A stretch of DNA of 64,000 nucleotides from the IMG/VR virus record IMGVR_UViG_3300046787_000508, positions 96,001 through 160,000 of that record; one strand, given 5' to 3'. The notes under the pieces were generated by a model that did not search any database, was not told the origin of the DNA, and worked only from the letters and a program-made list of their open reading frames with translations. Of this stretch, positions 1-64,000 are shown piece after piece; the stretch's first letter is position 1, and each line of letters begins with the position of its first letter. The stretch comes from a virus (lineage: Duplodnaviria > Caudoviricetes). The translations under genes and the position numbers were made by a program.

Positions 1-332
1 ATTTTTAAATCTTCTAATTGTTTAATATAAACGGATATCTGCATGTTACCAGGTTCAAGATATCTCATAGTACCATTTTTATATGAACTATTTTTTGATT
101 CTTCTATTTTAACTAATCCGTTAAATTCAATTGGTGGGAAATACTTTATCTCGTCTTTCCCAACTTCACCATAAACATCGTCTATGTCGGACTTTGACCT
201 ATCCACTCGGTAAAGAACAAGTTTCATGTTCAAATCACCATGTAGGTATTCTTGTCCCATTTCTATTTGTAGGTCAAAATCCTCCTGTGAGAAGAATTTA
301 GACATTCTTGTAATTGGTAGTTTATTGTCCAT
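1..332 (-). CDS. Partial neck/head-completion protein (gp14-like), runs off left edge; absent from ORF track
   Basis: Manual translation from ATG at 332: MDNKLPITRMSKFFSQEDFDLQIEMGQEYLHGDLNMKLVLYRVDRSKSDIDDVYGEV...; open to the window edge; TATTTAT motif just upstream. The function is inferred from family recall. Confidence 0.6.
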   Translation of the reverse strand, partial: MDNKLPITRMSKFFSQEDFDLQIEMGQEYLHGDLNMKLVLYRVDRSKSDIDDVYGEVGKDEIKYFPPIEFNGLVKIEESKNSSYKNGTMRYLEPGNMQISVYIKQLEDLK

Positions 333-381
333 ATCTCTTATAAATAGTTTAATTATTCAATCTAATTATTTATATTTTAAT

Positions 382-2133
382 ATGGAAACAAAAATCCCTG
401 AAATTGAGGCAAGAACTATCTTATCAACATACGAAGGTTCAAACAACCAACTATTGGATTGGAAGAGAAAATTCGTAGAAGTTAAGAATTTCAAATTAAC
501 AAGACCTCAGGCAGAATATGTACTAAAGTATCATGAAGTGACTCCAAAGGTTGCTCGAAAATATATCAATATTGTTAACACGTTTGGTGAGAAATTAATG
601 GAAGATAAATTACTCCCGTTACCTCCAACCAAAATATGGTGTGAGAAGTTGTTATGTGACACAGATAAGGCGTTCCACATTTGGGGGAAAATCTTAGATA
701 GTGAGAATTTGAGTGCAATGTGGTTACCTAAAGCTGCCGTAGTACAAGAAGAAAAGAAACTAAATCGAATCATCGATTATACCAAATACGATGAGAGACC
801 ACCAATGGACCACCAGAAGGTCGCCATTGAGAAGTTATTGGCAAATGATAAGTTTATACTTGCGGATGATATGGGTCTCGGAAAAACGACCTCAGCGGTT
901 ATTGCGTCGATTGAGTCTAACGTTAAGAAAGTATTAATTGTTTGTCCGGCTTCTTTGAAGATAAATTGGAAACGAGAGATTGCTAATTATTCAGATAAGA
1001 AGGTGTTAATTGTGGAAGGACGTAAATGGGGGTCAACTTTTGATTATTACATCATTAATTACGATATCATTAAAAATTATCACACCACAGATAAAAGTGA
1101 GGATAGTGACGATTATAAATTGTTAGTTAATGAAAAGTTCGATTTGGCAATTGTGGATGAAGCACATTATATTTCAAACGCAACCGCTAATAGAACACGA
1201 TTACTTAATGATGTACTTGAACAGATACCACGTGTTTGGTTATTAACAGGTACACCTATGACATCACGACCTATTAACTATTTTAACCTTTTAAAGATTG
1301 TTGAATCACCGTTAACTTTGAATTGGCAATCATATGTTCGTAGATATTGTAAAGGATACCAATTTAATGTTGGTACTCGCAAAGTGTGGAACACCAGTGG
1401 TGCAAGTAATTTAGATGAACTTCGTGAAAGAACAAAGAATCTTGTTCTACGAAGAATGAAGACTGACATTCTTGATTTACCTGAAAAAATTGTAACACCT
1501 GTATTTGTTGAATTGACAAGTAAGATGTATGATGAGGAATTGGAGGATTTTACACGTATTACTAACGATAAGAAAGAAGATGAAACCATTACAGTAACAT
1601 TAAATCGTTTAATGAAAATTAGACAACTTATTGCTTACGAAAAAATTCCATATACTTGTGAGTTAATTGATAGATGTCTTGAACAAGGTAAAAAAGTAAT
1701 TGTACTTACTAACTTCACAATGTCGTTAGATATGTTACATGAAAAATATAAAAAGAATTCAGTTACGTTGGATGGTCGTATGTCAAAAGATAAAAGACAG
1801 GAAAATGTTGATAGATTCCAAACTGACGATAAGATAAAAGTTTTTATTGGTAACATTAAAGCTGCCGGTGTTGGTATTACCTTAACTGCAGCAGAAGTTG
1901 TTATTATGAATGACTTATCGTTTGTACCCGCCGACCACGCACAAGGGGAAGATAGAGCTTATAGATATGGACAAAAAAACAGTGTCCTCGTTTACTATCC
2001 TGTATTTGAGAACACTGTTGAGAAAATTATTTATAATATCTTACAGAAAAAGAAAAACGTCATCGACCAAGTGATGGGTGACGGTGAATATTCTGAATCG
2101 TTCAGTAAAGATTTACTTAAACAACTCCTTTAA
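382..2133 (+). CDS. SNF2/SWI2-family (HARP/SMARCAL1-like) helicase
   Basis: LADDMGLGKT Walker A, IVDEAH motif II, LTGTP motif III, AAGVGITL and QGEDRAYRYGQ motifs V/VI. Start moved from 226 to ATG 382 because the extension overlaps the opposite-strand gene. Confidence 0.93.
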   Translation: METKIPEIEARTILSTYEGSNNQLLDWKRKFVEVKNFKLTRPQAEYVLKYHEVTPKVARKYINIVNTFGEKLMEDKLLPLPPTKIWCEKLLCDTDKAFHIWGKILDSENLSAMWLPKAAVVQEEKKLNRIIDYTKYDERPPMDHQKVAIEKLLANDKFILADDMGLGKTTSAVIASIESNVKKVLIVCPASLKINWKREIANYSDKKVLIVEGRKWGSTFDYYIINYDIIKNYHTTDKSEDSDDYKLLVNEKFDLAIVDEAHYISNATANRTRLLNDVLEQIPRVWLLTGTPMTSRPINYFNLLKIVESPLTLNWQSYVRRYCKGYQFNVGTRKVWNTSGASNLDELRERTKNLVLRRMKTDILDLPEKIVTPVFVELTSKMYDEELEDFTRITNDKKEDETITVTLNRLMKIRQLIAYEKIPYTCELIDRCLEQGKKVIVLTNFTMSLDMLHEKYKKNSVTLDGRMSKDKRQENVDRFQTDDKIKVFIGNIKAAGVGITLTAAEVVIMNDLSFVPADHAQGEDRAYRYGQKNSVLVYYPVFENTVEKIIYNILQKKKNVIDQVMGDGEYSESFSKDLLKQLL

Positions 2134-3138
2134 TTCGTTAATTTTATTACTTAATAGGGTCTCAAGTTCTTTGTCTTCATAATCGACAAAGTTTATTGAG
2201 ACCTTTTTTTTCTCGTCATCGTAGACAACACTATTTTTCTCTTCTTCTTTCTTTAAAACAAATTCTATATTATTTTTTCCACAAAGAGTTAATAGTTCAG
2301 TTAATTTTTGAGGTATTGGCATGTTTTTAGTTTTGTTATATTTTATATTTTCTTTATTAACCTTAATAACATTACCGACCTTTTTTAGTGTAGGTACATT
2401 TTCAAAAAAAACAACTGAAGTCATTTTTTCCATTGTGTTAATGTTACCATAACCGTAATAATCGGCATCATATGTTAAATCATTTGGAGAACCTGTTATG
2501 TTGAATTCGTCCCCTATCTCTACGCAACGACCACTCTTTATTTGCATTGTCTTAAACTCCCCATTTGGTAATTTAAAACTTAAATCAACCCCATTCATAT
2601 CACCACCATCACCATCTTCAAATGTAAATTCAACGTCAGTCACCTCACCAAATGAATCTTTTAAGGATTGTATTACAGAAATCACAGTTAGGTTCCCATT
2701 GTTCCACGACCTTTGACATTTAACTCTTAATTCTTTTAAATATTTATCGGTTCTCTCATTTGTAAAAATTAAATCAAAGAATTGGTCTATAAACCCCCAC
2801 ATTTTTTTTGCGTTATATTCGTGATAATCAATGTTACCAAACTCAATAAACATATCGGGGTCATATTTTGTTGCCCAATTATAAAAAGATAAACAACAAT
2901 TAGGGTGCGTATTGATTCTATTTGTCCACGACCATAAGTTGTCATCATTAATGTGTCCCATTTTTTTACTATCACTCGGATTTGGTCTCCATTTATTTAA
3001 AGGTTTAAAATGTTTTTCAAAACATTTCTGAGCTCCATTAAAATAATGAGCTTTCCAACCCCTCCCATTCATCCAACCTTGGTCAAAAAGATATTGAATA
3101 TCGGAATAGGTTACAATAGTTTTAGTAGTATTTTCCAT
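2113..3138 (-). CDS. Hypothetical protein with PD-(D/E)xK nuclease-like motif
   Basis: GDMNGVDLSF...TMQIKSG resembles a D...QxK restriction-endonuclease-like core. The track start at 3165 is TTG; ATG 3138 is preferred. Confidence 0.45.
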   Translation of the reverse strand: MENTTKTIVTYSDIQYLFDQGWMNGRGWKAHYFNGAQKCFEKHFKPLNKWRPNPSDSKKMGHINDDNLWSWTNRINTHPNCCLSFYNWATKYDPDMFIEFGNIDYHEYNAKKMWGFIDQFFDLIFTNERTDKYLKELRVKCQRSWNNGNLTVISVIQSLKDSFGEVTDVEFTFEDGDGGDMNGVDLSFKLPNGEFKTMQIKSGRCVEIGDEFNITGSPNDLTYDADYYGYGNINTMEKMTSVVFFENVPTLKKVGNVIKVNKENIKYNKTKNMPIPQKLTELLTLCGKNNIEFVLKKEEEKNSVVYDDEKKKVSINFVDYEDKELETLLSNKINELKELFK

Positions 3139-3198
3139 TTTACCAATATACTTAAAATTTTCCAAAATTCATAATTGAAACTGAGATATTTATCAAAT

Positions 3199-4311
3199 AT
3201 GAGCGCAACAATTATAACCCAAGAACAAAAAGATAAACTATACACTCAGGTTTTTCACCTATTAGGTATGCCAGTTCGTGGTATAGAACTTACCGAAGAA
3301 CAAATGGACACATTTTTAGAATTGTCCTTATCGGAATATGAACAATACGTTAGTGATTGGTTAATCGAATCTCAATGGTCAGCATTGGCGGGATTAGATG
3401 TCGATACTCAATCTTTAACCCGTGCGTTTACTACAAGAAGTTTAGATTATGAAACACAATATTCGTATTCGTATTCTAAAATTGTAGGATTACAAGCCGG
3501 TGGAGATAATGAAATGAAAAAAGATTTTATTGAGTTATCAGGTAATACACAAACTTATGTAATTCCTGCAGGACGTGAAATAAATGAACTTTTATGGTTC
3601 ACACGTGCTGAGTTATCCGATTCCATTGTTGACCCATTCTTAGGTGGATTTGGTGGTCTTGGTGGTGTTGGTTTTGGTGGTGTTGGTGGATTTGCTCAAG
3701 TAGGTTCTTCAGGTTCATACTTTATGTTACCAGCATTTGACCTTTTATTAAGGATGCAAGATAGAAACATTAAAAACCGTTTAATTGGTGGGGAATTAAC
3801 ATATAGAATAACTGCAGGTCCTAACGGAACAAAACTTGTACATCTTTATAATGTACCGGGTGGTAGATTTGATTTTGGTTCATTAAAAACCTATAGAGTT
3901 TGGTATTGGTATTATCCAACAACCGATAGAGATACTTGTCTTGATAAAAACAAAGACGTAATTAAATTACCTTCAGATGTTGAAACAGAGGAATTGACAT
4001 GGGATAGTTTAAATAAACCGGCGCAAAACTGGGTTAGAAAATATCTTATTGCTTATTCTAAAGAAGGATTGGGACGTATTTGGGGTAAATTCTCAGGTGA
4101 GTTACAAGTTCCTGATAGTTCAGTTAAATTAGATTACACGTCATTATTAACTGAGGGTAAAGATGAGAAGTTAAAACTAATCGAAGAATTAACACAACGA
4201 TTAGAGAGACTCCGCCCTGAAAAAATTCTTGAAAGAAAAGGTGCAGAAGCGGAGAATCTAAACAAATCGTTGAAGTATAGACCTATGGTCTCTCCATTTA
4301 ATGTGATTTAA
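3199..4311 (+). CDS. Neck protein, T4 gp13-like
   Basis: LLGMPVRGIELTEEQMD matches the gp13 N-terminal LGxPxxxxELTxxQ pattern; ATATTTAT at 3186-3193 precedes ATG 3199. Confidence 0.75.
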   Translation: MSATIITQEQKDKLYTQVFHLLGMPVRGIELTEEQMDTFLELSLSEYEQYVSDWLIESQWSALAGLDVDTQSLTRAFTTRSLDYETQYSYSYSKIVGLQAGGDNEMKKDFIELSGNTQTYVIPAGREINELLWFTRAELSDSIVDPFLGGFGGLGGVGFGGVGGFAQVGSSGSYFMLPAFDLLLRMQDRNIKNRLIGGELTYRITAGPNGTKLVHLYNVPGGRFDFGSLKTYRVWYWYYPTTDRDTCLDKNKDVIKLPSDVETEELTWDSLNKPAQNWVRKYLIAYSKEGLGRIWGKFSGELQVPDSSVKLDYTSLLTEGKDEKLKLIEELTQRLERLRPEKILERKGAEAENLNKSLKYRPMVSPFNVI

Positions 4312-7205
4312 CCTTCCATTACGTGTAATATAAGGTCACCATTATCGTTACCGATAATTTCATCTTCATTACTAACCGTACTTTGTGCTTGTGAACGTAG
4401 AACTTTTCTATTATGTTCGACCCATGATTGGTCAACTAATTTTAAACTATCTTCTACGTACATAAAGTATGGGTCACGACCAACTTTATTCCAAAACACA
4501 ACCTCACTATCTGAAAGTGTCATTACCTCATCGAATTTATCTTGACCACTTTCTTTTAATGGGTATCCATTTACTAACTCACATTGTGATTTGGTAAAAT
4601 ATTGTCGGTCTTTCGGGTCCTCAATTAAGATATCTTCTCTAATTTCAGGATTAAATGCAACTAATAATGGTTCCACACGTTTATTGAAGTTATTAAGATA
4701 ACGTGCAACATTATAATCACCCTTTAAATCAGGATTGTCCACGATATCTTTTTCAGGAATCATATAACAACTAATCTCGATGTAATTCTCAGGTATTTGT
4801 GTCCCGAATTTATTTAAATAATCTTCTTGTTGTTTCTTAGTTGGTTTTGTAATTCTCTGTACGTCACCTGATGATTTCTTAGTACCATTATTAATGTAGT
4901 AGATTGTATCACCTAAACCTGCAGGATAATCATTTTGTAAGATTAATTCCATATGTGCTTGACGAGACATTAAAGAACCTGACTTTGTTGTCTTCTGAAT
5001 GTGTTTTTTATAATCATTAACAGATTGTTTAACACGTGCTTTGTTTGCTATTTTAGAAAGTGGAATTTCTTTATTGTAGATTTTCTCCACATAATCGTAG
5101 TACAATTCTAAAAACGATAAACCATCACCATTTAATAAATGTTTTAATCCTTCATCTAAGAATTCAACAACATATGTCTGTAATTTTTTTGACTTAATAG
5201 TATTACCTGTCAATTTAATTTTCTCCTTACCTTTCTTAACTAATTTAATGATATAGTTTTTACGAGATACGTTAATACAAGACGGTGCGGTGTAGTCAAT
5301 ATCTAACCCCATTTCATTTCTCATGAATATGTCGTTAAATTCTGCGGTGTCCGCTTCAATACCGTGATATTCCTTACCCTCAATAACTAACTCATTTAAA
5401 CCTTTACCTATGTAAACTGTATCCTTTGCACTTTCAGGTGTTTCAAAGTTCACACCGTCCGTATCCATTACAAGAGGTTTATAACCTTTCTTCATGTAGA
5501 ACATAATCATCATACGTAAACATTGACGACCTATACATGTAATTGTTTCACCTGAATCCATTTCTCCCCATGGGAATACGTGTGGTGCGGATAATGAACC
5601 AAAATAAGCATTAATAAAGATTTTAATCGGTAACTGTTTACGGTCATACATTTCCGCAGCAACAGGGTCACTATCTTTTAATTCACTTGCAAGGTGTTTA
5701 TACTTAATACGAATGTTACGGAAATATTTTAACATCGATTTTTGAACACTCATAACATCACAGTCAGGGAAAACATCATACACAAGTTGTATTGATGGAT
5801 AAAGTGATGAGTAGTCAAACTTAACAATGTTCTTAGCGTAACCAACATTTAATAAACGAGACAAACCACCCGTAAATGGTCTCTTCTCATCTTTTGCAGG
5901 GATTGCTAAATTATTCTCGTATGACCACGCCAACATGATTAATTTCCACAATGTTGCAGTACCCATTGTTGCAATTCTTTCGTATGTTGTCGGTACAAGT
6001 TTAGAAAGTAAAAAAGTAGATTGAGAGAATGAATCGTCAACGACCATTGTCTCGAACAAGTCATCGTCAAGATATTGTTCAACTATTTTTCTACCTGTCC
6101 ATATTTCAAATTTACCCGGAAATCTTTCTAATAGATTTTCGGTACCAGGTTCACCAATCTTTTTATAACCACCCGTTTTTGGATTAACATAATAACTTTC
6201 ATTATCGAGATAAATTTTTGAAATTTGGTTACCCTCAACGTATACACGATTCTGTTTCTCCTTTTCCAAATACTTTGTGATATATTTCAATCCCCATGAT
6301 TTAATTTCAGAGTTAATTGCTTGAGCTCTACGAACCGAATGTGCGATATCTATAATGTTAAATCCCCAAATGACGTGTTGAGTATAGTCCTCAATTTCAT
6401 TTGCCAATTTTAACATTCCTTTCTTTTCTTTAATGCCCGTCGAAGTATATATTTGAGTTGCACCGTTAACGTCAACACCTAAAATCTGTGCTCGTCTTAA
6501 TATAAACGGCCAGTCAAAGAATGCGGAGTTATAACCTGCAACAATGGTCGGTTTTAATTGTCTGATGTGTTGAAAAAATCTTTCGATACATTCTTTTTCA
6601 CCATCCTCACCAAACGCAGATATTGTCTCATTTAAACCACGGTTATCCTTAACTCCAATCAAGATGATTTTACAAGTCTCAGGGTCTAAACCTGTGGTCT
6701 CAATATCGAATACAAATCGATAAACACCATCGTAATCGTCAATACCTTTGAATAATCTTTTCTTTGTTTGAACGAGATACTGTTCTACGGGTGTTAATAT
6801 TGTGAAGTGTTTTCTAACTTCTTCTCCCCATGGGTCTAATCCACCTTGTTTGAAGAAATTAATTAAATCGGTATAACTCTTGATACTTTTTACCAAGTAT
6901 TTCATACCTCTTTCAAGTCGGTCATTACCTTGAGTTTCTAATTTCTCAATTATGATACCGTACTTACCCATCATTCGTTTTTGGGTTTGTTTTGAACCTT
7001 GGTAAAAATTTAGTTCGGATAAGTCACCGACCCATAAAAATGGAATAAAGGAATCCGTTTTTACAATTTTACCCTTCTCAGGGTCCTGAATGATTTTGGA
7101 GATTGAATTGGTGGGGTAGTCGTACTCGACACCTACGATGTATTTCTCATCGTCGCCCCCATTTAGAAAGTTTTCGATAACTTCCTGAGAGATAACTTCT
7201 TTCAT
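4308..7205 (-). CDS. polB: DNA polymerase, family B, with 3'-5' exonuclease
   Basis: ExoI FDIETTG, ExoII YNSAFFDW, motif A DYSSLYPS, motif B KIFINAYFG, motif C MDTDG; no intein motifs seen. Confidence 0.96.
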   Translation of the reverse strand: MKEVISQEVIENFLNGGDDEKYIVGVEYDYPTNSISKIIQDPEKGKIVKTDSFIPFLWVGDLSELNFYQGSKQTQKRMMGKYGIIIEKLETQGNDRLERGMKYLVKSIKSYTDLINFFKQGGLDPWGEEVRKHFTILTPVEQYLVQTKKRLFKGIDDYDGVYRFVFDIETTGLDPETCKIILIGVKDNRGLNETISAFGEDGEKECIERFFQHIRQLKPTIVAGYNSAFFDWPFILRRAQILGVDVNGATQIYTSTGIKEKKGMLKLANEIEDYTQHVIWGFNIIDIAHSVRRAQAINSEIKSWGLKYITKYLEKEKQNRVYVEGNQISKIYLDNESYYVNPKTGGYKKIGEPGTENLLERFPGKFEIWTGRKIVEQYLDDDLFETMVVDDSFSQSTFLLSKLVPTTYERIATMGTATLWKLIMLAWSYENNLAIPAKDEKRPFTGGLSRLLNVGYAKNIVKFDYSSLYPSIQLVYDVFPDCDVMSVQKSMLKYFRNIRIKYKHLASELKDSDPVAAEMYDRKQLPIKIFINAYFGSLSAPHVFPWGEMDSGETITCIGRQCLRMMIMFYMKKGYKPLVMDTDGVNFETPESAKDTVYIGKGLNELVIEGKEYHGIEADTAEFNDIFMRNEMGLDIDYTAPSCINVSRKNYIIKLVKKGKEKIKLTGNTIKSKKLQTYVVEFLDEGLKHLLNGDGLSFLELYYDYVEKIYNKEIPLSKIANKARVKQSVNDYKKHIQKTTKSGSLMSRQAHMELILQNDYPAGLGDTIYYINNGTKKSSGDVQRITKPTKKQQEDYLNKFGTQIPENYIEISCYMIPEKDIVDNPDLKGDYNVARYLNNFNKRVEPLLVAFNPEIREDILIEDPKDRQYFTKSQCELVNGYPLKESGQDKFDEVMTLSDSEVVFWNKVGRDPYFMYVEDSLKLVDQSWVEHNRKVLRSQAQSTVSNEDEIIGNDNGDLILHVMEG

Positions 7206-7301
7206 GTTAGATATTAATTAAGTTTGACGTATTAGCTTACCAATATGGTAATTTGTCTTTGTTTCCTTAATAATATAAACAAAAAAAGTTATAATACCAA
7301 A

Positions 7302-7670
7302 TTAGATAATGTTAATGTATAACTTTTCTCTAATCGGTAGTATTAATTTTGTGGTTGGTTGTGAATCGGTATCTAAAAATTGAATGGTAATTTTACCTTC
7401 GAACTTACCAATTTCAAATGTCTGTTCTTCGGTAAATCTATACGTAATATAATATTCATCAGTTGTTTGGTCATATAACTTAGTTCTTGTTGTTAACAAA
7501 CATTGACCATTAAGTATATGTGCAATTCCGGTTTTTTGTTCAACCATCTCAAATGTTATATTAGAATTTTCTAACATATCATTGAAAGATGATTTATCGT
7601 TTTTACCGTCATCGATTAGTCTCATTTTTAAAATTGGGTCAGATGCCCCTTGTCGTATAAAGAATTCCAT
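7302..7670 (-). CDS. Virion/baseplate protein (BppU N-terminal-like beta-sandwich)
   Basis: FFIRQG..PIL...ITF.M...Y.F...T...G.F.G.I.I.F...LP pattern; lies within a structural gene run. Confidence 0.5.
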   Translation of the reverse strand: MEFFIRQGASDPILKMRLIDDGKNDKSSFNDMLENSNITFEMVEQKTGIAHILNGQCLLTTRTKLYDQTTDEYYITYRFTEEQTFEIGKFEGKITIQFLDTDSQPTTKLILPIREKLYINII

Positions 7671-7673
7671 ATG

Positions 7674-8510
7674 TTATGTTAATCTAATTAAAATGTGACT
7701 TCCACTTCTATAAAGTCCACCTAATGGTACATTACCAGCTTCCGCCTCAGAATCGTTTGCAAAATTTAAACTTGACGAAACCTCAGATAATACAACAAAT
7801 CCATTTGTGGTTAGGTTTTGTGTTACATCTAAATTATTTAATAAATTAACACTCCCACTGAATTCGTATTGATAACCTTCACTAACGTTAACCGTATTAA
7901 ACCCAACTACACCTGAACCACTAATATGTATTTGAGGGTTTTCCCATCTATTTTGTGAAAATAAATTTAAATTGGCGGGATGAGAAGGTCCACCGACTGT
8001 ACCAACATATAAATCTTTACCTACATTCAATAGATACGAATCATTCGCATAACCAACATACCCACCGGTATATTGACTTGAATTTATCCCCAAATCTACG
8101 TAATGTATGAATTCAGTACCATTATCCGCCGTAACCACAATGTCGGCACTTGCATTTGAACCACTATTAGTGTTTTGTAGATTGATTTGAGTATATGCAT
8201 AATGGTTACCACTAAAATGTGCAACATTATAACTACCACTATTCTCAACATGTAATATTTCGGGATTGTTAGTGTGAGTAATACCCGAACCAACCACAAC
8301 CTGATTCTTAAATGTTGATGAACTTGAAACAAATAACGTACCTTGTATTGTTTGGTTACCACTAAAGGTATGTGAACCACTATCCACTAAAACGGTTCTA
8401 AGGGTACCCAATGACGACTTATAGGTTTGACTACCATCGTCATAGATTGTGTACCCCGTTAAACTTGGGTTAGTTGTTCCCGAAAAATCCTTTATATATT
8501 TGTTTGGCAT
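7674..8510 (-). CDS. Tail fibre-like virion protein
   Basis: G/S/T/N-rich beta composition; ends in a typical fibre motif FANDSEA..GNVPLGGLYRSG. Confidence 0.55.
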   Translation of the reverse strand: MPNKYIKDFSGTTNPSLTGYTIYDDGSQTYKSSLGTLRTVLVDSGSHTFSGNQTIQGTLFVSSSSTFKNQVVVGSGITHTNNPEILHVENSGSYNVAHFSGNHYAYTQINLQNTNSGSNASADIVVTADNGTEFIHYVDLGINSSQYTGGYVGYANDSYLLNVGKDLYVGTVGGPSHPANLNLFSQNRWENPQIHISGSGVVGFNTVNVSEGYQYEFSGSVNLLNNLDVTQNLTTNGFVVLSEVSSSLNFANDSEAEAGNVPLGGLYRSGSHILIRLT

Positions 8511-8512
8511 TA

Positions 8513-8755
8513 TTACTTAATTGTTAAAATAAATTGGTTACCTGATTTAATTGGTGCTGTTTCACCTTCTTTCAATTCACTAGACATATAAAAGAATTGC
8601 TCTTTTACAATTTCGTGTGGAAATTTGATTTCTTCTTTAACCGCATTCTTAATGTTTTCAATTGTTAATGGTTCATCAACATTGAATGTCTTGCGGTATC
8701 TTTTTATTTTTTCTTCGTTCTTAACGATTAAAACCTCTAAATTAAATGATTTCAT
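8513..8755 (-). CDS. Hypothetical protein (80 aa)
   Basis: ORF tightly packed in a co-directional run. Confidence 0.6.
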   Translation of the reverse strand: MKSFNLEVLIVKNEEKIKRYRKTFNVDEPLTIENIKNAVKEEIKFPHEIVKEQFFYMSSELKEGETAPIKSGNQFILTIK

Positions 8756-8783
8756 ATTTTATATTTTTTTTATTTCTTAATTA

Positions 8784-10865
8784 TTAATCATCCCACCAGA
8801 TGTAATCGTTTATTAATTGTTCACCATCATAATCATCCATTGTAACTGATGTTATTGTTTCATCACTAACTAAGAAAAACTCTTTTGTTCCTTGACCTTG
8901 GAATATAACCACAAATCTATCTTTTGCTGAATATATGTCACTCCAATTATTGTATTGTGTTGTGTAGGTGTTTAATATTGTTCCTGTAAAATCATATAAA
9001 TTTATTGTATAAACACCACCATCTGATTCGTTATATACTAACATAAACTTATCTTTCCCAACTGACATATTGTAATTATAATATTCTGGAATAGTAAACT
9101 CTGAACTAATTCCACTATTAGTTAAAACTCTACAGTTTAATCCACCTTCAGACCATAATACCATATTACTTGGGGTTAAGAATGTAGATGTGAAATAATC
9201 ATTTGGTGTACTAATTTGATTGTAATGTGTTGTTGATGTAAACCCAGTACTTCCACTATAAACATAATATGCATGATTAGTAGTAGACGAATCAGTATAA
9301 CGTAAATAAAATACATCGCCGTTACTAGTCATATTGTAAGCATAATTTGAATATAATATCGGGTCTAAACTATCAAGAATTGTTCCGTCGTTACCAATTA
9401 AATTGAAGAACATATCTATTCCGCTGTTTGTACTGTAAGATGTTACAAGTCTATCTCCCATTGAGTAATAATTGGTGTCGGTTATACCTGAAACTGGTTC
9501 AGTTAAATCTGCAATTGTTACACCACTTATTGTAATTGTTATCACACCTAATGTGTTACCTGTTGTTTCGCAGAATGATTTATAAGTGTTACCAAGATTA
9601 CCCCACGTTGCCACCGTTCTATTTGCACCATTTGTCACAGAATAAGTTGTAAATCCGGTTTGGTTATTCAACATATAAACATAGTCGAAATAATCACATT
9701 GCGGTCCCAAATTACTGTATCCAACTTCGTTATATAATGAAATTACAACACTACCATCGACACTGCTATCAGGCCAATAACTTTCGTCACCATTTATGTT
9801 AATAGCATCATAATTAGAACCTCTAACGTGAGTTGTTTCAGTTAAAGTTCCTGTTGTACCATTGTAATGGATTATTTTATAATCGACAGCGGTATTGTCC
9901 CAATTGTAATAAACCGCACACATTCTATCTGTTCCAAGAAAACGAGCATCTACACTAGCGTATGTGTCTCCCGTAAGTGATATTGTTTCTAAAATATCAC
10001 CGTCGGTGTTATAAATTTCTAAACTTGTGTATTGATTGGTATCTTGGTCTCTAGTTTCAACGGCAATGAAATCGATAAATGGTGATATCATATGGTCAAC
10101 ATTTATACAGTCGCTCCAAGTTTTGAATGGAATAACTGTACCATCAGGTTTCATAATATATGACGCACCTGCACCATTACACGCCCATTGTCCAATTTCA
10201 TATTTTTTTACAATAATAGAACCGTCACCCATTACGGCATCATAATCCCATTCAATATCAATATTATGTGTTTCAGGATTCCAAGTGTAAGTATATAAAT
10301 CTATTCCGTTGAAATATTTTAATATACCATTATCAGCATCTTCATATGTAATCCATTTACCATCTAAACTATTAAGGTCATAACTATTTGTTGTTCCACT
10401 ATATTGACCAACAATGGCGTTCGATGCATCTGTGAATATTACGAGATTTTCGTTGCCATTGTCTCTACCTGCAAAATGATAACCATATCCTGAATCGGTT
10501 AACGGATAAAGGTTGTAGTTGTACCAATAAGTTGAGTCAATTCCTAAATCAATAACCTCAGCGGTGAAATCGTTAAAGTTTAACGTTGCTGCACCATAGT
10601 TACTCGAAGTTGTCATTCTATCTGAATGAACGAATAATTGTGTTTCAACTACCGGTTCGTCAATCGTTAACGTATACGTGTAATCATACTCGGCCAAATA
10701 GATGTTGTAAACACCATATGGATGTGATGTAATGTTATTAAAAGGGATTGTTTTAGTTCCAAGGTTTACCGTGGTACCTGATGTTGTCCCTGTATATGGT
10801 ATAAACGTTACTGTTGCCGTCTTACCACTTAAGTTCTCACTTGTTATTCTTGCTCCTATTGCCAT
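8784..10865 (-). CDS. Large beta-rich virion protein (fibre/propeller-like)
   Basis: 693 aa, T/Y/N/D-rich beta composition; GTATTTAT motif upstream (10886-10893). Confidence 0.55.
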   Translation of the reverse strand: MAIGARITSENLSGKTATVTFIPYTGTTSGTTVNLGTKTIPFNNITSHPYGVYNIYLAEYDYTYTLTIDEPVVETQLFVHSDRMTTSSNYGAATLNFNDFTAEVIDLGIDSTYWYNYNLYPLTDSGYGYHFAGRDNGNENLVIFTDASNAIVGQYSGTTNSYDLNSLDGKWITYEDADNGILKYFNGIDLYTYTWNPETHNIDIEWDYDAVMGDGSIIVKKYEIGQWACNGAGASYIMKPDGTVIPFKTWSDCINVDHMISPFIDFIAVETRDQDTNQYTSLEIYNTDGDILETISLTGDTYASVDARFLGTDRMCAVYYNWDNTAVDYKIIHYNGTTGTLTETTHVRGSNYDAININGDESYWPDSSVDGSVVISLYNEVGYSNLGPQCDYFDYVYMLNNQTGFTTYSVTNGANRTVATWGNLGNTYKSFCETTGNTLGVITITISGVTIADLTEPVSGITDTNYYSMGDRLVTSYSTNSGIDMFFNLIGNDGTILDSLDPILYSNYAYNMTSNGDVFYLRYTDSSTTNHAYYVYSGSTGFTSTTHYNQISTPNDYFTSTFLTPSNMVLWSEGGLNCRVLTNSGISSEFTIPEYYNYNMSVGKDKFMLVYNESDGGVYTINLYDFTGTILNTYTTQYNNWSDIYSAKDRFVVIFQGQGTKEFFLVSDETITSVTMDDYDGEQLINDYIWWDD

Positions 10866-10933
10866 TGTTTAATATTTTGTCTATTATAAATACTTTATTT
10901 TATTGTATCTTTTATTATTTGTTATATTTTATT

Positions 10934-15799
<4,866 letters not shown>

Positions 15800-15852
15800 G
15801 TTTATATAAATATCTTTCCCTTCGTTTGATATTTATAATAAAAGTGATTTAG

Positions 15853-16638
15853 ATGAATAATTTTATTAAACAGGTAATTGAGGAGAAATTTGCTTCAAAA
15901 GCACAACAACGTTTCTTCTATGCAAAGGCAAACGAAAAGGGTGCCAGCAAGAAAGAAAAAGAAAAATGGGGTAAGATGGCGAAGGAGTTTTCAGATAAAA
16001 CAAATTTTAAAAAAATCCCTAATAAAGTTGATGAAACCGACCCAAATCAAGAAGAATTACAATTTGATGAGATTGTTGATGCCGATGGAAACATCATGAC
16101 AGGGTCAAAACCAACTAATGCCAACACTAAAGGTATTACTTCAAAATCTACAAGTGATGACGTTGTAAGGTCAGCAATGGGTCAAATGGGTACATTTGGT
16201 ATTGCAGGCGGAACGAGAAAAGGTGCAACCACAATGAGATATTGGGGAGAATCTGATATGAGTAAAGCATTAGGTTATGAAGACACGTTGGGTAGTGATG
16301 AGGATATCGAAGACGCTAAAAGTCATTTTGAAGATGAATTAGGTTTGCCTGATGATGAAGCAAAAGAAAGAATGAACAAAATGGGATACGATGAGAATTT
16401 ACCTGACGATAAGGTTAGGTTAATTGAGACCCCAAAGAAATTCATAGAAGAGTATATTGAAAGTTTATTGGCTAAGAAAACAAAATCAGATGATTTAGTG
16501 AAAGGTAGTCAAAACGAAATTGATGAGAAAAAAATTAACCCTATATTAATGAGACAATTAAAATCTTTAAAGAGTTCTTTAAAAGATAATGATTTATCGG
16601 TAAAGGATATTATTGATTATTTAAACGACAATGAATAA
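15853..16638 (+). CDS. Hypothetical acidic protein (probable head-associated)
   Basis: 261 aa; ATATTTAT at 15829-15836; N-terminal ...IEE followed by FASKAQQRFFYA. Confidence 0.6.
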   Translation: MNNFIKQVIEEKFASKAQQRFFYAKANEKGASKKEKEKWGKMAKEFSDKTNFKKIPNKVDETDPNQEELQFDEIVDADGNIMTGSKPTNANTKGITSKSTSDDVVRSAMGQMGTFGIAGGTRKGATTMRYWGESDMSKALGYEDTLGSDEDIEDAKSHFEDELGLPDDEAKERMNKMGYDENLPDDKVRLIETPKKFIEEYIESLLAKKTKSDDLVKGSQNEIDEKKINPILMRQLKSLKSSLKDNDLSVKDIIDYLNDNE

Positions 16639-17122
16639 AGAATTAATGGGTAGAGAATTTAACCTACCTGAAAATATTATACAACATTTAGCTACCAAGT
16701 TATCTCAACATACTTCGGATACCGATGGTACTATGCGTACGAAAAATCTTTTACAAACCAAAAAAGTTAACTACAACCAACTTAAAAGAATTTTACACGA
16801 CATGAAATACATGGACAAAACGAATGAAAGTGTAAAATATGAACTATATGGTGGTGAATTAATGGAGAAATGGGGCAATCAAATACTTCATTCGGAAAGA
16901 GGACAAATTCAAAATAGAAAAGATTCAAGACAAAGGGCGGATAATATCGGAGGAATAAACGGAATGAGAAAAAATTCACATTTAAGTTCTCACACAAAAA
17001 AAGATAGTTATAAAAGTCCAATTAACACCATGAAAAGTAACTCAGAAAAAACTTCAGTTTCTTCTTTGTCTCTTTCAAAATTATTTGAGGAATTAACAAA
17101 ATCTAAAAAAACAATTAAATAA
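16631..17122 (+). CDS. Hypothetical protein (163 aa)
   Basis: Overlapping start/stop in an operon-like run. Confidence 0.6.
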   Translation: MNKELMGREFNLPENIIQHLATKLSQHTSDTDGTMRTKNLLQTKKVNYNQLKRILHDMKYMDKTNESVKYELYGGELMEKWGNQILHSERGQIQNRKDSRQRADNIGGINGMRKNSHLSSHTKKDSYKSPINTMKSNSEKTSVSSLSLSKLFEELTKSKKTIK

Positions 17123-17123
17123 T

Positions 17124-17783
17124 ATGGCAACATTGTTAGAACAATTAGCGGAAAAAGAAAGAGTTGCAAGTTTGGCTCGTAATTCATATGGAACCGACGG
17201 TAACTATAATTCAACACATCCCAATGCAATTGCAAATGGGGACGAAAAAGGTAAAGGTGAAAATAGTGGAATGATTGGTTCATCTATTGACATTATGAAT
17301 AGAAATGAAAGTTTATCAAGAAATACCTACAATTTAAATAACGGATATTCTGAGGTAAACATTAACGCACTTTCAGATGGGGATGAAAAAGGTAAAGGTG
17401 ATAACAACGGTAGTGTAGGTTCACTAACGGACATCAATAAAAGAAATGATTTATTATCGAGAAACCCATACCAATCACAAAACCAATATGGTGTTACTAA
17501 TGCTAATGCAATTTCAGACGGAGACGAAAAAGGTAAAGGTGAAAACAATGGTAATATAGGTTCTGCATCAGATATTCAAAATAGAATTGACAATATCGGA
17601 AGAAATCCTTATAATAAAGATAACGGTTATAGTTTAAATCACGTTAATGCGTTATCAAATAACGACGAGAAAGGTAAAGGTGAATATAATCAAAGTGTTG
17701 GGTCCCTTACAGATATTAACACAAGAACCCAAGTTACGGGAATCAATAAATTTAAGTTGAATAACACATACCCAGATTTTTAA
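17124..17783 (+). CDS. Repeat protein with four 47-aa units (RNxY...NA(I/L)xxxDEKGKG...GSxxDIxxR)
   Basis: Four aligned units are visible in the translation. Confidence 0.8.
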   Translation: MATLLEQLAEKERVASLARNSYGTDGNYNSTHPNAIANGDEKGKGENSGMIGSSIDIMNRNESLSRNTYNLNNGYSEVNINALSDGDEKGKGDNNGSVGSLTDINKRNDLLSRNPYQSQNQYGVTNANAISDGDEKGKGENNGNIGSASDIQNRIDNIGRNPYNKDNGYSLNHVNALSNNDEKGKGEYNQSVGSLTDINTRTQVTGINKFKLNNTYPDF

Positions 17784-18667
17784 TGTTTCAAATTACCGAA
17801 ATAGCATTACTACTTGAACAAGATAGTAAATTAGAATTATTAAGAAAATCGATTAGTGGTCGTTTACCGATTACTATCAATTATTCTGGACCCTCCAATG
17901 AGGTTAAATCAGGAAAGAGAATCGATATTCAACCCGTAATATTAGGTAAACACGTAAAAAGTGACAACTTAGTATTTTGGGCGTTTGTGTCAAAAGGAGT
18001 ATCTAAGAAAGGTCTTCCAAATTGGAAAATGTTTAGAGTTGATAGAGTTCTTGAGGTAAAATTTAATTTAGGAGCTCAACCATTTAATTTAATTGATATT
18101 CCAGGGTTTGTTAAAGGTAAGGCACCAAGCGCGATGAAATCGTTATCAAGTGTTGACATTATGTCACCGTATTGGTTTGAGGATGATAAGAGATACACTA
18201 AATCACCAATTACTCGTCCTACCGTTAAACAAAAACCAACTCCACCATCAGTAACTAAACCAACACCTGAGGTTCCAGAACCACAAACTCAACCTCAACC
18301 GGTGGAACCAAAAGCAGTAGAGAATCCTGAAACATCCAACGTAGATTATTCGGGGGAAATTTACAATAACTTAAAAAATAAAATATCTGATAATAACGGA
18401 CAAAAAACAATTACAACTAAGGATTATCAAGATGCTTTAAATGATTTGTATAGAAAGCAAGAAGATGAATGGAAGACCTACCAAAGAAAAGTTGGTGGTA
18501 ATGATAGACCTGGTCAAGGTACAAGAGCGAAGTTTAATAATAACTCTAAATCACAAATAGATTCACTTCTGTCTAAGGATAATATCACCGTAAATGATAA
18601 TAATCCTGAAACACTTTCAGAAAGATATAAAATACAAAATAGATTTAAACAGTTGATTAATTCATAA
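17783..18667 (+). CDS. WYL-like domain protein with Pro-rich linker and C-terminal domain
   Basis: I.Y......R.I.P..LG......W.......W+MFRVDRV pattern of WYL domains. Confidence 0.65.
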   Translation: MFQITEIALLLEQDSKLELLRKSISGRLPITINYSGPSNEVKSGKRIDIQPVILGKHVKSDNLVFWAFVSKGVSKKGLPNWKMFRVDRVLEVKFNLGAQPFNLIDIPGFVKGKAPSAMKSLSSVDIMSPYWFEDDKRYTKSPITRPTVKQKPTPPSVTKPTPEVPEPQTQPQPVEPKAVENPETSNVDYSGEIYNNLKNKISDNNGQKTITTKDYQDALNDLYRKQEDEWKTYQRKVGGNDRPGQGTRAKFNNNSKSQIDSLLSKDNITVNDNNPETLSERYKIQNRFKQLINS

Positions 18668-18687
18668 TTTAAAAATATATTTAGAAC

Positions 18688-19278
18688 ATGTCACAATTAA
18701 ATAACGGCCCAATTACATCAAACGATTTGATGCAAAGATTAGTACAGGCAAAAAAAGTATTAAATAAAGTAGATTCAGGTAATTATCATAAAGGTAACAT
18801 AAATGAAAATATGTTATCCAATAATGATTCTTACGATTCTTACGATTATGATGAGGTACCTCAAGTACCTACAAATAATCCATCATCTGTAAGTCAACCA
18901 ATGAGTAATGATAGAATACAAAATTCAAAATTACCCGACGCAATTAAAAAGGCAATGATGGAAAACCCAATACCACAGATTTCACTTAGCGATACCTTAG
19001 ATATGGATTTTGTTAAGGGAGCAAAAAGATTAATGGAAGCAGAAAACGCAGCTGCTAGACCACCACAAACTAAAAAATCGGCACCACAAATGAGTGGTAA
19101 TGTTGATATGAAGGCAATTGCCACTTTAGTGGAGAATACAGTACGTAAAGTTATGGATGAAAAACTAAACCAAATACTTGCCGCTTCACAAACTCAGTCT
19201 ATTAATGAGAATTTAGTGTTAAAAGTGGGAGATTCAATCTTTAAAGGTAAAATTACGGGAGTAAATAAATCTAAATAG
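18688..19278 (+). CDS. Hypothetical protein (196 aa)
   Basis: Clean ORF in a co-directional run. Confidence 0.6.
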   Translation: MSQLNNGPITSNDLMQRLVQAKKVLNKVDSGNYHKGNINENMLSNNDSYDSYDYDEVPQVPTNNPSSVSQPMSNDRIQNSKLPDAIKKAMMENPIPQISLSDTLDMDFVKGAKRLMEAENAAARPPQTKKSAPQMSGNVDMKAIATLVENTVRKVMDEKLNQILAASQTQSINENLVLKVGDSIFKGKITGVNKSK

Positions 19279-19329
19279 GATTTGATTTTTTGAAATTTTT
19301 TATCTATATTTTATTAGATAAAGAATTAT

Positions 19330-20559
19330 ATGTCAAAAATACGAATATTAGCAATCCCCTCCGACACACATGGAGTTGGTAAATTTAGAATTTTAGGTCC
19401 ATACACGTTCATCCAAGAAAACTACGGTGAAGATTTCCACGTGGACATTAAAACTAACGTACCCGATGATGATAAAGAATTTGAAAATTACGATATTGTA
19501 GTTTTTCATAGTTTTATCCATTCTCATTCTGAGTTTGAAAGAAATTTAGAAAGAATTGAATGGTTAAAGAAAAAAGGTATCATCACAATTATTGATAACG
19601 ATGACTATTGGGAACCTGATTTCAGACACCCAATGTACAATCAAATTATCAAAACGGGTACACCAAAGAAAAAGGTCCAATTATTAAAATTGGCCGATTA
19701 CATTACAGTAACTACACCAATATTTAGGAACACAATTAAAACAAAACTTGGATTAACCAATGTTCAAGTGTTTCCTAATGCCGTTGATGAAACAGAACCA
19801 CAATATAAACCAAACCCAACAAAATCAGATAGAGTTAGATTTGGTTGGTTAGGAGGTTCTTCTCATTTCCACGATTTAGATTTAATGACTAGCGGGATTA
19901 ACTCGGTTTATTCATCACATAAAGATAAGGTACAATTTGTTTTATGTGGATTCGATTTACGAGGTACCGTTACTGAAATCGACCAAAAATCAGGTCAAAA
20001 AAGACAAAGAGATATACGTCCTCATGAAACTACTTGGTTCCAATATGAGAAAATATTCACAGACAATTATCGAGCAATTGATGAAGACTACTTAAAATTC
20101 CTCACATCATTCAAGGAAGAAGAGTATAACGACATCGATTTACCATATAGAAGAAGATGGACAATGCCAATTTCAAAATATGCTTTGAATTATAATCATT
20201 TTGATGTATCTTTGGCCCCGTTAATACCATCAACGTTTAACGGTAACAAATCCCAATTAAAATTAATTGAGGCCGGATTCCACAAAAAGGCAATCATTGC
20301 AAGTGAAACTGACCCTTACACAATTGATATTATTAGTGCCGTTAATGAAGGTAAATTTAATGACAATGGTAATGGATTATTGGTTAACCAAAATAGAAAC
20401 CACAAAGAGTGGGCAAAACATATGAAGAAATTAATCGACAATCCAAACATGATTGAGGATTTAGGTAATCGTTTATATGAAACAGTAAAAGACACATACT
20501 CAATGAAAAAAGTATGTAAAGATAGAGTAGAATTTATTAAATCAATTATTAACAATTAA
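19330..20559 (+). CDS. Glycosyltransferase, GT-B fold (GT4-like)
   Basis: DNDDYW, FGWLGGSSH..D, FDVSLAPL...FN..KS.LKLIEAG...IIAS...PY. Confidence 0.85.
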   Translation: MSKIRILAIPSDTHGVGKFRILGPYTFIQENYGEDFHVDIKTNVPDDDKEFENYDIVVFHSFIHSHSEFERNLERIEWLKKKGIITIIDNDDYWEPDFRHPMYNQIIKTGTPKKKVQLLKLADYITVTTPIFRNTIKTKLGLTNVQVFPNAVDETEPQYKPNPTKSDRVRFGWLGGSSHFHDLDLMTSGINSVYSSHKDKVQFVLCGFDLRGTVTEIDQKSGQKRQRDIRPHETTWFQYEKIFTDNYRAIDEDYLKFLTSFKEEEYNDIDLPYRRRWTMPISKYALNYNHFDVSLAPLIPSTFNGNKSQLKLIEAGFHKKAIIASETDPYTIDIISAVNEGKFNDNGNGLLVNQNRNHKEWAKHMKKLIDNPNMIEDLGNRLYETVKDTYSMKKVCKDRVEFIKSIINN

Positions 20560-20570
20560 AACAAACAAAC

Positions 20571-20801
20571 ATGCATTATTTAGTTACAATCGGTTACGAG
20601 TCAGAACAAATGGACAGAGAAGGTAACCCAAGAGTTAAAAAGTACAAATACATTATTGAAGCTGAAACAGTGGAAGAAGCAACAATCGTAGCATCTAAGT
20701 ACAGAGCTGGGGATACTCGTTCAAGTGAAAGTATCTCAGTGGCCAAAATGGCAATCGAATGTGTTATCGATTCAAAAAACACACCTGAATATTATAAATA
20801 A
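20571..20801 (+). CDS. Small protein, DUF4494-like
   Basis: Y.V...YE.....G..+.....Y+IEA.T.EEA pattern recalled from the Bacteroidota DUF4494 family; not verified. Confidence 0.4.
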   Translation: MHYLVTIGYESEQMDREGNPRVKKYKYIIEAETVEEATIVASKYRAGDTRSSESISVAKMAIECVIDSKNTPEYYK

Positions 20802-20825
20802 TAATTAAAACACATCATCCGAGTT

Positions 20826-21050
20826 ATGGACTTTAATAGTAGAGATATACAAATACTTCGTCAGTCACAAAGTAAAATGGCATTAGAGTACCTTAACTCG
20901 GTTGGTGTTAAGGTTACATTTGAGGAATTACAACGTGTAACGGATGTGTTCGTTGAGTGTTGTTTAAGACCTCAAGATAACGACTTAAAGGAAAGAATTA
21001 AGAAGTTAGATAAATGGATTATCGAAAAGAAATTAAGTCAAAATGGATAA
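20826..21050 (+). CDS. Hypothetical protein (74 aa)
   Basis: ORF coupled to the downstream dUTPase. Confidence 0.55.
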   Translation: MDFNSRDIQILRQSQSKMALEYLNSVGVKVTFEELQRVTDVFVECCLRPQDNDLKERIKKLDKWIIEKKLSQNG

Positions 21051-21654
21051 AAGTGAAATAGAATCATATCTAAAGAGATTACAAGAATTAGATGAACAAT
21101 TAAGTAATGACGAGGACGATATCGATGAAGGTGGTTTCATGTCTGAACTTAATAAAGTTTTGGGTGGATTATCTAACGATGTACAAAGTGAGTTATTGAA
21201 ATCAAATGACCTTGCTTTGGGTGGGGCTTTAAAAATTAACATAAAAAAATTACATCCCGATGCCGTCATACCATCCTATTCAAAAGATGGAGATGCGGGT
21301 ATGGATTTAACTATTGTACGTGAAATTGATAACACTTCATTTTATGTAACATATGGTTTTGGTATTGCAATTGAGATACCTAAAGGTTATGTTGGTTTAG
21401 TTTTCCCTCGTTCGTCTATACGTAACTTTGATTTGTTATTAACAAACGCAGTTGGAGTTATTGATAGTGGTTATCGAGGTGAGATACAAGCAACATTTAA
21501 AAAAACTGATGGTTTAGATTCTCTTAAATACAATGTAGGTGAACGAGGAGCACAAATAGTGATTATGCCATACCCCAAAGTTGAATTTAACGAGACGGAC
21601 ACATTATCATCAACAGAAAGAGGTGATGGTGGATTCGGTTCAACGGGTAAATAA
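21043..21654 (+). CDS. dut: Trimeric dUTPase with acidic N-terminal extension
   Basis: AGMDL, PRSS, GVIDSGYRGE, AQIV, RGDGGFGSTG (motifs 1-5). Confidence 0.95.
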   Translation: MDKSEIESYLKRLQELDEQLSNDEDDIDEGGFMSELNKVLGGLSNDVQSELLKSNDLALGGALKINIKKLHPDAVIPSYSKDGDAGMDLTIVREIDNTSFYVTYGFGIAIEIPKGYVGLVFPRSSIRNFDLLLTNAVGVIDSGYRGEIQATFKKTDGLDSLKYNVGERGAQIVIMPYPKVEFNETDTLSSTERGDGGFGSTGK

Positions 21655-21686
21655 TAAACCCATAAAAAAAATAAAAAACGAGAGAT

Positions 21687-22409
21687 TTGTCAACAAAACC
21701 TAGAGTTAAAAAATATCCTCCTGTGGTAGAAGAAAGAAAAACTTCCCACAAAGAGAGAATTCGAGAAATTATAAAAAAACCAAAAGAGAAGTTCCTTACG
21801 TCTAACCAAGAAAAGTATTGGAATATTTTAGGTGATAATCAAATAACACTATGTTTTGGACCTGCGGGTGTTGGTAAATCATATATTGCAATGAAAAGAG
21901 CAATTGATTTATTACACGATGAGAATAACAAATATGAGAAAATCATTATTGTTAGACCGGCAGTTGAAGCGGAGGAAAAGTTAGGGTCATTACCTGGTGG
22001 TTTAGAAGAAAAATTAGACCCATACATTTACCCGTCATATTATTTGTTAAATAAAATTATTGGCAAAGATGCTCGTGAAACATTGAAAGATGAGGGTTAT
22101 ATTGAAGTTGCGGCATTGGCGTATATGAGAGGATGGAATGTGGATAACACAATACTTGTTTTCGAAGAAGCACAAAATGCAACACCCGCTCAAATTAAAT
22201 TACTTTTAACACGTATTGGATTTAATTCTAAATTTTTCCTTTCAGGAGATTTGGAACAATCGGATAAGTTTAAAGATAAGACAAAATCAGGTCTTTACGA
22301 TGCAAAGAAAAGATTAAATGATGTAAAAGGAATTGGAATTTTTGAATTCGATATGTCCGACATTGTTAGAAATCCAATAATTGGTGAAATTCTTAATAGA
22401 TACGAATAG
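21687..22409 (+). CDS. phoH: PhoH-family ATPase
   Basis: GPAGVGKS, RPAVEA.EKLG.LPG, AYMRG, EEAQN, LLTRIG, GDLEQSD, VRNP; TTG start. Confidence 0.95.
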   Translation: MSTKPRVKKYPPVVEERKTSHKERIREIIKKPKEKFLTSNQEKYWNILGDNQITLCFGPAGVGKSYIAMKRAIDLLHDENNKYEKIIIVRPAVEAEEKLGSLPGGLEEKLDPYIYPSYYLLNKIIGKDARETLKDEGYIEVAALAYMRGWNVDNTILVFEEAQNATPAQIKLLLTRIGFNSKFFLSGDLEQSDKFKDKTKSGLYDAKKRLNDVKGIGIFEFDMSDIVRNPIIGEILNRYE

Positions 22410-22446
22410 GGTTTACTTATAACATATTTGGTGGTATATTTCTATT

Positions 22447-23130
22447 ATGGAAGTATACATTAGCATCGACGGTGTTTTAAGAAACACAATACAAAAATTT
22501 GATTACCACTATGGTGAATCTTTTTTAGTATCAGAATTTGAAAATGAAACCGATTTCGAATATGGGGTAACTAAACCTATATTAAATAATAATTTATTAA
22601 ACTCATACAAATTCCAATCAAGGGACGAGTATGAGTTTTTCTTGTTTATGGAATACCCAATCGAAATATTCGGACACGCAGGTATAAGTTACCCAACAAC
22701 CTTTACCGACTTAAACAAATTCCTTTATGAAAATAAAGAACATAACATTACTTTGGTTGGTTTAGATGAATTAGGTAAGGCAAAACCCGCAACCTTATTT
22801 TTCTTGTCAAAGAATGGTTACTTAGGGGATAATATTAAATTTGTTAAGACTGAGGACTTACCTTCAGTTTGGAAAAAATGTGATTTATGGATTACTGATA
22901 GTCTTAACGTTATTGAGACATGTCCTAAAAATAAAAAAGTTGTTAAGTTTAATACGAAATACAACGAACACTTTACTAATAGTTTAGAAATTAATAAATT
23001 AACTGAAATAGAAACATCATGGTTGAAATCCTCGGAAAATATTATTACGTCGACATTGACTCAATTACTGAAAAATGTAAAACAGGGGAAATTATCAATG
23101 AAGAAGACGGAACACAAGGAACAGAAATAA
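22447..23130 (+). CDS. HAD-fold 5'(3')-nucleotidase-like protein with degenerate motif I
   Basis: ISIDGVLRN (SxD in place of DxD), K..FL, DLWITD, YNEH. Confidence 0.55.
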   Translation: MEVYISIDGVLRNTIQKFDYHYGESFLVSEFENETDFEYGVTKPILNNNLLNSYKFQSRDEYEFFLFMEYPIEIFGHAGISYPTTFTDLNKFLYENKEHNITLVGLDELGKAKPATLFFLSKNGYLGDNIKFVKTEDLPSVWKKCDLWITDSLNVIETCPKNKKVVKFNTKYNEHFTNSLEINKLTEIETSWLKSSENIITSTLTQLLKNVKQGKLSMKKTEHKEQK

Positions 23131-23294
23131 ACATATTCAAATATGAAATAATAAAAATGTGTCTAGAACGAATTATGTCGGAATACGATGAGGTCGATGA
23201 ACAAATGGGGGCATTAGCCACTCGTGAAATGTCGGTATCATTTAAATTGGCATTTAATACACTATTAAAAAATGAAATCTTAATCGAAGAATGA
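23019..23294 (+). CDS. Hypothetical protein (91 aa)
   Basis: Clean ORF coupled (ATGA) to the next gene; overlaps the upstream ORF by 112 nt. Confidence 0.6.
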   Translation: MVEILGKYYYVDIDSITEKCKTGEIINEEDGTQGTEINIFKYEIIKMCLERIMSEYDEVDEQMGALATREMSVSFKLAFNTLLKNEILIEE

Positions 23295-24358
23295 GCAACA
23301 ATCAAACAAACATTGAAAAATTAGAATCTGCATTAAGTAGAATCGAAAACAAGGAAAGTGTAATTTACTTTCTAACTTATGACACTAAGAATAACCCAAG
23401 AGCGTCTGTAAAAAATATTTACGACATGGCGCTTGCGTTAAAAGAAAATGGTTACAATGCCAAAATCTTAGTGGAAGATAACACGTACACAGGTGTACAA
23501 AATTGGTTAGGTGAGGAATATCTAAAATTAGACGTGGTATCAATTAAGGATGATAAAATTGAAATCATGGTTGACGATGTGATTGTAGTACCTGAACACT
23601 ACTCAAACGTATTACCTCAATTAACCAATGTTAAATCCGTTAAAGTGGTCTTAGTACAACAAAAAGATTACATTTTCGAGACATTATCAATTGGTAGTAA
23701 ATGGAGTGATTACGGTTTTGATAAAGCAATCACAACAACTGAGGAATCAAAAAAATACATCTCGGAATATTTCCCTGAAAGTTTAGTACATATCATTCCA
23801 CCATTCATTGGGGATAATTTCACTCCAACCGAAAAACCTATTAAACCATTTGTGGCTATTAGTAGTAGAGATAGATTAATTCACCGAAGATTAATTTCAG
23901 AATTTTATTTAAAGTACCCACAATTACGTTGGGTTACTTTTAGAGATATGGTCCAAATGACCTACGATGAATTCTCAGAAGCGTTAAAAGAATGTATGGT
24001 ATCTGTATGGGTTGACGATGAAAGTACCTTTGGTACATTCCCATTGGAGTCAATGAAATGTGGTGTACCTATTGTGGGTAAAATCCCAAATTCAGAACCA
24101 GAGTGGATGGACGAAAATGGATTATGGACTTATGATATCAATAAGTTAGTTGAAATTTTGGCAACTTATATTTTAGCTTGGTTAGAAGGTGTAGAATTAA
24201 CTGAAGAGGTAAAAGATAAAATGAAATCTACTGTTTTACCGTACACTAAAGAAAATCATAACAACAAGACATTGGCGGTTTTTGGGTCACTAATTTCAAT
24301 TAGAACCGAATCAATAAAAACAGCATTAACAAAATTAAAACAAGAAGAAACAGTATAA
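23291..24358 (+). CDS. Glycosyltransferase-like protein (GT-B)
   Basis: VVVPE.Y, ESFGT.PLESMKCGVPIVG-type signature (DESTFGTFPLESMKCGVPIVG). Confidence 0.75.
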   Translation: MSNNQTNIEKLESALSRIENKESVIYFLTYDTKNNPRASVKNIYDMALALKENGYNAKILVEDNTYTGVQNWLGEEYLKLDVVSIKDDKIEIMVDDVIVVPEHYSNVLPQLTNVKSVKVVLVQQKDYIFETLSIGSKWSDYGFDKAITTTEESKKYISEYFPESLVHIIPPFIGDNFTPTEKPIKPFVAISSRDRLIHRRLISEFYLKYPQLRWVTFRDMVQMTYDEFSEALKECMVSVWVDDESTFGTFPLESMKCGVPIVGKIPNSEPEWMDENGLWTYDINKLVEILATYILAWLEGVELTEEVKDKMKSTVLPYTKENHNNKTLAVFGSLISIRTESIKTALTKLKQEETV

Positions 24359-24359
24359 C

Positions 24360-25148
24360 ATGAAAAAAATAACAATACTTTTACCAGTACATAAATTAGA
24401 CGGTGATGACATCATTATGTTGAAAAATGCAGTTGACTCTGTTGAGGATTTTCATAACGATGTTAAAGTTTCAATCATTGCACCAAAAAATCTAAAATCA
24501 CAATTAATCGAATTAGGTTTAAGTGAAAAATTAGAAATAAACATTCTTGAAAATACAACAAAACAAACTGATTTCGTAAGTCAGATTAATTTAGGTATTG
24601 AAAACTGTGATACTGAATGGTTCTCAATCTTAGAGATGGACGATGAGTATAATAAAGTTTGGTTAACTGCTGTTAGTGAATACGCTCACAACTATAAAGA
24701 CGTTGATGTTTTCTTACCGATAGTAAAAGATATCAATGTTGAAGGTTCATTCTTAAGTTTCACCAACGAATCGGTTTGGGCTTACGGGTTCACCGAAACT
24801 CAAGGTTATTTAGATAACGAAGTACTATTAGAATACCAAAACTACCAAACTAGTGGTGGTCTTTATAAGACTGAGGTAATCAAGGAAAATGGTTCATTTA
24901 AAGATAACATGAAGTTAACTTTTAGTTACGAACTATTATTAAGATTAACCCACAATGGTGTTAAAATCATGGGGGTACCGAAAATCGGATACCAACACGT
25001 AAACTTCAGAGAGAATTCGTTATTTTGGTCATATAAAAATGACGATAAAACAAAATTAACAGAGGAAGAAGTTAAATTTTGGTTAGAGACGGCCAAAAAA
25101 GAATTTTTCTTCAAAAATAAACGTGAGATAATTTATACAGAAGCTTAA
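24360..25148 (+). CDS. Glycosyltransferase, GT-A fold (GT2-like)
   Basis: ITILLPVH, QINLGI...TEWFSILEMDDEY (xDD), ELLLRL...G.KI..VPKIGYQH. Confidence 0.82.
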   Translation: MKKITILLPVHKLDGDDIIMLKNAVDSVEDFHNDVKVSIIAPKNLKSQLIELGLSEKLEINILENTTKQTDFVSQINLGIENCDTEWFSILEMDDEYNKVWLTAVSEYAHNYKDVDVFLPIVKDINVEGSFLSFTNESVWAYGFTETQGYLDNEVLLEYQNYQTSGGLYKTEVIKENGSFKDNMKLTFSYELLLRLTHNGVKIMGVPKIGYQHVNFRENSLFWSYKNDDKTKLTEEEVKFWLETAKKEFFFKNKREIIYTEA

Positions 25149-25846
25149 TGCCAAGACCCAGAACCCAAAAAATCTATTTTGGGGAGGAGCAAGAAAAGGC
25201 GGTAGTCAGTTACCTTGAAAGTACTGATGATGCGGAAAGAAACAAGATATTCAACGAATATTTAAGAGACCCTCTCACAATTATGGTTGAAAGTATCATT
25301 AGAAGATACAAACTATACAGGAAAGACTTTGAATTCATAGATTTACATACGGATACAATGTCTTTCCTAATTACAAAAATAAGTAAATTTGACCATACGA
25401 AGAACCATAAGGCTTATTCGTATTTTGGTACTATTTGTAAAAACTACCTTATGGGTGCAATACAAAAAGACCAAAAAGATATGAATAGAACAGTGTCTTA
25501 TGACGATATATCTTCGGATATTGAGGAGAGACCTGATTTAACATACGTCATTGACAACACTCCATTAGACTATAAAGATGTTATTGTTAAGTTAACAACA
25601 ACTTTAGAGGAATTTATGGAAAGAGAGGATTTGAACGAAAACGAACAAAAGTTAGGTTATGCCTTACTTGAAATATTCGGTAATTTCGACAAAATCTTTG
25701 AAGTCGGAGAAGGTAACAAGTTCAATAAGAACTTGATTCTCCTTTCATTAAGGGAAATGACATCATTATCAACTAAAGAAATCAGAGTGTCAATTAAGAA
25801 ATTCAAAAAAATGTACGATGGTATACTTTTTAATTTCCTAAATTAA
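25148..25846 (+). CDS. Phage RNA polymerase sigma-factor-like protein (sigma70 region 2)
   Basis: YFG...EKAV..Y......RN.IF, DL..D...FL..K..KFD......AYSYF..I..NY region-2 pattern. Confidence 0.7.
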   Translation: MPRPRTQKIYFGEEQEKAVVSYLESTDDAERNKIFNEYLRDPLTIMVESIIRRYKLYRKDFEFIDLHTDTMSFLITKISKFDHTKNHKAYSYFGTICKNYLMGAIQKDQKDMNRTVSYDDISSDIEERPDLTYVIDNTPLDYKDVIVKLTTTLEEFMEREDLNENEQKLGYALLEIFGNFDKIFEVGEGNKFNKNLILLSLREMTSLSTKEIRVSIKKFKKMYDGILFNFLN

Positions 25847-25866
25847 GAAAAACTCTATTTATATAG

Positions 25867-26250
25867 ATGAGACAGAGAAAAAATTTAATATCATTAGAAA
25901 TGGATTCGGCATTGGCTTTAATGCAGGAAATCTATAATGATATTGTAGAACAAAAGAACACAGCCTCTTTAATTACAAAGAAAATGTTAACTTTTATGAA
26001 GGATGCTGAGGATATGAGTGTTATTGGTCCCGTAATTAAGGAACAACAAAAAATCCTTAATGATTGTACTGAAAAGAAAATATCACTTGTTAAGTTACAA
26101 GGGGTATTATTAAAACAATCGGGAACAACTGGTGGAAGTACGGATAAAGGATTTGGTAAATTAACATTATCGGATGATGATAGGGATTTACTTGAGAAAT
26201 TGGTTAATGACCAAGATAACGATACAAAAACAGGTAACTACACTATATAA
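25867..26250 (+). CDS. Hypothetical coiled-coil protein (127 aa)
   Basis: Clean ORF; CTATTTAT upstream. Confidence 0.6.
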   Translation: MRQRKNLISLEMDSALALMQEIYNDIVEQKNTASLITKKMLTFMKDAEDMSVIGPVIKEQQKILNDCTEKKISLVKLQGVLLKQSGTTGGSTDKGFGKLTLSDDDRDLLEKLVNDQDNDTKTGNYTI

Positions 26251-28145
26251 TGTCTAAAATTGAAAAAACCAGAAGTAAGATAAGGTCAAAATTAGATGCC
26301 ATAAAGGCGATTAATAATGACCCGAGCATGGTCGACAAAATGTTTGACGATGTCTTCGATGCACACAAAGAAGACTTACCTGATATTGGTGGATTCATGC
26401 AAAAACGTATTACCGACCTAACCTCAAAAGTTAAGGGTAAATCCAAAAACAAAAAAGACGTTTTTGGTGAACTTATAAAAACAGTTGAGGGATTTTTAGG
26501 GACGGATAAACAAGACAACTCAAACCTTAAAAAGAAACCACTTGTTAAAAGTAAATTAAAAAAATACGCTAAGGAGTCGGCACATCTTACTTTACAGGAT
26601 TCGAGAAACATTGTTCTAAATTCGGTAAAACAAACCTTATTTGGTGGGGACGGAGTTTGTGGTGGAAATAGTACATTTCCATCCGATACTTCAAGAATTT
26701 CACCAAAAGAATTTGATTTCATGAACGTACTAAAATTAGACCCAGATTCAATGGCGGGTACAATTATGTATGAAAATCAGGATACAAATCAAGGACATGT
26801 AAAACTTAATAGAAAACTTTTCGAATCTTTTGATAATACCTCACCATATTTCTTCCAAACAAAAGATTACAATACTTTATTTTCTTTACAATGGGATAGT
26901 AATACTCAGGAATATAATATTTCAGGATTACAAGGTGTAACCGGTCAAACCCAAGTAGGGGATTTCTTAACAAACTACTATAATGGTATTGAGTATCCCG
27001 ACATTCAACACGTAGTTAAAACTGCAATGTTAATGACACTACAAGGAGATGGTGGAGAACCTAGTTCTTTTGGTTCGGGTATGAACGATTTAGATAGGTT
27101 ATTACAGAAATTATTTGCACTATGTGGTACACCACCTAAAAAGAACCCATTAAAGGCCGACACTGCCGACCAATTCAATGAAGATGAGGAAGATATTACT
27201 TCTTATTTTGATTTTGACGATGTCGAAGGTATCGATTTAGATGATGAGGCAAATAGAAAAAGAAGAGTTTTAAAATTTAGAGATTGTGACAATTTTGAGG
27301 TTCCAATAAATTCCAATCACATGGAGGATTTTGTTTTCTTATTAAACGGTAAAAACTTAGACCAAAATGTTGATGACACTTTATTGAAAACTGCCGCAGA
27401 TGCTAGTGAACAAGGTTCATTAGGTATTGATGATTTACAACTATCAATTTTAAACACATTCATTTTACAATTACCAAAAGCATTAGTGAGTAGTGTTCTA
27501 TCACCTAAAATGTTTCTACCGATTGTGATTCTTTATAAACAATTTCAAAATGTTGTATTGTCAGCTAAAGAATTAATGAAAAAATTGGCAAAATTGTTTG
27601 TTACCATTGTTAAGGCTCTATTTTGGAGATTCCTTGCTGAATTTTGGAAATTTGTAAAGAAAGACTTATTGGAATTTATTAAAAAAATTGCAATAAAAAT
27701 CTTCAAAAATAAATTAAAAAGATGGAAAGGTATCATATTAGCATTAATTGCATTATTAATAAAAATTCTTACCGAACAACTCGAGAGTTGTGAACAAATC
27801 TTTAATTTAATACTACAGACAATTCAAGGTGCATTAAACGCTCCAATAAAAATTCCTATACCAGGGTTACTATTGGTGTTCTCAGATATGCTTCCCGGTT
27901 TCAGTAGTGATAGAGCGTTTATGAATGTTAACGAGAGATTAACGGCCATGGGTGTCAATATGGGACCGTTGTATGGTTCTGAAAATAAATTAAACTCAAT
28001 CATAAAAGGTATTATTGATGGTCACACAGAGGAGGTTGATGCCAATTCATTTATAAAAATTGCACTTAAACCTTCAATCATACCGGCAGGTCCTGGTGGT
28101 GCGGTAATATCACCATTGGTAACGGGTGTAGGTAAAATGTTCTAA
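26250..28145 (+). CDS. Hypothetical protein (631 aa), probable baseplate/tail component
   Basis: Lies directly upstream of the gp5-like gene; hydrophobic helical C-terminal third. Confidence 0.5.
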   Translation: MSKIEKTRSKIRSKLDAIKAINNDPSMVDKMFDDVFDAHKEDLPDIGGFMQKRITDLTSKVKGKSKNKKDVFGELIKTVEGFLGTDKQDNSNLKKKPLVKSKLKKYAKESAHLTLQDSRNIVLNSVKQTLFGGDGVCGGNSTFPSDTSRISPKEFDFMNVLKLDPDSMAGTIMYENQDTNQGHVKLNRKLFESFDNTSPYFFQTKDYNTLFSLQWDSNTQEYNISGLQGVTGQTQVGDFLTNYYNGIEYPDIQHVVKTAMLMTLQGDGGEPSSFGSGMNDLDRLLQKLFALCGTPPKKNPLKADTADQFNEDEEDITSYFDFDDVEGIDLDDEANRKRRVLKFRDCDNFEVPINSNHMEDFVFLLNGKNLDQNVDDTLLKTAADASEQGSLGIDDLQLSILNTFILQLPKALVSSVLSPKMFLPIVILYKQFQNVVLSAKELMKKLAKLFVTIVKALFWRFLAEFWKFVKKDLLEFIKKIAIKIFKNKLKRWKGIILALIALLIKILTEQLESCEQIFNLILQTIQGALNAPIKIPIPGLLLVFSDMLPGFSSDRAFMNVNERLTAMGVNMGPLYGSENKLNSIIKGIIDGHTEEVDANSFIKIALKPSIIPAGPGGAVISPLVTGVGKMF

Positions 28146-28146
28146 T

Positions 28147-28344
28147 ATGGATAAAGATAAAATCATTGAAATTGTACAAAACGTAAAAGATAAATCAAAT
28201 AAAGATTTAATTGAGAGTAGAGACGTGCTAGCTGATGAGTATGAAAAAACAAAAACTCTTATTGTTGATTTAACAAGACATTTGGAGATTGTGGAGAATT
28301 ACTACAACACAGTTAATAATGAAGTTGGAAATAGAATGACGTAA
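28147..28344 (+). CDS. Hypothetical protein (65 aa)
   Basis: Operon-packed ORF. Confidence 0.55.
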   Translation: MDKDKIIEIVQNVKDKSNKDLIESRDVLADEYEKTKTLIVDLTRHLEIVENYYNTVNNEVGNRMT

Positions 28345-28345
28345 T

Positions 28346-29881
28346 ATGAAAATAATTGACATTGCGGTTTGTGTTAATAACATAGACCCTAAAGGTATCG
28401 GTAGAGTTAGATATAGACCTTATGGATTGTATCTAAGTGAAATTGAAGGTGGGATAAAGTACGAAGAGTGGGATGAAAATGACCCACTTATTGCGTTACC
28501 ATTCCTACCTGCACATATCAATATTATTCCGAAAATACAATCGTCAATCAAATTAATAAAATATGACACCGACAAGGATACTCAAAATGTTGAATATGTA
28601 ACCGGTCCCTTTAGTTCTCCACACGATTTTGGAAGTGAGTCTTTTACCTCACAAAACAAATACACCACGTATGGTGGGGTTATCGTTTCAGATAGAAAAG
28701 ATGTTCGTACTAAGGAAGGTAAATTAATATCCCCATTAACCGAGGGTTCGTTTGCTAAGTTAAATGACATTAGTATCAACGGTGATTACGGTTCCGATGT
28801 AATTTTTACCGAAAACGGTGTTCAAATTAGAGGAGGGGCATTAATAAACAAAGATGCGGGAAATAACTCTAAATTCAAACAAAGTTTAATGGATTTCCCA
28901 CAAGTTGCAAAAAAGATGGGTAGATTCGGATTAAAGAAATTCCCACATACAATGCAATTGGTTTCAGAAGATGTTGTCATATCAAAACAAGTTGTTTCAA
29001 AATTAAAATATCTTGTTGAATTTGAAGTCGATAGTTTCACGTCCCCAACAAAATTAGATTTGTTTGTTTATAAAATAATTGATGAATACGGTTCTAAATT
29101 TAGCACCGTTAATTTTAATCAAAACACCGTAATTGATAGAACCGATACTAAAGTTGTTAAATTGATAAACGTAGACAATACGTTAACAACCCCAACAGTT
29201 AGTAAAGATATTGTCGGCACAACTAATACCGAAAAAATACAAAGTGTATATGTTAACATGAGAGAATTGTTACATATTATTGACATGAGAGGACTTGGAG
29301 ATTTAGACCCATCATTTGAACCTACAGATTGTCACCCATTTTACTATAGACCCACCCCAACGTTCCTTACAACTATACCATCAACACCTCAAGGTATTGA
29401 AAACAAAACTAAAATTGTACAAAAGATACAAGTTAGAAATAGATTGGGAGATAATGGATTGGTTTATTCTAAAACAAGTCTTTATGCACCATTTATCGAT
29501 GAAAAAAAGAAGGAAATTAAAATTAAACACGTAAAAGATGCGGGGGAACAATCGTTCTCATACTTAAGTTCAGATAAGGTGTACCTACTTTCAACCTCAC
29601 CTAACATTGGTGTGAACGTTGAATCAATTAATTTTAATGAACTAAGCGAATACGAATTAACTCAAGAAGATTACGTAAAATCTATTGACCCTAAGACATA
29701 TGCGTTAGTTAGGGGCGAAAATCTATATAATGTGTTAGTTGCATTTAAAAATATTATAGACAGTCACGTCCATAATATCAACGAACCTTTGGAAAAAGGA
29801 GACCCTAATTGGTTAAAATTAGACGAATTAATATCAACTTTACGAAATGACCTTTTAAATGATTCAATTAGAATAAACTAA
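28346..29881 (+). CDS. Baseplate hub/spike protein, gp5-like N-terminal OB fold
   Basis: AVCVNNIDPKGIGRVR matches the gp5/VgrG OB-fold G.V....DP...GRVRV pattern; ...LP.....IP.... follows. Confidence 0.65.
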   Translation: MKIIDIAVCVNNIDPKGIGRVRYRPYGLYLSEIEGGIKYEEWDENDPLIALPFLPAHINIIPKIQSSIKLIKYDTDKDTQNVEYVTGPFSSPHDFGSESFTSQNKYTTYGGVIVSDRKDVRTKEGKLISPLTEGSFAKLNDISINGDYGSDVIFTENGVQIRGGALINKDAGNNSKFKQSLMDFPQVAKKMGRFGLKKFPHTMQLVSEDVVISKQVVSKLKYLVEFEVDSFTSPTKLDLFVYKIIDEYGSKFSTVNFNQNTVIDRTDTKVVKLINVDNTLTTPTVSKDIVGTTNTEKIQSVYVNMRELLHIIDMRGLGDLDPSFEPTDCHPFYYRPTPTFLTTIPSTPQGIENKTKIVQKIQVRNRLGDNGLVYSKTSLYAPFIDEKKKEIKIKHVKDAGEQSFSYLSSDKVYLLSTSPNIGVNVESINFNELSEYELTQEDYVKSIDPKTYALVRGENLYNVLVAFKNIIDSHVHNINEPLEKGDPNWLKLDELISTLRNDLLNDSIRIN

Positions 29882-29904
29882 TTGATATTTATTAAATAAA
29901 AAAG

Positions 29905-31278
29905 ATGTCATATTTCCGTTCATACTTTAACAAAAACAACACGTTAGTAAAAGACTCTCAGATTAATACCGCTAAAAATCCAAATACCGAGATATTCTAT
30001 GGTTCAGGATTTTCTAAGTATATCTTTAGAGTTGACCTTACCGATTTGAAAAGTAAAATCGATAATGGTGAATTAGTTCTAAACGAGAACACAAAACATT
30101 ATTTACATTTAACTAACACCATTTTTGGTGACGAATCTCTAATGGGACAGAAAAGAGGTACGGGTAGAGAAAGAACTACGTCGTTTAACCTTATAGTTTT
30201 CCCTGTTACTGAATTTTGGGATGAAGGTGTTGGATTTGATTACGAACAAGCTTACGATTTTACAACAGGTAATGAAACATTTGACGAAAGACCGTCAAAC
30301 TGGTTTAATAGAACGACTTTGGATAGTTGGACTCAAGAAGGTGTTTATTCTACTGACCCATCGGAAATAATTGCAACAGTACATTTCGATAATGGTAATG
30401 AAGATTTACATGCAGACATTACAACATTCTTAAATGGTGTTCTAACAGGCTCAACCCCAAATTACGGAATGGGAGTTGCATTTGCACCCGCATACATGGA
30501 TATAACCAATGAGGTTGACCAATCGGTCGCTTTCTTTACAAAATACACTCAAACATTTTTTGAACCATTTGTAGAAACGGTATTTAACGATACTATTGAA
30601 GACAATAGAGAGAACTTTATTGCCGAAGTGGATAGAAATCTTTATTTATACGTGACTAAGGGAACGAATTCATATGATTTGGATGAATTACCTACAGTCG
30701 ATGTTTTGGACTCAACCAGCAACCCTATTTCGGGTCTGACGGGACTTACAACAACAAAGGTAAGAAAGGGTGTTTATAAAGTTACATTTGGTTTGACGGG
30801 ATTTTTATGTGATGGAAAAAAATTCTATTTTGATAAATGGAAAAACATAAAATTAGACGGTGTAGACTTTAGTGACGTTATTCAAAAATTTGTACCTAAA
30901 CAACATACTTCACTATTCTCCATCGGAGCAAACCAAACAGAATTGGAACGATATTCAATTCAATTTTTTGGTGTGAAAATGAATGAAAAAATAAAGAGAG
31001 GTGAAAACAAGAAAATCGTTGTAACTTTTAGGTCTATAAACCAACCAATGTCGGTTCTATTTGATGATGTGTACTATAGAATATACATTAAAGAGGGAAG
31101 AACCAACATTAATGTGTTTGATTGGACAAAATTAGATAGAACGAATGAAAATTCATTTATGTTAGATACCAGTTATTTAATTCCTCGTGAATATTTTGTT
31201 GAGGTTAAGGCTAAGACTCATGGTGAAGAGATATACTATAAAGATGAAATCAAATTCGAAATCATTTCGGAAAAGTAA
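29905..31278 (+). CDS. Virion structural protein (beta-sandwich domains)
   Basis: 457 aa; FTKYTQTFFEP.+E..+.D.I.D.R motif typical of jumbo-phage structural proteins; ATATTTAT at 29885. Confidence 0.55.
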   Translation: MSYFRSYFNKNNTLVKDSQINTAKNPNTEIFYGSGFSKYIFRVDLTDLKSKIDNGELVLNENTKHYLHLTNTIFGDESLMGQKRGTGRERTTSFNLIVFPVTEFWDEGVGFDYEQAYDFTTGNETFDERPSNWFNRTTLDSWTQEGVYSTDPSEIIATVHFDNGNEDLHADITTFLNGVLTGSTPNYGMGVAFAPAYMDITNEVDQSVAFFTKYTQTFFEPFVETVFNDTIEDNRENFIAEVDRNLYLYVTKGTNSYDLDELPTVDVLDSTSNPISGLTGLTTTKVRKGVYKVTFGLTGFLCDGKKFYFDKWKNIKLDGVDFSDVIQKFVPKQHTSLFSIGANQTELERYSIQFFGVKMNEKIKRGENKKIVVTFRSINQPMSVLFDDVYYRIYIKEGRTNINVFDWTKLDRTNENSFMLDTSYLIPREYFVEVKAKTHGEEIYYKDEIKFEIISEK

Positions 31279-31292
31279 AAATATTTATTAAT

Positions 31293-31802
31293 ATGGAATT
31301 AAAACAAATCATCAGAGAGAGACTAAAACAAATCGTTTTAGAAAATGAAATGACAGTGAATTATATGTTTTTCAGTAATATACAACAAATACATAGACAA
31401 TGTGAAATGTTGTTAAAAATGGACAAGGAAACATTAGATTCAATTATTCAAAATGGTCACGATTGGGCAGACGACCACGTATCTGAAGCTAAGAATAATA
31501 TGGACCAAGTTTTCGATTTTTTCATGAACGAAACTAAAAAAGAGGATAACGTTAACGAGGTAAAGAACTCATCTCAACAAGCGGCCATCGCTATTAATAT
31601 GAAAAAAAAGGGTGTCGAACCTAAAAATGAATCATATGGTGAGATAGATGAAAGTAAAAACTGTCCAACCGACCCCGCAAAATGGGCAGCATCTAAAGCC
31701 AAAGCTAAAAGAAAGTTTGACGTGTACCCTTCGGCATACGCAAATGGGTTCGCAGCTAAGGACTATAAGGCCAAAGGTGGTGGATGGAAAAAATGTAAAT
31801 AA
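31293..31802 (+). CDS. Hypothetical modular protein with C-terminal basic YPSAYANG...YK..GG.W module
   Basis: Translation; ATATTTAT at 31281. Confidence 0.6.
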   Translation: MELKQIIRERLKQIVLENEMTVNYMFFSNIQQIHRQCEMLLKMDKETLDSIIQNGHDWADDHVSEAKNNMDQVFDFFMNETKKEDNVNEVKNSSQQAAIAINMKKKGVEPKNESYGEIDESKNCPTDPAKWAASKAKAKRKFDVYPSAYANGFAAKDYKAKGGGWKKCK

Positions 31803-31803
31803 C

Positions 31804-32829
31804 ATGAAAATAATAGTTTCAAAAGAAGACAAGAAGTACATCGAAGAGTCTATTAAGTCAGGTGAGGTTTTAGTCGAAGACCTTAGACGATGGTTTAAAG
31901 AAAAGTGGGTAGATGTATCTAAGAAAGTAGATGGTAAACATCCCCCTTGTGGTAGAAAGGATGCTGACGGTAAATCATATCCAAAATGTAGACCTTCAAA
32001 GAAAGTTTCAAAAGAAACACCAAAAGTTGCGTCATCGTATGATAAAGATGAAAAGAAATCAATGACGGCACAAAAAAGAAGAGCAGAAAAAAAGGACCCT
32101 AAAATAGGTAAAGGTAACAAACCAACGATGGTTCGTTTCGATGAACAAAAAGATATGAAAATAATTTGTGACGGTTGTGATTGGAGTTGGAACCTATCTG
32201 AAGGTGGTAATGACCCATACGTATGTCACAAGTGTGGAAAGGACAATTCAAAAAAATATAAAAAAATGAACGTAAAAGTAACTGAAAGTCAATACATTAG
32301 ACTTAATTTTAATAACCAATCTCCTAAATTAGTTAACGAAAATGTTATAATTTCTGATGCGTTAAAATACCAACTAACCACAAAGAAGACACTTGTTGAG
32401 AATATATATAAAATTGGTACCGAAGGGTATAATAAATTAATCGACGAATGTAGAGAACTTTACGAAAACGAGGATTTAGATTTATTTGGTGACGATATTG
32501 ATTTAATTTATGAAGATGAATTAGGTTTAGTGGAGGATTCAGATATTATTTTTGATGAAACATTGTATGAAGCGGAATATCAAGGACGTAATGTTCAATT
32601 GGGTAAAATTATGCAGGGGGACATCAAGAAATTTAAAGTATACGTAAAAAACGATAAAGGTAAAGTTGTTAAAGTGAATTTCGGTTTTGGTGGTAAGTCC
32701 GCTAAAGGTAAAAGAATGGTTATAAAAAAGAATAACCCTGAAAGACGTAAATCATTTAGAGCACGAATGAAGTGTGATACTCCAGGTCCACGTTGGAAAC
32801 CGAGATATTGGGCTTGTAAAACTTGGTAA
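31804..32829 (+). CDS. Hypothetical modular protein: WFKEKW..CGR..YPKCRP module, CxxC..CxxC zinc ribbon and C-terminal RRKSFRAR.KC...RYWAC module
   Basis: Start moved to ATG 31804, just after the previous stop; modules are visible in the translation. Confidence 0.6.
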   Translation: MKIIVSKEDKKYIEESIKSGEVLVEDLRRWFKEKWVDVSKKVDGKHPPCGRKDADGKSYPKCRPSKKVSKETPKVASSYDKDEKKSMTAQKRRAEKKDPKIGKGNKPTMVRFDEQKDMKIICDGCDWSWNLSEGGNDPYVCHKCGKDNSKKYKKMNVKVTESQYIRLNFNNQSPKLVNENVIISDALKYQLTTKKTLVENIYKIGTEGYNKLIDECRELYENEDLDLFGDDIDLIYEDELGLVEDSDIIFDETLYEAEYQGRNVQLGKIMQGDIKKFKVYVKNDKGKVVKVNFGFGGKSAKGKRMVIKKNNPERRKSFRARMKCDTPGPRWKPRYWACKTW

Positions 32830-33471
32830 ATGAAAGTATTAATAACCGAATCACAAAATAAAAGATTATTTGAGGGTAGATACATTAACATCCCTATGGA
32901 TAATGATGCCTCAGTTGAATTATGGGATAGTGGTGAAAGATTCGATTTAGAATCCATCGTAATACCAAAACAACTAAGAGGACAAGGTTATGGTACCGAA
33001 ATAATGAATAAAATTATTAAATTGGCGGATGATGAGTCAAAACCAATTTATTTAACTCCCGATACTTCATTCGGTGGTTCATCATTTAAAAGATTAGTAA
33101 GTTTCTATAAAAGGTTTGGGTTCGTTAAAAATGATGATAAATCCGTAACTAAACATTTTATGGTTAGATATCCACAGGTAAAGAAAAACACCAAGAAACA
33201 ATATATCGGTCAATGCGATACGTTACGAAGAGGTAATGAACAAAATGAAGAATATTGGCAACAAATGATGTCTAATAAACAAAAAATCGACTTTAATCAA
33301 TTTATCAATGGTGTTGATATGGATAGGTTGTTAGATGATGGAGAAACCACACAGGAATTCATCCAAGATTTAATTAATTCTGACCCATCCACTTCAGCGT
33401 ATGTTTCGAATTGGGGTAATAAAGAAACTTACTTTATCCAAACTGCCGGATTTGAATTTATCTTTGTTTAA
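32830..33471 (+). CDS. GNAT-family acetyltransferase fused to an unknown C-terminal domain
   Basis: IVIPKQLRGQGYGTEIM (motif A), IYLT, RL.SFYKRFGF (motif B). Confidence 0.85.
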   Translation: MKVLITESQNKRLFEGRYINIPMDNDASVELWDSGERFDLESIVIPKQLRGQGYGTEIMNKIIKLADDESKPIYLTPDTSFGGSSFKRLVSFYKRFGFVKNDDKSVTKHFMVRYPQVKKNTKKQYIGQCDTLRRGNEQNEEYWQQMMSNKQKIDFNQFINGVDMDRLLDDGETTQEFIQDLINSDPSTSAYVSNWGNKETYFIQTAGFEFIFV

Positions 33472-33908
33472 TAGTAAATCACATTAACACCACATTCGTT
33501 TAGTAGTTGTAAACTTTTTTTCTGTGATTCTTCCCATTTTTCTTTATTCTTAGTGGTACACACCTCTTTACAATACACAGTTGTTACACCTGAATTAACA
33601 ATTCCTCTTGCACAATCCATACAAGGTAACCCCGAAGTAAGGTAAATTGTTGAATTTTTTAATGAAACCCCAATACGAGCAGCATTATATATTGCATTAC
33701 GTTCAGCATGTTCCATCCAGAAGTATTTTTCGGGTCTTTCCTGACGTTCTTTTAAAGAATCGTCTAAACCCCTTGGAAATGAATTATAACCCGTAGAAAG
33801 TACCTCTTTATCCTCCCCAACGATAACCGCACCTATCTGTGTAGATTCGTCCTTGGATTTGAGTTTAACCTGTTCTGCAATGTTTAAAAAATAGTCAGTC
33901 CAATTCAT
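33468..33908 (-). CDS. dCMP/cytidine deaminase family protein
   Basis: SKD.STQIGAVIV, GYNSFPRG, HAERNAI, PCMDC. Confidence 0.92.
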   Translation of the reverse strand: MNWTDYFLNIAEQVKLKSKDESTQIGAVIVGEDKEVLSTGYNSFPRGLDDSLKERQERPEKYFWMEHAERNAIYNAARIGVSLKNSTIYLTSGLPCMDCARGIVNSGVTTVYCKEVCTTKNKEKWEESQKKSLQLLNECGVNVIYY

Positions 33909-33909
33909 A

Positions 33910-34224
33910 TTAAATTAATTTTTGTTTTGTCCAATAATATACCATACCATTGGCGAATCTCATTAGATTCCTTGCCTCTTTCTTTAAGATTAGATTACCG
34001 ATTTGTACTAAATGTGTGTGATTTTTTAAATCAACCCCCACAACAAAACCATTTTCTGATTTTTCGTACGTTGTATCTCTCATTGGGAGACTATATTTCC
34101 CTTCGTCGTCGAGTTTCAACATCTTAATCATTTCGTCTTTCTTCATTTTACATTCAATACCTCTTGAATATATCAATTTTTCTAAAACGTCTAATCTTAA
34201 TTTTGTGTAATCAACCTCTGCCAT
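33910..34224 (-). CDS. Hypothetical protein, possible HeH/Rho-N-like N-terminus
   Basis: Y.KL....L..L...RGI....KK.E+I..L pattern; host-type promoter upstream. Confidence 0.45.
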   Translation of the reverse strand: MAEVDYTKLRLDVLEKLIYSRGIECKMKKDEMIKMLKLDDEGKYSLPMRDTTYEKSENGFVVGVDLKNHTHLVQIGNLILKKEARNLMRFANGMVYYWTKQKLI

Positions 34225-34228
34225 GTTG

Positions 34229-34260
34229 CAAATATATGAAATTATTTATTAATATCCAAA
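34229..34260 (-). promoter_or_regulatory. Bacteroidota primary-sigma promoter
   Basis: Minus strand TTTG-N20-TATATTTG, 4 nt upstream of the ATG at 34224. Confidence 0.7.
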
Positions 34261-34263
34261 AAC

Positions 34264-34296
34264 AAAAAACCCCCGAATTTCTCCGAGGGTTTTTTT
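34264..34296 (-). terminator. Intrinsic terminator after the major capsid gene
   Basis: AAAAAACCCTCGG-AGAAATT-CGGGGGTTTTTT hairpin plus U tract. Confidence 0.8.
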
Positions 34297-34313
34297 ATTG
34301 ACATCCGTTAAGA

Positions 34314-36047
34314 TTATCTTAAAGTATCTAAACTGAAAGATTGTAAACCTCTTACTGTGATAGTACCGAAGAAACGGTTGTTAACCATTTTCTTAGCGTA
34401 TCTAGTCATGATACCTTTGATAGGTGTCATGTTGAAAGGGTTATACATTGTAGGAGTTAATTGTAACGGCACGTATGGTGCGTATACATAACCTGCGTCT
34501 AACAATGACTTACCTTTGTGTCCTACTAATATTTTGTTAGCTGGGAAGTAAGGGTCACGGTAAACTTGGTATCTACCTGCTAATGTACCAACTTTCTCAA
34601 TACCCATGTTGTATTGGTCTTGTTCAGCACCTGCGTTAGAAACGTGGAAGTATTCCAAGTCATCAAATACTGCAGAAACCTCTGAAGAAACTACAATCCA
34701 GTTAGCTCCACCTCTTAAAGTAGATTTGTGGATTTGAGCTGATAATTGGTTGATTTTTGTAACCAAAGTTTGGTTCCAGTCTTTTTGAGTGTAACCTGCG
34801 TAAGATGCTCCACCATTACCGTATTTCCACTCGTTGTAATCCCATTTAGCTGACCAAGCCGCACCTTTACGTAAATCACGTAAGATTTCACGGTCAACCT
34901 CTGCTGCGATTTGCTCAGATAATAAAGCTGTTAATTCAGCTTCAGCATCGATGTTGTGGAATGCACTAACGTCTTGAGCCAATTCAGGAGACCAAGAAGC
35001 TCTTAATTTTCTTTCAGTAACAGAAACAGTTACAGATTGTAAATCGAAAGAAACTTCACCGATGTTATCTTCAAACTCCATGTCAGAGTAAACTCTGAAA
35101 GATAATGAGATATCACTTGCAGTAAATCCTGAAGCTAAAGTTACGTTTGCGAAACCTGCAGTTGAAGAGTAAGTTTGTAAATCAACGTTAACGTAGATTA
35201 CACCTTCTTCATCACAAAGGTCATTATATTTTCCACCTGGGTAAGTAGAAGTTGATTTTTTACCGTACTCGATAATACCTTTACCGTATTTTTGAGTTAC
35301 GATGTTAAAGTTTTTAGACTCACCACCGAAGTTAACTTCAGCAGATGCTAAGAACTCTTCAGTATCCATAACAGAACCGTTTGGTCCGATTAATTTACCT
35401 TGACCATCTTTAGTGAAACCTGAGAATTTAACAACCAATGAAGATTGAGAAGTTCCAGTTAAACTTGCTCTTGTTACGTCACTTACAGTTCCGTTAGAGA
35501 AAGATACAACCGCAGCTGCGTTTAATGTTACATCGTCGTAAGAACCTTTAGAGTAATCGAACAATCCTGTTTCAGGGCTGTTACCATCTCCCGCTTCGTA
35601 GAAACGGTCGTAAAGGTTTCTTGAGTTAGCACCATATCCGTTATCTACGTTAGTGTTTGATGTAACACCATTTGCTCCACCGTAAGGTGCGTAATGGTCT
35701 CCACCATCTCTTTCCTGAATTTTAGGAATGAAGTAGAATAATTTACCGATTGGTAAGTTCATAGCTTGTACAGATACGATATCGTTAGCTAATAATTTTG
35801 AGAATACACGACGGATAATTGGGAAAACTACAGTCTCGAAAGAACCACTAGCATCAGAAACTGCTGCTTCGTTGATTAAGTAAGACGCTTGGTTTTCATA
35901 CAATTGCGCGATGTTATCTTTTTGGTGACCACCAAGACCCTCTAAGAATCCTAATTCGTCCCATTTTTTGATGGTATCTTCTTTGATAACTCTTAGGTGT
36001 TTTAACCCGATGTTACCTACCATACCTGATTCTAATAATGCTCCCAT
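34314..36047 (-). CDS. Major capsid protein, T4 gp23-like
   Basis: FPIIRRVFSKLLANDIVSVQAMNLPIG, RKLRASWSPELAQD..AFH.IDAE.EL, EIDREI-like EVDREI, YAPYVPL, P..G+MTRYA. Confidence 0.97.
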   Translation of the reverse strand: MGALLESGMVGNIGLKHLRVIKEDTIKKWDELGFLEGLGGHQKDNIAQLYENQASYLINEAAVSDASGSFETVVFPIIRRVFSKLLANDIVSVQAMNLPIGKLFYFIPKIQERDGGDHYAPYGGANGVTSNTNVDNGYGANSRNLYDRFYEAGDGNSPETGLFDYSKGSYDDVTLNAAAVVSFSNGTVSDVTRASLTGTSQSSLVVKFSGFTKDGQGKLIGPNGSVMDTEEFLASAEVNFGGESKNFNIVTQKYGKGIIEYGKKSTSTYPGGKYNDLCDEEGVIYVNVDLQTYSSTAGFANVTLASGFTASDISLSFRVYSDMEFEDNIGEVSFDLQSVTVSVTERKLRASWSPELAQDVSAFHNIDAEAELTALLSEQIAAEVDREILRDLRKGAAWSAKWDYNEWKYGNGGASYAGYTQKDWNQTLVTKINQLSAQIHKSTLRGGANWIVVSSEVSAVFDDLEYFHVSNAGAEQDQYNMGIEKVGTLAGRYQVYRDPYFPANKILVGHKGKSLLDAGYVYAPYVPLQLTPTMYNPFNMTPIKGIMTRYAKKMVNNRFFGTITVRGLQSFSLDTLR

Positions 36048-36080
36048 TTTAAAATATTTTGTTTTTTGGTTTTTTATTTA

Positions 36081-37247
36081 TTATTTTATTTTACTCATCA
36101 AATCCTTCATTCTCTTGAATTGTGGGTTTTCGTAAGCTTTCGCTTCAGATAGAACCTCAGTTGAAGATGTTGTTGGAGTTGAAATTAACTTTTCTACTAC
36201 TGACTCAGTCATTGGTTTTTTAGTGTCTAATTCAGCTTTAATAGAAGAGTAAAGATTTTTTGATTCTGTAATTGTGGAAATTGTATCAAATCTCTTTAAA
36301 ATGTTCAATTTCTCTTGTTTTGTTGTTGAATGTTCAGTGAACAATCTTGTAGCGTACGCTAAGTTAGCGTTGAAAACTGCAACTTCATTAAGTTTGTCTT
36401 TGAAAAGAAGTAAAGCTTTTTTGTATTCAGAATTTTGTTTCTTCAACTTTTCAACTTCTTCATTCATTTCGTGACGACCAGCTTTGAATTTTTTACCTTG
36501 TGTGGCAGGCTTTCTCGCATCGTTTGCAAATGTTCTTGCCGCTTCAGTCGCTTCAACTTCTTCAGTTTCAGATTCCTCTTCTTCAGAAACTTCCAATTCA
36601 GGAGCTTCAAAATCTTCACCCTCTGCAACTTCTTGGTCTAACGCGATTTCTTCTTCGTCAAGTGTGATTTCGTAGACAGTTTCCTCATCTTCGTTAATAC
36701 CGTCCATTGAAAACTCTTCTTCATCTTCATCTTCCATAGAAAAATCAGTTTCTTCTTCGTCCTCAACCTCTTGGTCTAACTTAATGATGTACTCATCTGA
36801 TTCATCTGAGAATGAAATAGTATCGCCATCTTTTTTAACTACGATACCATCTTCAGGTTTCATCGCTTTGAACACTTTCAAAACTTCTTCGTCAGATGCA
36901 CTTGTCATATCAAGTACGTCTTCCTCGTCGTCTGCAGGTTCGTCTGCCATTTCTTCTTCAGAATCTTCGTCGTCTAATGATGGTTCACCTTCTTCATCTT
37001 CTGAATCAGTGTCATCTGCGGTTTCGTCGCTTATCGAAGTTTCTTCATCACCAGGTTCATCACCGGTTACATCTTGTGCTTCTTCATCAGGAACATTTAA
37101 TTCCTCGTCTTCTGCTTGTTCTTTAAGCAAATCATTTAGTTCTTGCTTCATTACTGAAGAAAGTATACCTTTTGCATTTTGCTTTACGGCTTCTTCAAGT
37201 GTATTAACTTGAAGTAACGCTTGTTCTAAAATGGATTTTTGACTCAT
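36081..37247 (-). CDS. Prohead core scaffolding protein (gp22-like)
   Basis: Very acidic centre and coiled-coil C-terminus; lies between the protease and MCP genes. Confidence 0.85.
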   Translation of the reverse strand: MSQKSILEQALLQVNTLEEAVKQNAKGILSSVMKQELNDLLKEQAEDEELNVPDEEAQDVTGDEPGDEETSISDETADDTDSEDEEGEPSLDDEDSEEEMADEPADDEEDVLDMTSASDEEVLKVFKAMKPEDGIVVKKDGDTISFSDESDEYIIKLDQEVEDEEETDFSMEDEDEEEFSMDGINEDEETVYEITLDEEEIALDQEVAEGEDFEAPELEVSEEEESETEEVEATEAARTFANDARKPATQGKKFKAGRHEMNEEVEKLKKQNSEYKKALLLFKDKLNEVAVFNANLAYATRLFTEHSTTKQEKLNILKRFDTISTITESKNLYSSIKAELDTKKPMTESVVEKLISTPTTSSTEVLSEAKAYENPQFKRMKDLMSKIK

Positions 37248-37331
37248 TCTAATTATTTGTTTTGTTATCTTATAAATATAACGGTTTTATGAAAAATTTT
37301 GTTTTTCGTATCGATATCCTAATAAATATTG

Positions 37332-38015
37332 TTATTTCGACAAAAAACTATCAAGTTTCCCCATCAGTGATTTCATTTTGTCCATTTCTTGAGGTTGTTC
37401 AGCGATAGATTCTTGGAATTTATCTCTGTCACCTAAGTCTTGGAATACATATGCTCCAGGTGTAGATGGAGACGACACTAAATCAAAACAAACCAATTCA
37501 AAATCTTCTTGAACAATGTTTTGACCTTTAATGTTTTTTAAAGAACCCACACCACGTGATGATATACCCAAAGTTGCCCCGTTCATAATTAACATTGCCG
37601 CTTGGTCACCTTTAGTAGAAACAATACCCATCTTCTTCCAACCTGGGGAAGTGAATAGTTTAATTTTACCCATTAGGATTTTACCGTCCCACCAAGTTTC
37701 CAAAATAGAATGAGAAACCCTATCTAAATCAATTAGAGAAGATGAAGGGTGATTTAACTCATTTAGAGCCCCACCTTTTTGAATAAGTGTTTGGTATTTT
37801 TCGTTCTCTCTTTTTAAAAGAACCTCGGGATAGATTCTCCCGTTTTTATTTGGTGTGTCGTATTTTTGTAAAACAGCATAAAGGATAAGGTCTTGTGAAA
37901 AGTCCATATCCTTCATTTCTGCTATAATCTTCTTATTGTCGTCGGGAGAGACGTGTCCTGCGTCGTATTCGATTAGTATACCTTTTCCCGTCTCGTTTGC
38001 TCCTAGTACCTTCAT
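37332..38015 (-). CDS. Prohead protease (gp21-like)
   Basis: N.NGRIYP, ELNHP, VSH.I, LGISSRG.GS, FD.V..PSTPGA. Confidence 0.95.
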   Translation of the reverse strand: MKVLGANETGKGILIEYDAGHVSPDDNKKIIAEMKDMDFSQDLILYAVLQKYDTPNKNGRIYPEVLLKRENEKYQTLIQKGGALNELNHPSSSLIDLDRVSHSILETWWDGKILMGKIKLFTSPGWKKMGIVSTKGDQAAMLIMNGATLGISSRGVGSLKNIKGQNIVQEDFELVCFDLVSSPSTPGAYVFQDLGDRDKFQESIAEQPQEMDKMKSLMGKLDSFLSK

Positions 38016-38053
38016 TTATAGTTTTTATACTATAAATACATCAATATCGAGAC

Positions 38054-38479
38054 TTAATCTTTGTTTTTGAAAAAATTAAATATATTTCTATCATTTAAAT
38101 CATTATTAATGATAGTATCACTTATTTCTTTCATAAGGTTTTTTATGTCTTTTGACTTAATATCAAAAGATTTTTGAACATAAAATGTTATCTCTAAATT
38201 CATAAACGATTTCTTATCTAATTTTATGCCTTTCGTTCTAACATCTAAATCTACAATACTTTCCCTTTTAAAGTGGTCGTTATTTAAATCGTAGATTCTC
38301 GATTTTATTGTTCTTCTTGTTTTTGAGATTACATATTCGTAATCTGTTGTGTCATTATTTGGTAATAACCATGAATTAAGTTTAAGGTAAATTGTTTTTA
38401 AATTTTTATAATCAACTGTACCGTATCCTATTTTAACATTCTGATGGAATCCCAAGGGTATAAATTTCCCTGTTTTCAT
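38054..38479 (-). CDS. Hypothetical protein (141 aa)
   Basis: Clean ORF within the head module. Confidence 0.6.
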   Translation of the reverse strand: MKTGKFIPLGFHQNVKIGYGTVDYKNLKTIYLKLNSWLLPNNDTTDYEYVISKTRRTIKSRIYDLNNDHFKRESIVDLDVRTKGIKLDKKSFMNLEITFYVQKSFDIKSKDIKNLMKEISDTIINNDLNDRNIFNFFKNKD

Positions 38480-38573
38480 TAATTTGGTTCATATTTATTT
38501 CTTTATGGTGATATTAAAATATAGTTAAAATATTCAATAAAACCAAAAATATTTATAAATAAACAATAATATA

Positions 38574-38765
38574 ATGATAATAGTAAAACTTAGTAACGAA
38601 AAAAACTTAGAAACTGCATTAAAGACCTATAAGAATAAGGTCAATAAAACTAAACAAATTCAGAAATTAAGAGAAAGACAGGAATTTGTTAAACCTTCTG
38701 TTATTAGAAGAAAAGAAATTTTAAAAGCAGTGTACGTTGAACAAACAAAAAATGGTCTTAATTAA
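38574..38765 (+). CDS. rpsU: Ribosomal protein bS21 (Bacteroidota-type)
   Basis: MIIV.....NLETALKTYKNK..KT..I.KLRERQEFVKPSV.RR.EI.KA.Y; opposite strand to the head genes; ATATTTAT at 38549-38556. Confidence 0.9.
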   Translation: MIIVKLSNEKNLETALKTYKNKVNKTKQIQKLRERQEFVKPSVIRRKEILKAVYVEQTKNGLN

Positions 38766-39495
38766 GACCATTTTTTAATTCATTTAATCTGTGTAGATTA
38801 TATCTCGAAGGTGACATTTGTTTGACCTCTTCTTTCACAGAATTTAATTTTCTTGATAAATCAGTATCGTTAGATTCATTTAATAATGTTGATACTGAAT
38901 TTAGAATACTTTCTTTTAAATCGGTAGTTTTTGATTCAACCTCTTCATTAGATAAAGAAAGAATATTTTTTAATTCCTCCTTTTGTTCCTCAGTTAATGA
39001 ACTATTATATAGTACATTGAAATTGTTAGCTAAAACGGCGTGTAATAAGTTTTCATTGGATGTGTATGTAGTGTCTTCTACAACGACTGGTTCTCTCTTG
39101 GATGTTAAGTGTTCCATTAGTCTATTCTTAGCATCTACCTTAGTTTCAACGTTTGATAGTGTATCCATTTCACATAAGTGGTCTAAAGCTGAATATACTT
39201 CATTTTCGTTGATGTCGGTGACATTAAGTTTTTTATCTAAAGTCTCACAAAATTCACGTAATGAAGACATGTGGTTTTTTAAAATTGAACCAAGTCCGTC
39301 AACATATTGTTTTGCGTTTTCTTTATTGTCGAAATATTTTGTTTCGATGCTTTCATAAAACAAATACATTTCTTTGAAATCTTTGTTTTCTTTAATTGTA
39401 TTTAAAATGTCTTTCATCTCAGCCTTATTCTGGTTGGTATAGGCTTCTGTTAATTTACTTAACATTTTAGTTTTTAGTGTTCCGAACTTAGTCAT
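38758..39495 (-). CDS. Hypothetical helical protein in head module (245 aa)
   Basis: Directly downstream of the portal gene. Confidence 0.65.
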   Translation of the reverse strand: MTKFGTLKTKMLSKLTEAYTNQNKAEMKDILNTIKENKDFKEMYLFYESIETKYFDNKENAKQYVDGLGSILKNHMSSLREFCETLDKKLNVTDINENEVYSALDHLCEMDTLSNVETKVDAKNRLMEHLTSKREPVVVEDTTYTSNENLLHAVLANNFNVLYNSSLTEEQKEELKNILSLSNEEVESKTTDLKESILNSVSTLLNESNDTDLSRKLNSVKEEVKQMSPSRYNLHRLNELKNGLN

Positions 39496-39497
39496 TT

Positions 39498-41327
39498 TTA
39501 ATCGTTTAAGATGTCTTTTAATTTATTCTCTATTTCATAAATATTCTGTTGTGCCTTATTAACGTCAAATAAATCCGCTATTTCGTCACCTTCACCCAAC
39601 ATTCCCAATATTTTATTCTTTCTACCTTCACTTAAGGGTGCTGTTCCACCTTCCATCGGTGGTGCTGAATCCATTGGTGGGGTTGACATGTCACCACCTA
39701 ATCCGGCATCTCCACCTGCTGCTGCATCTGTTCCACCCGATGATTCTAATTTAGTTCTTTCTTCTTCAGGGATACCATATTTCTTATCAACCTCATCAAA
39801 TATACCTGAACGTTTAATGATTGTGTTGGTTACCATTAACTCAGCACCTAACGCTCTCTCAAGACGTTGTTGTTGTAAATCAAGAATAACATCATTATCA
39901 CTTAAACCAAGGATATTTTTCTTGGCCCAAGTATGTGAAACAGGCAATATACCCATTTGTGATTGGTCAGATGTTGCGTCCTTATATAAAGTAATTTTTT
40001 CTTTCCATTGCTCAATACGTAATAAATCTGATTGTGCAGATGGATTAGTTAAAGACAATGTGAAATTATGTAACTCATCCTCTAACCCTAAAAGATAAAG
40101 GTGAACTAAAGCAATTTTATTTAATTCTTGAATTAATGATTTTTGTATTCTATTAATTGTTCTCGCAAAACGAATATCCATTAATGCCAAATTCTTACCA
40201 TCACCAACAACTTCTTCAAAACCTAAGAATGCCTTAGGAATACGAAGTGCTGCTAATAATTTCTTTTGGATGTACTCGATATCGGCAATCTCACCTAAGT
40301 TCTGAGCTCCCGGTAATGTTTCAATAGGATTGGTTTGAGACGGGTCACGAACAGGGATAAAATAATCTTGGTCAACAGCCATTTGATTATATCTCATATC
40401 AACCTGACCATTTTTCTGGTCCACAACTTGGTCTCTTTTAAATTTATTCGCCACACGTTGTACATAAGGTTCAATGTCCTTATCGTCCATGTTACCAACG
40501 AACACTTTGAATACACGTCTTTCAGGTGCTCTCGAAGTTCTATAAATTAACATAGCATCTTCAGCAAGTAAAAGTTGTTTCCAAATTCTTCTGATTTTAT
40601 CTAACATAGAAGTACCGTAAGGTAATTTTCTATCGTCACCCAATAATCTAAAGTGGGCAATCTCCCAAGCTTGAAATTCTAAATCTTTATTTTTCCAAGC
40701 AAATCTCAATTCTCTTGATGGAAGTTTAGTGTTTGTGTTAAAACCTGTTTGGTTTGGAACTTTTTGTACCGCACCTTCGATTCTTTCAACCTCAATGTTA
40801 GGTAATTGTTGACAACCAATAACACCCTTATCAGGGTCCACTTTTAAATAAACAAAATCATCACCATACTTACACATACCTCTAGCCCACATTTGTAGGT
40901 TAGTGTTAATGTCTAATGTATTTTCAAATAAATCAGTTAATATGTTTTGAATTCTTTTAGATTCAGAATAAATGGTTAATATCTCACCTTTTTCTGACAT
41001 TGTTGTTGACTCTTCTGCGTAAATGTCCAATGATGCCGAAACTTCAGGTGTAAATTCCATTGATTCGTAATCATAATATGCTGACAATCTATTTGGTTCG
41101 TAATAAACCGATTGATTATATAACGACTGGTCAATCTTCGCCCATTTATCTGCAACGTATTGACTTTGTTGTGCCTGTAATAACGCATTTTCAAAATCCT
41201 CCTTACTGTCAGTCTTTAGTAACTCATCTTTAGAAAATTGAAAAGATGGTGGAGCTTCAACATTAGGTCCTTGAAAACCAAATGTTTTAGTTAATTTTTG
41301 AAATATCGTTAGATTTTGTTTTTCCAT
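39498..41327 (-). CDS. Portal protein, T4 gp20-like
   Basis: YYDYESME..PE+.A.LDIYAEE, LPYG.S.L, EDAMLIYR.SRAPERR+F, DYFIP.R, TLPG.QNLGEI.DI.Y. Confidence 0.97.
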   Translation of the reverse strand: MEKQNLTIFQKLTKTFGFQGPNVEAPPSFQFSKDELLKTDSKEDFENALLQAQQSQYVADKWAKIDQSLYNQSVYYEPNRLSAYYDYESMEFTPEVSASLDIYAEESTTMSEKGEILTIYSESKRIQNILTDLFENTLDINTNLQMWARGMCKYGDDFVYLKVDPDKGVIGCQQLPNIEVERIEGAVQKVPNQTGFNTNTKLPSRELRFAWKNKDLEFQAWEIAHFRLLGDDRKLPYGTSMLDKIRRIWKQLLLAEDAMLIYRTSRAPERRVFKVFVGNMDDKDIEPYVQRVANKFKRDQVVDQKNGQVDMRYNQMAVDQDYFIPVRDPSQTNPIETLPGAQNLGEIADIEYIQKKLLAALRIPKAFLGFEEVVGDGKNLALMDIRFARTINRIQKSLIQELNKIALVHLYLLGLEDELHNFTLSLTNPSAQSDLLRIEQWKEKITLYKDATSDQSQMGILPVSHTWAKKNILGLSDNDVILDLQQQRLERALGAELMVTNTIIKRSGIFDEVDKKYGIPEEERTKLESSGGTDAAAGGDAGLGGDMSTPPMDSAPPMEGGTAPLSEGRKNKILGMLGEGDEIADLFDVNKAQQNIYEIENKLKDILND

Positions 41328-41381
41328 ATCTATAAATACTAATTATAATAATCTAAGTCTTTTTTTTGTAATAATCAATAG

Positions 41382-43151
41382 TTACCTTGGTTTCCCAAAT
41401 AACCACGAAAATTCTTTATAACTATCTTTAGGTATATTCGTTGGATTACCCTCACTAAAGAGACTATTATCCATTGACATTGAACCTATTGGGTCGAATG
41501 ATGTCCCGTACGAATAGAATGTTTTACTCGCCTCATACGTTCTCTCTGACATAGTCCAAGACTCTAACATTGCTTTGTTTGCGTTTTCATTTCTCTCCAA
41601 TTGATTAAAACACATATCGCCGGCATATAATGCCATTGACATACTCATAATCGCATCATCATGTTGACCTTTCATGTGGTCAGGTCTACCGTTAAGATAA
41701 ACAAACGTATTAAGTTCACTTAATAATCTACTTGACCTAACAATAAAACCTTTTCTTAATTGTTCTTCAAACGCAGCAACGATTTGTGTTCTTTTATTGT
41801 TGAAATTTAACCCGGGTATTTTTTCAGTTGCTTTCTTGTTATATTCCCAAATATTTTGTGTGTTTATACCGTCAATATAAAGGTTTTTATAATTCATTTC
41901 CTGTAACTTTCTTGAGGTGGCAACTCCCATACCGCCTGTAATATCGATAACAATAAACGCCTCATATAATATCCCCCACTTATATGCAACCGCAGCTAAG
42001 TCATCCGGAGGTATTTTACCAATATATTCGGCAACTTGTTCCCTATCATCAAAATCCACAATATTAATTGACGAGAAGTCTTCACTATCTCCTCTACTAA
42101 CGTCGACTCCCATAATGTAACGATGACCGGCAATTGGTTCCTTCCAATGCCAAAATGTACCCTGCATGTATTTTTCTTTAGGTACACGTATCATATTCTT
42201 AGCGATGTTCTCTTGTGTCTCTCCAGGTATAACGGAATCCCCTGAACCTAAAAAGTCACATTCCAACTCCTGAGAAATCATACGTCTATCGTATTTAAAT
42301 TTCTTAGACATGGATTCAAACCACGATGAAAGAGGTTTATATCCCTCATCCAAATAGTCGTTATATTTTTCCATATCAAAATCGGTCATTACAATGTCAT
42401 CATCATTGTATTGTTCCCTATTTAACATGTAATGTACAATATCGTTACATTTTACCCATCTTAAATCTTTTGTGTAACGTGGGTCTTTAAACCATCTTAA
42501 ATCCGTAATGTGGAAATCGTTAACACCTCTAATTGCTTGGTCGTATACCCCATAATAAATTGGGTCATATCCATTGGGTGTTGAGATAAGAATAATCTTA
42601 CCACCCGTAGATAACGATGCCATAGACGCAGCCCAAAAGTCTTCACCTGCATCAATGTACGCAGCCTCGTCAAATACAAGTATGGTCGGTGTAAAACCAC
42701 GTAACGCATCGGGAGATGTTGCAACGGCTTTAACCTCACATCCATTATTTAATCTAAATCGACTTTCAGAGTTTTTATCAGGTGAGAAACCAACATTAAT
42801 CCATTCTGGCCACTGCTCCAAGAAATTTCTAACTTTGTTAGCCATTTCAATTGCGGTGTCACGTTTGTTGGCAATAATAAGAACCCTCTCAGGTTCAGTC
42901 TTCTTTGCTGTTTGTAGTTTTTTTGAAATCCAAGCTGCGGTTACGGTTGATACCCCCGCCTGTCTATATTTTCTTGTAATGTTCTCATTATACTTCTCAT
43001 AATCCTGAATCAATTGTTCTTGGTCAGGGAAAAGTTTTAATGGTACATATTTTTTTTGAGTATTATCGTAAGTTGTGAGGTATGTTCTTAAGGCATACGG
43101 TGCGTCTTTTATAATTCTTGCATATTCATGTAGTTGTTCTAATCTACTCAT
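41382..43151 (-). CDS. Terminase large subunit, gp17-like
   Basis: KYRQAGVST, LRGFTP..LVFDEAA, IST.NG, QELECDF, MGVDVSRG.SEDFS, HDDA+M. Confidence 0.96.
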   Translation of the reverse strand: MSRLEQLHEYARIIKDAPYALRTYLTTYDNTQKKYVPLKLFPDQEQLIQDYEKYNENITRKYRQAGVSTVTAAWISKKLQTAKKTEPERVLIIANKRDTAIEMANKVRNFLEQWPEWINVGFSPDKNSESRFRLNNGCEVKAVATSPDALRGFTPTILVFDEAAYIDAGEDFWAASMASLSTGGKIILISTPNGYDPIYYGVYDQAIRGVNDFHITDLRWFKDPRYTKDLRWVKCNDIVHYMLNREQYNDDDIVMTDFDMEKYNDYLDEGYKPLSSWFESMSKKFKYDRRMISQELECDFLGSGDSVIPGETQENIAKNMIRVPKEKYMQGTFWHWKEPIAGHRYIMGVDVSRGDSEDFSSINIVDFDDREQVAEYIGKIPPDDLAAVAYKWGILYEAFIVIDITGGMGVATSRKLQEMNYKNLYIDGINTQNIWEYNKKATEKIPGLNFNNKRTQIVAAFEEQLRKGFIVRSSRLLSELNTFVYLNGRPDHMKGQHDDAIMSMSMALYAGDMCFNQLERNENANKAMLESWTMSERTYEASKTFYSYGTSFDPIGSMSMDNSLFSEGNPTNIPKDSYKEFSWLFGKPR

Positions 43152-43163
43152 ACTAATAAATAT

Positions 43164-43192
43164 AAAAACTAAAGGTCTCTATTCGAGACCTT
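43164..43192 (-). terminator. Probable intrinsic terminator after the 430-aa gene
   Basis: AAGGTCTC-GAATA-GAGACCTT followed by TAGTTTTT on the minus strand. Confidence 0.55.
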
Positions 43193-43196
43193 CATT

Positions 43197-44489
43197 TTAT
43201 TTTGGTAAACTAATTCCCATCTGTGATAGGAAATCAGTTAAGTCATCGTCTTTATGTTCTTCCATAAATTCATCCATTAGTCGTTTGAATTCTGAATCGG
43301 AAGTTGTAACGGTTTCATTATCTACCTTTCTGGTTAAATCGTAATAGATTGCACCTATTAATGTTTTACCCATATCGGTACCACCCATGATTTCTTTAAA
43401 TAATAATAAGAATTCTTTAACAGGTAGATTTACAATGTTTACATAAATGTAATATTGTATTTTTTTCTTTTCTTCGTCAGTAACAATTGCGTCAGGATAC
43501 AAATTGGTTAATCTTTTCCAAATTGCTCTACCTAATCTAATGTCCCATATTTCGTGTTGAACTTGGTCTTCTAAATCTTTAGCTTTCTCATAATTCTCAG
43601 GATTTTCAGGTTTTCTTTCTTTACCTAAAAATTCCATAACACCTTTAATTGCTTCATGAATTAAAAATGGAAAAATCATTGCCTCGGCATGTATTGTTGG
43701 TGGATTTGTTGACGTATCAATTCTTGTTTTACCTGATGCCCCACCTTCACCACTACCAGCAGCTGATAACATTTCATTAGGGAACTGCCAATAACCTAAC
43801 ATCATTGTTGATACAAAAATAGCATACTTTTCAGTAATTCCTTGTACTCCCATGATGTTTTCCAATTCACCAACAACTTTCTCGAAAAGATATGAACCGT
43901 CAACAGCATGACCTTGTGTCATTGCATTTACAATTCTTCTCTTTGCTCTTTCAGGGTTCAATTCATTGACATCATCTGCCAATTCCTCTTCCTTCTGTTG
44001 TAATTGTTGTTTGGTTTGGGTGTTATTTAATTTTATAGATTGTTTAACTAATTTAAAGTCAAATTGAATTCTATTTTCAGGAATTTTAAAATAATCTCTA
44101 ATTAAAGTTTCACAAAGTTGTTCTAATTCAGATTCATGAGTTGTTTCGGCTCTCATTACCTCACCTAATATTCTTCCTGCTTGGTTTGATAATTGAGCAT
44201 ATTGACCATTAATACCTGTACCAATGTTACGAACACCCGTGTATTCAGCTAACTTATCTAACGCATGTTTATATTCTTCAGACGCCAATAACTCTTCGTA
44301 ATTTTCGTGTTCTTCAGGTGCGTTTGGAAAATCAACTTTATCAAACGGGGTTTCTCTATTTGATAAATCAGATTGTACATCGGGACTTGGTCTACTATCA
44401 TCACTAAATGACATAGCCTCTTTTTGTTCTCCTTTTTGACCTAAAATTAGAGGTTTAACCTCCTTATTTGTTGATTTTTGTTTTGCCAT
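43197..44489 (-). CDS. Hypothetical protein (430 aa)
   Basis: Clean long ORF upstream of the terminase gene; no motif recognised. Confidence 0.7.
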   Translation of the reverse strand: MAKQKSTNKEVKPLILGQKGEQKEAMSFSDDSRPSPDVQSDLSNRETPFDKVDFPNAPEEHENYEELLASEEYKHALDKLAEYTGVRNIGTGINGQYAQLSNQAGRILGEVMRAETTHESELEQLCETLIRDYFKIPENRIQFDFKLVKQSIKLNNTQTKQQLQQKEEELADDVNELNPERAKRRIVNAMTQGHAVDGSYLFEKVVGELENIMGVQGITEKYAIFVSTMMLGYWQFPNEMLSAAGSGEGGASGKTRIDTSTNPPTIHAEAMIFPFLIHEAIKGVMEFLGKERKPENPENYEKAKDLEDQVQHEIWDIRLGRAIWKRLTNLYPDAIVTDEEKKKIQYYIYVNIVNLPVKEFLLLFKEIMGGTDMGKTLIGAIYYDLTRKVDNETVTTSDSEFKRLMDEFMEEHKDDDLTDFLSQMGISLPK

Positions 44490-45106
44490 TAGTTAAATGA
44501 ATTGATAATTTCTTTAAATCTCATAAAGTCTGGTAATTCTGAATCTCCCTTTTCGAATTTAGGGTCAGGGTCAGGACCTTCGTTTGGATTGTCCCATGGG
44601 TCAATGAACGGGTCTTTATCCGGTGATATTGAAGGTTGTTTAATGTCCGGTTCAACGTCGATATCCGGTTCTGCAATTGCGGGTCCTTGTTCGTTTAATT
44701 TTGTGTTAATCATTTCCATAATTTCATTTTTTGATGTAAAACTATGAAAATTTTCGTTAGCTAACAACTTTACCCACTCATTTATTTCTTTTTTTTCTTT
44801 ATTGACTACTTTTTTGTCCTTTTTTAGAAGTTTGAAATCCTCGGCATCAATCTCTCCATTGTGGTTTTTATCTAACTTATCTTGGTCACCTTTTAATTCA
44901 CCCTCATAAGTCTCAATGGTTTTTAAACTTTTTTTCGCAGCTTCAATATCGGCAGCGTAAGTCGGACTTTTTTTAGAGACCATAACTGTTTCTTCAGAAA
45001 GTATTCTCTCTGATAACATGTTTAATTGTTTGTCTGACATATTAACTAATGTACTTTCCGAAAATCCTTCGTTCATTAGTTTTTGTACTATTTCATTTCT
45101 TTTCAT
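44489..45106 (-). CDS. Hypothetical protein with an EF-hand-like loop
   Basis: LDKNHNGEIDAEDF loop; several LxE/IxE sites. Confidence 0.6.
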   Translation of the reverse strand: MKRNEIVQKLMNEGFSESTLVNMSDKQLNMLSERILSEETVMVSKKSPTYAADIEAAKKSLKTIETYEGELKGDQDKLDKNHNGEIDAEDFKLLKKDKKVVNKEKKEINEWVKLLANENFHSFTSKNEIMEMINTKLNEQGPAIAEPDIDVEPDIKQPSISPDKDPFIDPWDNPNEGPDPDPKFEKGDSELPDFMRFKEIINSFN

Positions 45107-45111
45107 GGAAA

Positions 45112-45504
45112 CTATTCTTTAATTTCTTCGTTTATTAATTCCAACCCTTTTATTCTCAATTTCTCGACAACAGTATCAAATTCTTCACCAAAGTGAAAAG
45201 AAACCCTAATAGGTCTCTCCTCAGCGTCTCTGTCAAATTCTTCCCAACCTAATGCAACAATTCCATCAACAGCATCAATCATTCCATGATAATCAGAGTT
45301 TTGTACGAGTTCAAGTTCTAAATCGGAATTTTTTAATAAACCAACTAAATCTATCGACTCAATCTGAGGTGGAACTGCTCTACCTGATGATGGAATTATA
45401 AACCATTCGTCTTCTAATACCTCAATGTCTGTTCCGAAAATGAATTCGTATTGTCTTTGACCTTTATAGTCTCTACCAAGTTCATTGATGTATATTAAAA
45501 ACAT
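45112..45504 (-). CDS. Hypothetical protein (130 aa)
   Basis: Operon-packed ORF. Confidence 0.6.
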   Translation of the reverse strand: MFLIYINELGRDYKGQRQYEFIFGTDIEVLEDEWFIIPSSGRAVPPQIESIDLVGLLKNSDLELELVQNSDYHGMIDAVDGIVALGWEEFDRDAEERPIRVSFHFGEEFDTVVEKLRIKGLELINEEIKE

Positions 45505-45505
45505 A

Positions 45506-46594
45506 TTATTTTATATATTTCCCTAACGCTTCTTTAACACTTTGGTTAATAACATCAGTTAATTCGTTAATGTCTAACTCTTTGATGTCATGTTGTTCAG
45601 GTTGACCCTCAGAATCACCAATTGGGTCTTCTTCGTTAATATCAAAAGTAAAATCAAAATCTCCGAAACCTTCTTCATCATCATGTGAGTTTTCACTATT
45701 TCTGAAGTATTCGTCTTCTTCACCACCCGGAGCTAATTCCATACCGAAATCATCATCTTCGTCAATTTCATCAAATGGGGTATTGATTAAAGCTTCTAAA
45801 GCGTCCATTGACATGTCGTTTTCTTCACCTAAATCAGTGTCTTCCCCTTCAGGTGCAACTTCTTCACCACCCATTTCAGGTTCTTCTCCTTCGTACTCAT
45901 CTTCGTCTTCAAATTGAGTAAGAATTTCTTCTTTATCAATTGAATCCAATTTGTCTAAATTCAAAGCTGAAACCACAGAATTGATAACATACTTAATGTC
46001 GTCACTTTCCATATCTTCCTGAGCTCCTCTTAATTTCTGACCTAACTTACCTGTTAGTTTTTGAATTAATTTAATTGGGTCATTATCTTCAGAATCATCT
46101 TGTGTTGGTTCTTCTTCAGGACCATCAATTGGTTCTTCTGCCGGTAAATCTTCTAAGCCTGCATCTGACATCGGTGCGTCATCCTCTGCAGGTGGTAATG
46201 CCGGCGGCATATCCGCAGGAGGTGCAATTGGAGCTTCAGTCGCTGGTTTGTTTTGTTTTAAAACATATTTTGTAGCTTCCTGTAATTCTTCTTGACCTTT
46301 TAAAAGTTCAAGTCTTTTCAGTGCTTCTGAATATGAAGAAAATCTGTTTTTATTTTTCATGAACATCCCACCAATGTAATCAAGGGAACTTTCGTTCAAA
46401 CCTCTCTTCACATAGTAGCTGTCCTTTTCTTTTACAATTCCGTAAACACCACCAATAGTGGATTCTTTAATAATCTCAGCACGTGGATTAGTCGGAACGT
46501 TTTTATTTTCATTAAAGTACGTGAGTTCAAGGATTCTCTTTAATTTATCCTCGCCTTTTAATTTCTCACTACCGATTGGTTTTAAATCTCCCAT
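45506..46594 (-). CDS. Hypothetical acidic protein (362 aa), probable head-associated
   Basis: Highly D/E-rich C-terminal half; GTATTTAT at 46628-46635. Confidence 0.6.
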   Translation of the reverse strand: MGDLKPIGSEKLKGEDKLKRILELTYFNENKNVPTNPRAEIIKESTIGGVYGIVKEKDSYYVKRGLNESSLDYIGGMFMKNKNRFSSYSEALKRLELLKGQEELQEATKYVLKQNKPATEAPIAPPADMPPALPPAEDDAPMSDAGLEDLPAEEPIDGPEEEPTQDDSEDNDPIKLIQKLTGKLGQKLRGAQEDMESDDIKYVINSVVSALNLDKLDSIDKEEILTQFEDEDEYEGEEPEMGGEEVAPEGEDTDLGEENDMSMDALEALINTPFDEIDEDDDFGMELAPGGEEDEYFRNSENSHDDEEGFGDFDFTFDINEEDPIGDSEGQPEQHDIKELDINELTDVINQSVKEALGKYIK

Positions 46595-46663
46595 TTTTGC
46601 ATTGTTAAATGAAGTTATTCTTATCCTATAAATACATTGATATAAGGAAAAAAATAACTGTAG

Positions 46664-47455
46664 TTATTGTGGTATAGACAATTTTTTATCTGTTATATCC
46701 GTTTTTAGTGTTAATAGCTTATTAATGTATCCATTTCTTCTAAGTAATTTGAAGGTTAAATTCTCATATGAGTATTCTCCACCTCTCTCTAATCCACTTT
46801 GTCTGAAACGTTTTATCTTATTTTTTAAGGATTTTATCTGATTTATTACGTCAGACCCAGATTTGGACTTTTCAATTAATTTATCAATTAACCTCATATA
46901 TTCCTCACCCTTCTCAATTATCTTAGAATCATCAATAAATTCTTTAGTTTTTTGAGGTTCAATTACCCACTTATCGTTTAGTACTGAATACACACCTGAA
47001 GAGACGTGTTTTTCGTCAACGTCTTGAACATATAATTCAACTTCGTACCCTTTTATCTTAATATTGTGATTTTCGTTCCACACGTCTTTTTTTGCATCCA
47101 AAAATTCTTTTACTAAATCGTGATATGCAGTGTTATTGATTTTGGTACTTTTTCCGTTTTCATCCATGTCAACTAATATATGTAAATCAACATCTGAAAA
47201 TTCTGACCAATTGTAATTTGATAATGAACCGGTTAATACAATATCGTGTATGAAAAAATCAACACCTAAGAAATCAATGAACGTATCTGAGATTTTTATT
47301 AATTTCTCCCTTACGTTACTATCCATTTTATACGTGTCTTTGATTTTTTTGAAGATATTAGAATCTAATTCATCTTTAGCCGAAAACGACTTTATGATTT
47401 TATTATCTAACTCACTATCTTCAAATAGTTCATCAACTAAGGATTTACCAATCAT
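46664..47455 (-). CDS. Pol-beta-superfamily nucleotidyltransferase
   Basis: VLTGSLSNYNWSEFSDVDLHIL (hGS...DxD) plus VELYVQD. Confidence 0.85.
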   Translation of the reverse strand: MIGKSLVDELFEDSELDNKIIKSFSAKDELDSNIFKKIKDTYKMDSNVREKLIKISDTFIDFLGVDFFIHDIVLTGSLSNYNWSEFSDVDLHILVDMDENGKSTKINNTAYHDLVKEFLDAKKDVWNENHNIKIKGYEVELYVQDVDEKHVSSGVYSVLNDKWVIEPQKTKEFIDDSKIIEKGEEYMRLIDKLIEKSKSGSDVINQIKSLKNKIKRFRQSGLERGGEYSYENLTFKLLRRNGYINKLLTLKTDITDKKLSIPQ

Positions 47456-47697
47456 TTAATTTTTTGAAATTTGTATTTTCCGTTTATATTACTACTGAAG
47501 TACTTACCTTGAGATTCTGACATCCTAAATTTAGTGAATTCTGACCAAGGAAACTTGTAGTACTCATAAATACCTCCGTTATTGAAAGTAATCGTTAATG
47601 TCTCATCTGTAGTGTTATATTGTGCAGATTTTATGTTGGATGACTTTATGTCAACATTAATGATTGTCCCGTTAATTTGTTCCGATATAATTCCCAT
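47452..47697 (-). CDS. KTSC domain protein
   Basis: SSNIKSAQY......L.I.F..GG.YEY...P...F......S.GKYF...I.G.Y. Confidence 0.88.
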   Translation of the reverse strand: MGIISEQINGTIINVDIKSSNIKSAQYNTTDETLTITFNNGGIYEYYKFPWSEFTKFRMSESQGKYFSSNINGKYKFQKIK

Positions 47698-47773
47698 ATT
47701 ATTTTATTTATGTTATAATATAATACATTTTAAGATAAATATCAACGGATATTTTTTGACATTTTGTCATTTA

Positions 47774-47805
47774 TTTGTTTTTTATTAAAATTTGTTTTAC
47801 ATTTG
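47774..47805 (+). promoter_or_regulatory. Bacteroidota primary-sigma promoter for the clpC-like gene
   Basis: TTTG-N20-TACATTTG. Confidence 0.75.
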
Positions 47806-47828
47806 TATCGAACTAAAAAACATATGAT

Positions 47829-49850
47829 ATGGCAGTAGATTTCTTTGAAGAAGGACCAAAACAAAATCAAAAGAGTAGAAGACCTGGTTCAACAACACCT
47901 ATTTTAGATAATTTTTCACGAGATTTAATAAAGTTAGCTGAAGAAGGTAAGATTGACCCGGTTGTGGGAAGAGATAAAGAAGTGAAACGTATTTCTCAAA
48001 TCTTATCTCGAAAGAAAAAAAATAATGCGGTAATCGTTGGGGATGCGGGTGTTGGTAAATCGGCGTTAGTTGAGAAGTTAGCCATACAAATCCATAAAGG
48101 TAATTGTCCAAACAATCTATTAGATAAACGTTTAGTATCGTTGGACCTTACATCATTAGTTGCAGGAACAAAATACCGAGGACAGTTCGAAGAACGTATT
48201 AAAGCAATTTTAAACGAATTACAAGAGAATCCAAATGTAATTGTTTTTATCGATGAATTACATACCATGGTTGGTGCAGGTAATGCGAGTGGTGCAATGG
48301 ATGCCGCTAATATACTAAAACCCGCATTAGCACGTGGTGAAATGCAATGTATCGGTGCAACCACTTTCGATGAGTATAAAAAACATATTGAGAAGGATAG
48401 CGCGCTTGTACGAAGATTTCAAAAGGTTACCTTAAAAGAACCGACATATAGTGAGACAACAGAAATTTTAAATAACTTATCCCCATCATATGAAGATTAC
48501 CACAAAGTATCTTACGGTGAGGATGTTATTGACACTATCGTATTATTGTCAGATAGATACATCACAGATAGACAATTTCCAGACAAAGCCATTGACATCC
48601 TTGATGAATTAGGTTCAGAGAAAAGAGTTTCAACTAAAGTCCCTGAAATAATTGAAGAATTGAAAAAGGAAGTTGAAGTTATTAGAGAAAAGAAACTTCA
48701 AGTTGTTAAGAGTCAAAATTACGAATTGGCGGCCAAGTTACGTGACGACGAAAAGAAAGTTCAGAAGAAATTAGAAGAAGAAAAAGAAAATTGGGTTATC
48801 TCACAAAGAGATAATAAAACTCCCGTAATTGTTGAGGATGTATACAAAATTGTATCGGAGATGACAGGTGTCCCAATCACTAAATTAGACGTTAATGAAA
48901 CTGAAAAATTACTTGATTTAGAAAATATACTTGGTGAAAGAGTAATCGGTCAAGATGAAGCAGTTTCTATCATCTCAAAATCAATTAGAAGAAGTCGTGT
49001 TGGGATAAAAGATACAAATAGACCAATCGGTTCATTTATATTTTTGGGTTCAACAGGTGTGGGTAAAACTCACTTGGCAAAATCAATTGCGAGTACATTG
49101 TTTGGTTCTGAGGATAATGTTATACGTGTTGACATGAGTGAATTCATGGAAAAACACAGTGTTTCTCGTTTGATTGGTTCTCCTCCGGGATACGTTGGTT
49201 ACGATGAAGGTGGTCAATTAACAGAGAAAGTGAAAAACAATCCATTCTCAGTTATTTTATTTGATGAAATAGAGAAAGCACATAAGGATGTCTTTAACTT
49301 ATTATTACAAATCTTAGACGAAGGACATTTAACGGATTCATTCGGTAGAAAAGTAAATTTTACCAACACTTTGATTATTTTAACATCTAACATAGGTGCC
49401 AAGAAAGTAGTTGAATTTGGTGGTGGTGTTGGATTCAACACATTATCTAAGGAGAGTCAGTCTGAACAAGTTAAAAAGACTATTATAGATAAGTCATTAA
49501 AACAACAATTTAGTCCCGAATTTTTAAATCGTATAGACGATATCATCATCTTCAACCCATTGACCGATGATGTTTTAAATAAGATTATCACTATCGAACT
49601 TAATAAATTAGTTAAACGACTTGCAGAGAAAAAGTACGATATTGTTTTTGATAAAAGTGTGAACGATAAAATCCTTTCAATGAACAAAAATGAAGGATAC
49701 GGTGCACGACCTATTAAACGAATCATTCAAAATTTATGTGAAGATTTCTTGAGTGATGAGATTTTAAGAGGTAAAATAAAAGAAGGTAAATTAACAAATA
49801 TTAAGTGTAATAACGATGGTGTATTGTTAATTGGAAAAAAATTATTGTAA
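47829..49850 (+). CDS. clpC: ClpC-like double AAA+ chaperone lacking the N-terminal domain
   Basis: GDAGVGKS and GSTGVGKT Walker A motifs, KYRGQFEER pore loop, FIDELH, UVR-like QNYELAAKLRD, PPGYVGY, and VGF ClpP-docking loop. Confidence 0.93.
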   Translation: MAVDFFEEGPKQNQKSRRPGSTTPILDNFSRDLIKLAEEGKIDPVVGRDKEVKRISQILSRKKKNNAVIVGDAGVGKSALVEKLAIQIHKGNCPNNLLDKRLVSLDLTSLVAGTKYRGQFEERIKAILNELQENPNVIVFIDELHTMVGAGNASGAMDAANILKPALARGEMQCIGATTFDEYKKHIEKDSALVRRFQKVTLKEPTYSETTEILNNLSPSYEDYHKVSYGEDVIDTIVLLSDRYITDRQFPDKAIDILDELGSEKRVSTKVPEIIEELKKEVEVIREKKLQVVKSQNYELAAKLRDDEKKVQKKLEEEKENWVISQRDNKTPVIVEDVYKIVSEMTGVPITKLDVNETEKLLDLENILGERVIGQDEAVSIISKSIRRSRVGIKDTNRPIGSFIFLGSTGVGKTHLAKSIASTLFGSEDNVIRVDMSEFMEKHSVSRLIGSPPGYVGYDEGGQLTEKVKNNPFSVILFDEIEKAHKDVFNLLLQILDEGHLTDSFGRKVNFTNTLIILTSNIGAKKVVEFGGGVGFNTLSKESQSEQVKKTIIDKSLKQQFSPEFLNRIDDIIIFNPLTDDVLNKIITIELNKLVKRLAEKKYDIVFDKSVNDKILSMNKNEGYGARPIKRIIQNLCEDFLSDEILRGKIKEGKLTNIKCNNDGVLLIGKKLL

Positions 49851-49964
49851 ATATTTGACTTTTTAATAAAGTTATATATATTTATATCTCGGAGGTTCTC
49901 TTTGTCGATTACCTTTTCGTTTTTTTTTCATAAGTAAATGGGGTTGAACCCATTGAAAGACCTT

Positions 49965-49993
49965 AAACCCCGACAACCTGTTGGGGTTTTTTT
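49965..49993 (+). terminator. Intrinsic terminator
   Basis: AAACCCCGAC-AACCT-GTTGGGG followed by a T run. Confidence 0.8.
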
Positions 49994-50037
49994 ATTTAAA
50001 TTTGGTATTGTCAGAAATAAAGTGTATATTTACTATA

Positions 50038-50214
50038 ATGAAAAAATATATTTTAGTATTCGCGGTTATTGTATCGATTACAATGGCGGCATGTGGTTCT
50101 AAGTCTACCACAAACGAAGCAACAGACTCAACAGCTACTCAAGTTGATAGTACTGCAGTATCTGCGGACTCAACAACGGCTCAAATCCCTGCAGATTCAG
50201 CTGCAACAAAATAA
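50038..50214 (+). CDS. Small Bacteroidota-type lipoprotein (58 aa) with repeated DST/DSA motifs
   Basis: MKKYILVFAVIVSITMAA-C lipobox; start moved to ATG 50038. Confidence 0.75.
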   Translation: MKKYILVFAVIVSITMAACGSKSTTNEATDSTATQVDSTAVSADSTTAQIPADSAATK

Positions 50215-50216
50215 AA

Positions 50217-50238
50217 ATGGGGCTTCGGCCCTATTTTT
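50217..50238 (+). terminator. Intrinsic terminator with UUCG loop
   Basis: ATGGGGC-TTCG-GCCCTAT followed by TTTT. Confidence 0.8.
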
Positions 50239-50252
50239 CAATTTTTAACATT

Positions 50253-50426
50253 ATGAGAGAAAATTCAAAAGAAAAGGTGCTATTTGTATTAAACATGGCA
50301 TTACTTGTTTTATTGTGGTTCACAATAAATGTTTATCGGACTAAATTATCTGTTATAGAAAAAAGAGTAACGGTTTTAGAACAAAAAATGAATTCACAAG
50401 AAACAAAGGTGGTAAACGAAAAATAA
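50253..50426 (+). CDS. Small single-TM protein with coiled-coil tail
   Basis: MRENSKEKVLFVLNMALLVLLWFTI...; start moved to ATG 50253. Confidence 0.55.
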   Translation: MRENSKEKVLFVLNMALLVLLWFTINVYRTKLSVIEKRVTVLEQKMNSQETKVVNEK

Positions 50427-50452
50427 CTACCCCTAATTTAATAAAACAATAC

Positions 50453-50773
50453 ATGGCAGCTAAAAAAGAACCATACATTCGATTGGAAATCAATACCAAT
50501 CACCAAGATTTTACAGATTTCTACGACACCAATAAAGAAATAATTTATAAGTCAATCGTGGAAGTTTTCGAGGGTCTAAAGACATCCAGAAAGAAAACCT
50601 TAAAACTTTTAGTTGTTAGTCAAATAAGTGGATTGGAATGGGACACCGAATTTAACTTCTCCAAAACTGAAACAAAAATATTAGTAAGGGACGTTATTCC
50701 ATATTTTGAACAAATTGAAGATTACGAAACTTGTTTAAAAATAAAAAATTTACATTACGAGTTGACAATGTAA
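50453..50773 (+). CDS. Hypothetical protein with UVR-like C-terminal motif
   Basis: Ends ...FEQIEDYETCLKIKNL. Confidence 0.55.
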   Translation: MAAKKEPYIRLEINTNHQDFTDFYDTNKEIIYKSIVEVFEGLKTSRKKTLKLLVVSQISGLEWDTEFNFSKTETKILVRDVIPYFEQIEDYETCLKIKNLHYELTM

Positions 50774-50835
50774 TTTTTATAGTTTATATTTTAATAGTAT
50801 CAATCGTAAGAGATACGTTTATTTATTTTTGTCAT

Positions 50836-50870
50836 ATCCCTCGTTGTTTCTACTTCGGGGGATTTTTTTT
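50836..50870 (+). terminator. Probable intrinsic terminator
   Basis: ATCCCTCG...CGGGGGAT followed by a T run. Confidence 0.6.
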
Positions 50871-50966
50871 GTATTATATAAAGAACTTGTGGTTATTATC
50901 CTATTTTTCTTGGTATTTTAACACTTTTGTTGTATTTTTCTAATAATTATATAAAAAAAATACAAT

Positions 50967-51104
50967 ATGTTAAACTTACTAATATCTCTACTAATACTAT
51001 GTTCCACGTTAGGTGCAACAATTTCTAAAATAACTACGGATTACGGTGTTAGAAAACAAAGACAACACACGAGACCGTTAAGATTAGATAAAGATGTGTT
51101 ATAG
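50967..51104 (+). CDS. Small 45-aa ORF with hydrophobic N-terminus (not in track)
   Basis: MLNLLISLLILCSTLGATISKITTDYGVRKQRQHTRPLRLDKDVL. Confidence 0.4.
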   Translation: MLNLLISLLILCSTLGATISKITTDYGVRKQRQHTRPLRLDKDVL

Positions 51105-52535
51105 CATCATTCTTGAACCAATTAAGAAATTGTTAGTCACAGTAGTTCCAGGTTGAGTATTAAGACTCATCTTGTAATTTAAACTTAGACCAAACCTTCT
51201 CGATAATTTTAAATCAAAACTACTACCAATCAAAAAACCAAAATGTCTACCAACGGTTGTTCCTCCCGTTACTGTGTTATAGTTAATTGGTGAGTACGTC
51301 GTAAAAATTTGTGGAGATATGGTGACTTTCTTACTATATTGGAAAGGTTTTGTCCAAAATACTATTGTTGATGTTGTTAAATTCAAATCGTATTTATCTT
51401 CTTGATTTTTTAATAATAAATTAACCATACCGATGTTATAACCATAGGTACCGAATTTCGGGTGGGGTTTTATGTATGTATATCCGACTAAACCCATCCA
51501 TGTACCATTTAGGTACGCAAACGTTGTTGAGTAACTGTGGATTGAATTTAACATTCCCTTATCATCCAATTTCATTTGAGTCATTCCCGTTGAGAATGCA
51601 AATTGATTTAATGTTGACCAAATCATTAAATTGACACTGTATGACTTATCACCCATTAAAGATGATTTAGATATACCTAACGATAACATTGCACTATATT
51701 GACCATCAGGACTTTCGGTGGTTGCCAAATCTGATGCAACTAATGTTGGGTTTTGTGATTGTTGTTTTTTCTTTTCGTCTTTTTTCTTCTCTTCTTCTTT
51801 CTTTTTCTCCTCTTTAGATTCTTCTTTTTTCTCTTCTTTAGATTCTGATTTTGATTCCTCTTTCTTTTCCTCACTTTTAGTTTCCGATTTTGATTCACTT
51901 TTAGTTTCAGAACTACTTTCTGATTTTGTTTCAGATGAACTTGAACCACTACTTTCCGAACTTGAACTACTAGATGATGAACTCGAACTACTAGATGAGG
52001 ATGTTGAACCTCCAGTGTTTGTTGAAGATGAACTACTTGTGGATGCCGAACTACTTGCTGCCGATGATGCTGAACCACTCGCGGCTGACGACGCCGAATT
52101 ACTTGCTGCGGATGACGCAGAACTACTCGCAGCTGATGAGGCGGCACTACTCGCGGCAGATGATGCGGCACTACTTGCCGCTGCAGTTGCGGCCGATGTG
52201 GCGGCTGCAGTTGCGGCTTGAGTTACGGCTTGGGTTACCGTTTGTTGAACTGTCTGTTGAACTACGGTAGCCGCAGGGCATGGTAATGACGAATACGTGG
52301 CATATGTGGTTTGTAACCACACCTGTAATTGTCCTGATTGTACTTCTGACGGTGTAAATGTTCTTACATCACCATAAAAAGATACAACAGCATTACCATT
52401 AACATATACGGTTTTTGCCGTTCTCACTTCCCCCGTACACTTATCAATGAAGGTTTGTGTAAATGTCTGTCCATTAACTTTTTGTGAAAGTAATGAAAAC
52501 AATAAAACTACGAATATAAAAAGATATCTTTTCAT
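51099..52535 (-). CDS. Exported protein with Ala/Ser- and Glu/Lys-rich linker and beta-rich C-terminal domain (outer-membrane barrel-like)
   Basis: Signal peptide; AASSAASS/SSSS/EEKK low-complexity tract; alternating hydrophobic strands with Gly/aromatic residues in the C-terminal ~210 aa. Confidence 0.6.
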   Translation of the reverse strand: MKRYLFIFVVLLFSLLSQKVNGQTFTQTFIDKCTGEVRTAKTVYVNGNAVVSFYGDVRTFTPSEVQSGQLQVWLQTTYATYSSLPCPAATVVQQTVQQTVTQAVTQAATAAATSAATAAASSAASSAASSAASSAASSSASSAASNSASSAASGSASSAASSSASTSSSSSTNTGGSTSSSSSSSSSSSSSSSESSGSSSSETKSESSSETKSESKSETKSEEKKEESKSESKEEKKEESKEEKKKEEEKKKDEKKKQQSQNPTLVASDLATTESPDGQYSAMLSLGISKSSLMGDKSYSVNLMIWSTLNQFAFSTGMTQMKLDDKGMLNSIHSYSTTFAYLNGTWMGLVGYTYIKPHPKFGTYGYNIGMVNLLLKNQEDKYDLNLTTSTIVFWTKPFQYSKKVTISPQIFTTYSPINYNTVTGGTTVGRHFGFLIGSSFDLKLSRRFGLSLNYKMSLNTQPGTTVTNNFLIGSRMML

Positions 52536-52580
52536 ATGATTCTATTGTTGTTTATAATTTTTGTCATAACTATAAATACT

Positions 52581-52607
52581 AAAAAAGGAGGTTAATAAAC
52601 CTCCTTT
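52581..52607 (-). terminator. Intrinsic terminator after the CsgG-like gene
   Basis: AAAGGAGGTT-TATT-AACCTCCTTTTTT on the minus strand. Confidence 0.75.
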
Positions 52608-52633
52608 ATATAAATCAAATTGTAAATTACGTA

Positions 52634-53356
52634 TTACTTAGTAAAAATCCCCTTTTTAATCATTCTATCCAAAATATTAGCACATGCAATATCTAAAGCT
52701 TTCTTTGTGGATATTGAAATTGTAGATTGATTGAATTTTATTGGGTCTACAGTTGCGTCAGATAAAAGTGTTAATTCTCTATTTGTCTTAGCCTCACCTA
52801 ATCCAGAACCCGCGAAAACAACCCCTGTTTCTGCGTCTGTAAATCTAACCTGTAAACCAATACGAGTGACCATATTATCTCTAATACCATCTTTCATATT
52901 AATAGTTTCATCTTCAGATATAGAATAATCGTAACATTCAATTGTAACGAAATACTTCGCCAAATTAATCTTACCACGACCATCTAATTTATTTTCAGAA
53001 ATACCCGCTTGAGATGCTTGAAATTGTTTTACCATACGGTTTTTTATTTCTGTTGATGACTCAGTGAATTTAAAACGATTTAAATTTTCCAAATACTCCA
53101 TTGAAATATTTGCAACACCTAATCCTACTCTTTTTTCCTTTAACTCGGGATACATTTCGTATACTTCATCTGAGATTCCACACTTAAGTATTTGAATCGG
53201 AATTTGAGGACCCTCATAATCCATATAAGCGGATATGTCTTTTTTCTTTTCAAAGTCCGCTTTATACTCTTCAGTTTTTGTTTTACCGATTGTTTGTGCT
53301 GTAGATACGAAACTAAAGAACATACAAACTAATAATAATGATAATGTTTTTTTCAT
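52634..53356 (-). CDS. CsgG/HfaB-like exported protein
   Basis: Signal peptide; G.G+...L...L....RF...E, A.Y.V...., +G++++..D.ETG.+....G.G.A pattern of the CsgG/TolB-N fold; start moved to MKKT. Confidence 0.6.
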   Translation of the reverse strand: MKKTLSLLLVCMFFSFVSTAQTIGKTKTEEYKADFEKKKDISAYMDYEGPQIPIQILKCGISDEVYEMYPELKEKRVGLGVANISMEYLENLNRFKFTESSTEIKNRMVKQFQASQAGISENKLDGRGKINLAKYFVTIECYDYSISEDETINMKDGIRDNMVTRIGLQVRFTDAETGVVFAGSGLGEAKTNRELTLLSDATVDPIKFNQSTISISTKKALDIACANILDRMIKKGIFTK

Positions 53357-53370
53357 AATAATGTGTTTAT

Positions 53371-53577
53371 TTAATATCTTTTCGGCCAAGACCAACCTTT
53401 TTTAATACCACGAAGACCTAATAATGTTGAAAATCCAAAAAATTGAATAACCCATAATATGCCGGCCCAATTGGTCGTCTTTAATTCATGGTCAAACACA
53501 ATGGTTAATGTCACCATGTAAATTATAAGTGAATAAAACAAAATAACTTGTTCATATCTTAAAAACCAATTTTTCAT
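53371..53577 (-). CDS. Small 2-TM membrane protein
   Basis: Two hydrophobic segments in 68 aa. Confidence 0.55.
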   Translation of the reverse strand: MKNWFLRYEQVILFYSLIIYMVTLTIVFDHELKTTNWAGILWVIQFFGFSTLLGLRGIKKGWSWPKRY

Positions 53578-53580
53578 AAC

Positions 53581-53811
53581 TTAGTTGTTTACGGGACCTT
53601 CGTACCAAATGTTATCAGGATTGTTTTTAAATCTTCCATCAATTTTCCATGTCACCTTATTTGAAATGTCTCTCATTCTATCTTGTTGATTCGTAAATTC
53701 AAGATAAATAAAAAACACTTGTGTTGACAGGGCAACTACAATCCATACCATTGTAAGGATTAGAAATGAGTTAAAAAGTAACTCACTTGTTTTGTTCAAT
53801 ATTTTTGTCAT
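53581..53811 (-). CDS. Small single-TM membrane protein
   Basis: Hydrophobic residues 11-37; ATATTTAT upstream (53828-53835). Confidence 0.55.
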   Translation of the reverse strand: MTKILNKTSELLFNSFLILTMVWIVVALSTQVFFIYLEFTNQQDRMRDISNKVTWKIDGRFKNNPDNIWYEGPVNN

Positions 53812-53835
53812 AATATATTGTTTTATTATAAATAT

Positions 53836-53861
53836 AAAAAAAGGGAGATAAATCCCCCTTT
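53836..53861 (-). terminator. Intrinsic terminator
   Basis: AAAGGGGGAT-TTA-TCTCCCTTTTTTT (imperfect stem) on the minus strand. Confidence 0.6.
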
Positions 53862-53863
53862 AA

Positions 53864-54112
53864 TTATCCTTCATTTTCTTCTTTCTTCTTATGTGTGAAT
53901 TTATCCACCGTATCCGCACCCATACCAATTCCCGTTATAATCATAACGGCATTTACTAAGTCAGGTGACGGAGCAAAATCGGCATGTGAGAACGAATTTA
54001 AAATCATTGTAACACATAAAAATAGTGCACCAATCATAGCGATTACCGGTTTTACCGATATTGAACCTCTTTCATCTTTGAAAAGTTCGATAACCCATTC
54101 TTTAAATTTCAT
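53864..54112 (-). CDS. Holin-like 2-TM protein
   Basis: 82 aa; D.RG..S.K, two TM helices and a charged C-terminus (KKKEENEG). Confidence 0.5.
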   Translation of the reverse strand: MKFKEWVIELFKDERGSISVKPVIAMIGALFLCVTMILNSFSHADFAPSPDLVNAVMIITGIGMGADTVDKFTHKKKEENEG

Positions 54113-54140
54113 AGTTTATTTATTTTTGTCATTTTATTTA

Positions 54141-54743
54141 TTAACCTTCCATGTCCATTTCGGCATATTCGTCTTTTACTTTACCACACTTCAAACATTC
54201 CTCAGTTCCATCACCATCTAAATCACCCCAAACGTGTTCACATTGTCTGTGGGCGAAATATTCGTCAATTTTACCGTCACCGTCAAAGTCTAAACCGTCC
54301 ATAACACCATCACCATCCTCGTCAATCTCAACTCCCTTTTTCTCAGGTTGGTCACTTACTTGGACATCTTGTCCAACTTCTGACGATTCTGTTAACACTA
54401 ATGGCGTTGTTGACATTGGTACAATCGGATTATTAGGACCATCTGCGGTATTACTTAAGGAAATTCCATCTTCTTCGTCCATTTTCTGAACTAACATTTT
54501 ATCCTTATCAGTATCACTAAACCAATAGTCAATGATTTTACCGTAAGAACCAATGAAAGCACCTAACATTAATAATAATAATTCTTTCCATTCAGCTGAT
54601 GCCGCTGTGTTTGTGGTTATTGCTCCAAAAATACCACCGATAATTATCATAAATCCACCCAATACCATCGCAGAAATATACCATCTACGTTGCATCATTG
54701 AATTTAATAGTTCTTTAAACCCACTTGGTTGTTGTTCAGCCAT
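54141..54743 (-). CDS. 2-TM membrane protein with DxDGDG calcium-binding-like repeats and Cys/His motif
   Basis: DEDGDG, DFDGDG, DLDGDG; CEH...CLKC. Confidence 0.6.
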   Translation of the reverse strand: MAEQQPSGFKELLNSMMQRRWYISAMVLGGFMIIIGGIFGAITTNTAASAEWKELLLLMLGAFIGSYGKIIDYWFSDTDKDKMLVQKMDEEDGISLSNTADGPNNPIVPMSTTPLVLTESSEVGQDVQVSDQPEKKGVEIDEDGDGVMDGLDFDGDGKIDEYFAHRQCEHVWGDLDGDGTEECLKCGKVKDEYAEMDMEG

Positions 54744-54773
54744 ATTCTTTTAAATTTTTAACTTTTTAATTTA

Positions 54774-55100
54774 TTACCACTGAGCAGGTTTTTCCTTAAA
54801 CTCATCACCTTCTTTTTTCTTAGGTGCCGGAGCAGGTGCAGGTGCCGATTGTTGTGTAGGTGTTGCCTTTTCTTTAATGATAACTGTTTTACCAGCTGCG
54901 GCTGATTGTTGTTGTGCTTGTTGATTTGAGTTTGTAATGTTAATTACCGGTGCGGCTTGTACGGGTGCAGGTTCGTCACCACCACCTCCAAGTAAACTAG
55001 CAGCCCAAACACCACCCGCAGTTACTATTGTACCTAAAGTACCGATTATGGTTTTTTTCAACCCACTCATTGTTCCGTCGTTTTCTGTTTCTTCTGACAT
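54774..55100 (-). CDS. Single-TM protein with Pro/Ala/Gln-rich tail
   Basis: TM at residues ~17-37; PAPAPAPKKKEG...W tail. Confidence 0.55.
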   Translation of the reverse strand: MSEETENDGTMSGLKKTIIGTLGTIVTAGGVWAASLLGGGGDEPAPVQAAPVINITNSNQQAQQQSAAAGKTVIIKEKATPTQQSAPAPAPAPKKKEGDEFKEKPAQW

Positions 55101-55124
55101 AATTCTATTTTTAATTTTTTTTTA

Positions 55125-55505
55125 TTATAATTTATTAAAATCTGTAATACCTAACTCCACTCCATTTGAATCGAATAAACCAATTCTATAAGCCGATGGT
55201 GGTAAAGATGAAGTATATACTTTAAGTATATTGTTTCCTGATTTTACTTCAATTTCTTCTTTTGACACAACTTTATTAGTTATGTCAAATATTTTTATTG
55301 TTACTACACCGTTAATTTCGGTCTTAACATTCATTGCAACTTCGCTCGTAACAAACGGAGTTTCTAATTTTATCCCGACTGAATTTTTAATCTGTAATTG
55401 GGGGGTTACAGATACTTCAGGTTCTACTATGAAATCATCTTTGGTACAACCTCCAAGAGTCATAATAATTAACGTAAGAGTTAATAGTTTTTTCATTTTT
55501 GTCAT
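55125..55505 (-). CDS. Lipoprotein resembling a T9SS C-terminal sorting (Ig-like) domain
   Basis: LGG-CTKDD lipobox plus export-signal-like KDD; VTIKIFDITNKVV...G.N......SLPPSAY.I. Confidence 0.6.
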   Translation of the reverse strand: MTKMKKLLTLTLIIMTLGGCTKDDFIVEPEVSVTPQLQIKNSVGIKLETPFVTSEVAMNVKTEINGVVTIKIFDITNKVVSKEEIEVKSGNNILKVYTSSLPPSAYRIGLFDSNGVELGITDFNKL

Positions 55506-55849
55506 TTATTAAGGTTTATTATTGTTTTACCAATTTGGTTATTACTATAATCCACCAGTGTTAAATATAAATACTTTGACTGTATGGAATTAGTGTAAAT
55601 TTTCTTTATATTTTCACCGATTTGTCCGTTAAATTTTTCCTTACTAATAACTTGACCGGATTCCTTATCTGTTAAGATTAAAATATATGTTCCCGATGAT
55701 GGTAAATCAAAATGTATTGACTGACCATTTGAAACACTACTTTCGGTAACACTAAAGATATCATCTATAGCCATTACCTCAGGATATGGTAGCTCGGGTT
55801 TAGTACATCCTACTAATAAAATCAACGACATTAATATTAGTTTCTTCAT
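55502..55849 (-). CDS. Lipoprotein paralog resembling a T9SS C-terminal sorting domain
   Basis: LVG-CTKPE lipobox; F.LPSSG.Y.L.L.D..SGQ+I......G.N...I......YLYL.L. Confidence 0.55.
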   Translation of the reverse strand: MKKLILMSLILLVGCTKPELPYPEVMAIDDIFSVTESSVSNGQSIHFDLPSSGTYILILTDKESGQVISKEKFNGQIGENIKKIYTNSIQSKYLYLTLVDYSNNQIGKTIINLNK

Positions 55850-58155
55850 TAGTTTACCTTTATTTTTAATTGTGTTCCACTCTTACTTACAGCGTCGGTA
55901 TTCGATATTGAAGTCAATCCCAATATACTACTCAATCCTTGCAATGGTAAGAACGTTATTTTATATTCAGTTGTCTTGTCCAATGTAGTTGAACCATCTG
56001 TTATCAATGAACCCAATGTTATAAATGAACCTCTGTCAGTTCCAAAATTCGTAGGTGTTCCTTTTGTGGTAAATTCCACCTTTTCAAAACTTAATGCGGT
56101 GTTATCGTAGTTTAAATTGAATTGAGTCCCAACCACTTCCTGTTGTAAAGGGTCTAACGTTATTGTTACAACTAACTTACCACCGACATTCTCACCCATT
56201 AGATAAGCGTTTATTTCATTTGACGTTGTTTTTGACGATATGGACATTGTTCTCATTGAATTGGTTGCAACACCACTTATACTTTGTTGTGCTGAATGAG
56301 ATAGATTTATATCCCCCAACCAAGTCACATTAAGATTATACGTATTATTCAATACCCCACTATTCAAATTAAATGGGTATAAACTTCTCGTTGAATTTAA
56401 GACAGTATTCCAATTTGATTTAGTTATTGCATCGTATTCTGATTTACTATATAACTTCATCAAATAAGTTAAAGCAGTGTACTGTGTTATTGGTTGTATA
56501 CCTGTTATGTGTTGTAATAATCTATATGTATCTGCTTCGTTAAATATTCCGTTCCCATCCACATCTGCATTCATAAACTGTATACCTGATGTGAATTCTA
56601 ACCCACTTTGATTCCCAAATATTCCACCATTTGATAATTCTTTAAATGCCAAATAAACATCTGATATTGTAACAACACTATTATATAAAGTGTTTAATTC
56701 AGTTTGATTGTTTGCAATAATGTCAATACCATGTTGTTTGAAACTTTCGATTGGGGTAAATGTAAATTCAGATGTTAATGCATAATAACCTCCACCATTT
56801 CGTATGTTAGATGTAAATGATGAACTATTAAAGTTGAGTGGTGTTGTTGTATAGATGTACACCTCGGTCCAACCATTAGGGTCATAACTACCATAAGTTA
56901 CCGGTCCATTATATAAATCAAATAATTGTAAATTAGTTATTGTAGATGGGTCCGAAATGATACCATTTACCTCCCTACTATCTATCCCAACTCTATACCT
57001 TTGATTATACGTGTCATACTCATAAATCACGCACCATTCCACTTGTCCTGGTGTTGATGATACCTTAATACCTCCATTTGTTATTTTAGCAGTATCCAAA
57101 TCGTTTGTGATATCTACTTTACCCAAACCACTTAATACTCTCGATGTGTTGGTTGTTACACCCCATATATTATTTACATAAGTGTTTGCCTTTGCTGAAA
57201 ATTTAGTTTCATCCACATTACCACCAAAATCAATATTGAATCGTGCGGTTAATACATCTCCATTCGTGTGTGTCGTTGAATTGGTGTAAAATTCGGTAAA
57301 TGTTGCGTTATCTGGATTAGTCCAAGTCCCATATTCAATCACATATGGGTTATTATAATTGGGATGTAAATCATTCCAACAACTTGCACCATTCCATTTT
57401 GCTACGGGGTAATCTTCACTATGGTTACCACCATTTGGTTCACCACCACACCAGTTATTATAAACACCGGGAATATTACCCGCGGTTTGTCCATTCGATG
57501 TTTTCATCACAGTCCCCAATTCAGGACCATCATCAATCACCCAAGTCCCGTCAATTACTTTATCCGTTGCCGCAAACCATATGTTAGATTGTGGTACATT
57601 TGCTCTAATAAATGATTCCTCATCTGCAGATGTTAGAGTTAGTAGATACCCTTCTTGACCTTTGAATGTAGTGGCATGTGCATTTGTTTTTGCCACGGGA
57701 TAGTAAGCACCAATTGACACTGGTTTGTAAAAGTGTCCATTTACACCATTGTAATAATAACCCGTTGGATTAATCGTTGCAGCTACTGATAATTTTACAT
57801 TACCTTTATTTACACCTGTGTTCACTTTTAACGTAGTTAATGCGGTATTAATATTTGTCATCGTACCCGTCACAACTAAACGAGTTTTATTACCCGACAA
57901 CGTAAAACCACTTGCGGCTGTTAATCCTGTTGTTGTTGTTAAATAAAATGTTGTACCTGTTGGATATTCCACTAAACTAATCGATGCAAGTATCACATCG
58001 GTCGTTGAAAAACCAATTAATGAAAATCCACTAGCATCTTGTCCCGTTGTAGATGGTATAAACGATTTAGAGTCCGGAGCAGATACACTCTGTCCGAACC
58101 CTAAAAATGATGTTAATAGTAATAATATTACTAATATTTTACGCATGTTATTCAA
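55849..58155 (-). CDS. Exported protein with C-type lectin, dockerin-like and C-terminal cohesin-like domains
   Basis: Signal peptide; GYLLTLTS.DE..FI...W.....G.W...YNNW..GEPN..WND (CTL); ADVDGNGIFNEAD...L.QHI (dockerin); GTQFNLNYD...L.F (cohesin). Confidence 0.72.
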   Translation of the reverse strand: MNNMRKILVILLLLTSFLGFGQSVSAPDSKSFIPSTTGQDASGFSLIGFSTTDVILASISLVEYPTGTTFYLTTTTGLTAASGFTLSGNKTRLVVTGTMTNINTALTTLKVNTGVNKGNVKLSVAATINPTGYYYNGVNGHFYKPVSIGAYYPVAKTNAHATTFKGQEGYLLTLTSADEESFIRANVPQSNIWFAATDKVIDGTWVIDDGPELGTVMKTSNGQTAGNIPGVYNNWCGGEPNGGNHSEDYPVAKWNGASCWNDLHPNYNNPYVIEYGTWTNPDNATFTEFYTNSTTHTNGDVLTARFNIDFGGNVDETKFSAKANTYVNNIWGVTTNTSRVLSGLGKVDITNDLDTAKITNGGIKVSSTPGQVEWCVIYEYDTYNQRYRVGIDSREVNGIISDPSTITNLQLFDLYNGPVTYGSYDPNGWTEVYIYTTTPLNFNSSSFTSNIRNGGGYYALTSEFTFTPIESFKQHGIDIIANNQTELNTLYNSVVTISDVYLAFKELSNGGIFGNQSGLEFTSGIQFMNADVDGNGIFNEADTYRLLQHITGIQPITQYTALTYLMKLYSKSEYDAITKSNWNTVLNSTRSLYPFNLNSGVLNNTYNLNVTWLGDINLSHSAQQSISGVATNSMRTMSISSKTTSNEINAYLMGENVGGKLVVTITLDPLQQEVVGTQFNLNYDNTALSFEKVEFTTKGTPTNFGTDRGSFITLGSLITDGSTTLDKTTEYKITFLPLQGLSSILGLTSISNTDAVSKSGTQLKIKVN

Positions 58156-59812
58156 TAACTAAATTTATTTTTTCACCTTTAGAATCAATAGCATCCGATA
58201 GAACAAAATAAAACAATCCCGCAGTGTTTGTTAAATTTGTTTTAGGAGTAAAAATCAACTTATACGGTGTACCTGTTTTTATTCTTGCGGTTTTTAATTG
58301 GTCAATAGAACCAAATGTTAATCTACCATTATCATGAGTTGAGAAGTTTGTAATTGTACTTCCCGCATTGAAAACAACTTCATCTAATGTTAATTTTGAT
58401 TCGTCATAATTCATAATAACCTGTAAACCTGCCAAATCCGACTTAGTCAAATTCGTCAATAATACAACTTTCCCATTTTCAATTTTAGATACCACACTTA
58501 AAGTTGCGGTTTCTAAAGTTTTTGACGTATATGATAAAGTTCCGTATGTTGACATAGTTCTATTCATTGTAACCACATTAGTGTTTACCGAATTAACATA
58601 GTTTCCACTAGCAATTCTACTACTAATTTCACTTGGCGATGATGAGTGTGACCAATCTAAATCTCCACCCCAAGCGTAAACCATATCAACAACTTGAGTT
58701 GGAGTGGTTATGGTTACGTCATTTTTAACAATCCCATCTAACCAACCTTGGTTTAATAAACCACTATACCATCTTACTGAGGTTGATGTAGATTTAGGGA
58801 TAAATGCGTTTGTTGATACATCTATACCCATAACATGTGAAAACATATAATATGAGTCCGATTCACTAAATGCCGTTTTATTGAATGTTATTAAACCAAC
58901 TTTCTTTTCTAAAGCAGGATACGTAAAGAAATTAGTGGTACCACTTATATCAGTTTGTGAGATACCTAAAAATGCCTTATAAGCATCTGACACCGTTACA
59001 ATATTATTCATAAATGATTTCTGATTGGCAGGTGCAACAAATACACCGAATTCATCACCTACTTTTACTTCAGTAGTGAATAACGCCTCTCCTGTCCCAT
59101 CTAATTGTTTAACTGCAATAGGTTGTTGAGTCCAATCAATTTGTTTAGTTCCGTCTGTTTTTAATTTCATTAATTGAACACTATGGTCTGTTATGTTCGT
59201 ATATGAAGATGGAAATAAAACTCTAACTTTAAATTGGGAAGTGTTACCGACAACGTTAGTTAATGAAATCCCATCCGTTGATGTGGTAATTGGTGATATA
59301 TATAAACCCGCGGCATCAATTGAATATGATAAATCTAATTTATGAATATTATTATATGTGTTTTGGTCTTTTATAATATATTTTTGAGTTGCCAACAAAC
59401 CGTCAATTGAATTATCGGTTCTCTGTAATGTAATTTGACCAACATTCCAATCAGGGTTCGATAAATAATTCCAAGGAGTTGTTGTATATTGACCATACAA
59501 TGATTTAGAGTCAACATTCTGAGATGGTGTAAATGAATAATTATTCCACCCAGTATAATAAGTTTGAACTGATGACCCTTGATTATATGTGGTTGATAGG
59601 TAACTTAAAGCCTTATTATTATATTGATATCTTAACCAAAAGTAACGAGGTGTTGTAATTGGGTTTGAACCCTTGATTACGGTGTATTTTATAGTTAACG
59701 TATCACCAACCTTATATGAAGATTGTGTTACTACAGATTGATTGATTGTTAATTGTGCGAACGTTGAAAATGATATTAAAAACGTCCCAAGTAAAAATAA
59801 TATTTTTTTCAT
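58148..59812 (-). CDS. Exported protein with N- and C-terminal cohesin-like domains and a degenerate dockerin
   Basis: Signal peptide; VGDTL.I...RYQYNNKAL.Y; VTVSDAY.AF; WGGDLDWSHS; GLQVIMNYDESKL.L. Confidence 0.65.
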   Translation of the reverse strand: MKKILFLLGTFLISFSTFAQLTINQSVVTQSSYKVGDTLTIKYTVIKGSNPITTPRYFWLRYQYNNKALSYLSTTYNQGSSVQTYYTGWNNYSFTPSQNVDSKSLYGQYTTTPWNYLSNPDWNVGQITLQRTDNSIDGLLATQKYIIKDQNTYNNIHKLDLSYSIDAAGLYISPITTSTDGISLTNVVGNTSQFKVRVLFPSSYTNITDHSVQLMKLKTDGTKQIDWTQQPIAVKQLDGTGEALFTTEVKVGDEFGVFVAPANQKSFMNNIVTVSDAYKAFLGISQTDISGTTNFFTYPALEKKVGLITFNKTAFSESDSYYMFSHVMGIDVSTNAFIPKSTSTSVRWYSGLLNQGWLDGIVKNDVTITTPTQVVDMVYAWGGDLDWSHSSSPSEISSRIASGNYVNSVNTNVVTMNRTMSTYGTLSYTSKTLETATLSVVSKIENGKVVLLTNLTKSDLAGLQVIMNYDESKLTLDEVVFNAGSTITNFSTHDNGRLTFGSIDQLKTARIKTGTPYKLIFTPKTNLTNTAGLFYFVLSDAIDSKGEKINLVIE

Positions 59813-59813
59813 T

Positions 59814-60353
59814 TTATTTCGTGTTTGTGAATATTTTATTAATTAATGACACACATGTCTTTTTAATTGCAGAAGACAATGCTTGTTGGTTTACTTTATC
59901 ACTACCTGAATCGGTAATTAATGTTGATGTAGAAATTTCGCTACTTGATTCCTCAGCAACGGCATCCTTTATCTTTTTCCCATCTTTGTCAGTTAAAAAA
60001 CCACGCATAACAACTAATGTCTCCTCAACATCAGAATGGAATACGGAAACATTTCTTTTGGTTCTATTAACATCAAAGTAAAGTAGTTCAGCCCTAAAAA
60101 TGTAATCAGCGTTTTCAGGACTCTCAACAATAACATAATCTTTTTCTTGAAGAATTTCTTGAAAGATATTCTTTACCCCAAATCCAAGGTTACGATTATT
60201 GGTGAGTTTACCAATTTTAATTTTATTCTCAACACCTGAAACGTAGACTGATTTCGTCTCATCTATTGGTCTTAACACGTCTACGAAGAACGCAAACGTG
60301 AAAAGATACAATAAGGGCAGTAGAGATACATTGAGTCTCTTTATTTTTGTCAT
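59814..60353 (-). CDS. Membrane-anchored CsgG/LptE-fold-like protein
   Basis: N-terminal hydrophobic segment; VYV..VEN....G.GV...+...L......+......ADY..R.E+; ATATTTAT 5 nt upstream of MTKIK. Confidence 0.5.
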   Translation of the reverse strand: MTKIKRLNVSLLPLLYLFTFAFFVDVLRPIDETKSVYVSGVENKIKIGKLTNNRNLGFGVKNIFQEILQEKDYVIVESPENADYIFRAELLYFDVNRTKRNVSVFHSDVEETLVVMRGFLTDKDGKKIKDAVAEESSSEISTSTLITDSGSDKVNQQALSSAIKKTCVSLINKIFTNTK

Positions 60354-60416
60354 ACTAATAAATATCATCTATTAGTCAACTGATTATAAAAAAAAATAAA
60401 AATATTTTAATCTTTT

Positions 60417-60448
60417 CTTGTTTATTACAATACTTATTGTTACCTTTG
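60417..60448 (+). promoter_or_regulatory. Bacteroidota primary-sigma promoter of the tRNA array
   Basis: CTTG-N20-TACCTTTG. Confidence 0.7.
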
Positions 60449-60477
60449 TACTATAAATCAAAGGAAAAAAAAATTCA

Positions 60478-60576
60478 ATGAGACAATTTACACATACAAT
60501 GTCGTTTACAATCTGTTCAAAATGGGCGGATGAGCGTTCTATGTCCTATAGTCTCGGAATTGATGAATTAAGTTAA
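60478..60576 (+). CDS. Putative 32-aa leader peptide (attenuator)
   Basis: MRQFTHTMSFTICSKWADERSMSYSLGIDELS*, located between the promoter and the terminator. Confidence 0.6.
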   Translation: MRQFTHTMSFTICSKWADERSMSYSLGIDELS

Positions 60577-60598
60577 AAGTAAATTAACTAATAATATT

Positions 60599-60636
60599 AA
60601 AACCCTGAGACTTATAATCTCAGGGTTTTTTGTTTT
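60599..60636 (+). terminator. Intrinsic terminator directly upstream of the first tRNA
   Basis: AAAACCCTGAGA-CTTATAA-TCTCAGGGTTTTTT. Confidence 0.85.
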
Positions 60637-60706
60637 GGGCCTGATGTCAACGGCAGACCACCTGATTTGCAATCAGAGTGTTTGGGTTCGATTCCCACAG
60701 TGTCCA
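60637..60706 (+). tRNA. trnA: tRNA-Ala(UGC), atypical (bulged acceptor stem)
   Basis: CTGA-TTTGCAA-TCAG arm, GGG-TTCGATT-CCC T arm, G3:U70 pair. Confidence 0.65.
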
Positions 60707-60711
60707 CAAAT

Positions 60712-60785
60712 TGGAATATAGCTCAGTTGGTTAGAGCGTCATCCTGATACGGTGAATGTCGATGGTTCGAGTCCATCTATTCCAA
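60712..60785 (+). tRNA. trnI: tRNA-Ile(GAU)
   Basis: Full cloverleaf; loop CTGATAC. Confidence 0.93.
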
Positions 60786-60792
60786 CAACAAT

Positions 60793-60865
60793 GGTGATGT
60801 AGCTCAGATGGTAGAGCGCTACCCTGAAGAGGTAGGCGTCGGCGGTTCGAGTCCGTCCATCACCA
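60793..60865 (+). tRNA. trnF: tRNA-Phe(GAA)
   Basis: Full cloverleaf; loop CTGAAGA. Confidence 0.95.
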
Positions 60866-60869
60866 CAAT

Positions 60870-60943
60870 GACCTCGTAGCTCAGTTGGTTAGAGCACCTC
60901 ACTTTTAATGAGGGAGTCAATGGTTCGAGTCCATTCGGGGTCA
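60870..60943 (+). tRNA. trnK: tRNA-Lys(UUU)
   Basis: Full cloverleaf; loop CTTTTAA. Confidence 0.95.
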
Positions 60944-60949
60944 CAATAT

Positions 60950-61021
60950 GCTGCGGTAGTGAAGAGGTTAACACGTATCACTTTCTATGATAAGGCCGGG
61001 GTTCGATTCCCCGTCGCAGTA
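60950..61021 (+). tRNA. trnE: tRNA-Glu(UUC)
   Basis: Cloverleaf; loop CTTTCTA (U at position 37). Confidence 0.85.
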
Positions 61022-61026
61022 CAAAA

Positions 61027-61097
61027 TACAAATTAGGCTAAGGTAGCCAAATGGTCTCCAAAACCATAGGAGAAAGTTCGATTCTTTCAATTTGTGC
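61027..61097 (+). tRNA. trnW: tRNA-Trp(CCA), AT-rich and atypical
   Basis: ATGGT-CTCCAAA-ACCAT arm, GAAAG-TTCGATT-CTTTC T arm, short D loop. Confidence 0.7.
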
Positions 61098-61152
61098 AAA
61101 ATATAAATTATGAAAAAGAAATTTGATATGCATTAGGTTAAATTCCTAATAT

Positions 61153-61374
61153 ATGAAACCGTTCAAAAACAAAGTAAGTCAAACGACAACTCACAACAAA
61201 GAGTATAAAATAGTAACAAACGATAAATTCGACCCATATTGGGATGAAGGATATAATTTTTATCCGAGATATCGTAGAGGGTATAAGAACCCAAATAAAT
61301 GTATAATGAGTTTTCAAATTAGAATGTATCGAACTTGGAAACATAATAGAAAAACACAATGGAGAATAATGTAG
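61153..61374 (+). CDS. Hypothetical basic protein (73 aa)
   Basis: ORF inside the tRNA array; RTWKHNRKTQW motif. Confidence 0.55.
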   Translation: MKPFKNKVSQTTTHNKEYKIVTNDKFDPYWDEGYNFYPRYRRGYKNPNKCIMSFQIRMYRTWKHNRKTQWRIM

Positions 61375-61781
61375 AGGGATTTAAGTTAAAGGCCGAAGCT
61401 CAACTTATCCAAATCAGAGAGGAAAGAAAAAAGAGGGTAAAGGAGTATTGGGAAAATCTCCCCAAGATTGTTACTCCAAACGATGTCCCTGAATTACCAA
61501 GAGTAGATATTCAGGAATGGAAAGATTTCTACGTCCCAAAATTAATTGAGGCGGGAGCAATTGGTAAGGACGATTTGATTGAAGGTCAAATTTACATTGG
61601 TGAACATAGAAGAGCGAATGTTGCTAAATGGAACGGAAATGAATTCATTTACAATAGAGAGAAATTTGGAAACGTTTATGAAGATAAATGTAACCACTTT
61701 GAAGATGATGATGGGTTCGCTTTATTTGTTCCAATTAGATTTGGTACTGAGGAAGAATATAAGCAAAATTGTTTACAATAA
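61359..61781 (+). CDS. Hypothetical protein (140 aa)
   Basis: Clean ORF inside the tRNA array. Confidence 0.65.
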   Translation: MENNVEGFKLKAEAQLIQIREERKKRVKEYWENLPKIVTPNDVPELPRVDIQEWKDFYVPKLIEAGAIGKDDLIEGQIYIGEHRRANVAKWNGNEFIYNREKFGNVYEDKCNHFEDDDGFALFVPIRFGTEEEYKQNCLQ

Positions 61782-61790
61782 ACAATAAAG

Positions 61791-61862
61791 GGTCTCTTGG
61801 TGTAACGGATAACACGGAACACTACGAATGTTTTGTTAAAGGTTCGAATCCTTTAGAGACCT
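61791..61862 (+). tRNA. trnR: tRNA-Arg(ACG)
   Basis: Cloverleaf; loop CTACGAA. Confidence 0.9.
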
Positions 61863-61869
61863 CAAATAA

Positions 61870-61941
61870 GTCAGGTTGACCGAGTTGGTAAGGTGAAGGT
61901 CTGCAAAACCTTTTACGTTGGTTCGAATCCAACACTTGACT
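61870..61941 (+). tRNA. trnC: tRNA-Cys(GCA)
   Basis: AAGGT-CTGCAAA-ACCTT arm. Confidence 0.9.
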
Positions 61942-61950
61942 CTAATATAT

Positions 61951-62024
61951 GGTGATTGTAGCTGAAATGGTAAAGCACCTGATTGTGGTTCAGGCGATTG
62001 TGGGTTCGATTCCCACCTTTCACA
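61951..62024 (+). tRNA. trnH: tRNA-His(GUG)
   Basis: CCTGA-TTGTGGT-TCAGG arm; encoded G-1; two U:U mismatches in the acceptor stem. Confidence 0.85.
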
Positions 62025-62031
62025 CAAAAAT

Positions 62032-62115
62032 TGCGGGATGTCAGAAGATGGTATCTGGGGAGTCTCATAAGCTCTTGCGTAAGCCTCGTGGGTTCGAGTC
62101 CCACTCCCGCAACCA
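62032..62115 (+). tRNA. tRNA with CAU anticodon and long variable arm
   Basis: Loop CTCATAA; variable region TGCGTAAGCCTC; encoded CCA. Confidence 0.8.
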
Positions 62116-62150
62116 TTTACAATGATATTTATATTCGGTAAATTATTACT

Positions 62151-62969
62151 ATGGAGTATAAATGTCAATATTGTAATGAAATGTTTGTTTTTGAAAAAAA
62201 ACAACAAGCGGGAGCTCACGTAACTAACTGTTCTATGAATCCCAAAAAAAAATTAATGACCGAGAAAAGGTTATTAAGTAAGGACCAAGTAAAAATAGAT
62301 AGAGTATTAAATTGTGAAAGATGTAATCAGGAATATACAATTAATATAACCAACCATCTATTCTCAATTGGTGATTATAAAAAACATTGTTCAAGAAAAT
62401 GTGCAAACAGTAGAACACAAAAAGAAGAAACAAAAAATAAAATATCGGAATCGGTTAAAATGTGGTTTGAAAAACCTGAAGTTAAAATAAAATTATTAAA
62501 AGATAAATCAAAATATAGAAGAAATAGAAAATGTCCATCTTGTAATGATGATTTTTTAACATTAAAATCGTCAAAACAAAAATATTGTTCATTGAAATGT
62601 GCAGGTTCCGCCGGAGGTAAAAACTCTAAACAGGGGAAAAGGAGTTTAAATGAAATTATGTTTTTTGAATTATGTAGTGAACATTTTGAAGGTGTAATGT
62701 CAAACGAAAACGCGTTTAATGGTTGGGACGCTGATGTTATTCTACCAAATGAAAAAATTGCAGTTTTATGGAATGGAATTTGGCACTATAAAAAAATAAT
62801 GAAAAAACATTCATTAACCCAAGTTCAAAATAGGGATATGATTAAAATAAAGGAAATAAAAAAATTAGGGTTTAAACCATATATAATAAAAGATATGGGT
62901 TCACATAATCCAGAGTTTGTGAATGAACAATTTATTATTTTTAAAAAATATTTAGAAAATATTTTGTAA
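62151..62969 (+). mobile_element. Free-standing homing-type endonuclease (zinc-binding repeats plus Vsr/DUF559-like PD-(D/E)xK domain)
   Basis: CxxC...HxxxC, CxxC...CSxxC (twice), then WDADVILP..KIAVLWNGIWHY; ATATTTAT at 62125-62132; inserted between tRNAs. Confidence 0.7.
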
Positions 62970-62993
62970 ATTAAAAAATAAATATTACATTTG
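62963..62993 (+). promoter_or_regulatory. Bacteroidota primary-sigma promoter for the downstream tRNAs
   Basis: TTTG-N19-TACATTTG. Confidence 0.78.
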
Positions 62994-63024
62994 TACAAGA
63001 ATTAAATGTTCATTGAAAATATAT

Positions 63025-63096
63025 CGCAGGGTAGAGCAGTGGTAGCTCGGGAGGCTCATAACCTCTAGGTCGTCAGTTCGAATCTGGCCCCTGCAA
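63025..63096 (+). tRNA. trnfM: Initiator-type tRNA-fMet(CAU)
   Basis: C1:A72 mismatch; GGAGG-CTCATAA-CCTCT arm. Confidence 0.88.
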
Positions 63097-63145
63097 CAAA
63101 ACATAAGATTAATTACCTTATGTATGGAAGGTTCGAAACTTCCGA

Positions 63146-63259
63146 TTGATTATGGTGTAAAGGTGCACGGCAGAACGGAGTAGGAATACGAAAAGCATTG
63201 AGCTTTCGTCGGTTCCGAAAGGGGAAACAGGATTATGGTTCGAATCCATTTTAGTCAAC
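63146..63259 (+). ncRNA. tRNA-like RNA (Gln-like body) with expanded anticodon region
   Basis: Acceptor TTGATTA/TAGTCAA, D arm GTGT-AAAGGT-GCAC, T arm ATGG-TTCGAAT-CCAT, with ~65 nt between the D and T arms. Confidence 0.55.
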
Positions 63260-63260
63260 T

Positions 63261-63388
63261 ATTGTAATTGACATAACGTCCTTAGCGGGAGAGCTTAGTA
63301 TATTACGGATAATCCTTCGGTAATTTACGATATGGTAACGTAGAAACAAGAGTAAGAGGATTTGAGTTCTACCTATGTTAGTTACAAT
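63261..63388 (+). ncRNA. Putative structured ncRNA closed by a 15-bp helix
   Basis: ATTGTAATTGACATA pairs with TATGTTAGTTACAAT (2 G-U); internal hairpins. Confidence 0.5.
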
Positions 63389-63392
63389 TTTT

Positions 63393-63465
63393 GGGATTGA
63401 GGTCAAACGGTTAAGATGTCGCCCTGTCACGGCGCACGGAGCGGGTTCAACTCCCGTCAGTCCCG
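63393..63465 (+). tRNA. trnD: tRNA-Asp(GUC)
   Basis: CGCC-CTGTCAC-GGCG arm; full cloverleaf. Confidence 0.93.
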
Positions 63466-63673
63466 CAAATGAGTAAGAGATACTCAATGATTTGGCATCG
63501 TTCGAAATAATGATGTAGTTGTTTCCTTCCACGATTTTATAGAGGGGGTCTCGGAATATGGTCGTAACAAAACTACCGAGTATGTTTGACGTTTTAAGCG
63601 GTAAGACGCGATGGGTTTTTCAATACGAAAAACTGTGAATATCTACCTCGAAATAATCTCATCGGGGACAATT

Positions 63674-63759
63674 GGAAGGATGGCAGAGTTGGTCGATTGT
63701 ACCTGACTTGAAATCAGGCGTACTGCAAGGTACCGTGGGTTCGAATCCTACTCCTTCCG
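63674..63759 (+). tRNA. trnS: tRNA-Ser(UGA)
   Basis: CCTGA-CTTGAAA-TCAGG arm; long variable arm; G73. Confidence 0.95.
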
Positions 63760-64000
63760 CAATTCGACGACATTTAGGGTGATTTAGTATCTAGATTACT
63801 CTTTGTAACGATTACGGAAGTACACATTTATTTGTGTTAAACGTTAAGTTCGACAGGTAGAAACTAAGTGGTTCGGAATTTGACTGAAACAAGGTGACTT
63901 GGTCTTTGAAGTATTCAAACGATTTATCGTTGTAGGTACTGAATAACAAGAAGATAAACTAAGAACATCATCGTATGAAGTTTACCTAGAGAAATTTATA

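Follow-up and report, generated by a model that had tools for sequence, protein, structure and literature searches.

A putative leader-peptide attenuator with a codon checklist upstream of the tRNA genes of a Bacteroidota phage

The attenuators of amino-acid operons (trpL, hisL, leuL, pheL, thrL and ilvL) place a short ORF close to the promoter and an intrinsic terminator behind it, the leader carries the regulatory codons, and the transcript can form the mutually exclusive pairings 1:2, 2:3 and 3:4. The enterobacterial thr and ilv leaders are multivalent and sense two or three amino acids, and the pheM leader of the pheST operon shows that attenuation can act on an aminoacyl-tRNA synthetase and hence on the apparatus of translation. 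The tRNA genes of phages are commonly seen as constitutive codon-usage helpers or as spares against tRNA-targeting defences.

Here we describe a locus directly upstream of a phage tRNA array that shares all of these features with the amino-acid operon attenuators. We report its anatomy and conservation, the covariation of its pairings, and the match between leader codons and downstream tRNAs together with the co-evolution of that match. From comparison of the sequences we judge, with a probability of about three in four, that the element is a ribosome-mediated (leader-peptide) transcription attenuator that senses the decoding of the very tRNA set it gates.

The locus and its tRNA genes

The window analysed is a stretch of 64,000 nt, bases 96001–160000 of a 202,894-bp IMG/VR virus record that is estimated to be ~60% complete; positions are given in window coordinates unless called genome positions. 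A gene for ribosomal protein bS21 (38583–38735; Pfam PF01165, 41.7 bits) places the phage among the large Bacteroidota phages described in PMC9723584. The bS21 phages of that study carry 5–25 tRNAs per genome, with no account of tRNA control (PMC9723584). One relative reaches 334 kb.

The tRNA array extends from 60637 to genome position 164232 and comprises 25 tRNAs in ARAGORN, with further ones at a relaxed threshold. Three minus-strand genes end at 60368, so that the element sits in a divergent intergenic region. Downstream of it, the tRNA cluster that it would gate (cluster 1; 60637–64000 in the window, plus strand; Rfam and ARAGORN) holds Ala-like, Ile, Phe, Lys, Glu, Trp, Arg(ACG), Cys, His, Met, fMet-like, Asp and Ser(UGA) tRNAs, and runs past the window end as far as a second Glu tRNA. 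The first gene of the cluster is an atypical tRNA-Ala(UGC) on the plus strand (60637–60706), scored by Rfam at 30.0 bits against a cut-off of 29 and recovered by ARAGORN at the relaxed threshold only, being missed at default. It has a weak D arm and acceptor-stem mismatches and keeps G3:U70; some relatives have a canonical tRNA-Ala at the same first position. Two CAU tRNAs are of note: the one at 62032–62115 is 84 nt long with a long extra arm, unusual for Met, and the one at 63025–63097 has a C1-A72 mismatch, as in bacterial initiators. An internal promoter had been predicted at 62963, and a promoter-like site is indeed matched by pattern at 62964–62993 (plus strand), upstream of the fMet-like tRNA. 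Behind it, at 63008–63019, stands the motif GTTCATTGAAAA.

Anatomy and conservation of the leader

A host-type promoter, a 32-codon ORF using 17 of the 20 amino acids and a strong terminator ahead of the first tRNA at 60637 had been named in the original prediction, and all three are present. The promoter is of the Bacteroidota type (TTG-N20-TACCTTTG, i.e. a TTG, a 20-nt spacer and a TAnnTTTG −7 box) and was located by pattern match at 60418–60448 on the plus strand, as are all parts of the leader that follow. Among the homologs introduced below, 64/78 have the strict motif TTG-N17-21-TAnnTTTG upstream of the ATG, its usual end lying 27–30 nt before the ATG. The 5′ untranslated leader (60449–60477) is A-rich, as in every row of the homolog alignment A1, and lacks a Shine-Dalgarno sequence; such start sites are typical of Bacteroidota. 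The ORF itself (60478–60576) consists of 32 codons and a TAA stop.

Further elements can be assigned within and around the ORF. The start-codon region (60474–60484, UCAAUGAGAC) is segment 1, which in the minimum free energy (MFE) fold forms the 5′ arm of a closed leader hairpin. Codons 6–21 (60493–60540), defined by their match to cluster-1 tRNAs, make up the sensor core and encode His Thr Met Ser Phe Thr Ile Cys Ser Lys Trp Ala Asp Glu Arg Ser. They enclose an apical hairpin (60511–60531; a stem of 9 bp and an AAA loop with the Trp codon on its 3′ side) in which 95–98% of cells are paired across homologs and all changes are one-sided and pair-preserving; it is possibly an RNA polymerase pause hairpin. 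Segment 2 (GUCUCGG, 60551–60557) is identified by fold and covariation as the antiterminator strand, able to pair with either segment 1 or the terminator 5′ arm. The small hairpin that separates it from the terminator (60571–60589) carries the stop codon in its 5′ arm, shows changes on both sides in all six pairs across homologs, and would shorten the antiterminator loop. The intrinsic terminator, composed of segments 3 and 4 and the U-tract, occupies 60599–60631, has a stem of 12 pairs (60599–60629; five G-C) and ends 5 nt upstream of the first tRNA. The leader RNA as a whole folds with an MFE of −43.9 kcal/mol, and none of 200 shuffled sequences folds as well (z = −4.25).

The leader was found again in loci collected in a manner blind to it. 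A search by the neighbouring 184-aa gene returned 26 loci, and the leader is present in 16/16 of those whose array opens with Ile, Phe and Lys (with an Ala tRNA before them). Further searches of viral and metagenome contigs with the odd Ala tRNA and with core patterns brought the collection to 80 distinct leaders (alignment A1) on contigs of lake and marine phages. In 80/80 of them the ORF is open, with 29–34 codons and an ATG that never varies; frames +1 and +2 are both interrupted by stops in 80/80, and the indels observed are multiples of three. At conserved codons the changes are mostly synonymous (TCG/TCA/TCC, TGT/TGC, GCG/GCA). Variability at the three codon positions (0.34/0.54/0.56) is not that of a classic protein under purifying selection; some residue identities are free, and an RNA structure overlaps the frame. 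Taken together, the comparative data make it probable that the leader ORF is translated.

Database searches returned no known family. The leader peptide has no Pfam family at E up to 10, and neither the leader DNA nor the surrounding 9-kb stretch matched public phage records. Rfam models of all families, run over 60300–64000 at E up to 1, gave tRNA and chance matches only and none in 60300–60636; His_leader, Trp_leader, Thr_leader, Leu_leader and T-box were considered as identities of the element and set aside, there being no covariance-model match in 60300–60636. A 22-nt degenerate core pattern run against bacterial and archaeal genomes (596 Gb) gave four matches in unrelated taxa, with ~4 expected by chance by our own estimate, and hence no sign of the leader in cellular genomes.

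Two side observations concern the same position. Four relatives found by the 184-aa gene (L007, L014, L015 and L020) have in place of leader 1 a conserved, G+C-richer stretch of ~300 nt, which stands behind a TAnnTTTG promoter and looks like a structured RNA; Rfam at the gathering threshold assigned no family to it in L020. The 8-mer ATACTTAT has only five copies in the genome, two of which are at the promoters of leader 1 and of the second leader described below: at 60430–60437, in the spacer of the first promoter, and at genome 161707–161714, just downstream of the second leader's −7 box. Both are kept in relatives, and the 8-mer may be a shared regulatory site of the two leaders.

Pairings of the terminator switch

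Attenuation in the trp/his manner had been proposed on the basis of an 11-bp antiterminator with one bulge. Its core stands: GUCUCGG at 60551–60557 is complementary to CUGAGAC at 60605–60611 in the terminator 5′ arm, giving 7 bp that include one G-U pair in the window. The remainder, an extension by UAUA paired to the terminator loop, is seen in this genome only and is not conserved. The alternative pairing that had been predicted between UGAGAC over the start codon and GUCUCG (60551–60556) is part of the MFE fold, where it closes a long hairpin and sequesters both the start codon and segment 2. More fully, the partner of segment 1 in this fold is 60551–60563, and the same closing helix is found in homologs.

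Covariation was assessed for each of the three pairings. Every homolog has a complement of 6–9 bp to its terminator 5′ arm, located 6–21 nt ahead of the stop codon, and the variants of the two strands occur together: GUCUC[AG]G with CCCUGAGAC, GUCUCGA with CCUCGGGAC, GUCCCGAGG with CCUCGGGAG, and GUUCCGAG with CCUCGGAAU. With segment 2 and arm in register the mean is 7.73 pairs, against 7.20 ± 0.085 when shuffled, and 0/5000 shuffles reach the observed value. In alignment A1 85.3% of segment 2:arm cells are paired, compared with 6–57% for a slid partner, and 43 cells are changed on both sides, a number reached by 0/500 shuffles. A tree computed with these columns left out shows that the arm type has switched four times independently, and segment 2 is concordant with these switches in 3.4 cases on average and discordant in none; an independent-pairs test of segment 2 against the arm gives p of 0.125–0.5, as four pairs cannot reach significance. 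The terminator is paired in 98.6% of cells and has three pairs with compensatory changes. Covariation is weaker in helix 1 (1:2), which is 63% paired on the MAFFT alignment and has some compensated pairs, e.g. GC to AU at alignment columns 44:124. Four loci (L053, L058, L095 and L157) have segment 2 deleted and have lost the terminator U-tract too, and in this lineage the two appear to decay together.

The geometry of the terminator bears on how the tRNAs can be transcribed. The distance from the U-tract to the first tRNA is 2–7 nt in 57/74 homologs, which leaves no room there for a promoter between them; with the terminator so close to the first tRNA, the first tRNAs can be transcribed only by a polymerase that passes through it. 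At equilibrium the terminator is more stable than the antiterminator in the window, so that the antiterminator must win kinetically, as in classical attenuators. Promoter, leader and the 1:2, 2:3 and 3:4 pairings are thus each supported by comparative data, and the architecture put forward in the original prediction holds.

Codon content of the two leaders and location of the tRNA genes

It had also been noticed that the early codons of the leader include the amino acids of the visible tRNAs. The amino-acid diversity of the peptide (17/20) was discarded as evidence for a sensor, as it is not in itself informative, and with a near-complete phage tRNA set the codon match is informative only given a split of the array into two clusters. 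Such a split is made by a second leader of the same design at genome 161721–161886 (1721–1886 bases past the window end), which has a 35-codon ORF and is followed by 12 tRNAs. Its UGUUCGG is complementary to its own terminator arm, a closed leader hairpin forms, and the leader is kept in relatives. The array is thereby divided into two separately led clusters, one with the 12 specificities Ala, Ile-GAU, Phe, Lys, Glu, Trp, Arg-ACG, Cys, His, Met, Asp and Ser-UGA (cluster 1), the other with Leu-UAA, Arg-UCU, Pro, Leu-UAG, Asn, Tyr, a CAU tRNA, Val, Thr, Gly, Gln and Ser-GCU (cluster 2). Between the end of cluster 1 and leader 2, at genome 161576–161648, stands a tRNA of the amber suppressor type, whose anticodon is CUA.

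Each leader lists the codons of its own cluster. Codons 6–20 of leader 1 hold all 12 cluster-1 specificities, the only foreign codons there being two Thr, whereas 0/54,861 15-codon windows in the long ORFs of the phage cover all 12. Codons 3–28 of leader 2 (26 codons) are all of the cluster-2 type and all 12 specificities are present; among 53,398 background windows of 26 codons, 59 consist of cluster-2 codons only, 15 include all 12 specificities, and no window combines the two properties. For reference, codons in the 133 long ORFs of the phage are 45% cluster-1 type and 55% cluster-2 type. The division follows the codon box, not the amino acid, and mirrors the location of the matching tRNAs: leader 1 uses CGU for Arg, UCN for Ser and AUC for Ile, and leader 2 uses AGA, AGU and AUA. 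As leader 2 uses AUA twice, the CAU tRNA of cluster 2 is probably of the Ile2 type. The match of leader 1 is imperfect in that it has three Thr ACA codons, yet tRNA-Thr lies in cluster 2, and its codons 2–5 are mostly of the cluster-2 type; the segment-1 helix (AUGAGAC) probably fixes at least codons 2–3 of these. No overall rare-codon bias was found in the leaders (mean RSCU 1.4 and 1.35).

Cluster 2 shows a further feature directly after the leader-2 terminator, where a promoter-like box is found at genome 161884–161914: the U-tract of the terminator ends in its TTG, after which comes TAnnTTTG. This box is conserved in five relatives (L006, L009, L019, L022 and L023), and cluster 2 seems to have a basal promoter besides the attenuated one. 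Given this site and the one at 62964, some of the tRNAs can be transcribed outside leader control, to which the leaders would then add an inducible component. A motif similar to GTTCATTGAAAA, GTTC[AT]TTGACAT, occurs after the leader-2 promoter-like box and also, in relatives, in the spacers between tRNAs; the motif may serve as an initial transcribed sequence or as a site of processing.

The match was then compared across relatives. Over 20 genomes with complete arrays, codons 6–21 of leader 1 comprise 270 that are read by the own cluster only and 21 read by the other cluster only, and leader 2 comprises 435 and 34, respectively. Where the partition of the tRNAs differs, the leaders differ with it. 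One clade has tRNA-Thr in cluster 1 and the Asp and Ser(UGA) tRNAs in cluster 2; five Thr codons are found in its leader 1, whose sensor has lost Asp and UCN-Ser, and its leader 2 has gained Asp and two UCN-Ser codons. Another clade has both the Val and Thr tRNAs in cluster 1, and its leader 2 is without Thr. A Val codon is found in the leader 1 core of 6/7 genomes with tRNA-Val in cluster 1, against 1/35 without. When leaders are scored on the partitions of other genomes, wrong-cluster codons rise from 5.1 to 6.5 on average, and from 4 to 8–9 for the clade in which Asp and Ser-UGA have moved.

The clearest test was a search with the scaffold only (start region, segment 2 and terminator), which left the core unconstrained. 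It recovered a clade whose core reads TTSPMNQQNWN and whose downstream tRNAs are Pro, Asn, Trp, Gln, Thr, Met and Ser. In members of this clade that have Tyr, Arg-ACG and Asp tRNAs and no His tRNA, His6 is replaced by Tyr6 and Glu-Gln by Asp-Arg(CGU). In the two leaders with the most fully visible clusters the own cluster can read 16/16 codons; the figure is 8–14/16 for three leaders whose contigs are cut, and clusters of the window's type read 5–9/16 in leaders of this clade. Comparison of these sequences indicates that the leader core is rewritten to match where tRNAs have moved or been replaced.

Proposed mechanism and comparison with known attenuators

On the proposed mechanism, transcription would start at the promoter (60418–60448) and a ribosome would load on the leader ORF while the polymerase moves on. 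With fast decoding of the sensor core the ribosome would have reached the stop codon or left, and segment 2 would be covered or re-paired with the start-codon region; a ribosome at the stop codon, 17 nt past segment 2 and inside the small hairpin, would cover or crowd it. If no ribosome loads, the closed leader hairpin would form. In both situations the terminator is expected to form and transcription to stop 5 nt before the first tRNA. Slow decoding at any sensor codon would have the opposite effect, with the stalled ribosome holding the 5′ arm of the leader hairpin and leaving segment 2 free to capture the terminator 5′ arm, whereupon the polymerase would read into the tRNA genes. We infer this direction of response, from stalling to read-through, from a layout that is the same as in trp and his attenuators.

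As there is about one sensor codon per downstream tRNA specificity, the element would act as a checklist. A shortage of any one listed charged tRNA, whether host or phage, would raise synthesis of the whole cluster, and the outcome would be a demand-driven negative feedback on the supply of the listed tRNAs. The original prediction had the leader sense general tRNA depletion; many different codons do appear to serve as sensors, but the list is that of the gated cluster and not of any tRNA. Shortages could arise from host shut-off, from a mismatch in codon usage or from tRNA-cleaving defence, and a host anticodon-nuclease defence is a plausible natural trigger.

Three other explanations were weighed against the proposed tRNA-sensing attenuator. 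The switch could be real and yet answer general translation status, nascent-peptide arrest or some other signal instead of the individual listed tRNAs. Architecture alone is silent on the cause of ribosome slowing, the amino-acid sequence of the peptide core is kept within clades, and its ICSKW stretch resembles the tryptophan-sensing TnaC peptide. A general sensor, however, needs no match between leader codons and tRNAs, whereas the match seen here is extreme, reciprocal between the two leaders and tracks tRNA relocations, and the TTSPMNQQNWN clade has a wholly rewritten core on an unchanged scaffold. As for arrest, no Pfam family, Tna leader included, is found at E up to 10, and the peptides have no conserved C-terminal Pro and end variably at 29 to 34 residues, whereas TnaC-type peptides keep a Trp, an Asp and a C-terminal Pro at fixed spacing; a TnaC-type arrest peptide is for these reasons unsupported, and we regard a switch answering to a general signal as improbable.

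We give a slightly smaller chance still to a regulatory element made of RNA only (riboswitch-like, T-box-like or protein-bound) in which the ORF is incidental. The long hairpin is conserved, with an invariant UGG at the apical loop, and the leader nucleotides are more conserved than the neighbouring protein gene, both of which an RNA element would explain. It would not explain a frame that is open in 80/80 homologs beside other frames closed in 80/80, indels in multiples of three, synonymous change at conserved codons or a codon content that fits the downstream tRNAs, and no Rfam family, T-box included, is found in 60300–60636 at E up to 1. Least probable, and in our view very unlikely, is that the ORF stands alone as a gene for a small protein and the terminator belongs to that gene, with the tRNAs transcribed from other promoters and the codon match a by-product. 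Promoter, ORF and terminator do form a complete small transcription unit, and promoter-like boxes exist inside the array and after the leader-2 terminator; but the 57/74 homologs without space for a promoter before the first tRNA speak against it, as does the lack of a Pfam family match, and it leaves unexplained both the covariation between ORF segment and terminator arm and the rewriting of the peptide on every change of the tRNA set.

The tRNA-sensing attenuator thus remains the preferred reading, and its features can be set beside those of the described systems. A short ORF lies close behind a promoter, a terminator precedes the tRNAs, the 2:3 pairing excludes 3:4, and 1:2 overlaps the ORF; cognate regulatory codons are found as well, in a new form with one codon per downstream tRNA specificity. 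With somewhat less assurance we consider it probable that phage tRNA operons are under demand-sensing feedback by checklist leaders: each would list the codons of its cluster about once and down to the codon box, a shortage of any single charged tRNA would switch on the whole cluster, evolution would rewrite the list when tRNA genes move, and the two leaders here would divide a near-complete tRNA set between them. The leader codons would also amount to a built-in functional annotation of ambiguous tRNAs, as where the AUA codons of leader 2 argue for an Ile2-type CAU tRNA, and the leader would be a compact natural sensor of tRNA supply usable for engineering.

Full-text searches of the literature returned no description of a leader peptide or attenuator before, or controlling, tRNA genes. 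The T-box riboswitch is alike in that the state of the tRNA pool decides between terminator and antiterminator; it works by direct binding of a single uncharged tRNA, with no translation involved, and is found mostly among Firmicutes, whereas the ORF and codons of the phage leader point to the ribosome. The pheM leader is alike in applying attenuation to the translation machinery and not to amino-acid synthesis, but it senses Phe only and gates a protein-coding operon, while the phage leader would gate tRNA genes. The amino-acid operon attenuators gate biosynthetic enzymes and rely on a run of one codon; the phage leader has tRNA genes downstream, carries about one codon for each of 12 specificities and, unlike them, tells apart codon boxes (Arg CGU/AGA, Ser UCN/AGY, Ile AUC/AUA). 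The enterobacterial leaders differ, too, in their setting, the present one belonging to a phage of Bacteroidota. The class of mechanism is classical, and what is new are the gated genes, the 12-fold checklist sensor, the reciprocal pair of leaders and the rewriting of leaders. If the reading is true, this would be the first attenuation control of tRNA genes and the most multivalent attenuator known, with 12 specificities against one to three in classical leaders.

Follow-up and report, generated by a model that had tools for sequence, protein, structure and literature searches.

The plus strand of the window between positions 63261 and 63388 probably carries the gene for an undescribed, compact and tightly folded small RNA of about 125 nt, as judged by comparison of related sequences. 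The window is the whole stretch of DNA analysed here, 64,000 nt that correspond to bases 96001-160000 of a viral record (G000; 202,894 nt, rated 60% complete). Seventeen distinct copies of the element were collected in about nine lineages, comprising viral and metagenome contigs and two cultured Xanthomonas phages, X1 and BUDD. The carriers of this RNA family are large phages with big tRNA arrays.

The first-pass annotation had described an element without open reading frames, closed by a 15-bp helix with two G-U pairs, and both parts of this description hold. Positions 63261-63275 pair with 63374-63388 at 15 of 15 positions, the two G-U pairs being U8-G121 and G10-U119, both of which become A-U in relatives. 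No plus-strand ORF of at least 25 aa lies inside the element, and a 93-aa frame on the minus strand is spurious, because the same frame continues through the neighbouring tRNA-Asp. By itself, this closing helix is within chance expectation for such an AT-rich window, in which 73 inverted repeats of at least 14 nt occur within 200 nt, and it is therefore little proof of function; it is the comparison with relatives, and not the helix alone, that points to a real RNA. The plus strand folds at -31.9 kcal/mol (z -2.65 against shuffles) and the minus strand no better than shuffles (z -0.47). The minimum-energy fold of the single sequence misses one helix that was later supported by the alignment.

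Words of 8 and 9 nt that had been reported as shared with other positions of the array are due to chance: GAGTAAGAG recurs at 63471 in a plain hairpin, where a relative reads GAGTGAGAG, and GTAGAAAC occurs seven times in the window. The 203-kb record contains no paralog detectable by nhmmer at maximum sensitivity or by short-word blastn, and with a covariance model no second copy appeared either in the window itself or in 17 kb surrounding and following it.

Relatives and consensus fold

Homologs were found by DNA patterns and confirmed with two covariance models, R1 and R2. Exact words led to close relatives in viral contigs (L010-L012 and L014), with about 90% identity, and to a distant copy, L015, which has the 17-mer GTCCTTAGCGGGAGAGC in common and differs in nearly every helix. 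Gapped two-block patterns combined with R1 and R2 yielded further copies in viral contigs (L055, L058, L059 and L060-L062) and in metagenomes (L021, L025, L026, L029, L030, L032, L033 and L035), while the cultured carriers were retrieved by blastn against GenBank phages. Across these homologs the element measures 112-140 nt. Carriers are records of about 200 kb and fragments with CheckV completeness of 11-60%, and each of the four carrier records searched whole holds one copy. The family is probably larger than the 17 sampled copies, because public collections were searched by exact patterns only. Seven related tRNA loci (L003-L009), reached through the neighbouring Pth2-like gene, contain no copy according to nhmmer and both covariance models, and the loci L013, L016-L020, L056, L057 and L063 proved to be chance matches.

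Pattern searches for this element meet a particular trap. The word pair TAGCGGGAGAG ... AAGAGTAAGA, which spans 89 nt from first to last base, recurs in the FtsH genes of many bacteria, where it encodes the protein motifs VAGE and SRVRD (L022, L023, L028, L031, L037-L041, L044, L045 and L047-L052). All 10 matches of the two-block pattern in bacterial genomes were false, mostly FtsH coding sequence, and most of its metagenome matches were likewise FtsH coding sequence (VAGE...SRVRD) or other coding DNA.

In the 17-sequence alignment (A4), the fold is a four-way junction formed by P1, P1a, P2a-P2 and P3, to which a 5-bp loop-loop pairing is added. Of its 45 pairs, 38 show changes on both sides, and 95.3% of the pairing is canonical; none of 500 shuffles reached the observed pairing, and shifted-register controls gave 38-45%. 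The nested helices were fitted by the covariance model and are thereby somewhat favoured; RNAalifold recovered P1, P1a, P2a, P2 and P3 independently, and our own pair counts agree. The first-pass annotation had proposed an unnamed small noncoding RNA and had named a lack of covariation as refuting it. What emerged is strong covariation, including a loop-loop pairing that it had missed, together with no match to an Rfam family.

The closing helix P1 is 9-15 bp long across the alignment; all 15 of its pairs in the window show compensatory changes, 93% of cells are paired, and its 3′ strand ends 4 nt before tRNA-Asp. Inside it, the hairpin P1a (63279-63290) pairs UCCU with GGGA around the loop UAGC. 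The outer pair of P1a covaries (UA in 12 copies, CG in 2 and GC in 2), and the block CCUUAGCGGG (63280-63289) within it is the same in all lineages, bar one insertion in phage BUDD. P2a (63293-63295 with 63334-63336) has three pairs, two doubly changed and one an invariant C-G, with 98% of cells paired, and is lengthened to five Watson-Crick pairs (CUUUC/GGAAG) in X1 and BUDD. Its 3′ strand GGU continues into the junction AAC (63334-63339), a GUAAC-type block kept in most lineages. A five-pair, non-canonical version of P2a, resembling loop E (GAGAG/UGGUA), was also considered; only its inner pairs hold, with 49% of cells paired, and it was replaced by P1a and the three-pair P2a.

The P2 arm (63298-63328) consists of a 9-bp stem (63298-63306/63320-63328) capped by the invariant block CGGA/UCGG and a 7-nt loop (63310-63316). 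Compensatory changes affect 8 of its 11 pairs, and 94.5% of cells are paired. The P3 arm (63340-63372) has its stem at 63340-63345/63367-63372 and, in the window, a loop of 21 nt that contains, in order, CAAGAGUAAGA (63347-63357), the 3′ half of the loop-loop pairing (63358-63362) and UGAG (63363-63366). Across the alignment the P3 stem measures 6-7 bp and the loop about 20 nt; 7 of 7 pairs are compensatory, with 98% of cells paired, and the loop blocks are the same in all but one lineage. Among the inner stems listed in the first-pass annotation, TCC/GGA corresponds to P1a, ATTAC/GTAAT to part of P2 and GTAGAA/TTCTAC to P3. Only TTAC/GTAA had to be given up, as it conflicts with the covarying lower part of P2.

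The loop-loop helix was left out of the covariance model used to build the alignment. It pairs AAUCC in the P2 loop (63311-63315) with GGAUU in the P3 loop (63358-63362); all five pairs are doubly changed, and 95% of cells are paired. Seven different complementary sequence pairs occupy the same columns: AAUCC:GGAUU in the window, AUGCC:GGCAU in L015 and L058, CGUUC:GAACG in L025, CAUUC:GAAUG in L032 and L060, CGUC:GACG in X1, CGCGC:GUGCG in L055, and GACUC:GAGUU in L059.

The blocks between these variable helices, CCUUAGCGGG, CAAGAGUAAGA and UGAG, are the same in every lineage or in almost every one. The source record and phage X1 share about 14 proteins with 20-40% identity, yet their RNA blocks are identical. 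Such identity despite diverged proteins suggests strong constraint by a widely shared partner, or a recent horizontal spread of the RNA. A search for that partner through the proteins common to the source record, X1 and two other carrier records returned about 18 weak matches and no partner; the proteins common to the source record and X1 are taken as ordinary core genes.

Placement in tRNA arrays and in permuted tmRNA genes

In all carriers examined the element has the orientation of the tRNA genes, and the slots that it occupies run from the 3′ end of one tRNA to the 5′ end of another. A tRNA or tRNA-like RNA precedes it by 0-3 nt in six lineages (window, L014, L021, L025, L055 and L058), and a tRNA follows at 2-5 nt in four (window, L021, L033 and L060-L062). 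Larger gaps also occur, of 87-122 nt upstream in L059 and L060-L062 and of 92 nt downstream in L011, and the L015 copy, which abuts no tRNA, has sigma-70-like promoters on either side. Because of the tRNA-less L015 and the long gaps in L059-L062 and L011, tRNA punctuation cannot set both ends everywhere.

The earlier placement of the element between two tRNAs is correct on its downstream side, where tRNA-Asp (GUC) occupies 63393-63465 of the plus strand (Rfam tRNA model, 50.1 bits; missed by ARAGORN). The upstream neighbour (63146-63259, plus strand) is not an ordinary tRNA; it is a tRNA-like RNA without an anticodon arm, whose discriminator is 1 nt upstream of P1. Even close relatives differ in their neighbours: Thr and Asp in L021, Thr and a tRNA-like RNA in L014, a tRNA-like RNA and Asp in the window, and a tRNA-like RNA and Met in L011. 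Since the break between the element and its changing neighbours always falls at the ends of P1, the element moves as a module cut exactly at P1. The block 63097-63387, which comprises spacer, tRNA-like RNA and element, is 78% identical to L011 over 301 nt, and the element alone about 90%.

The arrays hold other features of interest. In the lineage of the window, the tRNA-like RNA without an anticodon arm accompanies the element on one side or the other, upstream in the window, L011 and L026 (at about 830-973 in the last) and downstream in L014 (about 677-950), L029, L030 and L035. Just upstream of the tRNA-like RNA in the window, the hairpin GGAAG-GTTCGAAA-CTTCC (63125-63144) resembles an orphan T-arm; it was also flagged by a terminator scan and is conserved in L026. 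Two array spacers, 63466-63673 (208 nt) and 63761-64000 (240 nt in the window, running past its end), have no tRNA-strand ORF of more than 31 aa and may be further RNA genes. The former starts with the hairpin TGAGTA-AGAGA-TACTCA, which is kept in L033; the remainder aligns poorly. GOLLD (RF02032, 191-296 bits) is found in element-bearing arrays at 960-1366 of L021, 2351-2812 of L062, where it lies 122 nt upstream of the element, and 4579-5040 of L060. In L058 (9478-9770, minus strand) the element has tRNA-Leu(UAG) on one side and a tRNA-Leu(CAA)-like sequence, called by neither ARAGORN nor Rfam, on the other; the acceptor stems of these two sequences nearly match, and each has a terminal CCA. 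This locus looks like a tandem duplicate with the element as spacer, an arrangement from which a permuted gene could arise. The three array ORFs at 61153-61374, 61359-61781 and 62151-62969 match no Pfam family; the 272-aa product of the last has a 31%-identical relative in the carrier record G003, and our guess is a mobile nuclease-type gene. ARAGORN counts 25 tRNAs in the whole source record, one with a CUA anticodon, which lies beyond the window at 161576-161648 of the record, is labelled Pyl and would read UAG.

A further such slot is found in the two cultured phages, where the element is exactly the intervening segment of a permuted tmRNA gene, flanked on one side by the acceptor-piece CCA and on the other by the coding-piece 5′ end. 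The tmRNA is recognized by RF04321 with 76.6 and 77.5 bits (cut-off 47), and ARAGORN also calls it as permuted. In X1 and BUDD, P1 has its first bases within the acceptor-piece CCA and stops 2 nt short of the coding piece, and so would stack on the tmRNA acceptor stem. The window copy sits instead between a tRNA-like RNA and tRNA-Asp, and no tmRNA was detected in the window by Rfam or in the whole record by ARAGORN. [quoted passage not shown]

The two-piece tmRNA loci lie at 2923-3251 of L053 (X1, OQ427096.1 about 121009-121337) and 2906-3235 of L054 (BUDD). No feature is annotated under the permuted tmRNA in the X1 record; the BUDD record has a 'hypothetical protein' CDS (USV41083.1) running over both acceptor piece and element, which is probably a mistaken annotation. 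The tag predicted by ARAGORN in both phages is VAANDADYSVARYA. Its ending is unusual for a tmRNA tag.

Comparison with known RNA families

The Rfam search that the first-pass annotation had proposed used the 4227 models of Rfam 15, with a score at or above the family gathering score as criterion, and gave no family over the element. Nor did a 3.6-kb search at E up to 10 give an Rfam match over it; a search with 171 nt returned only chance-level matches of at most 13 bits, and the GC-rich homologs matched nothing apart from the surrounding tmRNA. The element is thus undescribed in Rfam and in full-text literature searched for its conserved words, a scope outside which lie the 10,006 candidates of a 2023 viral RNA catalogue (PMC10690425).

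Theta ribozymes are likewise small, pseudoknotted and placed directly 3′ of phage tRNAs (PMC10879173), a position that the element shares in six lineages but not in L015, L059 or L060-L062. They are minimal HDV-like folds whose 5′ end pairs internally. The 5′ end of the element pairs with its 3′ end, with 15 of 15 pairs covarying, and not with an internal strand, and its only pseudoknot is the loop-loop pairing; we therefore rejected a theta or HDV-like assignment. In the window copy the 5′ end could also pair with an internal strand, an option that L015 does not offer, and no HDV-family match to the element appeared in the Rfam searches.

Closer in setting are species 1 and 2 of phage T4 (rnaC, 139 nt, and rnaD, 119 nt; NC_000866 70908-71171), which are also small non-tRNA genes within a tRNA cluster of a phage, read in the same direction as the tRNAs and immediately next to one of them. 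They are annotated as small, stable RNAs in that record. Homology was rejected: with filters off, the best R2 match in NC_000866 69500-73500 scored 11 bits (E 0.07) and lay outside both genes, and rnaC ends in a T-arm-like hairpin, which the element lacks. We know of no established function for the T4 RNAs.

GOLLD (RF02032) and ROOL are structured RNAs of phage tRNA arrays without known function, as is the element, but they are several hundred nucleotides long, whereas the element is much smaller and its fold differs. Neither covariance model matches over the element, and GOLLD is a separate neighbouring gene in L021 and L060/L062. The resemblance to the phi29-type pRNA (RF00044) is more detailed, since both RNAs measure about 120 nt and have an end-to-end helix, a multi-helix junction and two loops with covarying complementary bases. 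However, the pRNA model does not match the element, and phi29-like phages have genomes of about 20 kb, whereas carriers of the element are records of about 200 kb or large fragments with tRNA arrays. The element also has long invariant blocks, unlike pRNAs, in which none are known to us.

Further candidates were set aside. The word CCUUAGCGGGAGAG was likened to what we take to be the branch region of retron Ec86; 9 nt separate P1 from the G of this retron-like word, and a retron msr-msd was rejected, as the 203-kb record contains no reverse transcriptase and no RVT_1 (PF00078) match. Despite its four-way junction, the element is not called as a tRNA by ARAGORN or RF00005; its P1 is 13-15 bp long, and it has no T-loop or anticodon-loop signature. 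The words CCGUAGCG, AUGGUA and GAGAGUA are reminiscent of 5S rRNA; the topology differs and RF00001 does not match.

Release from tRNA precursors and alternative explanations

We consider it reasonably likely that the element is a stable small RNA, cut from tRNA or tmRNA precursors by tRNA-processing enzymes and then acting in trans. Its context favours release by tRNA-type processing, because it always lies on the tRNA strand, is mostly 0-5 nt from tRNA ends and forms the tmRNA spacer of X1 and BUDD; in these two phages, as the intervening segment, it would be removed when the two-piece tmRNA matures. The element would be transcribed within a tRNA precursor. RNase P, by cutting the 5′ end of the next tRNA or tmRNA piece, would free its 3′ side, and RNase Z, or RNase E with exonucleases, would act at the 3′ end of the preceding tRNA and so define its 5′ side. 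The nearly blunt P1 of 13-15 bp and the knotted fold may then guard against exonucleases, so that the RNA would accumulate as T4 species 1 and 2 do. It could act in trans through its invariant single-stranded blocks, which would most likely bind a component common to very different hosts and phages, perhaps part of the machinery of translation or tRNA maturation. A catalytic core, or a role in processing exerted in cis, would account for the invariant junction and loop blocks equally well.

The latter possibility, a clamp that acts in cis on processing or folding, is rather unlikely in our judgement. P1 would keep the flanking tRNAs together, the upstream one by its 3′ end and the downstream one by its 5′ end (in X1, the two halves of the tmRNA acceptor stem); the core would prevent misfolding of the neighbouring tRNA or time the cuts of RNase P and RNase Z, and the excised RNA would have no later role. 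The tight tRNA junctions, 0-5 nt on one or both sides, agree with such a clamp, as do the P1 of X1, reaching from within the CCA to 2 nt before the coding piece and stacked on the acceptor stem, and the L058 element, between two tRNA-Leu-like genes with matching acceptor stems. For this task, however, a plain hairpin would suffice, with no need for invariant blocks of 10-11 nt or a covarying loop-loop pairing. Most tRNA junctions of the same arrays lack the element, and the L015 copy has its own promoter-like site and no abutting tRNA.

Two further readings give the core an active part. It is unlikely, taking both together, that the invariant core is a catalytic or self-assembling machine and not a passive, bound RNA: in the catalytic version, it would found a new ribozyme class that releases tRNA or tmRNA ends, and in the assembly version, an exchangeable 5-nt loop code would join copies into rings or cages, as in pRNA, ROOL, GOLLD and manA RNAs.

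Considered separately as a rival, self-assembly, in which the 5-nt loops pair between molecules and form dimers, rings or cages on the model of phi29 pRNA, ROOL, GOLLD and manA RNAs, appears improbable, and it is compatible with the trans-acting RNA that we prefer. Covariation cannot separate intramolecular from intermolecular pairing, and the arms are unequal, with about 16 layers in P2a-P2 against about 6 pairs in P3, so that intramolecular pairing needs a bend; GOLLD is present in the same arrays in L021 and L060/L062. Phage-linked RNAs of less than 200 nt are also reported to multimerise through intermolecular kissing loops (bioRxiv 10.64898/2026.07.01.735769). On the other hand, the 11-nt conserved linker in the P3 loop and the internal loop of the long arm could bring the two loops together in a single molecule.

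A new class of self-cleaving ribozyme, which would cut at or next to its own 5′ end and free the 3′ end of the preceding tRNA or tmRNA, is decidedly improbable. It would do the work of theta (HDV-like) or hatchet ribozymes while folding differently. Small ribozymes typically have this size, a pseudoknot and unpaired, invariant blocks that separate covarying helices; P1 begins 0-3 nt past the tRNA discriminator or CCA in six lineages, and in X1 it takes up part of the CCA, so that ordinary trimming of the 3′ end would be hindered. In addition, phages use theta ribozymes to free tRNA ends (PMC10879173). Yet no Rfam ribozyme family matches, even with E allowed up to 10, the fold lacks an HDV-like topology, and several copies have no upstream tRNA (L015, L059 and L060-L062). 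Bacterial permuted tmRNAs mature without a ribozyme, and, to our knowledge, most tested conserved RNA motifs of comparable kind do not self-cleave.

That the element has no function as RNA, being a DNA-level inverted repeat, a decayed tRNA or the remnant of a mobile element, is hardly credible: inverted repeats of such size are common in the window and the position among tRNAs varies between relatives, but four internal helices and a pseudoknot covary, G-U pairs occur on one strand only, invariant blocks are kept between phages with proteins 20-40% identical, neither ARAGORN nor RF00005 gives a tRNA signal, and no record searched holds a second copy.

Stable RNAs of unexplained purpose, such as T4 species 1 and 2, GOLLD and ROOL, have long been known in phage tRNA clusters. 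To these the stable, processed RNA that we favour would add a small, sharply defined family, with a fold backed by many compensatory changes. Its presence in X1 and BUDD indicates that a split tmRNA gene can have a folded RNA as cargo in its discarded spacer, and since these two carriers are cultured phages with a laboratory host, production of the RNA, its excision, its binding and its need by the phage are directly answerable there. Phages of Bacteroidota-type hosts and of Xanthomonas have the same blocks even though the proteins they share are no more than 20-40% identical; this suggests that a molecular partner or a chemistry is conserved, or that the RNA has spread recently among phage lineages.
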